DNA of 63,069 nucleotides, filler included, from Craspedostauros australis (Eukaryota), in the NCBI GenBank assembly GCA_030167865.1. It is 11 parts of 11 records of this genome, joined end to end, with 100 filler letters (N's around TTAATTAATTAA, not from the genome) between each part and the next. Parts side by side here need not be neighbours in the genome. Positions count along the whole stretch, not along the records: positions 55,834 to 59,690 come from JALAGF010000166.1; positions 59,791 to 61,916 come from JALAGF010000167.1; 9 more parts are not named here. One strand, written 5' to 3'. Numbering within the stretch: position 1 is the stretch's first letter; the number at the start of each line of letters is the position of its first letter. Positions 1 through 63,069 of the stretch are shown here, piece after piece. The position numbers and the translations under genes were made by a program. The notes under the pieces were generated by a model that saw nothing but the letters and a program-made list of their open reading frames with translations, was not told the origin of the DNA and ran no database searches.

Positions 1-358
1 CTGGCATGCTTCTTATTCCATTCAACGATGTCAATTGTTGGAAGAAGTGCGGATGTAGCAATGAGAAGGAGGCCATTGATGCTCATTGATATCCAGTATA
101 CTCTACGATAAGAAGTTCAGGTGATTTTATGGTGGACGAACATACGATGGAAGTATGCTTTTGACATGGAGCAGTGCAACCGAGTGCGTTCCTAAGTACG
201 ATGTACACTTTTGTGCTAATCAAACTCGAGACTGCATTTTCAGAAGTCTACCCTTGTGTCTACTTTGGGTAGACATTGGTCGTCTGTCGTGCATACGTAA
301 GGTTCTTGAGCACACCACAGAGTTCTGTGTGATTTCCAACTATTGTGCGTCCTCCAAG
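1..358. repeat. Dispersed repeat end, identical to 18196-18553
   Basis: CTGGCATGCT...CCTCCAAG matches 18196-18553 at an offset of 18195 (same ORF MLLTWSSATEC at 155 and 18350). The flanks diverge after CCTCCAAG. Confidence 0.9.
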
Positions 359-688
359 CCCAAATCGGAATGATACGAACAATGACAACAATGACGTGAT
401 GTGTTGGAACACGCCGTTGATTTTGTTCGCTCACATTGTAGTCAAACGAGTCGAATATCAATGGTGATTTTCGCGCCAAGTTCTTGACATTCAACGGAAA
501 CAATGACATGAGACGAATCTGCAGAATAGTATGGTACGAGTAGTCCTGATGAGAGTTCCTCGAAGAGAGGCAGTGTGGGTCGTACGAGTACTAGTCGCAA
601 GCAGGAAAATCATACTTCATTGAGTGCGTATCCCTTTCCGACCCAGCTCGTTCTTCAACTCTGCCTGCTGCTTCGTGCGTGCTTCCAC

Positions 689-2362
689 TTATGACATCAC
701 CGCTGCCTCGTCCCCAAACCCGCAACACCGTCGCCACTCATCAATCTGCGTGCGCACGGCTTCCAAAATCCGCGGTGCCGGCAGGCACAATTGCTTATTG
801 CGCGCTACTTTGCGTGACGTCATTGTCTTCATGACCTCGGCCGCCTCTGCTTGCATGTTGGTGCCCAAGTAGACGTAGGAATGATTCAGCAGGGAGATGC
901 GCGCCAAGCGTCCGAAGAAGACGGGATAATCCAATCCCAACGGAAACGATTCGATCAGCGATCCGCACTGCGGCATGAAGAAGGAGCTGGTGGATTGTGC
1001 ACCGTGCGGTGTCACGACGATATCGGCCTGCAGGAAGGTTTCCGCCTGTTGATCGAACGAGAAGGATTCGAAGTAAACGACGGGCGGGCGGTAGGATAAT
1101 CCCAATTCGTCTTGCAACAGCCGCGCGATGGAATCGGGAGCTAGCAAACGACGTGCGCCCTTTCGATTGATGATAACGATGCGCGGCATGGGCAGCGCGT
1201 GCTGCTGTGGTTTCGTGGCATTGCTGGGGAAGAGCGGATTGTCAATGTGCAAGTTTTTGGAGCAAGATTCGATGGCATCGCGATGCGACGAAAGCGATTC
1301 CAACATCTTCTGCCTGAAATCCTTGAGATCCTCCGTATCGGCGATCTTGTATCCTTTGAATTTGGTGGTCACGCCCACGAAGAGCTTGTTGGCATCGCCT
1401 TCGTAGGTCTGTGAGTAGTTCTTGGGCTCCGTGAAGTTGGAGTCCACGATGATGCCCTGCGCCCTGATCATCCTCGTGAGGCCGATGTTGAAGCTGCTTC
1501 CCTTCGCCATGGAATGGTTCTGCATGCCATCCAGCAGCATGACGTGCTTGGAGTTGGGGTACCGACGCCACAACGACCAGCACTGCAGAAGATGCTGCAG
1601 CGTGTGAGGAAAATGGCCAAATACTGAGCCTCCAGCGATGCCACAGGCCACGGTTTCAGGCTGATTGGCGGAGTCGCCCGGTGGGAATTTGCTGAAGTTG
1701 CCGTCGAGGCACCCAATGAATTCATGGAGCGGATCACTGGTTGGGAAGTTGCCGATAAGGTACTGGCCGGGAAGATCAGGATCCGTGATGGTGCAGTTGG
1801 CGTCGGTCGCCTCCACGAAGGCGGCATTGTGCTGTTGTTGCATGATGAAGTCTGGGAAGTACGTAGCGTCTGACGTTGATGTTGTCGACAATGTCGATAT
1901 TGTCGTTGTGGATTGTAATTGAGTCGTTGCTTCCGTGGTTGTTGCTTCCGTGGTTGCTTCTGTCGTAGTTGCTTCCGTGGTTGCTTCTGTCGTAGTTGCT
2001 TCTGTCGTAGTTGCTTCTGTCGTTGTTGCTTCTGTCGTAGTTGCTTGTGTCGTTGTTGCTCCCGTAGTCGTCGGTTGCGTAGTCGTTGCAGATTGCGGCT
2101 CCGCAATTCGTTCCACCTTCATCTGCTCTTCTGCTTGCTGCTCTTCCGTAACTGCAACACCGCCATTGTCATAGTCATCGTCATCATCATTGCGGGATAC
2201 CGAGCTGCTGGCAAACGCTGACTGCTGGGCGTACTGCTTCTCGGGGGCGACGTGGGTCAATTTGGTTGCAGAGAACAACGACATGACGCACAGCAGAATG
2301 ATGAAGGCCGATGACTTCATGATCTTTGTGTGCCGCCCGGTCATGTTGTCGGCCTTCTCCAT
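689..2362 (-). CDS. Glycosyltransferase family 61-like type II membrane protein with Thr-rich stalk
   Basis: N-terminal hydrophobic anchor (AFIILLCVMSLF), TTEAT repeats, then GT61-like motifs GHFPH, RIVIINRK and SFDQQAETFLQADIVVTPHGAQSTSSFFMP..LIE. Confidence 0.8.
   Translation of the reverse strand: MEKADNMTGRHTKIMKSSAFIILLCVMSLFSATKLTHVAPEKQYAQQSAFASSSVSRNDDDDDYDNGGVAVTEEQQAEEQMKVERIAEPQSATTTQPTTTGATTTQATTTEATTTEATTTEATTTEATTEATTTEATTEATTTEATTQLQSTTTISTLSTTSTSDATYFPDFIMQQQHNAAFVEATDANCTITDPDLPGQYLIGNFPTSDPLHEFIGCLDGNFSKFPPGDSANQPETVACGIAGGSVFGHFPHTLQHLLQCWSLWRRYPNSKHVMLLDGMQNHSMAKGSSFNIGLTRMIRAQGIIVDSNFTEPKNYSQTYEGDANKLFVGVTTKFKGYKIADTEDLKDFRQKMLESLSSHRDAIESCSKNLHIDNPLFPSNATKPQQHALPMPRIVIINRKGARRLLAPDSIARLLQDELGLSYRPPVVYFESFSFDQQAETFLQADIVVTPHGAQSTSSFFMPQCGSLIESFPLGLDYPVFFGRLARISLLNHSYVYLGTNMQAEAAEVMKTMTSRKVARNKQLCLPAPRILEAVRTQIDEWRRCCGFGDEAAVMS
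1925..2065 (-). repeat. Coding 12/15-nt tandem repeat encoding (T)TTEA mucin-like linker
   Basis: Repeated GTTGCTTCTGTCGTA / GTTGCTTCCGTG units. Confidence 0.9.
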
Positions 2363-3209
2363 CTTGCTTGTTGCTGTTCTCTTCCAGTGATAGAGATGTT
2401 GTGATCTTGCACTCGACTGGTCCGTTGCGTCACTCCGGTCTGCTATACGACCACTCGATTCACTCCACTTTACTTCGATTGGGTTGTGGTCGATGTTCTG
2501 TCAAAATGGAAGCCCAGCTTTGATTGGCGTCGTTGTTGGAGTGGCTAGATCGTTCTCTTTGCGGAGTCTTCGTGTCCAATCACTTCGTATTCCACAGCAG
2601 CCTTGGGCCTCGATCATGCGGAATTCAGTGTCTCTGCACTCTTGCCGAATCGAGAGGAGATCCCGATGATGTGACCTGTTCGTGTGCTGGTTGCGTCTGG
2701 TGAGCCTTTCTCGCAACAAATGGTGGACTCGCAGAGAGGGTTTGTGGAGACTGGTCCGCTTTTGGTGGTGGTTGTCATGGTACCGCTTCGCATGGAGTAT
2801 GACTGCCGTTGTCTGTGCGGTCATTGAACCGTTTTGTTCGTGAGTTTGTTGTTTTGTTAGTCCCTTCGTGGGATCAGGACTCACGACCAGTCTACGATAC
2901 TCAACAAAGCTAGAGAGAATGAGACCAACTTACTCCGCAATGAATGGATCCTTCCAACCCTATTGGTACAGTAGGCTGGACGCACCCATGCCCAACATCA
3001 ACAACTGAATCCAGATGTAAATATTATTATTGCAAACATAGACATTTGCTTCTCCATGTAGACAAGGCAGGCTGCTGTCTATGAGGGGGAGCAATCCGCG
3101 CCAAGATACTCCAAGTTGAGTTGCACGAGTATGATACGTGCACTACCATGTCCACCACGCCAACCCATTCGCAACCAATGGTAGATGCGAGTGCAACGCA
3201 CACAGCATA

Positions 3210-4763
3210 CTACGCGTGCCCACCAAAATAATCGCGGAACCGCTCGCGAGCCTGCAGCAAGGTGTCGTCGCCCTTGCAGAAGGCGAACCGCAGCAGATTC
3301 GAAGCCAGCGGGACGTTGGGAGACGAATAGAACGCGGACGGCGGAATGGACGTGACGCCGATCTCCTCCGTCATCCACCGGCTCAGAGCCCAATCGCGCG
3401 GCATGGGATGACTGGGCATGGCGGCCGTGACCATGTCGGCATAGCGCTGCGCGTACGGAAACTCGATCGACGATGTGTCGGCCATGATGAAGAAGGCGCC
3501 GGATGGCAGCAGCGGATTCATGCCGGCCAGCTGCAGGCATTGCATCAGGATCTCGCGTTTGCGTTGGTAGCTGTTGGCCAGGAAGGCGTAGTACGAATCA
3601 AAGCCTTCGTACGGCAGCTTGGCTTCCTGCATGCTCAGCGCGATGGCATCCTGCGTGGGCGTGGCGGCCGAGAAGCTGACCCATTGCTGCGTGGATCGCA
3701 CGGCCTGCACCAAGGCATCGGGACCCACGGCCCATCCGACCTTCCAACCCGTGCACGAGAAGGTCTTGCCGGACGAGCTCAGCGTCAGCGTGCGATCCCA
3801 CATGCCATCGATGGTGGCCATCGAGACGTGCTCGACCGGCTTGCCGCCGCTGTTGGGATCCTCAAACACGATGTGTTCGTACACTTCGTCGGCGATCACG
3901 ATCACGTTGGGGTACTTGTCCAGCAACAGCTTGGCAAGGTCTTGCAACTCCTCGCGCGTGAACACCTTGCCCGTCGGATTGTGCGGCGTGTTGAGCAGCA
4001 GTACCTTGGTCTTTTGCGTCAGCTTGGAATCCAGCTCTTCCAGATCCAGGTAGAAGACGGACGATGCCGTGCGCGCTACATCATCGTCATCATCGCGCTC
4101 CCGCAGCGGACAGTAGATGCAGGTACCGCCGGCCATCTTGACTTGCGCCGTGTAGATATCGAAGGCCGGCTCCATCAAGAGCACTTCGTCACCTGGATTG
4201 ATCAATCCTTGCAATGCGCAGTACAAGGCATTCGTGCATCCCGTTGCCGTGGCGATTTGTGTGATGGGATCGATCTCGATGCTGTTCTGCCACCGCTGCG
4301 TGTACTCTTGTGCCAACACCTGCGCCAACGGCAGATGCGCAGCGCTGCGCGCGTACTGATTGGCGTTGCGTTCGAAGGAAGGTTGCGTGGCCTGCGCCAT
4401 GGCATCGATGCAGAACTGCGGCGGATCCCAATCCGGGAATCCTTGTCCCAAGTTGATGGACTGGTGCTGGTTGGCCAACGGTGAGAACTCATGCCATACC
4501 GTCGGCGCGTCCAGTCCGATCATGCGGTCGGCCAGTTGAGCGCAGCACGCCGTGGTTGATGGCAGATCGCAGCGGCATCGATTGTTGCTGCCTTGCGGAT
4601 GCGATCGATGGGAGTGAGAGCGATGCGCTGTGGCGCGTTGAAGGCTGTGTTGGAACGCCTCGACCGGCGTCACAGAAGCGTGGACGATCAACGCAATCAG
4701 CACAATCAGCGCAGCTGATGGAAGCGAGTGCCGATGGCACATCATCATTGTCACCATCGTCAT
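3210..4763 (-). CDS. PLP-dependent class I/II aminotransferase (kynurenine aminotransferase / glutamine transaminase K / YbdL-like), probably plastid-targeted
   Basis: INLGQGFPD, LNTPHNPTGKV, DEVYE and PLP-lysine motif SSGKTFSCTGWKVGW. Signal peptide ending VEA|F is followed by an S/R/H-rich transit-like segment. Confidence 0.9.
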   Translation of the reverse strand: MTMVTMMMCHRHSLPSAALIVLIALIVHASVTPVEAFQHSLQRATAHRSHSHRSHPQGSNNRCRCDLPSTTACCAQLADRMIGLDAPTVWHEFSPLANQHQSINLGQGFPDWDPPQFCIDAMAQATQPSFERNANQYARSAAHLPLAQVLAQEYTQRWQNSIEIDPITQIATATGCTNALYCALQGLINPGDEVLLMEPAFDIYTAQVKMAGGTCIYCPLRERDDDDDVARTASSVFYLDLEELDSKLTQKTKVLLLNTPHNPTGKVFTREELQDLAKLLLDKYPNVIVIADEVYEHIVFEDPNSGGKPVEHVSMATIDGMWDRTLTLSSSGKTFSCTGWKVGWAVGPDALVQAVRSTQQWVSFSAATPTQDAIALSMQEAKLPYEGFDSYYAFLANSYQRKREILMQCLQLAGMNPLLPSGAFFIMADTSSIEFPYAQRYADMVTAAMPSHPMPRDWALSRWMTEEIGVTSIPPSAFYSSPNVPLASNLLRFAFCKGDDTLLQARERFRDYFGGHA

Positions 4764-5434
4764 AGTTGGCTGAAGAATAGATCAGGGTGGAGTGGAGGAC
4801 AGTGAAGCGAAGTATAATAGATCGCAGAGCAGAGTGCTCTACAAAGTAGTCGTTGCTGACTGCATGCAGTTCAGTTTGTTCTCTCCTTTTGTTTTTGTTG
4901 GCCATCGGTGGCCGATGTTTTGACATGATTTGATGTGGTTGGATTTGATGGGACGGAACACCACAAGATCGGCAAATCTTTTTCGAGATGACGAGAACGG
5001 TCTGGGATCTTTTTCGGAGTGCGCTCTTCGAGAACCGTGCAGCCGGAGAAGACACTATCATAAGATCCAGAGAGATCATAGCTTGTCAAACGCACAAGGT
5101 TGGAGACCACCACAAGCACCACTCCACACTTCTGCCTACAATACTTGAGAGTACCATCGCAATGAGACGAGGTCTCTCTACTCTCTAGAATTTATAAGTC
5201 CTGTCCAATAGATTTCTAGTCCTGATGCTTGCACTAACACTTGCACATGTGCATGGAACCAACGTGTTGGTACGCAAGGTACATCTGCGCCTTTGCGGTG
5301 TCTGTCTGCTATGCAATGCTATACCGACAAGGACCCGTCGCGAGGATCACAACACGCTTGATTCTGCATTGGCATGTGTAATATAATAGATGAGGCATCT
5401 ATTCTGCATTGATATCCACTATACCAACGACTGT

Positions 5435-8400
5435 TCAGAGCAAAGAGGACATGGCTTCGATGTCATCCCTCCATTCTTGAAGGCCAATGTCACGGTCATC
5501 TTCCCGCTCAGTGCGTCCTCCGTCATCCACCTCCTGCCTACACTCTTCATCGTGATCGTTTTCGAAATCGCCGTGCGGGTATGTGTTCTGTTGTTTACGA
5601 GTGCCAGTAGTCTCTGTTGCACGAAACAAGTCGTGCACATCATCTTCCAATCCATCGAATGGATCATCATCATCAAAGGAATCGTTGACGGCGTGCTCGG
5701 CATCACCTTCGAGCAGCTGCTCGTATTGATCGCCGCGAGACGACAGACGATCATGTCGCACGAACTCCACCACTTCCGTGCCTTCATCCCCGTCGTCGCC
5801 AGCGTTGCTCCAGTAGTAGTTGTACACTTCCGACCGTTCCTGTCCGGTGTTGGCCATGGTTGCCTGCACCTGCTGTGTTTGTTGCAACGTGTTCTGACTA
5901 CTGTGCGTGGCTGCCGCTGCCGCTGCCGCAACGGTGGATGGCAAGTGGGTGGAAACGATCGTGGCGTCGTCGTCATCCATCAAATCGCCGCCTGCGACGG
6001 ATTCAACGTCAGCCATCATCTTGGATGGTGAAAGGAGCCGGATTTCCTGTCCCATTTCATCATCCGCCTTCAGTGCGTCACTCGCGCTGTCCCCAGTGCC
6101 ACACTTATCTTCGTCATTCTCATCTGTCATTCGTTGGTGGCCGGTGTCGACGGACAACGACCTGGCCTTCCCTGGCGGCCAAACTTTCATGTCCTTTTCG
6201 TCGTCGGAAGGTTTCCAGTCTTTTGCATCGTGCTTGTCCTCGTTCTTGTCCTCGTTCTCAGCTTCGCCTATCCTCCGCTGTTGTGGGAGAACTTTGCTTG
6301 CGGTATTGTCACTGCTTGTATGAAGTTGAGAATGAGGAGGATCATTTGCCGTTGTCATTGGCGTTGGTTCCCCACTGCCACTGCCATCATGATCGTGATC
6401 ATGATGGTTGCTACTTAGCACCACGTTGGAAACCAAATCGGTCGCGGATGAATCACGGGAGATGGAATCATCCTCCGTTGGCAACGTGCTGCGATCCTGC
6501 AGGCACTTACGGCTTCTTGGTTCGGGCCGGACAAGTTGGGGCAGCGAGAAATCGTGCTTGCCGTTGTTGGCAACGGCCTGCGACGGTTCGCCATGAATCG
6601 TCACCTCACGACTTTTGCGGCGCTGCTGCTTCCTGCGTCGTTTGGAGGACGTGAGCAGCGAGGCCTGTTCCAATGCTGATAGAAGCTCGTTCAATTGATC
6701 ATCTCCATCCACGCTTGCAGTGACCACGCTTTCGTTGCCATGTTCTGGGATTGTGAAGCTCCACGATTGACTGGGGCAGCTGTCGGGTGCCATATATCGG
6801 CGTTTGCGTCTTGGTTGTGGCACCACGAGAGAGTTGTCTAACGTCGTGGACTCGTCATCGTCATCATCGTCATCTCCAGGATCGTTGTCATTGTCACCAT
6901 TGCTGTCGAGGTTGTTGTTTGCCACGCCTCGCTCTTCGAGTCGCGATGGTACATCCGCATCCGTGTCATCATCCTCATCATCTTCCGACGACGAGAATTG
7001 GAAGTTCAACTCCTCGCTCAGGCTGGTGGGGAGTCTGCGCTCCCTCTCTGCAGCGGCTTGGAAAGTCAATTCCGAATCGGAGGACGTGCGTGCACGTGGG
7101 ACCATGCGAGGCCCCGGCATCATATCGCCATCGTTCTCATGCCACGATGTACTGCGACCACGTCGCAAGGCACCACCTGCAAATGTGCTCAACCACGTAT
7201 TCCACGGCAAAGGTTTGGATGCAGGAGGATCGGACGGCACCCACGAATCGGAATAGATGCGCTGTCGCGGCGCGGCATCGTCCACCTCGGAACCCAACGT
7301 CCTCGACGATGCCGATTTGTTGTTCAGGAGCAGAAGTTCTGTCGGTACGATGGCCTTCTCGTGCACGGCGTGAAGCATGTCTTCGGACAGCAGGTCGGTC
7401 CACGATTCTTCTGGTTCGATCGCCATGAGGCTGCCGCAGGCGTTGAGGCAGTCCTGCGTAGTGTTGTCGATGGCCATGTAATGCAGCGACGCGGGGCCTT
7501 TGGTTGTTGCGTTCAACAGAAAATCGGTGGCATCCGCGCCGCTGTCATCGGTGACTTCGCTGTGCACCGTTTCCAATTGCAGCTCGTCTTCAGGCTGCAC
7601 GATGCTCATGGTATTCGTATCCTGCAGCACCGTCTTGAGATGCCTTGCATGATCCTGCAGGAGATCCTGCGTCGCATTGCGTGGAGGACCGATAATGTCG
7701 GTGATGGGCATCTGTACTGGTGCGACGACGTCATCACCCGTCAATCTCGATACCTGGCTCCAGTTGCTGGAAACGCCAGCGTCCTTTGGGCTCGCAACAT
7801 CCCACTCGGCATGGGCGCAGGAGGGCCGGCTGAAGACCTGGGCCTTTTGGCGCTGCAGCAGCGATCGTCCCGTTACAACATCCAACCGATTGCTGCGCAA
7901 AGATTGGTTGGATGGTGACAGTGAGCCATGGAAGGTGCTGCGAGGATCGCTCTGGTCGATATTGGAGGTTGTGCAATGGAGTTTCTGTTCATTTCTCGTT
8001 GAACCGAGACGAACCTTCCTGGTTGTATTCGTGTCATGCTGTGGTTGTGATCCTGCGCTTGCGTCTGCGTTGGTGTTTGCGGTTGCGTGGACATGTGAAG
8101 TGGATGATGTGACTGTGCGCGTTGTTTCCGTGACTGTTGGCTTCGTCGCAACATCATCAGAAGAGCGCTGTTGTTGTTGCTTGAGGTTGGATGGAATGGA
8201 CTTGCGCCGACGAGCCTGGAACGTCCTTTGCAGCTTGGCCTGCAGCTTCGAGGCGATGGGAAGGAATGTGCGCAGCCGCTGTCTCTGCGGGTGTTGCTGT
8301 CGGGGTGTTTCCTGCGTTTGCTCGCGCGTGCTGTCATCACTCCTCGATTCGGAATGCTCGATCGATGTGCTCATCGGCACAGCTGACATGCGGAGGTGTT

Positions 8401-8827
8401 CCTCTGTCGCATCCAGCGCCTGCCGATGTTGCCGTTTAATGGTTTGCAACCGTCTAATGAAGGACTGCGCGTCATTCTCATCCTGACTGCTGGCGCAATC
8501 GTCGTAGATGTAATCTTCGGCTTCCAAATCTGCCATGCGGTCAACGTCCAAGCTCATGGTGGATCCCACGGATGTGATGCCATCGTCGTGCGATGCAGTT
8601 TGCTTGTCGTCGTCGATAAGCTTTTGCTTTGAAACGAATGCGGCACCTTCCCATCGCGACCTGCGCCTGCCGCTCCATTCGAAGCTGCCGCTGTCGCTGA
8701 GGTTGCCGCACGTTGATGAATGGTCTTCTACCGCGACGAAGGAGTTGGTCAGCATCAGATCATCTCCGTCCTGCAACAAGTCTTGCGCAAGTTTGGACGA
8801 TCGCTTGGCGGTTCTGTCGGCGATCAT
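5435..8827 (-). CDS. Large low-complexity, acidic/Ser-rich hypothetical protein
   Basis: Open frame of ~1130 codons; first ATG at 8827; no recognisable domain. Confidence 0.65.
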   Translation of the reverse strand: MIADRTAKRSSKLAQDLLQDGDDLMLTNSFVAVEDHSSTCGNLSDSGSFEWSGRRRSRWEGAAFVSKQKLIDDDKQTASHDDGITSVGSTMSLDVDRMADLEAEDYIYDDCASSQDENDAQSFIRRLQTIKRQHRQALDATEEHLRMSAVPMSTSIEHSESRSDDSTREQTQETPRQQHPQRQRLRTFLPIASKLQAKLQRTFQARRRKSIPSNLKQQQQRSSDDVATKPTVTETTRTVTSSTSHVHATANTNADASAGSQPQHDTNTTRKVRLGSTRNEQKLHCTTSNIDQSDPRSTFHGSLSPSNQSLRSNRLDVVTGRSLLQRQKAQVFSRPSCAHAEWDVASPKDAGVSSNWSQVSRLTGDDVVAPVQMPITDIIGPPRNATQDLLQDHARHLKTVLQDTNTMSIVQPEDELQLETVHSEVTDDSGADATDFLLNATTKGPASLHYMAIDNTTQDCLNACGSLMAIEPEESWTDLLSEDMLHAVHEKAIVPTELLLLNNKSASSRTLGSEVDDAAPRQRIYSDSWVPSDPPASKPLPWNTWLSTFAGGALRRGRSTSWHENDGDMMPGPRMVPRARTSSDSELTFQAAAERERRLPTSLSEELNFQFSSSEDDEDDDTDADVPSRLEERGVANNNLDSNGDNDNDPGDDDDDDDESTTLDNSLVVPQPRRKRRYMAPDSCPSQSWSFTIPEHGNESVVTASVDGDDQLNELLSALEQASLLTSSKRRRKQQRRKSREVTIHGEPSQAVANNGKHDFSLPQLVRPEPRSRKCLQDRSTLPTEDDSISRDSSATDLVSNVVLSSNHHDHDHDGSGSGEPTPMTTANDPPHSQLHTSSDNTASKVLPQQRRIGEAENEDKNEDKHDAKDWKPSDDEKDMKVWPPGKARSLSVDTGHQRMTDENDEDKCGTGDSASDALKADDEMGQEIRLLSPSKMMADVESVAGGDLMDDDDATIVSTHLPSTVAAAAAAATHSSQNTLQQTQQVQATMANTGQERSEVYNYYWSNAGDDGDEGTEVVEFVRHDRLSSRGDQYEQLLEGDAEHAVNDSFDDDDPFDGLEDDVHDLFRATETTGTRKQQNTYPHGDFENDHDEECRQEVDDGGRTEREDDRDIGLQEWRDDIEAMSSLL

Positions 8828-9445
8828 GGTGCGATGTGATGCTGTCAAATGCGGTGTAATGCTGTGTGAGTGTTGATCGGAATGTGATTGTGAATGCGGA
8901 TGAAAGTCGATGGATGCTGACGACTCTTGGAGGCAGAGGAAGGGAGCTGGTTTGTCAAATTTCCGTGTTTGGTATTGTATTGTGTTGTATTGAATGCCTG
9001 TGTTGTGTATGCTTGCGGAGCACTATGCTCTATGCACGTGTGTGAATGTGTTGATGATGTCGTTGTTGGTGAGGTGCGACAGTTGTCCAGCGATGATTGA
9101 TTTTGTGTCTTTGAGCCGTTTTGTGTGTGGGTTGTCCGCACAACCCAAAGATGCGGAAATGTGGAAAGGAGCTCCTCATTTTTTGGCGATGAAGTCGCGG
9201 GAGATGGGTCTTGGTTCACGACATGTGGTCATGGTGGTCGAATCGTGGTCGGCTTCAAATCGCCGGACAAACAGGTTGTGAACTTATTATAACCGTTATT
9301 TAACGTCTTGTTCCATCCAACGCAGGGAGAATCGTTCGCGACGGCCATCAAATTCGTCAGTTGTCGCATTGGTCTGTTGGCCGTACATTTGGTTTCCATC
9401 ACCATCTCTCACGTGGAGGGAGAACTGGCCAACAGCCACAACATC

Positions 9446-11491
9446 ATGCGACCTGGATTGGCGTTCGTGCCTTGGCTATCCTCTCGCTCATATCACTTAC
9501 AGCTACAGTCAAACGTACGCTCCTCCAAGAGTTGCAGGAATGTATATCGCTACCAGCTTCCCACGTCGCTGCGAACATCCGAACCACCTCCTCATTCATC
9601 TCTTTCCACTGCATTGACAGTAACACCAGAACCAACGGTCACAGGCACAAGCAGCAGCAGAAGAGAGTTCCTGACATCCATCATGGCGGAAGCTGCGGCA
9701 TTGGGATCTGCCGATTCCCATTCTAATGGCAATGACAATGGCAATGCTGATCCTCCAACACCCGAAACGGGAGCCGCCCAGCTGTTCGCCAACGGCAAGC
9801 GACCCAACCTTCTGTTCATCATCACGGATCAGGAACGATCCATGCAGCATTGGCCCGAGGACTTCGTCTCGAAGCACCTCCCCAACTTGGATCGCTTGCA
9901 ACGCAACGGCCTCACGTTCCAACAGGGTTTCTGCAATGCCTGCATGTGCTCGCCGAGCCGCGCGTCGTTGCTGACGAGCCAATTCCCAGCCAAGACGGGC
10001 GTCACGATGACGGGATCGCCGCAACCGCGCCGCAGTTTACCGCGGTCGACGCCCAATCTGGCGACCTACCTCACCGACTACCATTGCGAATGGCATGGCA
10101 AGTGGCATCTGGGCAATCATCCGCGCGATTATGGATTCCATGGATGGCAGCCGCCGGATGCCGGCACGAGTCTGTCCTTGAACGAGACCTTGGGTGGAGG
10201 GACGCCCGATAACGATGGGCGATTTCTGACGGAGATCAAGGACTTTCTGAAGCATTACCAGGCGACGGGCGGGCGGCCCAAGAAAGATAAGGACGGCAGT
10301 GATGAGGATGACGACAGCACTGCGAAAGAAGAGGACACCACAACTGCCACTGCTGCTATCGAGAAAGAAGATGAAGGCGCAGAACCACAACCATTCTGTC
10401 TCGTGGCGTCATTCGTCAACCCGCACGATGTCTACGTTGCACAGTACGATCCGACTTTGGGATACACCACCGAGGACTTTCAGAAGATCCAGGTGCCCCT
10501 GCCATCGAACTACATTGAAGATCTACGCGCCAACCACAAACCACGTTGCCAAGGAGACATGGGGTGGCCCTACGTGCCGTTCGACAACTCTCCGCAGGAG
10601 TACGTCAACTTCTACGCCCACCTGCACACCGTCGTCGATGCGCAGATCGGCCAGGTGCTGGATACGTTGGAGGACTGCGGATTGACCGATTCGACGCTCA
10701 TCATCCGCACGGCCGATCACGGCGAGCAGGCGTTGAGCCACACGCTGGTGGAGAAGTTCTACAACGCTTACGAGGAGTCCATGCGCGTGCCGTACATCAT
10801 CTCGAATCCCATCGCGTTTCCGCAACGGTACGCGACGCAGGCCTTGGCGAGCCACGTCGACGTCCTGCCGACCTTGCTGTCGTTGCTGCAACACAAAGAA
10901 ACAACGGACTGCGTCGGCGTGCCGTTGACAGCCTTATGGAACGACCCCGAATTGGCCGCATCCATCACCAGAACCAAACGCAACAAGGCCACGCAACCCG
11001 CCATCCACTTCACGTACGACGACATCCCCAGCCGCAGCGGGCCGTCCATCATCCGCTGCTTGCGCACGCCGCGGTACAAGTACGCCGTCTACTTCAGTTC
11101 GCGCGGTACGGACGCCGATTGGGAACTCTACGACCTGCAAAAGGATCCGTTGGAAGATCGCAACTTGGCCGGCATGGAAACGTATGCCGCACTGCAGGAG
11201 TCGTTGGATCGGCAGCTCGTCGTGCACATGATGCACAAGGAGACGATGCCGAAGCATTTTGATTGGCCGCCGCGCGCGACGTCGCAGAGTGTCGGGACGG
11301 TGCGTTCCGCTGCGGAGCACGCAAAGACCAAAGGCAACGGCGATCTGCCCGAATTGCCGATTGATGAAATCATGGAGTACAGACGGTACATGTCGATGCA
11401 GCGGCTGAAGCGAAGACACAGCAGTGACAGTAGCAGCAGCGGGGGTCCAATTTCCAAAGAGGATGTGCCGCAAGATGAACACGTCCTTTAA
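9446..11491 (+). CDS. Formylglycine-dependent sulfatase (choline-sulfatase/arylsulfatase-like)
   Basis: RPNLLFIITDQ, CxPxR signature CSPSRASLLT, GKWHLG, NPHD, ADHGE, YEESMRVP, ELYDLQKDPLE. First ATG at 9446; frame open from 9308. Confidence 0.92.
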   Translation: MRPGLAFVPWLSSRSYHLQLQSNVRSSKSCRNVYRYQLPTSLRTSEPPPHSSLSTALTVTPEPTVTGTSSSRREFLTSIMAEAAALGSADSHSNGNDNGNADPPTPETGAAQLFANGKRPNLLFIITDQERSMQHWPEDFVSKHLPNLDRLQRNGLTFQQGFCNACMCSPSRASLLTSQFPAKTGVTMTGSPQPRRSLPRSTPNLATYLTDYHCEWHGKWHLGNHPRDYGFHGWQPPDAGTSLSLNETLGGGTPDNDGRFLTEIKDFLKHYQATGGRPKKDKDGSDEDDDSTAKEEDTTTATAAIEKEDEGAEPQPFCLVASFVNPHDVYVAQYDPTLGYTTEDFQKIQVPLPSNYIEDLRANHKPRCQGDMGWPYVPFDNSPQEYVNFYAHLHTVVDAQIGQVLDTLEDCGLTDSTLIIRTADHGEQALSHTLVEKFYNAYEESMRVPYIISNPIAFPQRYATQALASHVDVLPTLLSLLQHKETTDCVGVPLTALWNDPELAASITRTKRNKATQPAIHFTYDDIPSRSGPSIIRCLRTPRYKYAVYFSSRGTDADWELYDLQKDPLEDRNLAGMETYAALQESLDRQLVVHMMHKETMPKHFDWPPRATSQSVGTVRSAAEHAKTKGNGDLPELPIDEIMEYRRYMSMQRLKRRHSSDSSSSGGPISKEDVPQDEHVL

Positions 11492-11636
11492 CTGTATCTA
11501 ATCATTTTAGAGCAGACTGCGACTATATGCACTTGTTGAGTAGTGGGTTCCGTGACCTCGACCATTTCTTTAACAACCTCCGTCCGAGTGCGTTCATTGC
11601 ATCTACTATTCCATGCCGCACTCCTACTGTATCAAG

Positions 11637-13250
11637 CTACCGCTGCCTCTGCCGCAGCCGCTGACCTTGCGCTCGTTGACGCCGCCGCCGCTCCATCTCC
11701 ATGGCGATCATGACCGAGTTGGTGCGGCAGCAACATGAGTACTCCTGATAGGGATACGTGATGGGTGTGATGATGCGATGCCAGAACTCGTAGGACAGCA
11801 CGATGTGGGGATATAGAAAGGCGATGCACAGTATCATGGTCCAGATGTTGCCCAGGATGCCGGCCGCCACGATCTCCACGATGTAACGACACGAGGCGAT
11901 GGAGAGGAGGGCGTAGTTGTAACGCAGGGCGCCGTAGATACCGAGGGCGTAGCAGACGAGGGAGATGGCGTAGATGCAGACGACGACGATGCGTGTGGTG
12001 CGGTCGTTGGCGGGGTACTCGTCGTCGTCGCCGGTGCGGATGAAGCCGCCGCCGAAGATGATGGCGATGTAGGTGAGGAAGGCTATGAGGGTGGAGAGGA
12101 AGGAGATGGTGTTGATGAAGACGCAGGCGCGTTTGCAGTCGCAGAGGATCCAGCAGCAGATGTGGGATCGTGAGACGAGGCCGTCGTCGTTGTCGTCGTC
12201 GCTGTCGGCCAAGTCATTGTGATCGTAGAACATGGCGAAACCGAAGCCTCCGAAGCGGTGGTAGTCCTGTGGTGGCAGATCAACGTCGGCGGGGGCTGTG
12301 TCGTCCTCATCGATGGGGAGGGTCTTGAGGGTGAGGTCGTCGGCGATGGAGTTGATGTCATTGTCGAAGCTGTAATTGCCACTGCTGTTGTCATTGTCAT
12401 TGCTATTGCTGCTGTCGTTGTCGTTGCTATTGTTGTCGTTGTCATGACGGTCATTACCGCTGGCATCCGTTGCATTGGCTCCGTTTGCACTTGGGTATTG
12501 TTCCTGAGGTATTGGGGGTGGAGATGGCGCCGCATGCACAATGACAGTCCTCGTTCGAATGATTCCAGAGCCACTTGCATCTTCGTTGTCGTTGATCTGA
12601 GTGCTGGTTAGCGCTGCTGCGCTGGGTGCTCTGTGATCCACAACATCTTCATCCAAGTCGGTAACGTCCTCCATCATCGAAGCTGGCATTGGGTCCACGA
12701 CCGACGACGTGGCTGATGCTGATGGTGATGGTGATGAATGTTGTTGCTGTTCACTGTCGCTTTCAACACCTTCTTCAACACCACTGTTAACACCGGATTC
12801 AATATCAAACTGTTCATCAAGCTGAGTATCAAGCTGGATGGCGTCCTCTGCACTCTGCTGATGTTGATGCTGTTGATGCTCCTCCTCCTCCTGCAACTGA
12901 AGGTCCATCTCTTTGGATTCCGTCTGCTGTTGCGGGTCATCTTCAGAACATGAGTTTGCTGTCTCTGCCACAATTGGTGCTGGATTCTCCACATCATGTT
13001 CGTCCTCCACTTCCTCCTTCTGCTGCTCGACATCCTCCTCCTCGTCATTGCCATCATCGTCATCATCGTCATCATCGTCATCATCAGAAGGCTGCTTTGC
13101 GACAACATCCGGAACCTCCACGTCTCTTGACGTCGAAGCCACGCTGATGTCATTCTCCACATCCTGTTGCACGAGCGAAGCTTCCGTGGACGTCTCATGG
13201 TGGAATTCCACGTTCGCCATTGTGGCTTCTTGTCCTCCGGCGTCTTCCAT
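11637..13250 (-). CDS. Membrane protein with acidic disordered N-terminus and about four C-terminal TM helices
   Basis: CCWILCDCKRAC followed by four hydrophobic segments and a YSCCC tail. First ATG at 13250; frame open to 13430. Confidence 0.75.
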   Translation of the reverse strand: MEDAGGQEATMANVEFHHETSTEASLVQQDVENDISVASTSRDVEVPDVVAKQPSDDDDDDDDDDDGNDEEEDVEQQKEEVEDEHDVENPAPIVAETANSCSEDDPQQQTESKEMDLQLQEEEEHQQHQHQQSAEDAIQLDTQLDEQFDIESGVNSGVEEGVESDSEQQQHSSPSPSASATSSVVDPMPASMMEDVTDLDEDVVDHRAPSAAALTSTQINDNEDASGSGIIRTRTVIVHAAPSPPPIPQEQYPSANGANATDASGNDRHDNDNNSNDNDSSNSNDNDNSSGNYSFDNDINSIADDLTLKTLPIDEDDTAPADVDLPPQDYHRFGGFGFAMFYDHNDLADSDDDNDDGLVSRSHICCWILCDCKRACVFINTISFLSTLIAFLTYIAIIFGGGFIRTGDDDEYPANDRTTRIVVVCIYAISLVCYALGIYGALRYNYALLSIASCRYIVEIVAAGILGNIWTMILCIAFLYPHIVLSYEFWHRIITPITYPYQEYSCCCRTNSVMIAMEMERRRRQRAQGQRLRQRQR

Positions 13251-13495
13251 TGCTTCCGTTTCTATCTCCTTCTTCTTCCTTCTCTGTTGCACTATATTGT
13301 GTTGTGTTGCGTCTGCCTGGTGCAACACTCCCACACTCTCGTCAACGTGCGATCGTTGCGCCTCTTCGAGGATGCTTGTCCTTGGTGGCTCCTTGCAAGT
13401 CCTCTTGGCCTTGGCTTGGGGATGTGGCACTCTCTGACGAATTGAGATTGTGTGTTGCGTGCAGCCGGAAATTTGGGGCGCCCGCGTGATGTCCC

Positions 13496-15019
13496 TTGTG
13501 GCTGCCCAGCGCGCCGCCCAAATTCAGTCACACAAACAACACAAAAATGCCTCCTTTTTTCGTTCACAAAAATTTGCTGAAATTCAAGTCTATCCAAGTA
13601 CTCAGTGTGATCGTGAGTCGATCTGTCGTCATCCATCCACGATCGATGCGTGATCTCGTTTGTTGCGATTCCGCGTTCTCTGTTGCATCGCCCACTCGCT
13701 CATCATTCATCATTCATCGTTGCATCCACTATTCCATCTATTATTGGAATGCCGACCCACATCTTCGCGCACCCATCCACCTGATCAACGCACGAACAGC
13801 AACCACTCTCATGCCAAGGGCGGATCAACCCACCCACGCAATATGGATCCCAGCCGAGCCAGACGCGACAGCCCAACAGATCGTTCAGGATGCCATCCCC
13901 GATGATGACGTTCACCGCCACAGGGCCGCGGACGTCACATGCCAGATCTGCATCATCGCAAATGATGATGAGTGGATCGTGCAGACGTACACGGCGACAG
14001 GCGATCTCAAGACGGCGACGGATATCGATGAGATCTACATCACATACCGCGAAGGCGGCCCCATACCCAAGTCGGACGATCCGAGATTTCAGGAAGGCCC
14101 CACGGCCGTGGCAGTGCTGTTGCCGCAACCGAACGGACACTACCGACTGCGATGGCACACGCCGCCGATGCATGCCAACCCCGATACCTTGCAACGACCC
14201 TTCGAATCTTCCACGCTCACCGTGCATTTCGAATACACCAACGGCCTGGGTCGATTGGCGCCGCCTTCGAAGAATCGTTGGATCAACGGCGCCTACACGC
14301 ACACGCAGTACACCGTGCCGTGTCCGTGCCGGCCGCCCACGATCCATACCTTCGAACCCTTGTCGCAACCCAACCTGTCCGCCTTCGCGCAAGTCATCGC
14401 ATTCGGCGATTCGACGTTCGACCAATTCGTGCGCGTGCGGCCCAACAACAAGTACTTGTACCGTCCCAACCTCGCGCCATTCGTGGACAAACTGCGCATG
14501 CCGTTGAATGACACGACCGTGCCGCAGTTCCTGCAAGAGCTGGCGCGACAGCACGGCGAGCGGCTGCTCGTTCCCAACACGGCCCTCGTCGTCGGCAGCG
14601 CCTTGTGGGATCTGCTGAGTTCCAAGACGCACGACGATGCACATCATATTGCGGCGTGTCGGATGTTCGTGACGCAAATCAAGCAGCAGTATCCCGACGT
14701 CACGCTCGTGTGGAAGCTGCCCATGGCCGTGCATATTCATTGGGTGGATCTGGAGCGATTGGCAAGCACCGCAGCGGGCCATGCGACGTTGTTCGGTCTC
14801 GATCGCGTGCGGTACATGAGCCGATCGCGGTCGCGGTCGTTGCACGACAAGCAGTTGGCGTTGATGCGAGAACTGGACATTGCGACCATCGACGCGTACC
14901 TCGCCACGCATCTGTCGTCCTACAAGCTCTATCCCTCCGATGGGCGGCATTATCGACCGGAGTTTAACAAGATGATACTGAATTGGTGTTATGCGACAGC
15001 AGGGGAGGACAATGGATGA
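13496..15019 (+). CDS. SGNH/GDSL-fold esterase or polysaccharide O-acyltransferase (PC-esterase/NXPE-like)
   Basis: VIAFGDST (GDS), GSALWD, and C-terminal DGRHY (DxxH). 5' end uncertain: possible intron 13613-13799; in-frame ATG at 13811. Confidence 0.65.
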   Translation: MWLPSAPPKFSHTNNTKMPPFFVHKNLLKFKSIQVLSVIVSRSVVIHPRSMRDLVCCDSAFSVASPTRSSFIIHRCIHYSIYYWNADPHLRAPIHLINARTATTLMPRADQPTHAIWIPAEPDATAQQIVQDAIPDDDVHRHRAADVTCQICIIANDDEWIVQTYTATGDLKTATDIDEIYITYREGGPIPKSDDPRFQEGPTAVAVLLPQPNGHYRLRWHTPPMHANPDTLQRPFESSTLTVHFEYTNGLGRLAPPSKNRWINGAYTHTQYTVPCPCRPPTIHTFEPLSQPNLSAFAQVIAFGDSTFDQFVRVRPNNKYLYRPNLAPFVDKLRMPLNDTTVPQFLQELARQHGERLLVPNTALVVGSALWDLLSSKTHDDAHHIAACRMFVTQIKQQYPDVTLVWKLPMAVHIHWVDLERLASTAAGHATLFGLDRVRYMSRSRSRSLHDKQLALMRELDIATIDAYLATHLSSYKLYPSDGRHYRPEFNKMILNWCYATAGEDNG

Positions 15020-15282
15020 ACGATCGTGGTGAGGGAGAGTGCGATAGAGGATGGGTGGACCGTGTTGCAACGCCATGCATGTCCTGTGCGATTCCATGCT
15101 CTTCTTTCAACATCCATCTTGCATGAAGAGGTGATGCAATAACTCCTGCATCAGAAAGATCAAAACGGTCGAATTTCTGACTGTAGTTTGATACTCTATT
15201 GCTTTGAGGAATAGGTTGATTCAGTTTTCTTTTCCACTTTGTTGCAATGTTGCTACAGTTTTATTGCATTGCTACTGCATTG

Positions 15283-16455
15283 CTACTGCATCGCTTCCAA
15301 AAACGAAACCGCAACTTTGAACGTCATGGTATCATTCACGACCGACGGTCCGTCCTCCTTTAGGCCAGTACCAGCGCCATCAACACCAGCAGCATCCTCA
15401 TGGTCTTCGCAGTACGCCTGCCAATCCTCGAGAAAGTGCTCGTATGTCAAATGCTCTCGTTCGGCATCGGTGAACAACACCAAAAAGGCCTCCGACAATG
15501 GCAGAGCAATACTGTTATTGCTGTTGTTGTTGCTGCTGCTGTGAAAGTGCTGCTCCAACTCCCGCTTGCGTTGCCGTGTCACCAGCGGATGCTGCTGCTG
15601 GAACCATTCATCGTTGATAGCATGCACGTGCTCCCGAAATGCTTCAAATGACTGCAGCGTCGCATCGCCGTCCGATTGCTTGCAAGCCACGAGCACGTTG
15701 AGCAACGCCGATTCGGTTGTGCGTTCGGCTGCCGCGATTCCTAGCTGCTCCACTTGTCGTGCCAGTTTGGAGCAATGGATGGTCCAATCCACACCCGGCA
15801 ACTTCTCCAGGAGCGGCCGCAGCAAATCGAGCTCATGAAACGAAATCAAAACGTAGACTCCGTCCACCGCCAGCTGCGCCTGCACGAGATTCAATAGATT
15901 GGCCGTCGCCTGATCGCTGCATAGCGTGCAATCCAATGTCGACTTGTCCAGGATCAAATCGAACTTGGTGTCTGGGAAAGGCCACGCCTCGGCGGCGTCA
16001 AAGTCGTAGGTCACGAATTGCAGCCGCTCCTGCAACTTGGAACCTTGACCATGCAGGCACTTCCATCTGTGTTGCATCTGCTGCAACGTCTCTGAATCCC
16101 GATCGATGTTGATGACATGCGGTAGCTCCATTTGCTCCACCAAGAACTCGCCCACCACGCTCGATCCACTTCCCACGTGCAATGCGTTCTGAAACGATCC
16201 TGGATTGCGACGTGCTGCGCGACAATCAGCAAGCAGCGTTCGCAACGATTCAGGACTTGTCAACCATTCGAAGGGACGGATGGTCGCATTATCGCCGCAG
16301 GTTGATTCCTGACCAATGCCATCTTTCTGGAAACGGTTGTCATTGGACGACACGTCCCGTTGGTTGCCCGAATCACACCTTGGGCGGATCACGGTCATGC
16401 TGATCAGCGATGTGCAGACGATGCGATGTTTGAGACGTGCTGTCTCGGTGCACAT
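15283..16455 (-). CDS. Class I SAM-dependent methyltransferase (EEF1AKMT4/METTL13 N-terminal-like)
   Basis: FEWL, motif I LHVGSGSS, INID, FDLILDKSTLDCTLC, GVYVLISF. Confidence 0.85.
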   Translation of the reverse strand: MCTETARLKHRIVCTSLISMTVIRPRCDSGNQRDVSSNDNRFQKDGIGQESTCGDNATIRPFEWLTSPESLRTLLADCRAARRNPGSFQNALHVGSGSSVVGEFLVEQMELPHVINIDRDSETLQQMQHRWKCLHGQGSKLQERLQFVTYDFDAAEAWPFPDTKFDLILDKSTLDCTLCSDQATANLLNLVQAQLAVDGVYVLISFHELDLLRPLLEKLPGVDWTIHCSKLARQVEQLGIAAAERTTESALLNVLVACKQSDGDATLQSFEAFREHVHAINDEWFQQQHPLVTRQRKRELEQHFHSSSNNNSNNSIALPLSEAFLVLFTDAEREHLTYEHFLEDWQAYCEDHEDAAGVDGAGTGLKEDGPSVVNDTMTFKVAVSFLEAMQ

Positions 16456-16730
16456 TCATACTTGTGCTCGTCCTCATCCTCATCCTTGTGCCTGTGCTCT
16501 TGCGCAGAGATGGCTGCGCTGCCGACAACCACCAACCACCGATCACCAATCATGGTTCATCCCAAACGAAGAAAAATTGTGGTGGTCGCCATTTGATGTT
16601 CTTCTGGACTCGTGATTTGGTCGTGATGCCTTCATGCACGGGATTGAACAAATGAAGGTTAGCATTAGGGAGTGCGGTAATATAGAATTAAACCATATAT
16701 GATACAACATTTCACAGTTTCCTCAAAGAT

Positions 16731-16747
16731 AACGTCAATTTGACGTT
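16731..16747. promoter_or_regulatory. Palindrome with two bZIP-type TGACGT half-sites
   Basis: AACGTCAA-T-TTGACGTT, about 280 bp upstream of the methyltransferase ATG. Confidence 0.35.
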
Positions 16748-17570
16748 CAAATAACATACGAATGATGACGGACCAACCCGTGCGAAAGAGATCAGTCAAC
16801 ATTACCCACCTTTCTCCACGCATCTGTGCAGAGCTTTCATGCTGCGAATTATCCCACTCGTGTCACAGCTAAGGAGGTATGACTGGAAGAGAATGAGACA
16901 GGTCACGAATGAACAAGAATTGATCTAGCCTCCTCTCGACATACAATGAAACCAGATTGAATGCCACATCTGGATTCTGACACCAAGATGGATCCTGACG
17001 TGGTGCAGTGGTGAGGACTGCAGCAGAGACAAAGGATGCAACCAACAGAAACACCTCATCACTCTCACAACAGAAGCATCCATCACATCGAGCATCAAGC
17101 AAGCATGCGGTTTCTTAGTTGATCATTGAAAATCCGTCTTTCCTTGCTGTGAACATTTTCCTTCCCCTCAGCCCACCTCTCTTCCTGCCTTGACGGTTTT
17201 GGACTTTTGGACTGTCCGCTCTGCCTCTCGCTCGTCTCCTTCAGGTGGTGGCAATGGCGCTGTGGCCCTGGCTGGTGCTTCCTTGGGTGCTCCTTCTGGT
17301 AGGCTATTTTTACCTTCTGTGGTTGCTTCTGTTACTGGGGGGAGGGGGGCTGATGGTGTCATTGTTGTGGGTTGAATCTGTGGTGGCATCATTGGAGGCT
17401 CGGAAGAGAAGAGCGCTGTGTGCTTCTGCACTTGCTCTCTCTGTCCAATGAAGAGCAATGTTGGAAACAAGGCTCCCCTGCATGATGGGAGCTTCTACGC
17501 TCGGACCATCCAGGCTGACCAGGTGCGATTGGCGCCTTCCGTCGATGTGTCATGATGGTCAGGAATTGGG

Positions 17571-18095
17571 TGTTCTGGAACACAATATTGCCGCACCTCC
17601 CGAAAGGGTAAGGAGTCGAGTATTGTATAATAATAGATTACCACACCTCCCGTTGGATCTTGTGAGTACCAAATTGGAGGTGGTTGTAAGGGTCATAATT
17701 TCATAATCTGGGCCTCTCGACCAATCATATCGCTCCATTTAGGGCACAAGATACCTTTNNNNNNNNNNNNNNNNNNNNNNNNNNNNNNNNNNNNNNNNNN
17801 NNNNNNNNNNNNNNNNNNNNNTTGTCCGCGAATATGAACGCTCCTCGGAGACCGTTCATAATTTCATAATCTCTCTGACGAGTCGTGGTAGTCCAAAATT
17901 CGTTCTCAACAGCTACATCGGAGCAAAACTTTGTGCTCACACCAGATTGATCCGATGTGCTCTACTGCAAATTGATTATTCGTTCCCACCCATTGTATCG
18001 CAACTGTCTGTTGCAATTTAACTCCTTCTTTAGATGCACCTAGTGTACCTCTGTATTTATCATCCGATGAACTCCAGCGGATCATATCTTCCCAC
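17571..18095 (+). mobile_element. Copia-type LTR fragment (plus orientation), truncated by gap
   Basis: 17673-18095 is a diverged reverse complement of about 23506-23928 (shared ORF STKFCSDVAVENEFW). Possible start TGTTC at 17571 after AGGAATTGGG. Confidence 0.6.
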
Positions 18096-18139
18096 NNNNN
18101 NNNNNNNNNNNNNNNNNNNNNNNNNNNNNNNNNNNNNNN

Positions 18140-18151
18140 TTAATTAATTAA
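18140..18151. other. Artificial scaffold spacer TTAATTAATTAA within N runs (also at 20702, 22552, 24266, 30716, 44171, 53232, 55778, 59735, 61961)
   Basis: Identical 12-mer with stops in all six frames, embedded in 100-bp N gaps. Confidence 0.97.
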
Positions 18152-18195
18152 NNNNNNNNNNNNNNNNNNNNNNNNNNNNNNNNNNNNNNNNNNNN

Positions 18196-18553
18196 CTGGC
18201 ATGCTTCTTATTCCATTCAACGATGTCAATTGTTGGAAGAAGTGCGGATGTAGCAATGAGAAGGAGGCCATTGATGCTCATTGATATCCAGTATACTCTA
18301 CGATAAGAAGTTCAGGTGATTTTATGGTGGACGAACATACGATGGAAGTATGCTTTTGACATGGAGCAGTGCAACCGAGTGCGTTCCTAAGTACGATGTA
18401 CACTTTTGTGCTAATCAAACTCGAGACTGCATTTTCAGAAGTCTACCCTTGTGTCTACTTTGGGTAGACATTGGTCGTCTGTCGTGCATACGTAAGGTTC
18501 TTGAGCACACCACAGAGTTCTGTGTGATTTCCAACTATTGTGCGTCCTCCAAG
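18196..18553. repeat. Second copy of the repeat at 1-358
   Basis: Direct sequence identity with 1-358. Confidence 0.9.
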
Positions 18554-19428
18554 GGGGGACATCTTCCACAACCCCGGTCACCTTCCGCTGCGCGCGACGA
18601 ACGAAAGGAACAGCGAAAAGGGAAAGAGCCGAACAGCGAGGAAGCGAATCAATCGATCGATCACACATTCGACTTGTCACATGTCATCATGTCGTCGTCC
18701 TTCGTGTCTGTGTCCTGCGGCGCCGCTCTCGTGCTATCGACCACTATGACTCAATCACCATCCCGCATGATTCAATGCTCTGCAATTTCCTGCGCCAACA
18801 GACGGCCAAACGAAAATAACGCTTGTAACTGTTGGAACGGCAAAACGCGAACCTATCCAACGAGGTGGCTGGCTGCCAACGAGACGGGCGAACTTGCGTG
18901 CGCAACAAGCACAAGCCAACCAAAAAAGTAAGGCACGCGAGGAAGACAACAACAACCAATGATGAAGCTGACGAAACTGACGCAAACGATGAAGCCAACT
19001 TGCCATGGCAACATGGCATGGCTCCACGCAAATCTGAGCCACCCATCATATTCGTAGTTGTCCTCGTACTCGCACCCCAAACATGCACGATCAGAACGAA
19101 ACGACGAACAGGAAACAAGCGTGTACCAACATCCCCACAGATCCCTGATCACAGTCGGCAGCACACAAAATCACACACCCCCAAAGCCGATCACTTCCTT
19201 TCCTGCGCACAGTACGCAACCATTGATTCATCGACCCATCAACGCAACCTCCCGATCGCCTTTTCCATTGAGTCAAATCGGATTGCCAACCACGGCGCTC
19301 AGTATTGATCTCTCTGACGAGGCAACGAGGCCGGTTGGATCCATTGGCTTTGAATCTCCACAGGACAAGCCCGTGCGACAGGGCCAACAACAGAGCTGCG
19401 CAAGGCGAGACATCAGCCGACAGACACG

Positions 19429-20657
19429 ATGAACAACCTCGGTCTGCTGCCATCGTGGCTCTCCTTGGCGAGACTCACCAACACGACACTCTTCTCCTCC
19501 ATCGCAGTTTCGGACCCCCTGCTTCCCAGAACAGAGACGATTGATGGCATCGAAGGCCATGCTGAAAAACAGGCAGACCCATCCCACTCTGCGCTTTCCG
19601 ACTTGTTCGACGATGCTGCCGCTTCTGATACCAATGCTGACGAATGCAGTGATTCAACGCAGTCCGTCTGCGTCATCGGAGGAGGTCCTGGAGGAATGTT
19701 CTTTTGCTATCACATGGATGAACGAATGAGAAAGAAGGAACAGGAGGAACAGGAGCAGCAACAGGAACAGGAGCAGGCACGAGAATCGAAACCACACTCG
19801 CACACACAAGCAGACTCCAAGCCAAGATCACACAAACGATGCAAGGCCTTCGATATCCACTGCTTCGAGAGAGCCTCCAGCCCCGGCGGTGTTTGGAGGA
19901 AGGCCAATGCAGTCGATACATCCAATATCGGCGCTGTCGAGATGTACGACAACCTCTGGACCAACGGACCGTCTCACAACATGGAGCTGTTCGACTACAC
20001 CTTCGACGACCACTTCAAACGACCCGTCAGCGTCTATCTGTCTCGGAAGGATGTGCTGGACTACATCATATCGCGTGTCACACGAAACAATCCGAACCTC
20101 TTCGATGACTACATGCACTTCAATACGGAAGTCGAGAACGTGGTGTTCGTCAGCTCGACGCAGAAGTTCGAAGTGACGACGCGGAATCTGGTGACGAAGG
20201 AGACGACAATGGGCGAGTTCGATTATTGCGTGTGGGGTGCTGGATCCAATGCGAAGCAGAAGCTCCCGCAGGATGTGGTTGATGCGATGAGATCGGGTGG
20301 ATTCACTGGTCCCATCTTGCACTCGGCGAACACGGCGGGTCTGGAATCGATTGTGAAGGGCAAACGCATCGTGTTGGTTGGCGGGATGTACTCCGCCGAA
20401 GATCTCGCGCTTCAATCCATCAAGCTGGGCGTGGAGCATGTGGACGTCATATCCCGGAGCTTGGAACCGCATGTTACACATACGGAGAGCTGGCCTGGCA
20501 ACAGAGTTGAAGTATACGGCGGTCTCCAGATCTTCAAGAGTGAGGGCAACACGATTCATCTTGAGGAGGTGGAGTGGAGCCGAGAACATGGATATACTGG
20601 GCAGAACGAGACGGAGGAGTCCTTGGAGGGCGTTGACGCTGTGATCTTCTGCACTGG
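19429..20657 (+). CDS. Flavin-containing monooxygenase (class B FMO), 3' truncated by gap
   Basis: FAD motif VCVIGGGPGG, FERASSPGGVW, MYDNLWTNGP, FMO fingerprint FTGPILHSAN, NADP motif LVGGMYSAED, DAVIFCTG. Confidence 0.92.
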
Positions 20658-22035
20658 NNNNNNNNNNNNNNNNNNNNNNNNNNNNNNNNNNNNNNNNNNN
20701 NTTAATTAATTAANNNNNNNNNNNNNNNNNNNNNNNNNNNNNNNNNNNNNNNNNNNNTGGATCAGAAGTAAAGCTCTCCGAAAGAGTCACCTTCGCATCA
20801 CGTTGCATTGTACTTTCGGGACATGGTCGCACCCTGGAGTTAGGACACGCAGAAGGTCGCAGCAGATGTCATCCAGCTCGAGCGTGTCCTCGTAATGCTG
20901 TGTTGAGTTGTCACAGAATCTTGGGTGACTCGCGGCTTCCAGAAGCACCCGATGAAGTTCCGTCGTCGTGAACTTGGTACGTTGCGCTTGCATGGGTTGA
21001 AGTACTCTCCGTGGATATCTTGGAATCTGACTGATGGTGTTCGATTCTGTTCGATGCTTCGGTGCCACAGATCGGAAGTGACGATCTCTGGCAATCGTTG
21101 ACACCAAGACGGAGAAGCAATTCCCAATGAGGGTGCGACCTCCTTTGCCACCATCAACACTGCGATGCAGAAGCCATGAGACGGAACTCTTTTGGTCGCT
21201 CCCATCTGCGTGTGATCGACAAGTGAGAACACCTGTGAACTCCCATTTTCGAAGATGCCATGCATGCCAGACCTTTGATCGCATGCTTGAGTCGGTGCTC
21301 CTATCGACCCTGAATCCCACCCCAGACATTGGTGCTTGCACAAGCGGATCTGAGAGAGGTCATCTCAATCCAGGGTTGGCGGTTGCTGGGCACCATGTGA
21401 GGAGTTATCTTGTGGTTGGGGTATGCCTGGATCGTCCGAATGCGTGTGACTCCCTTTGCGGCTCTATTGCGCTAACGTACTCGTGCTATCCTTCACAGGT
21501 CACAGCCATGATTGCTGCCGTCGTCACACCCACTGTCAGATCAAAAGTCTATATTCACCTTAGTCTATGTCTAATCTTGTTCTCCATAGAATGCGTCAGG
21601 TCACGCATGAGACTTTTGGTCATGAACCGTTTTCTCTTTCTCTGTTGATATTATTTACCGCAACTCCCGACGGCGCTCAGATACCTGTCTTGGTGTCTGA
21701 GGATGGTAGTGAGCTAATACATGGACGTCAGGCCCTGCTTGTCATCCTCCTTATGTGCACCTGAACATGTATGTCTGAATCCCTGTGAATCCACTTTCAC
21801 AGGGCATGTCTACCGTCTTGTTGAGTGAATGTATCTGAGCATCTTGACTCAGATACAAGCTCATCAATCCCATCAAATTTGGCAAGATCGCATTTCTGCA
21901 ATGATTGGATTTGTTGCATGCATCATTGTTGTTCCAAGAAGCAAGATCAGTATTGGAGGTGCCATGAACCTCCTCAGTCTTGCAAACTTGACAACATCTC
22001 CATGCTCTGCACTTCATGCTCTGCACTTCATGCTC

Positions 22036-22880
22036 TGGTTGGCAAGTTCCATGATTGGAAGCCTACGATCGTGGAAGATGGTGTTGGTTGATTGTTGTTC
22101 TGTTTGCTATTTCATTACATTGGCACTCCGATCCTCTCGGTGTCTGTTCTCTTGCCCGATGCTCTTGGCGCTTCAATCTGTCTCGTAGATTCGGTCTCCA
22201 ACTATGAGTCGGTGCGCGAGATGCTCTCTCGCTCCTCTCTGTATTCTCTCTCTCTCTCTCTCTCTCTCTCAATATCGTGTGCTCGTGCTACACCATGTTT
22301 CATGTTCGATGCTTACTCTGCATTCGATACTCCGTTCGTTCACTACTGGCTCCTACTTCATGAGTACTTACCATTTGAACTTCACCTTCTGTATCCATGA
22401 TCTCGATGTCCTTTGGTCATCGGATCTTCGCCTCCTGCTCTGACTTGGAGACAGATGTCGACGTGGTGACATGTTGACATCCTGTTGACGTCAGTAGGCG
22501 TCCTTCTNNNNNNNNNNNNNNNNNNNNNNNNNNNNNNNNNNNNNNNNNNNNTTAATTAATTAANNNNNNNNNNNNNNNNNNNNNNNNNNNNNNNNNNNNN
22601 NNNNNNNGAGGTTTAGTTGGGAAGTACCTCGAGATTCTCTTGGTACCATTGATGGATGGACGGACGATCTTCCAATTCTCTTAGAAATCGTCATTTGCAA
22701 ATTTCCTCCAGAAATCTTGCCCCTTTTCGTGTGTTCCGTTTCCCCTGTAATTCTGANGAATCACAGTATACTATCGACACGAATGTAGTTATACCGTCCA
22801 AGTCCGTATGAGAGAATAGCGGGTGAACGATGCACATATACTCGTACATCTCGACATATACTCACATGTACATCTCGACA
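22036..22880 (-). mobile_element. Probable solo LTR of the Copia element, interrupted by a gap
   Basis: Colinear similarity to 53468-54256 on both sides of the gap; begins TGTCGAG on the minus strand at 22880; contains (CT)n at about 22246-22270; no TSD recognised. Confidence 0.75.
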
Positions 22881-23499
22881 TTCCTTTGCTTTCTTCTCAA
22901 GAGCCATCGCTTCGTATGTCAGGTTACAATTGTCATCCATAGTCCCTGTTTCGCGAGAGTGATCTTCCGTTGCCTCAACTTCAGCCTTCACCATGTCCAT
23001 TGCTCCCTACGTCCTCCAAGATCTCTTCCGACCTTCCAACGAAGGCAGATTCTACCAGAAATGGTTCTTCAATTCTGACTTGGAAGCCAGATACTTCATT
23101 GCAATGGCAGTGACATCGATGTAGCCAAACTTACAACAGCGAATATATGATGGTCGTGGTGGCGCCGTGTCTTACGGATCGACGGGCAACACTTCAATGT
23201 CGGGCTATAGCAGTTATGCCAATCGATCGAACGATGGCCTGGTAAGCCCAATGAAGCCGTAGAACTCCATGGAGTCACCATACTCTCAAATCAAAGACCT
23301 GAAAGATAATGCTTGATGATGGAAGATGCTTGAGCTGAGGTACCGACCCCACGCACACTTGTTGGCATGGTGTCAAGGATGCAGTGTGCCACAGCACACA
23401 TTAGGAGGCGCTGCTGTGCTGCAAGATGCTTGAGAATGACAAAGATGACAGAAATCAAGGCAGCCTGGTGCCAGCGATGATACTGGAGGGTGGAAGTCA

Positions 23500-24221
23500 T
23501 GATGGTGGGGGAAGATATGATCCGCTGGAGTTCATCAGATGATAAGTACAGAGTTACACTAGGTGCATGTAAAGAAGGAGTTGAACTGCAACAGAGAGTT
23601 GCGATACAATGGGTGGGCACGAATAATCAATTTGCAGTAGAGCACATCGGATCAATTTGGTGTGAGCACAAAGTTTTGCTCCGATGTAGCCGTTGAGAAC
23701 GAATTTTGGACTACCACGACTCGTCAGAGAGATTATGAAATTATGAACGGTCTCCGAGGAGCGTTCATATTCGCGGACAATGAGTTCATAATTATTTCTA
23801 TTGACGTTATGTGGACGTTGACCCCCAATTCAATGAGGAGCCGAAAGGTATCTTGTGCCCTAAATGGAGTGATATGATTGGCCGAGAGGCCCAGATTATG
23901 AAATTATGACCCTTGCAACCACCTCCAATACCATACATTTCATTGATGGATGGACGGACGATGTTCCTGATTCTCTCAGAAATCGTTGATTGCAAATTTC
24001 CTCCAGAAATCTTGCTCTTTTTCGTGTGTTCCGTTTCCGTTGTAATTCTGACGAATCACAACATACTATCGACACGAATGTAGTTATACCGTGCAAGCGC
24101 GTATGAGAGAATAATGGGTGAACGATGCACACATACACGTACATCTCGACATATACTCACATGCACATCTCAACACCCTTCCTGTGTGCATTCGGTCATT
24201 CGAATGTTCTCGATGTGTCAA
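23500..24221 (-). mobile_element. Copia 3' end: RNase H tail, polypurine tract and 3' LTR (about 24175 to 23500)
   Basis: 24176-24221 matches 54257-54302 (end of pol plus PPT ACAGGAAGGG), followed by TGTTG; putative terminus ...CCATCA at 23500. Confidence 0.75.
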
Positions 24222-24867
24222 NNNNNNNNNNNNNNNNNNNNNNNNNNNNNNNNNNNNNNNNNNNNTTAATTAATTAANNNNNNNNNNNNNNNNNNNNNNN
24301 NNNNNNNNNNNNNNNNNNNNNTATTCGACATCGTAATCGCTCTCTATCGCTCCATGCACCTCTCATTCCGAATGCTAGTTTCATCATCACTAGCATCTCA
24401 AAAAATATCATTATTACGACAAGGACGACTCAACATTGCTGCAAATGAAGAGAAATGATTGGCCACTGGTTTCTTTCCAACACGTGGAAGGTTGGATTGC
24501 CGGGACTGCAATGTGAAACTCAACCGTGTTTTTGGCTCCTAACACGCAATCGAGTTTCACTTTCCGAGGGGGAAGTTCGCATGTTGCCCCTCTAAAAATA
24601 TCATTATCAGGTTATTTTGTACCGTGGGACTCCCAATGTGAAATGCGATAGGCCTCTATTGTCAACACAACATGTTTTGATTGGCTGGGTCAGTCACATC
24701 GGTGATTGACTAATTCGACCCATTTTGCCGGGTGTCCCAGGACAACGCAACCAGTCTCTCTTGGCGCTGCTGCAGTTCGCAACGGCGTTGTGCCATAGGT
24801 CAAGCTAGTCCTTAAAGATCGCATTAGTCGAGTGTCGCAATTGTACGAATTGCGATTAGCCTACTAT

Positions 24868-24931
24868 TTAGGGTTAGATTTAAGGTTGGGGTTTGGTTGG
24901 ATCTAGGGTTAGGGGTAAGGTAATTTAGGTT
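24868..24931 (+). repeat. Degenerate telomere-like (TTAGGG-like) interstitial tract
   Basis: TTAGGGTTAGATTTAAGGTTGGGGTTTGG...CTAGGGTTAGGGGTAAGGTAATTTAGGTT. Confidence 0.55.
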
Positions 24932-26978
24932 TGCGTTTAGCACTGTCCTTTGAGGCCAATTGTGGTTCCCTCACGACTTATCCTGGAAACGAAAAGAACG
25001 CACTTTTCCCTCACGTCCCTGTGCCACTGTGCACAGCAGATGAGTCTTGGTTGCATCATGGTGGCGCAGCGGAACAAGACATCTCTGCCTCGCGAGAAGC
25101 GGATCGATAAGTCTCTCGTCTGCTATTTCCGACTACTCGTGCTCGTCTCCAGTTCTCGCTCTCGCACCGTACTCGCGTGTATGACCTACCTGACGCTTCA
25201 CACATGGTCCACCGTCGCAGCACTTCGTGGCGTCTGGTGGAACGCAAGGGTGGCCTCCACCATGACGCGGAAAGAATCGGCGCGTACGACGCAGGACACC
25301 TTCACCGCGACGCTTCCTCGCATTGCAGATTCGAACATGTGAGGGTGCTCTCCACTCCACTCTGCTCCCGGGTTGTACGGCGACTAGGACATGGGCAGAT
25401 TTCCGAAATCGATGACGATCGTTTGTGCCATAGGTCGTACACGTACAATACGTGGAGTCGTACGTCTGGAAGAGCATCTCTCCAAAGTGTTGTAATCTGG
25501 AGAGAAAGGGCGTAGAGAATGACGTTGATGGAAGCACACTTCTCTCCTTTCTGCCCAGCTTCATTCCATCGAAACGTCATAAGCGCAGGCCACCTTGTCG
25601 ATCTGTCGTTCCTGTACGACTAGTCCGCAATCGCTCGCTCGCCCATGGCGCGCCGCGTCGCGCGCAGGTCCTTGATCGTCTTTACACACATCTACGACGT
25701 CGATTCTGATGGCCGACGCAGGGATGAATGCGGGCTGTGACTGCACCTTGCAGATGGAGGGTCCCCAGCCGTTATACCTACGAGCGAGCATCCATGGCTC
25801 GTGCCCGTCCCGGACGTTCCGAACGGGTTGATCCAATTGCTTCACTCCAGTCGTAACTTCTCTCTGTTTTCTGTCCCCACCCAGCGCTCACTTTGTGGTC
25901 CATCGTCGATTGATTTTGTGACACAAAACTGGAGTTTGGTGTAAGCGACAAAGGGCCTAGCGTGGAACAGAGTCATTTGTCCAGAAAGCGGTTTTGACAG
26001 ATTCACAACGTTGAAGTGACAAATTGTTGCGGAGAGAAAGAACCCGTGCTATTGGGCGCGCAGGACAGCAAGCAGACACTGCGCATGTGAATTGTTCGGA
26101 TTTGTGCGTGTCTTTGGGCCTTGAATGTCACCACGTCATGTGAGACGTGTCACTGTGGCATAATGATGCTGTCTTTGTGCCTTGCAATTTATCGTCTGCA
26201 AAGCACAAACAGACGCGTCTCACACAACTTGTTGGCGGAAACGCTAACGGCTTATCTTTTTCACACCACCACAAGTCATCTGCGCTCATTGTACGCGCCA
26301 ACCCAGTCACATAAATTGCATCGCTCCGCAATCTCTTGTTGTCCCCTCTATCTCATACCCATCCCTCGAGTGTTCCCACTCATAAAAGGACAAAGTACAC
26401 CAATCGTTGCTCCACTCCCATTCCTCGTTGACACAAAGGCAGAGACGGTGACGAAGACAGAGCGGCAAGAAGCAGAAGGTACGTCGGTGAGAGAGTACAG
26501 CGGTATCTGGCTTTCGCTTTCCCCGCTTTTATCGATTGTGGATACAGTACGTGCGTGGAAGCCGATGCCCAACCTGCTCATCCTTCAGCGGTTGCAAGAT
26601 GCTCGTGGCGGCTGCCCCCAATGGTGAAGCCGTGCCTACCTTCAGCTTTCTCACATGCAGCAGTTCTCTCTCCATCGGTTCTACTCTGCCCTGCTCCGTT
26701 CTGCACCGCTGCAACACAATCAGTTGGTGCTCTGGCTTGTCAAAACAGAGCAAAAGATCATCAGCTCACTCTGGCCTCCGTGTTTGGGTCAACGGTTGGC
26801 ATCATCCTCCAACAGTCGACTGTGCACACTTTCGAACTCGCCGTTTCCAGCAACACCGTAGCGGTCATCTTCACCCTTCCGTCCGGCATCGTCTACCCGT
26901 GTTCGTGTTCATCCCTGCACTTTGACAAAGGTAATTGCAACCGCAACTGCAGGTGCAACTGAGACCACCGATCCAACA

Positions 26979-29900
26979 ATGGTCGGCTACACGACGCAAT
27001 CGACCGCGAGCAACGGCAGTGCCGTCGGAAAGTATGGCGACGACAGCGATAAAGACAGCAGCGATGGAGCGCTGAGCCAGTCAGTCAGCGGCATCTCCGA
27101 CGAGCAATCCGCCACTGGGAATTCAATCGGATGGAGCAGTTCCGCGTCTTCACAGCGCGGTGGTGCAAAGAAGCAACCGCGTTCGGCCAAGGAAACCGAA
27201 ATTGCAGCAGAGGAAGCCAGGGCAGTGTTTTGGTCCAAGATATGCATGCTCTCGTTGCTGCTCGTATCTGCCGGCATCGCCAGCGGCCTCGCTTTCCACT
27301 TCGCCAGGGAGGCGGAGACATCCGATTTCGAACTTCAGGTAAGCGCCGGTATCCTTCGGCCATCATTCCACGATGCTGCATGAATCCGTACGTCCATCTC
27401 CATCCTCTTTTTCATTCGTCACCATCGCACTTCACTCACTCACGATGCCGCACACTCGCATTCCATGACCGCGCTCCTGATGCGTTCTCCACTCTGCGAC
27501 ATCACGTCCCACCGCGATGTACCACCCTTGTACTCGCTCTCATACCCGTACTGACACTTATGTTTAGTTCCACGACTACGCCAACGAAATCGAGTATGTC
27601 ACGAAGCAAAACCTCCAGAATGCGCTGGATCTGATTGCAGGCCTTGGAGACTCCGTCACGTCTTACGATCTGAGCAAGACCAGCAACACGACGTTCCCCT
27701 TCGTGACGATCCCGCACTTCGAAATCCGGGGACGCAACTACAGACACGTCTCAGGTGCTCTCATGGTTGGATTCGCGCCAACCGTCAATCTCGACCAGCT
27801 CAGCCGATGGTCCGACTACTCGGTGAACAATCAAGGCTGGATCCAGGAGTCGCTTGACCTCGAGAATGACACGAAGAGCAGAGAAATGACCCCGACACCT
27901 ATCCATGAGTCTATCTTTGACGTGAAGAATGAAGGTCGTTTCGTCGATTCTCCTCCAAGGGAGACTCACTGTCCTCTGTGGCAGCAAAGCCCACCACCTC
28001 GGAGCGAGAACTTCATCAATTCGGATCTCTGCTCTTACGACGTCATAGCCGATGTCTTCGAGGCGTCCAAACAAACGCAGCGCCCGGCGTTGTCGGAGGT
28101 TTCGGATCCAACGACCATCTTTGGCCTCGAAGCCCTGGGTAAAGACAAAGACAAAATTGTCGTGATACACCCAAAGAGCATCCTTGTCGAGCCAGTCTTC
28201 GATCGATTTCACGATGCTGGCAAGCAAGTCGTGGGAATGCTCGTCGCCGTCATCCCCTGGGAGCTTTACTTCACGAACGTCATCCAGGAAAACTCCAAGG
28301 GTATCATCGCAGTGCTCGGAAGCTCCTGCGGCGATAGATTCTCCTTCCAGATTGATGGCCCCAACGTGTCTTATCTCGGCTTGGGCGACTTTCATTCCGA
28401 GGAGTACACCGACATGGGGCATGTGACCACCTTCACCGATGAGCAGCTGCTAGAGACGGAGCGGACCACCGTGGGCGGCAAGACCTGCATCTACACGCTG
28501 AATCTGTACCCATCGGAGGAGATGGAGAAATCGTATCGCACGGATACGCCAGTGTTCCTAGCTACTGCCGTCGCGGCCTTGTTCATCTTCACCATGGCCG
28601 TGTTCCTTGGGTACGACTTCTTGGTACAACGACGCCAAAGCAAGGTCCAAAATGCAGCCGTCAAATCCAACGCCATCGTTTCCTCCCTCTTCCCAGCAAA
28701 GGTCCGGGAACGGCTGATGCAGGAGAAGGAGCAGATGATGACATCCGAGCCGCACGATGGCGCCATCAACCTGCACACGCAAGGCAAGCTCCAGTCGAAG
28801 GGCCCCGTCGACCCCAACCGCCAGCTCTTTCATGAGACAAGCACCTCACCGACCCCGTCGTTGGATGGCGTGTTCTACGAAACCAAGCCCATCGCGGATC
28901 TCTTCCCCAACACAACAGTCCTCTTCTCCGACATCGTAAAATTCACGGCGTGGAGCTCCGTCCGTGAACCGACGCAGGTCTTCATGCTTCTTGAGACCGT
29001 GTACCGCGCATTCGACACGATCGCGAACAAGCGCGGAGTCTTCAAAGTCGAGACGATCGGGGACTGCTACGTCGCCGTGGCTGGACTTCCAGAACCAAGG
29101 GATGACCATGCCGTCATCATGGCACGCTTTGCCAACGATTGCATGAAGAAGATGAACGAGCTGTCGAAGATGCTCGAAGTGACGTTGGGACCTGACACCG
29201 GCGACCTCATGATGAGAATGGGCCTGCACTCGGGACCAGTCACAGCTGGAGTCCTCCGCGGCGACAAGTCCAGATTCCAGCTGTTCGGCGATACCGTCAA
29301 CACAGCAGCTCGAGTCGAGGCCACCGGTGCGCGCGGTCGCATCCACCTGTCGGAAAGCACAGCCAATCTGCTCATCGCTGCAGGTAAGAAGGCCTGGATC
29401 ATGCCGCGAGACGAGACCGTTGTTGCCAAAGGCAAGGGGGCCATTACAACTTTCTGGCTTCAATCCAAGGACACGGCGGAGAGAACCGGAGATTCCATCA
29501 CCGAAGCCACGAGCACGGCTGGCGCAGACCAACAATCAAACATCCCCGGTGCGTCGGGTCATGGCATGACGGCATGCCAACAGAGCAGCCCAGCTGCCGT
29601 TAGCCTTCCATCTACACCGCCCATCTTGAGACAGTCCCAGAGCGCGATGGACAAGCTCCCAAGATACCTCCAAAGCACACCCAAACAGCAACGTTTGGTT
29701 AAATGGAACGTCGACATCCTTGCCAGATTGTTGCTGGTGATGATCGAGAAGCGCCAGCCGACTTCCACGAATCGTTCCGTTGATGGGTCCCTCGCCAACA
29801 CGGAGGAGATGATCTGTCAAAGGAGCTACCCCTTGAATGAGGTCGTAGAGTTCGTGAGTCTCCCAGGATTTTCAAAGAACCGCAACTCGATCAAGTCTTT

Positions 29901-30671
29901 CAAGAACATCGCTCCGGCCGTCATCAGCGATGAGGTCCACGCTCAACTCGAACTCTACGTGGGAACAATCGCCTCGATGTACCGCAACAACTCCTTCCAC
30001 AACTTCGAGCACGCATCGCACGTCACTATGTCAGTCACGAAGCTTCTTTCCAGAATAGTGGCACCAGACATCGAAGAGGATGGCCAGGACCGCGCGCAAT
30101 GCCTCCATGACCACACATACGGCATCACGTCGGACCCACTCACACAGTTCGCTGTCGTCCTCTCAGCTCTCATCCATGATGTGGATCATGTTGGGGTCCC
30201 CAACTTCCTCCTCCTTGCTGAGAATGAACGCCTTGCGAAGCGGTTCAAGAACAAGAGCGTGGCAGAACAAAACTCCATCGAATTGGCATGGGACATACTC
30301 ATGCAACCGAAGTTTGACAGTCTGAGGAACTGCATCTACACGGACGCGCACGAGCTCAAGAGATTCCGGCAACTCATGGTCAACTCCGTTCTGGCCACGG
30401 ACATCTTTGACGCCGAGCTCAGCACGCTGCGAAAGAATCGGTGGGAGAGAGCCTTTAGCAGCAACAGCAGTACAGACTCCAGCAAAACCGTCGACACAAA
30501 CAGGAAGGCCACGATCGTCATTGAGCATCTCATCCAGGCCTCGGATGTAGCCCATACTATGCAGCATTGGCACGTCTACCAGAAATGGAACGAGCGGCTG
30601 TTCCACGAGATGATGCATGCGCATATCTCCGGACGATCCCAGAAAAATCCGTCCCAAAGCTGGTACGAAGG
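26979..30671 (+). CDS. Receptor-type guanylate/adenylate cyclase fused to a class I phosphodiesterase; exons 26979-27338 and 27568 to gap
   Basis: GT-AG intron 27339-27567 keeps the frame (ELQ|FHDY). Two TM helices flank an extracellular domain. Cyclase motifs VLFSDIVKFT, KVETIGDCY, RMGLHSGPV, LFGDTVNTAARVE. PDE motifs FHNFEHASHV, IHDVDHVGVPN, ATD, ASDVAH. Confidence 0.93.
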
Positions 30672-31451
30672 NNNNNNNNNNNNNNNNNNNNNNNNNNNNN
30701 NNNNNNNNNNNNNNNTTAATTAATTAANNNNNNNNNNNNNNNNNNNNNNNNNNNNNNNNNNNNNNNNNNNNCAACTAGCGCTATCGTGGAGGAGGTGTGG
30801 GATGGTCTCATCGGAACACCTCAAAAAGAGACTAAACAATTCAAAATCGGAACAAACTTGCTGAAACGAAGAACAGCAAAGGGTTAAGTTGGATCGATGT
30901 AGTCGGACGCAAGAGGCCGAGTCCCTAAAGCAGTCTAAAAATCTGCACCTTCATGGGTCCATAAAACTTAAAATAAGGTCTAACAGAAAGGTAATTTGTA
31001 CCAGTATTTGGTTTTAGAATATGAGGATTATGAATATGCGGTCGGTTTGCATATCCAAGAAAAATGTTGTTGAGTCCCATAACAAAGTGCAGGTCGACTC
31101 ACTGATCGGGCTCTTAAAAGTACTTTGCACTGTGCGTTTGGAAATGCATAGTCAATTCTAATTGACAGGCGAACCGGGCCTTGGCCAAGAGCTGAAGAGT
31201 AGGTGTTCATTACTGTTATATGCATGGTACGAGCAAGCCAGTATCAGTCAGCACCAACAGGTTCCAGTTCGATGCAAAAATAGAGAAGACAATTGCGTTT
31301 TGCCAGTACTGAGTGTGTTGTGTTCAAGCCTACGAGTACATACTCTACTCTGCTCTGCTCTATTTCCTAAAATACGAAGAGCGGAACAGTATGCAGTAGC
31401 TGGATGGCATGGCTCAAGCCTCCCGATTGGCATCTAGGCAAGCGTCTGTGC

Positions 31452-33199
31452 TTACTCGTAGATCCAGTCGACGGAGTGGGAAGTCCAGTCCAGGACCTCA
31501 CTTTCGTCGAACCAGAGGGAGATCTCACGCTCGGCATTGTCGACGGAGTCACTTCCGTGGCAGATGTTGCGCCCGACTTCGATGCAAAAGTCACCGCGGA
31601 TGGTGCCTGGGGCGGATTCCAGTGGGTTGGTGGCACCGAGCATCTTGCGTCCTGTGGTGACGGCCTCCTTGCCTTCCCACACCATGCACACGACCGGTCC
31701 GCTGAGCATGTAATCCTTCAGCTTTGGGAAGAATGGCTTGTCGACGAGGTCCTTGTAGTGCTCCTCCAACAGCTCGGCGGTTGCTTGTTTGGTCTTCATG
31801 GCGGAGAGCTTGTATCCCTTCTGTTCGAATCGGCTCACGATGTTGCCAACGATTCCTCTCTACGGCACCCATTCATGTTGCGGGGAGATGTTGGATCAAC
31901 GTGGTTGCCAGTGCCATCATGGTGACGACAATTCCACATGATTATGGTGCAGTGTAAATACGTCGTATGATAGCACGAGTTGGTGTGCAAATCAACAGAC
32001 ATCGCGTTCAGGTTTCGGCGCGATCAAAGACGCCGAGATATGATTGAAAGAGATGATAACGTTAGAAATGCACATGGAGTGGAATGAGGTAAGCGCTGCA
32101 CTAGTCGAACAGGACGGCGCGCAGGAATACCAAAAGATTCCTTGTTTTCGAATGCAATGCGATTGCTGTCGCAAGCGCTACAACAAGCAGGTCTCGTTGG
32201 CGCACTGCGTGTCGAAGGCGATGTCCTGGTCACGTTGCCGACATCTTGCATTGTGGCCAATGAGACTGGCCATGTTGCTGTGCTGCTGTTCCGCTGTTCT
32301 GCCTTTCTGTAAGGATGTGGATGTGTCGATCCATCGTTGATTGTTGCTGCTGATAATACAACAACATCAACTTGGCATCGGGTGCGCTGTGAAGATCGAC
32401 TGAAGTGTCATAGCAGTACTCTGCCGTGCGAGCAGGTGTGCGGGAATGGAATCATGCCGGGGATTGCTTGGACGACGGTGCCTTCGCCGTTGCCTTTTCT
32501 TCCGTTTTAATCCAGAAACCGATGGAGGCAGGCATCACCTTTGCTTTGTTGGCACGCGGCGTGCACTGTCCATGTGTGTGACTCGTGTGGTATGGTATGG
32601 TAGTATGCACCATTTTGCGCAATCGCCCCTCAACACCACTTGACAATGAATATTGCTGTTCATTCGGACAGTTGGGAAGCCTTACCTGGACACCATCTGG
32701 CTTGATCTGTCAAGGGAAAGATGGATTTGTTTGGGCACGGCATTTCAACGCGTGGCGTAGCAGGGCATTGGAATACCAAGCGCAGAGTATGAAAGAAGAG
32801 CAGCATGAAACGACATGTTAGCAAGAGTAGGTAGCACACGAGGATGACATCCTACAAAGGGCCGAAGCTGTTGCACATGATGTGCGAATGCCGATGGTTG
32901 CATTGCCGATGGGACCCCAGGAACATGATAGCACCAACAGGCCCTTTCGGTTGCAACCATGAAGGCATGCGTGTGGACAGAAAGGAATCCAGTGCGCGTA
33001 TAATACTCTATGTGGAGCATGGGTATTCACTGAATCCTCTCCAAAGCGAGAGCAACTGAAAACGCACCATGATGTATGTGCGCTCGGCAGCATTCATCGT
33101 CATCATTCCGCGACGGTTGATGCTGAAGCCAGCCTGCGGAGCGAAAGCATGGGCGGAGACGACCAGGACGGCGATGACGAGGGCGAGGAAGGACTTCAT
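31452..33199 (-). CDS. NDK: Nucleoside diphosphate kinase, plastid-targeted; exons 33199-33068, 32706-32686, 31859-31452
   Basis: Spliced product [25 protein letters not shown]...PGTIRGDF...NICHGSDS with canonical GT-AG sites; presequence [21 protein letters not shown]. Confidence 0.96.
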
Positions 33200-34012
33200 G
33201 ATTGGCTTCGTTGGTCTTGTTGGGGTGATGGCAAGTTGTGAGGATTGGCGCAGCACACAACAACGTCGACAAGAGAGGGGGGTACCACAGAGGAGCCTCC
33301 GATACACCGCAGACGCGTTCTCACAAACCGACTACTGCCGATCTGCACGTACTCGGACCAACGCTTGACACATCAGATCACATCCCGCGTGTGTTCGTCC
33401 AAAGTGTGTACCGTCGGAATGCAGAGCACGCGAGGTGTCACCCTTTTGGTGGCCACCTCGCGCCACAAACGCGCAACGAAGAAGGGAAAGATTCGTTTTG
33501 GTGGTTGGCACACTGACGCATCTTGTTTGGATGAGAAGTTGTTGCGATGGATGGCACGACCGATACGACTCTTAGTGAGGTATCTTGTTGGAATCGATCG
33601 ATCAAATTCGGCCCAGAACCTGTTTCGAGCCGCAAACGGGTTGGAAACACGGACGACGGAAGGAAGGGCGAAAACAATGGGTTTGTGTGGAGGTTGCTTG
33701 CCCGCCATGGTGCTGTCGTTGTGTCGTCACGTTGCTGCGTTGTTGCGAAACCCGCGCAAGCAGTAAATCCAACACGAAGAGGCCAAGAAGCGCTGTTGCA
33801 TTGGTGTGCGGTTGGGGCTGCTGAGAACTGCTATGCTAATACCCTGGCGCGCGCAACAGGAACCTGCCTGACACCGTGCCTGCAATCCAGCAGCATCGTG
33901 GAGACGACACACACCACACTAGCATCGGCACGAGCATCATCCGCTCGACTCGACTGCTCCACGTCGTTGCACTTCACCGCACGAGGCATCCGCAGCAATC
34001 GCAACCGTCACC

Positions 34013-35730
34013 ATGGCCGACACAGCAGCGTTCTTCGCCAACAAGAAGAAGAAGAAAAAGGCGTTCAAGTTCAATGCCAACAAGATCAACCTCGCGAGTG
34101 CCACCACCGCTATCCACGTGTGAGTTGCGTTGCGCTGCGCTGCATAATATCACATTGCATTGCTTGACTTGACTTGACTTGACTTGGCTGGGAGAGTACC
34201 CGTGGCCGCGCCATCATGGGCCGTGTTGTTGTCTGCTTGCTCGCATTGTTGGCGGTCGCGCGGACTCCAGACCTCTTCCAAACAGACCGCCGAGCAGAGG
34301 CGGGACGATGGGATGTTCGGCAGGATGCTCGATGGAACGCTTGACGCGGTTGCACGATCAGCATCGCAACGAACCGTCGCACTGGCTTCCCATTTCAACG
34401 CAAGCTTACGCAGCAGCATCCGCAAGAGAGCACTCCTGGGCACTCTGCTCTGCACAAGTCCGCCGGATCGTTCCGTGCTGCTCCATCCTCTCCAGAGAGT
34501 AGACTAGAGCAGAGCAGAGTACTCTACTTGACCCCGTCACGACGCAATGCAGCGCAGTGCCATGGGATGTGTGCTCTGACAAAACACAGCAGAACATCTA
34601 CAGTGCGATGCAAGTGTGACAAAGTGGTATCACATATCATGCAATATTACAGAATACTATACATAACATTATATTATACAATGCAACTATTCCATGATAC
34701 ACTTGCTCAACCAACACCTCACAAAATCCAACCGTCATCCATGCTGCCAATACCCATGGTTCTTCTCTCCATTTCTTCTCCTCGTTCGTCTTGCGACATG
34801 ACTTCTCGCCCGCTCCACTAATACCTTCGCTATCACCCTCGCACGATACACAGTGATGCCCCAGCACTGTCCAGCAACGATGCGTCGCAAGCAACCGACA
34901 ATGCCGTGATCTCCAAGGCGGCCGAAACCGGCACGGATGGGCGCAAGGCGACCCACGATCAGTGGGATGATGAAGCATTGGCAGCGAGCATGTCGAAGAA
35001 GACCGGAGTTGCCGCGGCCGGACCGGCTACCACAGCAGAATTGCTTGACATGAAGTCACTCGATTTGAAGAGAGACGAGGAGGAGGACATTGCGGAGAAG
35101 CTCAGGATCGAGGAAACCAAGAAGCAGCTTGCTGCGGCGAAGGAGGGAATGGAGAAGGAGGCGCAAAGGATTAAGGACGAAAAGGAAAAGAAGGACCAGG
35201 CCCAGACAGCCTCAGCGGCGGCGAAGCCAAACCGATGGCTCCCAGCGCACGCACGTGGTGGAGGTCTTTCCGGGAGCAGCAGATTCGGCCTTGCGTCCAA
35301 GATGTCGCAAAAGCTTGACACGCAGAGCGAGGAGCTCTTCCCAGATCTCGCTTCAGCTTCCAAAATCATTGAGGAGCAGAAGCAGCAGCAACCAGCGTAC
35401 AAGGCGCCGAAGAAAACACCTGTGGGCGGCGGCGCCACCTGGGGTTCCAGACCAAAGCTCAACCTCACCAGCAAGAAGGTCTCCAAACCGCCCACCACTG
35501 ATGACGCGGCGGCACCTGATTCCGGAGTCAGCAAAACGCCTGCCTCGACCGCTGCAGCATCCACTGCGGCAGCGCCATCCGAACCGGAGACGAAGAAGGA
35601 GGAGGCCGACAAGCCAAAGGCAGCAGCCGATCCAGAGCAGCCACCGGCTGCCGCGGCGCCAGTAGCACCGATCAAGCCAAAGAAGAAGAAAAAGAAAAAG
35701 GACTTGTCAACGTTCAAGCCAAAGGCCTAG
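34013..35730 (+). CDS. CDV3-like protein; exons 34013-34119 and 34854-35730
   Basis: N-terminal AFFANKKKKKK; GTGAGT...CAG intron joins in frame (IHV-DAPAL); later DTQSEELFPDL motif. Confidence 0.7.
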
Positions 35731-35965
35731 GGCGGGCGCCTCCACGCTGTGTGTGTGAGGATTATCGCCGCACCATATCCAACAAGCTCCGAGTAGACCT
35801 TGCACTAAAAGTAGACTGCCCTTGCTTCAGCTCTGATCACCCTATCTCTCTTTCTCTCTTCATATGCGTGAGAGGACAACAGACACACCATACTGGTACT
35901 GTGGATGAGAGTAGAGTCCTCTGGAATAGCGTTACATGTGCCATACTGTCTGCCCGTCGCGACAT

Positions 35966-37156
35966 CTACCCCCGATCGTCGCGCCCAGCCACCATGCTTT
36001 CAATGTCAGCGTCGATCGCCATGAGGCATTGGAGCGCCGACATGGAGATGCCGATGGACTCGAACCTATCCTGGGAAGTTCGATCGACTGCGTGTTCTTG
36101 GGGATTGATCCGGATGTGGACGCACTGCTGACTCCCGACGCATCGCTGACCCGTATCGCGCACGACATCCTCGCACTCCTTGCGCACGCTGGGTACCCGC
36201 GTGCCGCAACCAAGCTCGAGCACGACGAACTTCAGATCGGCATTGCCTTCCATCGCGGCCTCCACCCGAGCCTCCCATGCCTGGTACTGGTCCGAACTGA
36301 GGTGAATCCCAATTCGATCATGCTCCTGAAAGCCATCATCAAACATCAGGACCGCCGGTCGGAATCGTTGCTGGGTCGCCATGACCGTACCGTCGCTTGG
36401 ATCGTGTCGACATAGGCTGCCCAGATGCTCCTCGACAGCTTCGGCAGAGCGTATCTCCTGGTTCTCATTGTCCACATCAAACCGAAACTCCGGTTGGAGA
36501 TGGATGCTTCCGCGCGCGGTTGACGGTGAGCTGCTGGTATTGGTTTTGCTGTTGGCTTTGCTTCTGACTTCGCTTGTGGGAGTGGCATCATTGGCAACAC
36601 CACGACCTCCATGACCTTTGGTGAATGATCGCGCTGGATGAGATGCAGGAGCCGGTTCCGCGTTGGGTCCTGGCAGGTTCAACCAAACGTCGATTCGGCC
36701 ATGAATCTCGTGGATGTGATTGTCTTCAAAGCCCTCCCTTCGGAAGTACCCATCCACGTTGCTTGTGTAGATGTAGTACGGCGCTCCTGTCCTGTTGGCG
36801 CCCGTACTGGCGCTGTCGTCAAAGGTAAGCGCTCGACGCTGCGCGATGCGGTTGCACCACTTCCGAATGATCCGGTACCCGTCATGGGGCCTCGATCGAT
36901 GATAGGCGTTGAAGCAGGCTCCCCAGAACCCGTAGAACAACGAGGGCCGTTCCAGCAGGCAGCTGATCCGACAGAGATCGCCGTACTCCACGCCCTGGCT
37001 CTTGTACGCAGGATGCAGCGCGACATCGGCGTAGGTGGGCAAACCGGAATCTGCCGAAAATCCAGCACCAGCGGCCACGATGAGGAAGTCGCAGCACGAC
37101 AGATGCAGCGCCGCCTGTCGGATGAGGTCCTCGTTGTTTGTGACGCTCGTTGACAT
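35966..37156 (-). CDS. Sir2-family NAD-dependent deacylase (sirtuin)
   Basis: AAGAGFSADSGLPTY, YTSNVDG, HEIHG, RPAVLMFDD, VLELGCG, IRINP. Confidence 0.88.
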   Translation of the reverse strand: MSTSVTNNEDLIRQAALHLSCCDFLIVAAGAGFSADSGLPTYADVALHPAYKSQGVEYGDLCRISCLLERPSLFYGFWGACFNAYHRSRPHDGYRIIRKWCNRIAQRRALTFDDSASTGANRTGAPYYIYTSNVDGYFRREGFEDNHIHEIHGRIDVWLNLPGPNAEPAPASHPARSFTKGHGGRGVANDATPTSEVRSKANSKTNTSSSPSTARGSIHLQPEFRFDVDNENQEIRSAEAVEEHLGSLCRHDPSDGTVMATQQRFRPAVLMFDDGFQEHDRIGIHLSSDQYQAWEARVEAAMEGNADLKFVVLELGCGTRVPSVRKECEDVVRDTGQRCVGSQQCVHIRINPQEHAVDRTSQDRFESIGISMSALQCLMAIDADIESMVAGRDDRG

Positions 37157-39346
37157 CGTGCTTTGTCATGGTCTCTTGATGGGCCGATCGTCGGCTCCAG
37201 ACTGTGTTTCCACTGGAGTGATGCATCAGGCGTCAGGAAGTTCCGTGACCGTCATGCATGGGTGATGGGTGATGCGCGATGGCTGATGGGGGGAATGGAT
37301 CGTTGGTGGATCGCAGATGGTCCGTTTTCCAAGACCGTCTTGGTTTCAAGACCATCTTCGTCCGTTTGCGTCTGGGTCTGCACCAGATACAGTATTATTA
37401 CCGCCGCTCCCATTGCTCCATATTAACTAGCACTATTTAAGTCTGTCCTTGTACGGAGGTGGCTGGACTTGAACTTATTGGAGTGAAGTTGTCTGTGGCG
37501 TCCGCCGCTCTGATGCCTCGTACCATGCTCTGGTTGAGCCAGCCAGCCACCCTGCCTCCCTCATGCGCCTTCTTCTGTGAGACTTCATCCGCTCACTGTG
37601 GCTTCCCGCAGAGCGTAGGCTTGTGAAGGGAAGTAACACCGCAAATGTTTGCATCGTGCAGAGCACGCCGCACCTGCGATGCCAGAGGAGAACAGATGGA
37701 GTCATCAAGAATGCTCCGCCGCTTGTGTGCCAGTGGTTCAACTGCTGCGCAAGGTACGAGAAGGTAGAACAGAGCAGATTTATTTTAGCACGTGCAGACG
37801 CCCCCTGCTGTGCGCGTCGCGACAGCTGATGACCGCGAGATACAAGCATGTTTGCGCCTGTTTTGCCTGAAACATGTGAGCACAGCAACCGATACCGCAT
37901 CTCCTACTTCTTCCGCCACGAGCTACATTGGGTACCATCGCTGGATATAGTAGCTTTTGATCTCCAGCAGAGTACTACACGTTGAAGCGGCCAATACCAG
38001 CACGGCATCGGGCCATTGCAGTGGTGTCCCTACCGGGTTCATCTGCAGCGTGGCGAGGCGATTGCACATCATGGGCTGCAATCAAACGAAGGCACCTCCA
38101 TGCTCCTCTAACTCCGAGGCGCTTGCTCCGAATGTCAGACATAGAGACAAAGAACACCTGACATGATAGATGGCGGCGCATACCGTCGGACGAACAGGAA
38201 GCGCGGTGGGCACGGCCATCAAGATGTGAACACAGTGCTGGCAATTGAATGCAACATGAGGCCAGCGCATCACCGCGTCCCTTCTATCACAGTGTACCCA
38301 CCCGCATACTGTGCATGTCATAGAGTACATGCTCCCCTATCGTGAAAGATAAGACGCTCCTCGAGAGTATGGTATTATACACAATATCATGCTCATGCGA
38401 GTCCTACTGTCGGCCCAAAAGCTCCCCAACCTCTGCGGTGTTCGCCAGAACGAAATCGCCATTTCGCTTGCGAGTCCAGAGTTTTGTGAGGAACGCTGGG
38501 ACCGAACGACGAAGATGTTCCAACGAATCTGTGATGTTCGTTTCGCTGGCATGTCACTGATCACGTTTCGTGTCACTCCCAATCATCACCACTGCGTGCG
38601 CAACGAAGACTGACGTGACATCATTGTGACCCGCAAAACATGACACGATCCAATCAGAACGTCCGCTCGGATGTCCTTGTTTATGTAGATTGTGTACCCG
38701 GACGTACGCATGACATGAAGTGTCATCTCCGCGTCCAGCCATCAGCGATCGTCCCACGCGGTGACGTACGACCCGTGAGCAAGGGGGAACAACAACAAAC
38801 AGCACAACGCGGAGCAGTCCCACAAGCAGACACGCATGTACGACTATGGTGTGGCGTGCTTCTGGTACGCGGAGACACAAGCACAAACACCAGATTCTCG
38901 TTTGGTGCGTCTGTGCGGCTCCCCTCGCCAAAAGACATCTCGCCACACGCAAGGAGGAGCTCGACGACGCGCGAGGTTTACGGTGAGGAAGTCGTGGTGC
39001 GCGGCACGCAAAAGAAAAGGAAAGAAAAGAAACACGAAAAGAAGAGCGCAAACCGACTTTCTCATTGCCGAACTCTGTGCGTGATTGCGCACTGCGCGAA
39101 TGGTGTCGGGATTCCGCAAAGCCAGAATTGTTCATAAAACACGAGCAACGAGAAACGAACTGAACGAACCAAACGAACCAGCTGCAATAGCAACACATAT
39201 CATACTCTCTCTCTCCCCCCTATCTATCTATCTATCTATCTATCTCTGGAGAGCATTGGCACTCCAGATTAATCTGAAGCATATCCTCACAGCAAGCCAC
39301 CGACCTTCTCCTTCCTTCTGCATCGCACGAGTCGGCCGTGCCCGAG

Positions 39347-41908
39347 ATGATTGACGCAACCATGGATGATGCTCTCCCTCGCACGCACCCTCACGAAGGA
39401 TGTAAACAGCAGCCGCAGCAGGAGGAAGACAGAGATGATAAGCAACGGATGTGCAAGCATCGATCTGGGCGTGAGCACGCAGAGTCTCAATCGCAGTCGC
39501 TGTCGCAGTCGTCAACCGACGCCACCAAAGCGATGTCGACATCGTCCGTCTGTGGTCCCACAGCAGCCACGAACGATGGCATGAATGCGACCGTGGTCCC
39601 CCACAACGCGACACAGAGGCCGATACGCAAGACTGACGCGGCGCGACCTGGTACCACCCATCGCGACGGCAAGAGGAACACCAGCGCGAGCAACTCAAGA
39701 AGTCGCGCCTGCAACGAGAATCTTGGGCATCGATCCGTGTCGCAATCCAGGCGAGGAGATATATCCACACCAGCGCTGCCTTCGAAGCATGGTCGTTACA
39801 TTTCTCCAGCGCAAGCGTCCTTCTTGATCGCCGTGCACTCGGCATATCTCATCAAGAGCATCTTCGATCTCAACGTGCCACTGTTCCGTGCAGGGAACCA
39901 CACGACGTTCGACGCAACGTTCGACGCGACGTTCGATGCAACGAACTGCGCCTTCATCTCCATCATCCTCAGCGTCGTGGCACTGGCCGTCGTTAGTCAA
40001 CCGCAGAAGACCAGCGAAATGGCAGACCGCGCAATCGCTGGTCCTTTGCGGTCGATCTACCATGCGTTGCGAGAGAGCCCGTCGCGATCATCCATCCTCA
40101 CCCAACTCAAGTCCGTCTCTTCTGCCAACGCCCTCGCCAGCATCGCAAGGGCATCGTCAGTAGAATCCTTCAACCGAATGTCGTCGAACTTACGGAAAAC
40201 CTTCACCCCGCATCCACCCCGAGGGACCAATGCATCCTCCTCGGTCGACTCCATCAGCGCGTCCAAACCATTCGTGCCCACCGAAGTCGTCAAAAGACTT
40301 GCTCTGGGCGACATCGCCATCATATTCGATTATTGCAGGAAGTGCAGCCACCCCAACTTCCACCGATCAGACTACCTCAAGGACAAGAAGAGGAGCATCC
40401 AATTCATTGCCGATGCCGTCGACGCTGTCGTCAAGGCATCTGTGGAGAACGGAACCGACCTTTCCATCACCTCGGAACGACTTGAGCAGCCAACCTCATC
40501 GCCAGCAGCAGCGGATCAAGGCGGCAGCCAGTCTGATGCGAACGCCGATGCAGGCGACTCCAAACCAAGCGTACTCTTTTACCTTGCTGCCTTGCGCGTT
40601 TACGCAGAATGGAGAGCCGTGCGCATGGTCCCGAAGAACAACGCGCGCTACACAGCCGCGATGCAGCTTGGGCGCCACGACATTGTGAGGAATGTGGAAA
40701 AGATCGAGCGCGTCGTGCACTCTTTTCTGAATCTCCAGCACTCCTCCAAGAATGATCAAAGCAGCGACGGCGACGATGATGCCGACGTTAATGCAGGCAG
40801 CAACTTACAATGCTTGACTGCGCTTCCGACGATGCGCCAGATTCTGAACCACGAAATCAACACATCCACCCATTCCAACCTCCCACGCCTCACCGAGAAC
40901 TCGGCAGCGAATGGTCTCTTGTGGACCATGCGACAGCTCAAGTACCAGACAAAGTACTTCGCGAATGTCAAATTGGTCCCCATCCAGTATCTGACAGCCA
41001 ACGATGTGGCGCTGGCTGCGTACACGGAAGTGTACAGCCCCTACCACAGATGGACCACCAGGCAGATCTTTCAGCATACAGTTGGCGCGTCGCCACCGTT
41101 GGACACCATCCTCGCGGCGATCGTCAACGACGACGGCACGTCCACGAACGAAGCCAGCACCAGCAATCACACCATCAGCGCCGGCAACAGCGATGAACCG
41201 AGCACGACAGCAGCACCAACACAGGGAACCACGCCAATGTTGTCCACAACAAATGTCTCTAACGGCAGAAACAATGACGCGACGTCCAGCGATGAACATT
41301 GGGACGGCGATCAGCTGACGCAGGGTGATAGCCCCACGCTTGTCTGCAACACTCAGTCAGCACCTGTGGGACCTTCATTACCTTCATTCTCTTGTTTGAT
41401 GCCTTCGTCGTCGTCGCCAGTCCCACCAGTTGGGCGGAAGATGTCGGACATTTCGGAAAGCACAGCTTCGCAGATTGCAAAGGCCGACGAAGGCAACGCA
41501 GGTGGCGATGTCGTCCTGATGTTTACAAAGGCAATCGAAAAAGAGTGGAACAAGGCCGTGTCCTTCCTCGGGACCATCCAGTGCGGTGCCAACAATGAGA
41601 AAACGAAGCAAACGAAATTCATCGACGGTTTAGTACCAGGCTGGGGGAATTCGGGCGCAGAGACCTCGCGATATCCACAAGGATGCGACGATGTGACTGC
41701 AGAGGATAAAAGAAGCATATCAGACAGCCCCCATGCATCCACCAGAGGCAGCAGCTTCTTCCCCTCCAACGTCAAGCCGACACGGAGGACGCTGGACCAC
41801 GTCACCAGAAGTGAGATTGATTTGTATCTCACACACATGGAGCCACTACTACTTGAAATGCAAGCATTGATTGATGAAATGAACATGGATGACCCTTCCA
41901 AGGTCTGA
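39347..41908 (+). CDS. Glycolipid transfer protein (GLTP)-like domain protein with upstream TM segments
   Basis: SAANGLLWTMRQL and AYTEVYSPYHRW resemble the GLTP motifs LLWLKR and AY..TL..YH.W; C-terminal MNMDDPSKV; two hydrophobic stretches near aa 155-220. Confidence 0.7.
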   Translation: MIDATMDDALPRTHPHEGCKQQPQQEEDRDDKQRMCKHRSGREHAESQSQSLSQSSTDATKAMSTSSVCGPTAATNDGMNATVVPHNATQRPIRKTDAARPGTTHRDGKRNTSASNSRSRACNENLGHRSVSQSRRGDISTPALPSKHGRYISPAQASFLIAVHSAYLIKSIFDLNVPLFRAGNHTTFDATFDATFDATNCAFISIILSVVALAVVSQPQKTSEMADRAIAGPLRSIYHALRESPSRSSILTQLKSVSSANALASIARASSVESFNRMSSNLRKTFTPHPPRGTNASSSVDSISASKPFVPTEVVKRLALGDIAIIFDYCRKCSHPNFHRSDYLKDKKRSIQFIADAVDAVVKASVENGTDLSITSERLEQPTSSPAAADQGGSQSDANADAGDSKPSVLFYLAALRVYAEWRAVRMVPKNNARYTAAMQLGRHDIVRNVEKIERVVHSFLNLQHSSKNDQSSDGDDDADVNAGSNLQCLTALPTMRQILNHEINTSTHSNLPRLTENSAANGLLWTMRQLKYQTKYFANVKLVPIQYLTANDVALAAYTEVYSPYHRWTTRQIFQHTVGASPPLDTILAAIVNDDGTSTNEASTSNHTISAGNSDEPSTTAAPTQGTTPMLSTTNVSNGRNNDATSSDEHWDGDQLTQGDSPTLVCNTQSAPVGPSLPSFSCLMPSSSSPVPPVGRKMSDISESTASQIAKADEGNAGGDVVLMFTKAIEKEWNKAVSFLGTIQCGANNEKTKQTKFIDGLVPGWGNSGAETSRYPQGCDDVTAEDKRSISDSPHASTRGSSFFPSNVKPTRRTLDHVTRSEIDLYLTHMEPLLLEMQALIDEMNMDDPSKV

Positions 41909-42234
41909 ACTAAACATCTAATATAATAATAGATTATAATGGAGGAAATTCACTAACCAGTCTTTGTGAAGTGCCGATTTGCACTGGAGAAAACGCTGGA
42001 CACAGAGAGAGCGAGAGAGGATACACGCGCTCCTGCGTGCGCTCGTAATATCACGTCATGCCACACAATCTGTCAATTCCCGTTCGTATCGGGCATGTGC
42101 AGAGAATCATCCTGTGAGTATAGTATGCACGAGAGTACTAATACTGTACGAGCTCCTCCATGCAAATATTCCACGTACGAGTATGTATGGTATTCCACGA
42201 AACATACGTGGGGGTACTTCTCGATGGCTCCACT

Positions 42235-42822
42235 CTACTTGGATCTCCTGTTGTTCTTGACTCTGAGCACGCCCTTCTTCATGAAACCGACACTTGGGGC
42301 AGGTCCGTAATGACGATTGATCTTGTTGCTTGCCGACGACCGCACATCATCCTTGCCCGCTTTTCGAGATTTGGATGGCACGACGATCCCTGCCTCCCTC
42401 GCTTCTCTGATCTGCCGAGCCTCTCTTTCCGCTGCCTTCTTTCGGATCCCGCGAACGATCGGGAGCGGGACCTTGGTCTTCTTCTTTTGCCTCCCCGTGA
42501 GCTTGAAGTATTCCTCATCCTCGTAGGCTCGTTTCTGTTTCCTCTCAAAGGCTGTAGCACCGTAGTCGCGGATTTCCTTCGCTGTTTCATTCCAATCGAG
42601 GAACTTTGCCTTCGTGCTTGGTCGGTCGCGATCTTGTTCATCATCCGCCAACGGGCGTTGATTGCTTCCAGTTGCTTTCGTGTGCTTGGCGCCAGTCCGA
42701 AATGGGGGAAACCCCGTTGGGCACTGCACGACTTGAACCTCGCGCTTCCCAGACTTTCTTGCTGCAGGAACTTGCTTGCGCTTTTCTTGGTCGGTCTTGC
42801 CATTGGCTTGGTTCTTGGACAT
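42235..42822 (-). CDS. Faf1/C1orf131 (DUF4602)-like 40S processome assembly factor
   Basis: Basic 195-aa protein with LTGRQKKKTKVPLPIVRGIRKK and C-terminal PSVGFMKKGVLRV. Confidence 0.7.
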   Translation of the reverse strand: MSKNQANGKTDQEKRKQVPAARKSGKREVQVVQCPTGFPPFRTGAKHTKATGSNQRPLADDEQDRDRPSTKAKFLDWNETAKEIRDYGATAFERKQKRAYEDEEYFKLTGRQKKKTKVPLPIVRGIRKKAAEREARQIREAREAGIVVPSKSRKAGKDDVRSSASNKINRHYGPAPSVGFMKKGVLRVKNNRRSK

Positions 42823-44226
42823 GACTGCGTGTGGTTATTGGGACGCGTATTGTTATGCGCATTGGTGTGTACAGGAATGGCCTGCGGTGTTCAACTTGTC
42901 CACTGTCGACCGCAGGATGTTATTGTGCATAAGTGGTATGATATGATATGATAGTTCAGTTCCCTCTGATACTCGACTCTCTCTCTCTCTCTCTATGTAT
43001 ATATATCGCAGAGAGCTCTCTGCTGGCAGACACGGTGGAGTATTGGCAGCGTGAAGAGGAACGGAGCAGAGCAGAGAAGAGCAGGTTGTGGTTGTGGTTG
43101 TGTTCTTGTTGTCGTGCGCTTTGTCGTATTTGTTTGGCGCCACAGATGGACCTGCTTTGATATGACCCACGTCAGCCAATGACCGTACGACCACGGCAGG
43201 ATTTTGAAAAAATGGGCTCCTATGGAGACTAAAATTGAACCATATATACTTTAACACATTGATAATAAGGATCAGGTTCTAGACAGTGAGTCCAGCCTTT
43301 GATCATAAAGTTATGATGGCGTCAGCCTAGCGTTTTAGAGGCAAAACGTGATGCAAGCGGCCAGAATTCGCTTTTTCGGGAGCTCCTGTCACGACACGTG
43401 GCACCCATTTCTATCTGATTTTNGCTTTCTTTGTGTTTTGCTTGGTGGGAAGCTCGATTTGGAACAAAATGACGTGCTCATTTCGACGTTACGGGCGTTA
43501 GTTCGAGTCGAAACTGTGATGACGTGCTTCTTCTTGTCGTTAAGTGCATGGCAACGTCGCATGTTCCATGTTGAGTGAGATCGTCAAGTGCACGATTGGT
43601 TGGACAGACTTTTTATTTGATATCTTCGTCCCACCCGGTTCAGATCGATACTGATTCTCACGGTTTTCTGGGTCGCAGAAGCGTGTTTGCCAATCCGTTT
43701 CGAAAGTGTGCATTTGGGACGCTGGTCGTGTGATGAAAATGAAATCAACTGTATTTGCGTTTTGCAACGCGTGTCGCCACACAACACGGCGGAGAGTCTG
43801 GCGTTGCTCATGCGATCCTTTTGCGCTGGTTCGATTCTCGCTTTGTTTTCCGTTCTGCACTGCGCGTTTTTGTTGAGTGACCTTGTGTCATACTCCTCTA
43901 CATTCATCACAACATCATGTGCACTGCATACTCTACGCACACCCTACTATTCTACTCTGCATGATGTTGCTTTTCTGCATAATAGATCTGGATTGTTTGC
44001 CAACTGCTATCTTTGTTATTCTAACATGACGTGCACAATCACCTTCATCACTGAATGGGAAAGAGTAGTCTTTCGCATCTTTGTTTTTGTGTTGTTTGTG
44101 TGTCGGAATGTGCATAGGTGTATGTGNNNNNNNNNNNNNNNNNNNNNNNNNNNNNNNNNNNNNNNNNNNNTTAATTAATTAANNNNNNNNNNNNNNNNNN
44201 NNNNNNNNNNNNNNNNNNNNNNNNNN

Positions 44227-47200
44227 TCACTCATGGAGCGCTGTGGCATCGACTTGCGGAACAGTGGGCCTGCCGCCGCAGCAATTTTCTCCTCCTCTTG
44301 GTCCAATCGAGCAAAGAGTTTGCTCTTCAGCGCATCCCGTGCCTGCTTCTGCACCTCTTTCTGGCCCTTGCTGGTCCGCTTGCGCATCCTCTCGAACAAA
44401 TCACTGCCCGGTCCACCTTTGACGCTTCGCTTCAGCACACCCTGCTTTCCCAACCGTTTCCGCAATCGATCTACGCTGGATGCGCGGGATACGTCGTCGC
44501 TGCTCTCATCCTTCTTGCTGTTGTTTGGATGCCACGTTTCATTGCTGAAATGCTGCTCCAGATCTGGCTTTGTCTTCTTCTCTTCATCCCCAGGCTTTTT
44601 CTCGCCTTTGTTGCCTGCATCTTTGTCTGTGCTTCCATCTGCGTCTGGATTTTCTGGTACTGTCTGTGACGACGTAGATGGCAACGATGATGGCGACGAC
44701 GATGATGCAGCGGTGGATTTTGTTGAGACTGTGGACGGACCACCCTCCTTCTTTGTTGACGACGAATTTGATGAAATCGCATCTTGTTCAATAATGGACG
44801 CCATGCTCCTTTGTCTCTCAGCAGCCATGCTTGGACGGCGTTTCAAAGAACGCTTGCTGGGTTTCGTATCGTCAGCGTCCAGGCTCCTCGATGACAGCGT
44901 CTTGGTGGGGTTGGGCCGTCCCGTGTTACTTCGCATCACCTCACTCGATGACTTTTCTGGTTGATCCAGCAGGCGGTTCGATCTGTTGGACTTTGTGCGA
45001 TGCAATTGGCGCGGTGGTGCTTGCTTGGATGATGATGTTGATGATGTCAATGACAATGACGGCGCCGCAGAGGACGCAGCAGGCGAAGAGGTAGTTGAGC
45101 TGGACACCTTCAAAGATGACGACGATGATGCCATTGTGGCAGCAGGAGAAATATCTGATGCTTTCGATTTGCTGATGTCGCCAGGGTCCCTGCTCCTGCT
45201 CCGAATGTTTCCAGAGATTGCAGCAGATCGACTTCGCCCATTCGAACGTCTGTTCTGCGATGACGAAGTCACGTCTCGGTTGGTGTTCACGTGCGATCCG
45301 CTGCGTTTTCTGGGACGAGTCGCGTCGTGATTTCCGCTGTCACGACCATCACAACCACCATTACCACTTGCAATGCCGCCCCGGGATGCCACCGAACCAT
45401 GGGACTGATGTCCTTCCGTCGATTTGCTCCTTCTGCTGCCATGCCGTTCTCTGCTTCGATCAGAACGGGAACCTTGTCGCGATGCATCACGGGTGGGAGT
45501 TTTGGTGCCATTCATCAAGCGATCGCGGTACTGGGATGCGCTCTTGCTCCTGACAGCTTTCATTGGTGTGATTTGCAGTGGTTTTGTGCCAGACAGCTTC
45601 TCATGGTAGACAGCAGCATCGCGAATCGACGATCTGCTTCGTCCACGACGATTTGATTGAAGGGCCCCGCGTGATGACGAACGCTTGTTGCCATGCTGTT
45701 GTTTGCCATGTTGTTCCTTGCCATGTCGCTCCTTGTCATGTCGTCCATCTTCATCTCGCTCATTGCTGTGCCGTTCGACGCTGTAATTTCGATATCCTCT
45801 TGATCTACTTTGTTGTCGCGCCGATGGTGATCGTTCATCGGAGGACTTCCTTCGCTGATCTTCGCCACGCGGTGTCGATTGGCTACGGCCACGTTGATTT
45901 GGTCTCCGCGAACTTCCTCGGGCATGCTTTCGAGAAGGTGAGCCCTTGCGCCGTTGCAAACTAGTACCAGTGGAGTGCACATCTGAGTTGGTTTCGCGTG
46001 AACGCGAGGCTGCGTTCATATCATCCGAACTGCCAGATGTTCGTTGTCTCCGCGATGATGGCGATGAGTCCATCGATGCTTGCGCAGTTCTTCTGCGGCC
46101 ACGATCGGACGGGCTTCGACGACTCCGCGCCGATGGGGAGCGGCGACTTCTTCCAGAGGAGGAAGTGTGAATTTCTCCATCACGACGATGACGCGATGAT
46201 GGCGAACGCTCCACACTCTTTGATCTTGACGATGTCGAGTGCAGCTTGCCACTGGTGTGCTGTGCGCTTCTCCGCCGATGCCGTGGCGACGGTGATATTG
46301 ATGGTGATGACGCATCTCTTGTTTTGCTGGAGTGGTGACGTCGGGGCCCAGTGCCAAGCACCTTGGAGATCCTTTCCTTGATCGCATCGCGCAGAGCACC
46401 CGTGCTTCGTCCGCGTGAACGTCGTTGCGTTGAGTCTTCGCTTGGGCGCAACGAACTGCGTGCGGATCTGTTGCGAGAAGGAGTCACCTGGTCCTTCTTG
46501 CTCAATTGCAATTCGATTCCCAAACTCAAGGCTCCAGGACTGGATGGGGCCTGGGGTGTGGCCGAGACCCCTCCATGTTCGCGTTCGAACTGTTGAAGAT
46601 CGAGTTTGGATTTGGACTGTGATGATGATGATGACGGTGGCGACGATGACGCCTTTGCGGATGCATTGGTCAGGGCAAGATCGGCCAATTGCGATGGTCG
46701 AGATTCGAGAGATGGTCGTTGCTTCGATTTGGCAGGATTGGTTGACGACACTTCACGTAATGATGATCGTTTGGCCTTGAGGATGCTTTCCAACGTCGAC
46801 CTGCGCTTGTTCAACGACGAAGACTGTTGTCTCTTTTCATGTGTGCGGTTGAAGGGGGCTGGTGTAGATGCCGCACTCCGACCTCCAGGCGTGACAGGGG
46901 CCGCAGAGCTTCTCCCACCGTTCGTTGCAGCAGCACTTGTCGCAACGTCGACGCTGTCATCGTCGTGGAGACTTGGAAGATTGGAGAGTGACTCCAGGCT
47001 CTTGCTGCGTGACTTCTTTGTTGTCGCAACTCGAGATACAGCCGGGGTGCTGGCTGCACTCATCGCGCCTGGTGTGCCTGGAATGTTGTGTCCATCCTTC
47101 GAGAAATCCAAGAATTCCAAACTCTTGCTCCTCGATTTGGCGCTGCTGGTCGTTCTGTTGGAATTCGTTGTTGGCCTTGACCTGCGTCTCCGACTCTGGG

Positions 47201-50195
47201 CAAGCTTCGTCTTGTCTTGGCTGCTCCGTTCGCGGGTTGCGCCGAGTGCTGGGGCTGTGGCGAAGCTGAGTCCACCTGGGGTGTTTGGCGCCAGTATCGA
47301 TTTGTTGGTGTTGAACTTGCTGGGATCAAGGGAGCTGAATGACATCTCGTGAGCTTGCATGTCGAGAATGTCGAGCATGTCCAGACTCTTCGCACGTGAT
47401 CGTTTCACAGCCGAAGCTTTCGCATCTTTTGCTGTACTTCTATTGGCCCTGCTTGGTGTATCTGTGCTGACGCTGGCACGACGACCTGATTTTGCAGCTG
47501 CTTTGGCCTCTTTGGCGACGCTGGAGGGCTTGCTCGCCTTCGATTTCGTGTTGGCCTGTTGCGGTTGCTTGGTCTCCATTTGCTTCTCTGCTATCACGGC
47601 AGCTGCGCCACCATCATCATTGCTTTTGCCATTGCTGCTGTCGCTGCGAGCGAATGATCTTGGCTCATGACTTGACTGGAAGCTGTTACGTCTCTGCCGG
47701 GTGTCGGCTTTGCGTTCTTCCACAGTGTGTGAAGATGATGCACGTCGCTCCATGCGCTGGTTGTCTCCCTTGTCCTTCAGTGAGTTGTGGAAGGCCGCCG
47801 TTTTGACCTTTGGAAATGACTTGGGGGACAGGAACAGCTCTTCCGCGACCGCTGCCATGTGCGACCGTGATGTTGCACTTGCACTTGCCTGTATCTTTGC
47901 TTTTGATTTTCCATATGCAGTTGCACCTGTTGTCATGCCTGCTGTTGTTGCCGATGCGGCTGATGGGGAAGGTGCTTGCTTCTTCGTTCCGACAGCATTT
48001 GCTGGTGCTGCAGAGTTACCAAGATCAAGCCCAGCAGGCATGGAGAAATGCATGGGTCGCAATGCTCCATCACGCACGGTGTTCACTTTGCCCGTGAAAT
48101 CGATTGAGCTCATGCGGGCCGAAGCGCTCTTCTCACCGATGGAACGACGTTGCTTGCGGTACCTGCTGGGAGCCGGGAATTGAATGTCCTCGAACTCATC
48201 CGAGAGATTGCCGGCGTCGATCTTTGTTTCTGGTGTTGGCTGCGGATTGCTTTGAGCCGAGGGGTCTGGTTTGTTCTTGCGCTTCTCACTTTGCTTGCCA
48301 CTTCTGAAATCAGCTTGTGTTTCGTCGCTGGCATTGACACTCTCTGTGGAGTTGTCCTTTTGACCTGCATCGCCTTTGGCAGAGTTGTCAAGTTTGTCAG
48401 CCGTTGACGGTGTTGACATTGTTGACGTCTGTGCTTTGGCTTTGGCTTTCGCCTCCTCCTCTTCCTTCTGCTGGTTCAGGAAATCCATGAATGTCGTGGT
48501 GGAAGATGTGTGGGTTGCCAGAGTGGCAATGTCCGCGGACATGCCATCGACAGATCTGGACGACGATACGCGGTTGCCTGATCTTCGATTCTTGCGCAGC
48601 TTGCGATCTTCTCGCAATGTGGACCGCACCGTCGATGGGGGAGTGCCCGTTCCATCATTGCTGTTGCGTTTCTTGGAACCAGAACGTCGTTTGGAGGAAC
48701 TGAAATTGAAGAGAGATCGTGTATCGGACGATCCGCGTGCTTTGGTGGGCGATTTGGATCTGGATTGCGAACGCGATCGTGGCTGTGGGGATGGTGATGC
48801 AGTGAGGAACTTGAGCAGCGATACCCGCGAGAGCCGTGCTGGCGATTTGGATGACCTGGATTTGGACTTTTGCTTGTTGGCAGCTTCATTGTGATCGTGA
48901 TCCTCCTTCTGCTTGGCGAGGGCCTGTCGCACGAAGAATTCATGCACCTTTGGATTGTACCATTGCAGATCGACGTACTTTTGCCAAACGAATCGCTCTC
49001 GGGCTGCCTCATCTGACTTCTCCGTCGGCCGGTTCGTTGTTGCTGGTGATTGCGGTTGTGATTGCGGTGACGATGATGATGCTGTTGCTGCTGCTTTGGA
49101 TGATCTTGTGGACGTGGTGGTGCGGTTGGGCTGATTGTTCTGCTTTGACTGCGGTGGTATGTGATCAAACTTCGCTTCGTAGATATCGCCCACGGCCTTG
49201 TTGCCGTACCATTCCATTGCGTGCACGTCGTGTTCGTTCCCTGTGCCGACAGATTAGATGGAGTTGAATGTGTGATGTGTGCGTAGATGGATGGATGGAT
49301 GGATGTACGGAGGCATGGGAGAGCAGAGGTGGGAGATGAAGACGATATGATATGATACGATGAGAGAAAGAGAGAGGTACGATCATGTCAGAGTGTCATC
49401 CGCGAAGCAAGACGGGGAGCCACGTCGGCGAGGATCGATGAGGCCTCATCGAAGATAGCAGAGGCGCGAATGCTCCAGAGACGGTACAAGACGTGTGGCG
49501 GTATGCACTTCAAGTATTCTGCAACTCCAAGTATTACACAATCCACATGGAAATGACCCATCATGGCCCATCGTGATGCAAACTTCCATCCACCGAAAAC
49601 GAGGAAGCAACTCACATTCATCCAAATGCACGGATCGGACCTGCGTTGTGGCACCCTTGCCGTCTGCATCGCCGTCTCTGCTGCCCCTTCGATGCGTCGA
49701 CCGGAACATGGCGCGGTGCGCACTGGCGCATTCCAAGCAACAGAACGCGGCCATGCGCAGGATGTTATCCGCATCGCCGTCCAGATCGGCATGCAACGGC
49801 CCTGATCGACCTTCGTCGAGATCGATATCGAGTCGGTGATGCACGAAGACACCCCACGTGGGTCTGCGCGCGTGACAATCCACGCACTTTCCATTTTCCG
49901 GTTTGCGCTGCAAGGTCTTGATGCGTCTCTTCCAGTCCGTGTCCGCCGACGATCCTTGCTGTTGCGCTGCTGGTGCGTTCGAGTCGCTGACTCTGGTTCT
50001 TCGCATGTTGCTGTTGCCGTTGTTGCCGTTGTTGACGTTGCTGTTGTTGCTGTTGGCGGTTGTGTGAGGCCTGTTCTTGGTGGTTCGATTGGCGATGCCA
50101 GTGGCGGGCTTTTCGGATTTGTTGCTCTTCGATCTGCTGATGGCAGGCTTTCGCAGCGTTGTCTGTTGCAGACTCGTCTGCGTTGCGGTGATCAT
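44227..50195 (-). CDS. ArfGAP-domain protein with very long Ser/Arg-rich disordered C-terminus; exons 50195-49616 and 49240 to gap
   Basis: PENGKCVDC..PTW...CLECASAHR and QVRSVHLDE|W across GT-AG intron 49615-49241, then GNKAVGDIYEAK and RERFVWQKY. Confidence 0.88.
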
Positions 50196-53100
50196 CGCAA
50201 TTCAATGGCCGTTCGATGTTGTTGGACAATCGGAACTGCTGAATCCGACCCAACGCGCTGCGGTAGATAGATAGATCGGTAGATGGATGGATGGATGGAT
50301 CAATGGATGGCCAAGGTAAAGCAAGTCCCCGTGCTCTGAGGGAGGAGACGGCCCTGCAGTTCTGTGGCTTGGTCTGTGCGCGCCAATTGCAGCTGCAACG
50401 TGAACGGACACAGATACGGATCGAGTCTGAGGACAGCGACGCAGACAGACAGAGGGAGACAAGCAGAGAGGGAGAAGGAAGGTTCAAGATGGAAGGCATT
50501 CAGTCATGCGAGCATGCGTCCATTCATCTTGCTCTTCCTTTCTCTTGTTTCTCCTCTGTTGTTGCTGCTGTTGCCGCTCCTCTCTTGGCTCGTTTTTGTA
50601 TCAGTTCGTATTGAACCACTACCACACCACCGATGAGTATTATACGAGTGATGCTGCTTCACAGCAGAGCAGGGCAGGCCGCACGTTGGCTCGTGCTCGA
50701 AGTGCCCGGATCGGCTTTCTCTGTCTACCCCTCACAGTTGTGTCGTTTGGTCACTTGTTGTGATGATTGACACTTGTGTGGCACTCCAGCGCGGCAATCC
50801 AACGGATCAGGGACAATGTCGCTGGATGACCGGCCGCACCTCTCGTCCAATCTCTTCTTCTTGCGCGGGCTGCTTGGCTCTGTTCTTGTTCTCGCTTGTC
50901 TCGGAGCGGTTGGGTTGATGCTTGATGACCTTTCCGACAATGCGATGCTGCAGCGTCCAATTCCAACAGTGTTTGTGATGATGTTGGCGACGGCGATGGT
51001 AAGTAATGACGATGTTCGCGGAGTGATGTCTTCTTGCTCGTGATTGTGGTCGTGACCAGGTTGGTTTGCGTGATGTTGGTGTTGGCGAAGTTTGCATCGG
51101 CGCAACGCGTTGTTCGTGGAACCACAGTTCCGAAGTTTCGCAGAAATTGAGATTCTTGGTTTGCGGTAAAAAAGACGCGGCCGTTGTGTCTTTCGTGTTG
51201 TCCAGTTTCGACACTCGTTCTGTGCACACTCTTTCTGCAATTGCTCTCCTCTTCTCGCCTCTCATTGGATTGGCAAGCATGCATCCACATACACACACAC
51301 TCACGCACACTTTGTTTGGCTTCTTTCTCAGTTCTAATACAATGTTGTCCATGGTCAAACCAGCGATTCGGACTCCAAGGAAGAGCGCAAGTGGAGTAGC
51401 AGGAAATACGACCTAACGAAACAATACTCGGAACAGTTGCCGCCATTGTGTACGCACAATACAGAATACAACTAAGCACGACGACGCACAAGATACGAGT
51501 ATAGTCGAACCACGTGCCTTTGATGGGTGTGATACAACAACAATGACAGCAACAGCAGCAGCAACAAAAGGACATTCCGCCTCTCGGATGATCGTGTCTC
51601 GTCTTCACGAAGGAACATCGCTGACGATTGAACTTTGCGGAACGAGGAGAGTGAAGCGATGGCGAGAATTCGCCACAACAACAGGAACGGAAAAGCGATG
51701 CACGCAGAAACAGTCCAGCGCAGAAGATTCCATGTGTACGCGTTGTGTCCACCACAAGTCTTCGAGCGTTCTTTCTTGTTGGCAACAAAAATCCTGCTTC
51801 CAATGTCCAAGCGCATAACTGTGTTACTCGTGGTTGATATTTTCAATTGACATTCCCGCATCCGTCGGCGATGTGTGAGTCATGTGTATCGCAGCCGATT
51901 GATTCCTGATTCAATCCATGAACAAAACATAGTTCGTGAATAAACTCATTAGTCGGCGTTGTCGAATCGCACTTGCGGTGCGCGACTCATCGGACATGGA
52001 AGCGACAGCATGCGACATGTTCCGCGCGACGCCACCAGCAAAGGTGACAACACATTTCTCATTCACTCGCTTGGCCGGAAGAGCGAATGCTGATAGTGAA
52101 CTTCCTGATGCGGTAACAATAATGTGGGCGACTCTTTGGCGCCGAAAAAGGAAGAGCAGCATTTTCCGTTCGACGAGTCCTTGAGGGCAGCGAATGAGAA
52201 CGGCAGAAGTGAATGCAACGTGTGAGCTGCGGATGATTGATTGATTGATTGATCCGATTCTGAGCCGAGTTGGGTGGAGTAACTGGCTGATTGAGCGAAT
52301 GATCGGCTGATTGGTTGACGGAATGTGTGAGGGTGTGAGGGTGCGAGTGTAATGTGAGTGTGTCCAGATGAGTGAATTCATTGTGTGGGTTCATCGTCTC
52401 GAGATTCGGCGATTCTTCTCTTGACATCCTTTCTGTGATGGCATTGTTCCTGTGCATGAGAACACTGCAACCACCAGTGAATGTGACATTCAAACCCGCA
52501 GTCTCCATGACCGTCGTCACCATCATCGTGATTGTCATGACCATCATCTTCACCACAAAGTGACAGCGGAGATACGAACAAGGACGTGCGAATACTCCAC
52601 AGTAGAATACTCTTGTTTCGCTCCAGGGAGTCATCGTAAAAGTTACAAAAAACTATAATTTGCTTTTTTGCTGACATCACGGGTCCCATAACAAGTGCAC
52701 AGAAGCGTTGAGGACACAACGACCACTTCGACTAAATCAAAACGAATACAATCGACCCACCCGGCCAAACTACAACACAATCCGCCTCAACACCAACAAT
52801 CTGCTCGAACATCAAGAACAAGTGAGATGGCTACTTTGAATATTCCTCCTCAGAAGGTTCTAATTTGGCTCTATTTCTTTGATTCAACAATGCTGGCGCG
52901 CCGGTGTGGTGTGTTCCGTCCCCTACATCAAGTCGTGATCAACGACCAGTTGCCACACATCCCACCAATGAAAACTCACATGTCTTTCACAAGATGAAAC
53001 TAATCCAAACAAGCTGATGGAATATTTGACTCCTCTTGGTAGGTTTGCTCCTCTGACCATCGCTGCCATTGACAATCCTCGATTCGAGTGTCATTGCTTT

Positions 53101-53467
53101 TATCCCACTGCTCATCATGACAAGCACATCAATGATGAGTGGTGTCAGTCTTTGCTGTTGTGATGCATCATGTGGCAATTGGATCAANNNNNNNNNNNNN
53201 NNNNNNNNNNNNNNNNNNNNNNNNNNNNNNNTTAATTAATTAANNNNNNNNNNNNNNNNNNNNNNNNNNNNNNNNNNNNNNNNNNNNATCCAGTTGAGGA
53301 GCACCTTCATGGCTGGAGGTGCAGCATTGCAGAGGCCTTGCCGCATGGCCTGAACCCAAATGATTTGTGCCGGGAGTTAGTCCTGCAGCAACGGCTTACT
53401 CCACAGTGGTTTCAGCACAGCGGGGATGGTGCTAATAGGCCAGGCTCACATATCTTGGAGTTGTCTG

Positions 53468-54256
53468 TGATGGCAAGTTCCGCTCATAGATACCCTTGCG
53501 ATCATGGAAGATGGCGATGGTTGTTGTTACGATTCTGTTTGCTATTTCATTATGTTGGCACTCCAATGCTCTTGGAGTTGCTGCTGTTGGTCCAATGCTC
53601 TTGGAGTCTTTTGTTGGTCTGCCCAACCATGAGTTGGCACACAAGATGCTCTCTTGCTATTGCTCGTATTCTCTCTCTCAGCATTACATGTTCATACCAC
53701 GGGATATTCCGTGCTCGATACGTGCTCCATATTTGATACTCTGTCAGTTCATTCTCTACTGGCCCACAACTCCACGATTAATTGCCAATGTCTTATCTTC
53801 AACTCCTCCTTGTATATCCACGATCTTGATGTCCCTCGGTCATTGAATCTTCACCTTCTTGATCTGATGTGGAGACAGATGATGACGTGGTGACATGATG
53901 ACATCCTGTCAATGTCAGCTGTTGCCTTCCATGGTCCTTCAGATTCCATATTCCATTGATGATGCAATGGTCTGGCAAGGATATTGTCATTTGAGGTTTT
54001 GTTGGGAAGTACATCGATTCTTGCTCGATGTCACATGTTTCAGTTGGTTGATGGATGGACGAGATTCCTGATGATCTCAGAAATCGTTGTTCACGAATTT
54101 CCTTCCAAAATTCTGATTGTTTTCGTGTGTCCAAATTCGTGATGTGATTTCGGCAATCACATTTCACTATCCACACGAGCATAGTTATGCCGTCCGAACA
54201 TGAGTATGAGAGAATAGCGGGTGAACAATGCACATACACGCATGTACATCCCAACA
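53468..54256 (-). mobile_element. 3' LTR of Ty1/copia retrotransposon (about 790 bp)
   Basis: Starts TGTTG immediately after PPT ACAGGAAGGG (54257-54266) and ends ...CCATCA; homologous to 22036-22880. Confidence 0.8.
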
Positions 54257-54276
54257 CCCTTCCTGTATGCATTCAG

Positions 54277-55733
54277 TCACTGGAATGTTCTCGATTTGTC
54301 AAGGTACGACTTCTCATGCTCTTGTTGCAAGTCGGACTTGATGTTCTTGGTGAAGCCATCGCTTGTATTGTGTTCGGATTTGACGAACATGATTTCGATG
54401 CTCTTGTTGGTTACCATGTTCCGCATGTAGTGATGGCGCACGTCGATGTGCCGCGATCGTTGAGATGTTGATGGGTTCTTGGCGATGAAGATTGCTCTGA
54501 TGTTGTTCACGCGGACCTTGATCGATGTCTTTACTGGAACGCCCACACTTTTAAGTAGCTGCATGACAAAGAAGATGTCTTTTGCCGCTTTGGAAAGGGC
54601 AACGTATTCTGCTTTGGATGAGCTGAGTGTGACAGCCTTCTGTGCCTTGGATTGCCAAAAGGATTGGCACCTTGCACAGGTATAGGATGAACCCTCCTAC
54701 GCTGATTCTCGTGTTCTTGTCTCCTGCATATTCGCTATTGTAGAAGAGCTCCATGTCCCAGCCATCGTCGTCTGAACATGCTGGATGGATCTTCTATCTA
54801 TTGTCCTTTGTATCAATCACATATTTGATGATTTGATACATCTCCTTCATTGCGGCCTTGGTGGGCCCGATCAATACCTTGGAGAGTTCCCTCACAGGGT
54901 TCGCGATGTCTGGTTGCGAGTGCTTGATGAGGAAGAGCAGCATACCGACGCCTCAGCGATATTCGGCATGTTCTTCTGGTCCGACCTTCTGCAGTCCGTT
55001 ATCTTCGGATGGCCGCACAATGATTTGACCCGGGGTTCCCGGTGTCGCGTAGCGTTGCATCGTCTCAACCTTGGCTCCAAACTCTTTGATGAGATGTTGG
55101 ATGAGGTGTGGTTGGCATAGCATTGCTCTGGTCTTGTCATAGTCCAGTTCGATATTGCACCTGAGGTAATCTCCAAGTCCTCGCTCGATTGTCACCTTGA
55201 ACTTGCTGCCTTGAATGTCCTTCAGGAATCTCTCCAATGCCTTGGAGTCCCCGCAGCAGAAGCAATTGTCCATGTAGATGGCCACGATCATACTTCCTTC
55301 GTTCGTCTTTTGATAGAACAGGCACGGATCTGCCGCGCTCTGTTCGAAGTTGATGTTCTTGAGGGTCGACACCAACATCTTAAACCACTGCCTGGCGCTC
55401 TGAACAAGTCTGTAGATTGGCTTGTGCAGGGTCAGGGCTTCGTCTGCTTGATGATCCATCCCGTTGGGACAGTTCATGTAGATCTCCTCGTCGAGGTCTC
55501 CACGTAGGAATGCCATTACAACATCAACGAGTGCGCAGTCCATCTGCTTGATCAGCATCATGACTCTGTAGGTCACGTCATGGATGACAGGTGAGTAGTG
55601 CTCTTGGAAGCCTACTCCTGCAACTTGTGAGTAGCCACATGCAACGAGTCTCGCTCGATGTGTGCCATCGCGTTTCAACTTGAATACCCACTTGCACTTG
55701 CAGCATCTGTGGCCTCGTGGGATGGCGTTTCGT
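54277..55733 (-). pseudogene. Ty1/copia reverse transcriptase-RNase H, frameshifted and decayed
   Basis: KCKWVFKLK, RARLVACGYSQ, DVVMAFLRGDLDEEIYM, IYRLVQSARQW, YMDN (normally YVDD), SEYAGD, SRHIDVRHH, SDGFTK, spread over several frames. Confidence 0.95.
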
Positions 55734-56197
55734 NNNNNNNNNNNNNNNNNNNNNNNNNNNNNNNNNNNNNNNNNNNNTTAATTAATTAANNNNNNNNNNN
55801 NNNNNNNNNNNNNNNNNNNNNNNNNNNNNNNNNAATGGATTTCATGCAGTCCTCGTACCCGGAGCGTATCACCACGGAATAAACATGAATCCGATCAAAA
55901 TGGTAGCAAGCACACCTACCATACGTACAAGCAGTATTCTGCGAGCGGTCTGCATACGATAATACGAGCTATGCGGACGGAGGAGATTGGTAATGTACGT
56001 ATGTATGTGCTTCTGTGAAGATGCTATAACATGTATCATATCATGGAGTAGATCGTTCATTCTTCAATCCTTGAGCTTCGATGGTATCCCTCATCCCATG
56101 GTCAAGGATTGTGACACAGCCTGGTGAGAGACCACCATCTGCCTTCATTGCTGCAGCAGGAGCTGGATGCACGAGTATCCATACTTGTTGAGTGGTC

Positions 56198-59100
56198 TCA
56201 TTTGGAGCTCTTCGGCGACTTGCTTGATTTGGGTGACTTGGGAGACTTCGTCTTGCTCTCCTTTGATGACTTTTTCGATTTGTATGATTTCGCCCCCTTG
56301 GTGCTGCGCATGTAAGATGGTTGGGAGGAAGGGAAGGACGACGGCGCGGATGACGGTGTGGATGACGGTGTGAACGACGGCGTGGATGACGGTGTGAACG
56401 ACGGCGTGGATGACGGCATCTTCGAGTTACCGTTGCAGAATTCCAGTGAACCCATGAAGTACACAAAGAGACCATCGCAGACAGGAGGAGGATAATCACC
56501 GACAACATCGCTCGCCCTTCCTGTAAAGATAGTGAATGGGCAATTGTTGCAATCAATCCAGTCTGGAGGGATGGGAATGATGCTGTCCGAGAATTGCCTC
56601 CCCGTGCTCGTTCGTGTATCGATCCGGATGGAGATCACGTCGTCGCTTTCGGACACAGCCAAAGGTTGATCGAATGAAATCACGTCTGTGAATTCACCAT
56701 CACCTCTGGCCTCGATCGTTCCCGATGCAAGTTCTGTCCAATTCCCGGGTGCATCCCACGTACTTGGGCGATAGAAGATTGTGAAAGTTTGGTTCCCCGT
56801 CGATGGCAGGACAAGCCTCATGCCTGTGATGTCGACACTATCCAGAATCTGAATGTCGTGTCGCACTGAAGCGACCGTGTCAGCGAAGAATGATCTTGGG
56901 AGACCTGCTGTTTTTGCGTCGCGGCAGGTGTCTGTTGGTGCCTGTGTGGGGCCTGCGGATGGTTGGATTGATGGCGATGTTGTCGTAGTGGGGGAAGCAG
57001 ATCCGGTTGGCATCTCGGTGCTCAAATCCGGACAGAATTCGAGGGCGCCGTAAAAGACGGGGAACCCATTGCGGAAATTGGGCGGGTTGTTTCCAACTTC
57101 GAGGCTACCTTGTCCGGTGAATACCTCGAATGGGCAGTCTGGGCACTCGAAGAAGCTCTCTGGGATCACAAACGGAGATGATGAGTACAAATTCCTCAAC
57201 CTGTCGGCCGTGTCAATGCGGAAGGATACAATGTCATCCTCCGCAGACACCACCACTGGCTGATCAAATATGAGGGAGGGGGAGAAGCCAGACGAATCCT
57301 TTCCCCCGTTGTTTCCTGATGCAATCTGAGTCCAGTTGCCATCGGCATCCCAGGTGCTTGGNCGGAAGAAGATCGTGTATGGCATGTTGGTGAATTCAGC
57401 AGCCACGGAGACCTTGATGGCGGTGAGTTCGACGCTGTCCAGTATGCGAACATCGAATCTGAATGACTCAGTGCGCTCAGCTGAGCGAGGTTCGCTGGGC
57501 GTTGTGAACTCCCACGTGCCGCAAAATTCGGTTGGGGCAGACGAGGGGGTTATACTCGGAACATTCGATGGGAGTGATGACATTGATGGTGCCACAGAAA
57601 CGGATGGTGTCGCGGTTGGTGATCGACTGCGGTCCAGTTTCACGCTCACCGTCGCACACATGGGTGTGGTCGAGTCATCATCGATGTTGGATACCGAAAT
57701 GACGATCCCATCCAGCAAAGACGACTGGGCATCAATTCTGTACAATGGTTGTGTCATGTCCAGGATGGCCTCCAGATGAGAGAATCGCGTCTCGGTGGTG
57801 CCGTGGTCTTGTGCCCTTGTCACGAGGACCTGATCCCTGCCCAGCGGAGAATCGGCGTTGAAGCCAATGGCTCTGTTGAAGGCGATGTAGTAGTTCAATT
57901 CACTCTCAGGATCGTCAATTCGGATGATGACGTCGAAGCTGGTGTCAGCGGGGTCATAATCGACCACTCCGCAGAGCCTTCCCTCGAAGTCGATGTCTCG
58001 ACCTCCGGTGAGCAATGTGGTCTGATCGGAGTACCACCCCATCACCCAGCTCTTGGCGCCTATGTGTGGTGGAGGGGCAGGCGCATGAGTAATGATATTG
58101 AAGGGGTAGGTTTGCAGCATGAGCATGAGGGTGTGAAATGATTTGGCGCGGACGTAAAGAACGAAACGATGGAGAAGGTAACGATTGGTGAGGCAGTGTA
58201 CGTAGAGTGTCGCATTGTATCACATCGCGTGCGATGAGGTGACAAGACTCCTCCTGGACCGGAATCATCTGGGTCCTTGCTCTCCACAAAGCAACGGCGC
58301 CATAGCACTTACCGTTGTATCCCACCTTATCGGTCAGCGATTCATTAAAAAATCGACTAACAACCATTACGCCCATCGCGCCGCTGCGGCATGATAGTGG
58401 ATGTTGGGGTTGGAATCCATCGGCCGGAAAATATCAGAAAACGAGGAAGAGGATCCACGAAGACTGGGGTTAGATGGGCTTCGAACGAGAAACAGGGTCC
58501 CTGTCATGTGATGAGGACCAGAACATGGCAGACGTGTCCAATGTGCTCTCTCCGAAGTTCGATTGTGTCCGTTCTTGTGTCCGATCGTCCATCCGTCTAC
58601 AATGATTGATGCAGAATGTCACAGATCGTCTCCAACCTCTCTCTCTCTCTCTCTGTTGGCACATTGGCTGCGCTTACCTGAAATCTTCGTACTCTACCCC
58701 GTCCCGATTGGAATGGCCAAGCCCAAAGTTGTGACCGAGTTCGTGGACGATGATGTAAGGGTTGGCTGCCCAGTGCGTGTCTGGATAGTTTCTGATACCG
58801 TTGTACATGCTGATCTTTTGATCGAAATAAGCGTACGCTGTGAATCAGTGGTGTGTCGGTTGCATTGGTGCGCGCATTGATCATCGGGAGAGTTTGATTC
58901 GCACGGAAGAAAGATGGTATTGCACGGTGGAGTGAGATGGGTTGGATAGGAGTATGAGCACGGGTAGAGCTCATCACGATACCAGTGCGAAATGTTGATG
59001 AGGAAGACACAAGTTGTGTGGTCCTTGTCAGCACTTACCGGTCCAGTCAGTGTCAGTGTCAATGCCAATGTCCAGCCCCAACCCGAACGGGACCAGGATC

Positions 59101-59964
59101 AAGAAGAAATCAAAGTCATCATAGATCTTGACCTCCTGCTTCAGATATTGCGAGATGAGATTATCAACTCTTCTTGCCTCGAGAGTGGTGGGATCAACAT
59201 CAGGTGAATACTCAAGTGTCAGAATCCCATCATCTGTCCCATTCGTCGGCATGGTGGAGAGCCTCAGCTTGTCAAAAGACATGGCCGCGAACTGGTCGGT
59301 GAAGTTGGGTTGAGCGCCGAAGATCTCGTCTTTGATGAGGGATTTGGGAACTGTGTAGTCGGTTTGGAAGACGACCTGAATGAAGAGGAACTTCTTGTCG
59401 CCAGAACCACGGACATCAGGAGTGGTCAGAGAACGACCATGTCCATGGCCATCGCTTTGTTCGCTTCGTTGATGATGCTCGATCGTCATGTCATCGATGA
59501 TCTTCAAGTCCGGCAGCTTCAAGGAGAAGTCGGTGACATCGATGATGACATTCTCCAGAAACAACGTGGACTTGGAAGAGGGAGTTGGCCATACATGTTT
59601 GTCGGCGGCCCATTCCGGCGTCAGCCCTTCGATGGCCATATGCACAGGCCCATGTGCTTCCTCATCGGAGCCTTGGAGCATGCAAGATAANNNNNNNNNN
59701 NNNNNNNNNNNNNNNNNNNNNNNNNNNNNNNNNNTTAATTAATTAANNNNNNNNNNNNNNNNNNNNNNNNNNNNNNNNNNNNNNNNNNNNTTGGAGCAGC
59801 CGCAGACGTTGTGGATGCATCATGTTCAGTTGCGGTTCCCGATCCTGCTGCTTGACATCACCAGCACCATCATCGGCACGAACAGTAGAATCGACAAAGA
59901 CAGAACTGGGGATCACAACTGCCACGCAGATGCGAGCGATGGAAAGAATCCTCATGATTTGCAT
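56198..59964 (-). CDS. Secreted metzincin metalloprotease (peptidase M11/gametolysin-like); exons 59964-59791 (gap) 59690-59039, 58837-58678, 58383-58313, 58059-56198
   Basis: Three GT-AG introns splice in frame to give AYAYF...IIVHELGHNFGLGHS...YEDFSGAMG...YNGAKSWVMGWY. The signal-peptide exon beyond the gap is assumed to belong to this gene. Confidence 0.85.
56338..56418 (-). repeat. Coding 12-nt tandem repeat (PSST/PSFT)
   Basis: GACGGTGTGGAT / GACGGTGTGAAC units. Confidence 0.9.
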
Positions 59965-60234
59965 GGATGGATCATGATGTGATGACGAACATGGCGGTGT
60001 TGTGGCTTGGTGGTCGTACTACAATCATGATGATCAACTCGGCGATGGCAGCGGGATGGTGTACACACTGCTCCAATCACCTCCTTGTCTTGACCTTTGT
60101 CCATGTGAGTGGCGACTGACGATGAGGCGTTCTGTGCGTGCATGGGTACGATCATAGTGCTAACATGGTGAGGCGCCAAGAACGAAAGCGAGGAGCGCCT
60201 CGAAGTCTGCTTCTTGTGGTGTTGTTGTGCTGTT

Positions 60235-60290
60235 TGCCGATCGCATCGTGCCAATCGCATCATGCCAATCGCATCGTGCCGATCGCATCG
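60235..60290. repeat. 14-nt minisatellite, four copies
   Basis: TGCCRATCGCATCR x4. Confidence 0.85.
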
Positions 60291-61031
60291 TGGTGGCAGG
60301 AAGGAGTCTTGGATACGTTTGTTGTGGATTGAAACACGAGTGGTGTCATGCTCATCATCGCTGTCATCGTCATCGTCATCGCCACAGAACATGAGAAACG
60401 CCTCTGATTTCCACCGAAGAAGTCATCGTGGATTCTTCACATCGTGGATCTGCCCATCGGAGTCGTTCGATGACATCCAACGGCCGAAGAAGTGTATCGA
60501 TCGGAGTATAATAATAGTATCGTGGTTGACTCCCCCCAAGACCATCACAGAGGGATGTGCCTACTCGTATTACACGATCAATGGTGTCACATGAAGAGGC
60601 ACAACTGCACAGCGTGGCCAAGTTGGGCATCATCGAAGGTTGTATCGTGCGAGCGAGCGAGCAAGCCAGCTTCGGATCATGATGTGGCTGTCCACGGTCG
60701 TACCATGCCATACTATACCATACCGAACCACACCACACCACACCATACACCGTGGTGGAACTGCGCAAGTCCATGCAGGCGTGTTGACTGACGACACGTT
60801 GCTTCGTGATCAATGCACAGGATCATGAAATGGAGGACATCAANNNNNNNNNNNNNNNNNNNNNNNNNNNNNNNNNNNNNNNNNNNNNNNNNNNNNNNNA
60901 CTCTGCCTGCTCTATCAGCTCTACCTGCTCCACTCGTACGATTATACCGACCACCAACAGAAACAATCAGCAACAACAGCAACAATCATCATCAGTAACA
61001 ATCAGCAACAATCGGAAACGACAAGAAAAGG

Positions 61032-61916
61032 ATGAACCACAACATGGATGCTGTCGCCAACACCAATACCAACAGCGATCATGATCCAGACTTCAAGACT
61101 TTCTGGAAACAACTCCATCGAAAATTGTGGGTTCCGAAGACTGCATTCAATATACAGAGTCATTCAAGACAGCAGATCGACTGCTACAGTGTCACACCCA
61201 AGCGGATGGAATACTGGGACATGGCCATCGAAGCAGGATTCACCGTCGCTGACTTGGAATCGATGCAGTGGTGGCACAAGCACGTTGCTTTATCATCTCG
61301 TGTTCTACTGAGCAAATCGCTTTTTCAGAGAAGCGGATGGATGGGTATTGGATCCCTGTATCTGAAATTCGGCAGCAATGACCAATTCGGAGAAGAAGAC
61401 AAGCAAGCCATTCGCTTTGTACTTCGATTGGCTGCCAAACGCCCAGCCAAATCTATATTCGGCGAAGGCATCTGCTTGCCTCCATGCTTCGTGAAGATAA
61501 AACAGCTCCATGATATCCCTCTTGTGACACATCGTGTGCATTTTGATTCATGTGATCTTGTTGATTGTGACAAGCTCATGTTCAACATCTCCCAAAACTC
61601 CAAATACGTTTCGTTTTGTTTCTGCAAGCTCACCAATGGGGGCGCTGATTTGTGCAGATGGCTGTCTCCAAACAATTGCAGTGTCACCGAAGTATTCTTT
61701 TGGGACACCCGTATCACTTGCGATAGCTTGGCAAAGCTATTCCAGTCAAACAAGCGCATCAACAAGCTCAACATCAATTGGTCTCGGCTCTCCGACACTC
61801 AACAAATCCACTCACAACAAGAAATCGACCAGATCATCAAACTCCTTTCAGATGCATCACACCTGAACAAGCTCGAGGTTTCCTGTACTTGGGACATGTC
61901 ATCGCAACAAGAGGGG
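61032..61916 (+). CDS. Hypothetical protein, possibly RNI-like leucine-rich repeat, truncated by gap
   Basis: 295-codon open frame with weak LRR-like periodicity (LFQSNKRINKLNIN, HLNKLEVS). Confidence 0.5.
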
Positions 61917-62146
61917 NNNNNNNNNNNNNNNNNNNNNNNNNNNNNNNNNNNNNNNNNNNNTTAATTAATTAANNNNNNNNNNNNNNNNNNNNNNNNNNNN
62001 NNNNNNNNNNNNNNNNCAGACACACAACCACCGTGCTTTGGCTGCGTTGGGACATCGACCGCATCCCTTCCTCCCACAAACCCCCATCCCGGTTCGATTC
62101 AAACCAACACCCACCTCCTCCACCACCAAACAAACGACTCGCCACC

Positions 62147-63069
62147 ATGTCTGACGATGAAGATATCGCCGCCCTTGTCATCGACAACGGTTCCGGAATG
62201 TGCAAAGGTAAGGCGTCATCGAGCAGCACATCGCATGGCATCACAATGGATTGTATCGTTTTGAATTGGGTTGGATTCAAACACGGCAATGACAACAGCA
62301 ACAATGATCGGACGATCGATCGATCGACCGCCACGGTTGCGATCTTCTTGATCGGTGGCATTGGCGGCATTGCTGAAATGAGACGCGAAGGATCATCGAT
62401 GGTCAGCATGCGCATGGTGGATGCGCTGGCGGAGTGTGCACGCAGGGGTACTCTGTCATAACATCGTCGTACCATCGCCAGCCATCATGTGTCTAACTCC
62501 AATTCCACTTTCTTGGTCCACCACACGACAACCACACAACAGCCGGATTCGCTGGAGATGACGCCCCACGCTCCGTCTTCCCATCCCTCATCGGACGTGC
62601 CCGCCAGCCAGGTATCATGGTTGGTATGGAGCAGCGTGACGCATACGTCGGTGACGAGGCACAGGCCAAGCGTGGTGTCCTCACACTGAAGTACCCAATC
62701 GAGCACGGTATCGTCACCAACTGGGACGATATGGAGAAGATCTGGCATCACACCTTCTACAACGAGCTCCGTGTCGCCCCAGAGGCCCACCCAGTCCTGC
62801 TCACCGAGGCCCCACAGAACCCCAAGGCCAACCGCGAGCGTATGACCCAGATCATGTTCGAGACCTTCAACGTCCCGGCCATGTACGTCAACATCCAAGC
62901 CGTCCTCTCCCTGTACGCCTCCGGACGTACCACCGGATGCGTGCTGGACTCCGGTGATGGTGTGACACACACCGTCCCAATCTATGAGGGATACGCTCTT
63001 CCACACGCCGTCATCCGTCTCGATTTGGCCGGACGTGACCTGACCGAGTACCTGATGAAGATCCTCACA
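62147..63069 (+). CDS. ACT: Actin, 5' part; exons 62147-62207 and 62543 to window end
   Basis: [30 protein letters not shown]...[11 protein letters not shown]...[18 protein letters not shown] intron 62208-62542. Confidence 0.98.

Follow-up and report, generated by a model that had tools for sequence, protein, structure and literature searches.

The minus strand of positions 56198 to 59964 of the window, by which we mean the whole 63,069-nucleotide stretch of Craspedostauros australis DNA that was analysed, raises the question of what a probably secreted zinc protease with a lysine-rich C-terminus might do at the surface of a diatom. The first-pass annotation had placed here a candidate silica-wall-targeted M11-like protease, with the catalytic HELGHNFGLGH motif and the Met-turn on two small exons. 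Both exons were borne out: joining the minus-strand exons 59690-59039, 58837-58678, 58383-58313 and 58059-56198 across GT-AG introns gives one open frame of 914 aa, which is the spliced model up to the edge of an assembly gap that cuts off the 5' end. The three GT-AG introns and the exon lengths of 160 and 71 nt were common to all 17 sister copies of the gene, and the protein encoded by the first visible exon was 85-91% identical in them. The features of the locus are:

59791..59964, minus strand: piece previously taken as the N-terminus; it belongs to another repeat family and is unsupported as part of the gene
59691..59790: assembly gap of unknown size; judging from the sister copies, it probably hides the true signal-peptide exon and the first intron (~0.4 kb or more)
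59039..59690, minus strand: first visible coding exon, an open frame encoding the predicted propeptide and the N-terminal half of the M11 domain, with a GT donor at 59038
59427..59435, minus strand: RSL of the GRSL motif
58838..59038, minus strand: intron, 201 nt, GT-AG, from splice sites and sister copies
58678..58837, minus strand: 160-nt exon encoding the AYAY strand and HELGHNFGLGH (58745-58713)
58384..58677, minus strand: intron, 294 nt, GT-AG, from splice sites and sister copies
58313..58383, minus strand: 71-nt exon encoding the Met-turn (Met 58376-58374), which is followed by a hypervariable loop
58060..58312, minus strand: intron, 253 nt, GT-AG, from splice sites and sister copies
56198..58059, minus strand: last exon, running from the end of the M11 region through P/S/T linkers and two beta-sandwich domains to the tail and stop codon
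57035..57532, minus strand: beta-sandwich domain 1, ~40% identical to domain 2 and hypervariable in three loops
56426..56932, minus strand: beta-sandwich domain 2, with a PHR-like jelly-roll fold by model and structure match; present twice in four sister copies
56201..56302, minus strand: 34-aa Lys/Ser tail with five overlapping pentalysine-pattern matches

Read set X1, which is RNA by guess only, contained 9% of the words of the region; its contigs over 55834-59690 covered only 55834 to ~57250, the tail piece included, with many mismatches and no splice joints.

The beginning of the protein had to be revised. The signal peptide and RLRLLQ motif formerly read as the N-terminus come from 59791-59964, and the join of the 914-aa frame to this piece was rejected because the piece matched nothing in the retrieved flanks of the 17 sister copies and belongs to another repeat (43 matches), in which a stop directly follows the RLRLL-equivalent in six of the seven other copies read. 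Fourteen of the 17 sister copies use a different first exon of 93 nt, with the ATG 393-454 nt before the equivalent of the gap edge, and encode in it a hydrophobic segment of 31 aa, judged by eye to be a signal peptide. Neither another 7.4 kb of C165 nor the initial 3 kb of C163 had a match in the window, so the gap was not bridged by them. Gene models in this assembly should be read with the mis-join in mind.

The family assignment was confirmed by the Pfam profile Peptidase_M11 (PF05548), which scored 27.4 bits against a cut-off of 21 on the zinc-motif exon alone, and the N-terminal 436 aa of the spliced protein matched 15 M11 relatives with E-values of 2e-32 to 2e-14 in a small database. 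The metzincin zinc motif HExxHxxGxxH, present as HELGHNFGLGH, is intact in 11 of 18 close copies; the Met-turn SGAMG aligns with SGMMG of the M11 relatives, and its Met is invariant in alignment A1. The fold of the M11 domain was taken from a structure model of one relative, P0001, as a stand-in for the spliced protein, and this model matched metzincins. GRSL, the second RXL motif noted earlier, was conserved in all 16 open models and, unlike RLRLLQ, stands as part of the protein. RRL/RQL/RKL-type motifs occupy the equivalent stretch before the catalytic domain in seven of the eight other M11 proteins checked, and GRSL is likely a zymogen-processing site. When the last exon was used as the query, the only hits among 8000 scored candidates were P0001, with 34% over 28% of the query, and a single match in a linker; the first 143 aa of this exon returned no relatives.

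The predicted model of beta-sandwich domain 2 (pLDDT 90.8) resembles PHR domains in fold (PDB 3no8 and 3gbw; for 3no8, Z 11.0 and rmsd 3.1 Å over 141 residues), whereas the sequence identity is 10%. The module had no Pfam match when 19 members were searched at E 1. It also occurs in tandem on other proteases, namely one trypsin, six M6 and one S8 protease of 28 scanned. Foldseek matches of the beta domain to birnavirus capsids were set aside, as their TM-scores were ~0.2. Neither the two beta-sandwich domains nor the gene family described below had appeared in the first-pass annotation.

The silaffin-like KxxK character of the C-terminus was upheld, the last 34 aa containing 13 Lys, 12 Ser and 10 overlapping KxxK. 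The pentalysine pattern K..K..K.{1,2}K..K, taken from 10.1101/2021.09.18.460806, matched only the tail across the six frames of the window and was absent from 10,000 shuffles of the protein. According to the available part of that source, the pattern occurs in 29% of silica-associated versus 1.5% of background proteins of three centric diatoms, and pentalysine peptides suffice to carry GFP to the frustule, as is also stated in the available part of PMC9650480; in the literature drawn on, the targeting data come from centric diatoms. The same portion of PMC9650480 describes the lysine-rich regions of cingulin CinW2 as dispensable for wall targeting, and its C-terminal half, with two such regions, as not wall-targeted. 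Conservation of the tail was partial: of the 16 open sister models, 14 retain it and two have another end in its place, and none of the 15 M11 relatives read from other organisms had it. Nine more distant family loci in which the C-terminus was reached had two pentalysine, two other Lys-rich and five hydrophobic ends. Within a sister subfamily, L079 with a hydrophobic end and L081 with a lysine tail are 91.3% identical over 4207 nt, and overall the two kinds of end are swapped between copies 91-93% identical. Because copies as similar as 91% end in either a lysine tail or a hydrophobic anchor-like segment, the tail is likely an address tag, and the swap gives new support to a role in localisation. 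What stands of the silica-wall-targeted protease is thus the M11 domain and the silaffin-like lysine tag, but not the N-terminus with its RXL motif.

The family comprises at least 18 dispersed copies, this gene among them, which have 86-93% DNA identity and were reshuffled by short-tract recombination (p = 0.001). Long open frames are retained in 15 of the 17 sister copies, and the frame of L032 is broken. Similarity between the copies ends raggedly, on the upstream side ~0.4-1.7 kb from the gap-equivalent point and on the downstream side 0.2-2 kb from the stop codon; transport as transposon cargo with fixed ends was not supported, since the copied unit lacks shared sharp termini. A copia reverse-transcriptase remnant adjoins this gene copy across a gap, and similar retroelement-flank DNA lies near four other copies; phage records contained no match to the neighbouring retroelement, a result of little information.

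Amino-acid variation among the copies was concentrated around the active site and in the three beta-domain loops, beyond the level of matched neutral simulations. Five or more amino acids were found at 26 of 578 codons among 16 copies; null simulations on one tree, at a matched synonymous level with mild rate variation and without import of patches from more distant paralogues, gave maxima of 13, 18 and 24 such codons (0/200 each), and in none of 1000 null runs did 26 such codons coincide with synonymous variation as flat as that observed. Introns showed little window-to-window rate variation. Second-codon-position diversity, in windows picked after the data were seen, was 0.18-0.32 in the patches; introns had 0.09-0.11, and the conserved stretch 295-380 had 0.012. 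We place the catalytic-domain patches around the cleft from where they lie along the sequence with respect to the AYAY strand, the zinc helix and the Met-turn, and from general metzincin anatomy. Overall dN/dS was 0.72, with values of 0.07-0.22 in the stretch 301-370; for residues 216-294 of copies with an intact zinc motif, mean pairwise pN/pS was 0.78, and the core was moderately constrained (0.38). A likelihood-ratio selection test gave 88.9, compared with 4.7-69.6 in seven null runs with strong block-wise rate variation, and because such null data score up to 69.6, the test is unreliable on its own. On the pattern of substitutions, the active-site surroundings and domain loops have probably been diversified by selection. 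The zinc ligands are missing in seven of the 18 copies, most of them with open frames (core pN/pS 0.50); the losses involve different residue sets and are also found in the sister subfamily (L080, L092).

As a tentative explanation, which we regard as a serious possibility somewhat short of probable, we propose that the locus encodes a wall-held M11 protease, one of at least 18 recombining copies diversified to cut proteins outside the cell that keep changing and are most likely foreign. The enzyme, a zinc protease of the gametolysin type (M11) that carries two beta-sandwich domains, would likely be secreted as a zymogen and might be activated by cleavage at GRSL. The lysine tail likely holds it in the diatom cell wall, where the lysines, by analogy with silaffin pentalysine clusters, may be polyamine-modified and bind silica, while the beta-sandwich loops could bind targets. 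Copies without zinc ligands may have a binding or decoy role. The targets could be proteins of attaching microbes, parasites or viruses, and together the copies would form a repertoire for recognising and cutting changing extracellular targets. A bolder version, which we consider unlikely, is an immune-like surface repertoire of dozens of M11 proteases and dead decoys, with gene conversion at the cleft and at antibody-like loops of the PHR fold and a swappable C-terminal tag (a hydrophobic anchor for the plasma membrane, a silaffin-type lysine cluster for the glass wall), cutting or trapping proteins of parasites, viruses and fouling bacteria.

The role suggested previously, in which a protease anchored in the frustule or girdle acts on the diatom's own wall, processing its proteins or loosening it during division or gametogenesis, would have the copy variation match diverse self substrates or mating-partner surfaces. 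It agrees with the pentalysine-pattern tail and, as far as the available parts of the sources go, with the co-regulation of secreted proteases and wall genes in T. pseudonana, where these proteases have been proposed to process RXL sites (PMC5501833, the supplements of which contain neither 'M11' nor 'gametolysin'), with an 'autolysin' gene of Pseudo-nitzschia multistriata that is up 1 h into mating (PMC8769554) and with the Ka:Ks >1 of two peptidases among the sex-regulated genes of that species (PMC5485032). However, housekeeping processing of wall proteins predicts a conserved cleft and is therefore disfavoured by a cleft region that is among the most variable parts and by the 7/18 copies without zinc ligands; moreover, a tail missing from the 15 M11 relatives elsewhere is not a conserved part of wall building. 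We judge such a role to be rather unlikely.

The tail could also be an address tag for something other than silica, binding anionic mucilage or the adhesive matrix or routing the enzymes via the secretory system, so that they remodel or digest the matrix. KSxKSxKSxK runs are frequent in the genome (141 matches versus 4 in a reversed control), with eight of ten unrelated loci that carry them looking secreted by eye; the beta-sandwich model resembles the lectin-like region of Cwp84 (4ci7, Z 9.3) and CBM32 (Z 5-6), and the P0001 model also matches the mucin glycopeptidase OgpA. Against this, silica-associated proteins are strongly enriched in the exact pentalysine pattern (available part of 10.1101/2021.09.18.460806) and pentalysine peptides are enough to bring GFP to the frustule (that source and PMC9650480, likewise in part), and we find a non-silica destination doubtful. 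Passive birth-and-death copying in repeat-rich regions, with mostly redundant copies whose variation and lost zinc ligands reflect relaxed selection and gene conversion from older paralogues, appears still less probable. It would account for the overall dN/dS, the ragged ends of the copied stretches, the retroelement remnants and the broken frame of L032, and M11 expansions are common in diatoms according to the accessible parts of PMC11499653 and PMC8613185, the former giving 17, 50 and 33 genes in three Pseudo-nitzschia species. It is opposed by the long open frames, the low dN/dS of the stretch 301-370, the restriction of extreme amino-acid variation to a few patches with no matching synonymous rise, and the loss of zinc ligands through different residue sets and in two subfamilies.

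Diatom M11 expansions are already known, published but unexplained. Our literature search, mostly outside subscription papers, found no M11 protease with a lysine tail and no selection study of diatom M11 genes, although the supplements of 10.1101/2021.09.18.460806 may list M11 proteins; nor did tail swapping, cleft diversification or dead copies in diatom M11 appear in the literature searched. Near-identical enzymes with a lysine tag or a hydrophobic end are a natural experiment on whether such tags send folded enzymes to biosilica. The concentration of variation in the cleft region and the domain loops, together with repeated zinc-ligand loss, points to a recognition role at the diatom surface, in defence or mate recognition, a poorly known area.

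With other members of family M11, among which the diatom relatives compared were P0001 (Fragilaria crotonensis) and P0009 and P0013 (Chaetoceros tenuissimus), the protein shares a predicted propeptide with a C..C motif and basic RxL-type site, the AYAY strand, HExxHxxGxxH, Met-turn and AKSW motif, and C-terminal accessory modules on P/S/T linkers. It differs from them in a terminal tail of the pentalysine pattern, in place of which some family members have a hydrophobic end (0/15 relatives have such a tail), and in belonging to a very young subfamily with a hypervariable cleft region and copies without zinc ligands. The Ser-rich tail, matching five times the pentalysine pattern (Poulsen 2013, as cited in 10.1101/2021.09.18.460806, PMC9650480 and PMC5501833), is shared with silaffins and cingulins; whereas these are largely disordered, low-complexity structural proteins without enzyme domains, the tag here, known from sequence, makes up 34 of >914 residues of a multi-domain enzyme with an M11 domain and two well-folded beta-sandwiches. 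Trypanosomatid GP63 is a diversifying surface-protease family with inactive members. The M36 protease expansions of chytrids are a candidate parallel, as far as the available part of PMC9926174 shows. Both families resemble the present one in having numerous recent copies within repeat-rich DNA, substrate-binding surfaces that vary, and dead paralogues, but they belong to parasites and to other protease families, whereas here the copies are diatom M11 proteases, with a lysine tag as the anchor in some and a hydrophobic end in others.

The minus-strand gene at 56198-59690, whose visible part begins at the assembly gap 59691-59790, has four exons there, joined into an open frame at GT-AG junctions:

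59690-59039, minus strand, exon 1 (visible part)
58837-58678, minus strand, exon 2, 160 nt, carries HELGHNFGLGH
58383-58313, minus strand, exon 3, 71 nt, carries the Met-turn SGAMG
58059-56198, minus strand, exon 4

The introns (201, 294 and 253 nt) are all GT-AG, and the spliced frame is open over 914 aa, its start coinciding with the gap. The zinc motif and the Met-turn thus lie on two small exons, as the first-pass annotation had read them. When the proposed Pfam check was run, the 160-nt exon alone matched Peptidase_M11 with 27.4 bits (cut-off 21), and SGAMG aligns with SGMMG in other M11 proteins. The protease is an M11 member by every feature tested. Its source is a diatom, judging from the closest named matches. 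The model of an M11 relative from Fragilaria crotonensis matched metzincins, with InhA2 (M6) and the glycopeptidase OgpA as top matches.

A DNA search of the same genome (40 of 43 candidates scored) revealed 17 other near-full copies, one per contig, with 86-93% identity including introns, and a further ring of relatives at about 70% identity; of 26 candidates screened with Pfam, 17 matched M11. Some of the close copies could be alleles. All 17 share the three GT-AG introns and the exon lengths of 160 and 71 nt, and the exon model is therefore supported. Frames are open in 15 of them (883-1190 aa); that of L032 breaks early and that of L033 at an N gap. The first coding exon of L032 (contig C577) also bears a short inverted duplication, and this copy has lost the zinc motif. 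The GRSL sequence previously noted ahead of the catalytic region is kept in all 16 open models. An element with fixed termini was considered as the copy unit, but the ragged ends of the copied stretches speak against it. M11 expansions in diatoms have already been reported (PMC11499653, PMC8613185).

Beyond the 3′ end of the gene, on the other side of a gap, lies a copia-type retroelement remnant (54277-55733, minus strand; RVT_2, E 1.8e-36), followed behind RVT_2 by a broken RNase-H-like frame, as judged by eye. Elsewhere in the window, on the plus strand, we found an actin gene (62148-63069; Pfam E 1.7e-67) that has an early intron and runs off the end of the window, a guanylate cyclase-phosphodiesterase fusion cut by a gap (27568-30671), and an open frame of ~300 aa with no Pfam match and, by eye, leucine-rich-repeat-like periodicity (60999-61916).

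The signal peptide and RLRLLQ (59791-59964) had been joined to the gene across the gap, but this join did not hold, as nothing similar to this piece occurs in the flanking DNA retrieved for the 17 close copies. Fourteen of these instead have a 93-nt hydrophobic first exon, which starts 393-454 nt ahead of the gap-equivalent point; an intron comes next, then a C..C propeptide motif that other M11 proteins share. The exon was not found in the remaining three, and in two of them N gaps interrupt the sequence at that place. The contig past the gap is a member of a different repeat family, whose frame stops directly behind the RLRLL-equivalent in six of seven other copies read; where a model match follows (five of seven), it is to beta-domain sequence, not M11. 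The true 5′ end of the protease gene probably lies inside the assembly gap. The repeat (59791-60843, contig C167) has at least 43 matches; its distal 540 nt occur on more than 30 contigs, and in several copies its proximal part is followed by DNA that encodes beta-sandwich but no M11 sequence. Contig numbers along the window skip (C162, C164, C166, C167, C168), and C165, which holds a sister copy, shares its starting base with C166, suggesting that repeats caused the assembly to branch in this region and that its joins are uncertain.

Behind the M11 region, the expected P/S/T linkers are present and bear two related 165-aa domains; in four of the 16 open models there are three. A Pfam scan of 19 members gave no matching family. 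Domain 2 was predicted to fold as a jelly-roll sandwich (pLDDT 90.8). Its nearest neighbours in a structure search were PHR domains (Z 11.0; rmsd 3.1 over 141 aligned residues), ahead of a Cwp84 entry that includes a lectin-like domain (Z 9.3) and of carbohydrate-binding modules (Z 5-6). A profile search with the module found 29 proteins, mostly with tandem modules; among 28 scanned, M6 occurred in six and trypsin and S8 in one each, and protease plus module is therefore a recurrent architecture. In the more distant sister subfamily, L080 (contig C4675) has at least five such repeats up to the contig end and HGLGH instead of HELGH.

Among the 18 close copies (the 17 plus the studied gene), seven lack one or more zinc ligands, with differing residue sets (L023, L024, L025, L028, L030, L032 and L033); in the sister subfamily, L080 lacks the catalytic Glu and L092 the whole motif. 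Core pN/pS was 0.50 in the five open-frame ligand-less copies versus 0.38 in intact ones. Among 209 informative sites, incompatibility was 0.31 for pairs no more than 10 nt apart and had climbed to 0.53 at a spacing of 31-100 nt (p = 0.001). This indicates short-tract exchange, which makes tree-based tests unsafe. Applied to 578 codons of 16 of the 18 copies, a tree-free codon mixture assigned an omega near 10 to 8% of sites (2dL 167, or 86-89 with rate variation). It was not relied on, because nulls simulated with strong block-wise differences in rate yielded 2dL values as high as 69.6 in seven runs.

A simpler count proved robust. In the same 578 codons, a set that excludes the indel loops (74-84 and 203-215), the linkers, domain 2 and the tail, 26 positions showed at least five different amino acids. 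Among matched nulls, those with mild rate variation like that of the introns peaked at 13-24 such codons and reached 26 in 0 of 600 runs; with strong rate variation, 26 was reached in 63/200 and 139/200 runs, and jointly with the observed flat synonymous pattern in 0 of 1000. Variable codons are concentrated in 222-283, a stretch that takes in the upper-rim strand, the first part of the zinc helix and the loop that follows the Met-turn, with others at 385 and in three domain 1 loops (473-488, 583-596, 626-629); the equivalent domain 2 loops also vary by eye. The average pairwise pN/pS over 216-294 in intact copies is only 0.78. Judged against nulls without import from older paralogues, diversifying selection on the copies is likely. 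Relaxed birth-and-death of copies, which the ligand losses would fit, appears improbable to us.

The lysine-rich tail was confirmed: 13 of the last 34 residues are Lys, and this segment contains 10 overlapping KxxK and five matches to the published pentalysine pattern K..K..K.{1,2}K..K. The pattern occurs nowhere else in the six frames of the window and in 0 of 10,000 protein shuffles. Its conservation proved partial: 14 of 16 open models keep it (L027 and L028 have other ends), but it is absent from 15 M11 relatives from elsewhere, distant and not orthologues, which have 0-2 KxxK in the last 60 aa and no lysine-cluster C-terminus. Of 16 family loci that are more distant, nine could be read to the C-terminus (five ran off the contig, two had no C-terminal match): two have the pentalysine pattern, two are otherwise Lys-rich, and five are hydrophobic, resembling by eye a GPI signal or membrane anchor. 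L079, with a hydrophobic end, is 91.3% identical over 4207 nt to L081, with a lysine tail; L091 and L081 share 93.1% over 2086 nt. As the lysine tail occupies the slot of the anchor in sister loci, we infer that it is an address tag. The pattern is reported in 29% of silica-associated versus 1.5% of background proteins of three centric diatoms (10.1101/2021.09.18.460806). The lysine-rich regions of CinW2 were sufficient alone, yet dispensable in a larger fragment (PMC9650480), which would count against a simple reading of the tail as a tag. That the tail addresses a non-silica matrix seems unlikely.

We propose that the protease would be secreted, activated at GRSL and tethered in the wall by its tail, and that it would contact its targets with the beta-sandwich loops and the cleft, both of which differ between copies; ligand-less copies may bind targets without cutting. 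With somewhat less than even confidence, we favor changing, probably foreign, targets, which the copy variation fits better than a fixed wall-building step. Processing of the diatom's own wall proteins or a role in gamete release, for which Thalassiosira pseudonana co-expression (PMC5501833) and Pseudo-nitzschia mating data (PMC8769554, PMC5485032) offer circumstantial support, seems to us rather doubtful. M11 expansion in diatoms is known; in the literature searched (background only: PMC7335047, 10.1101/2021.01.24.427197, PMC10328945, PMC3478156, PMC4220933), no paper turned up that describes swapped tails, a diversified cleft or dead members in this family.

KSxKSxKSxK runs number 141 in this genome versus 4 in a reversed control; of ten unrelated loci that were read, eight appear by eye to encode secreted proteins, the run being internal and often directly behind RxL. 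Six loci (L049, L061, L063, L064, L070 and L078) form a second expanded, secreted-looking family with RxL, directly followed by a KSxK run and many GxxAC Cys-rich repeats, which resembles a motif cluster described for silica-associated proteins (10.1101/2021.09.18.460806). The protease itself shares the pentalysine pattern of its tail with silaffins, yet is not a silaffin.
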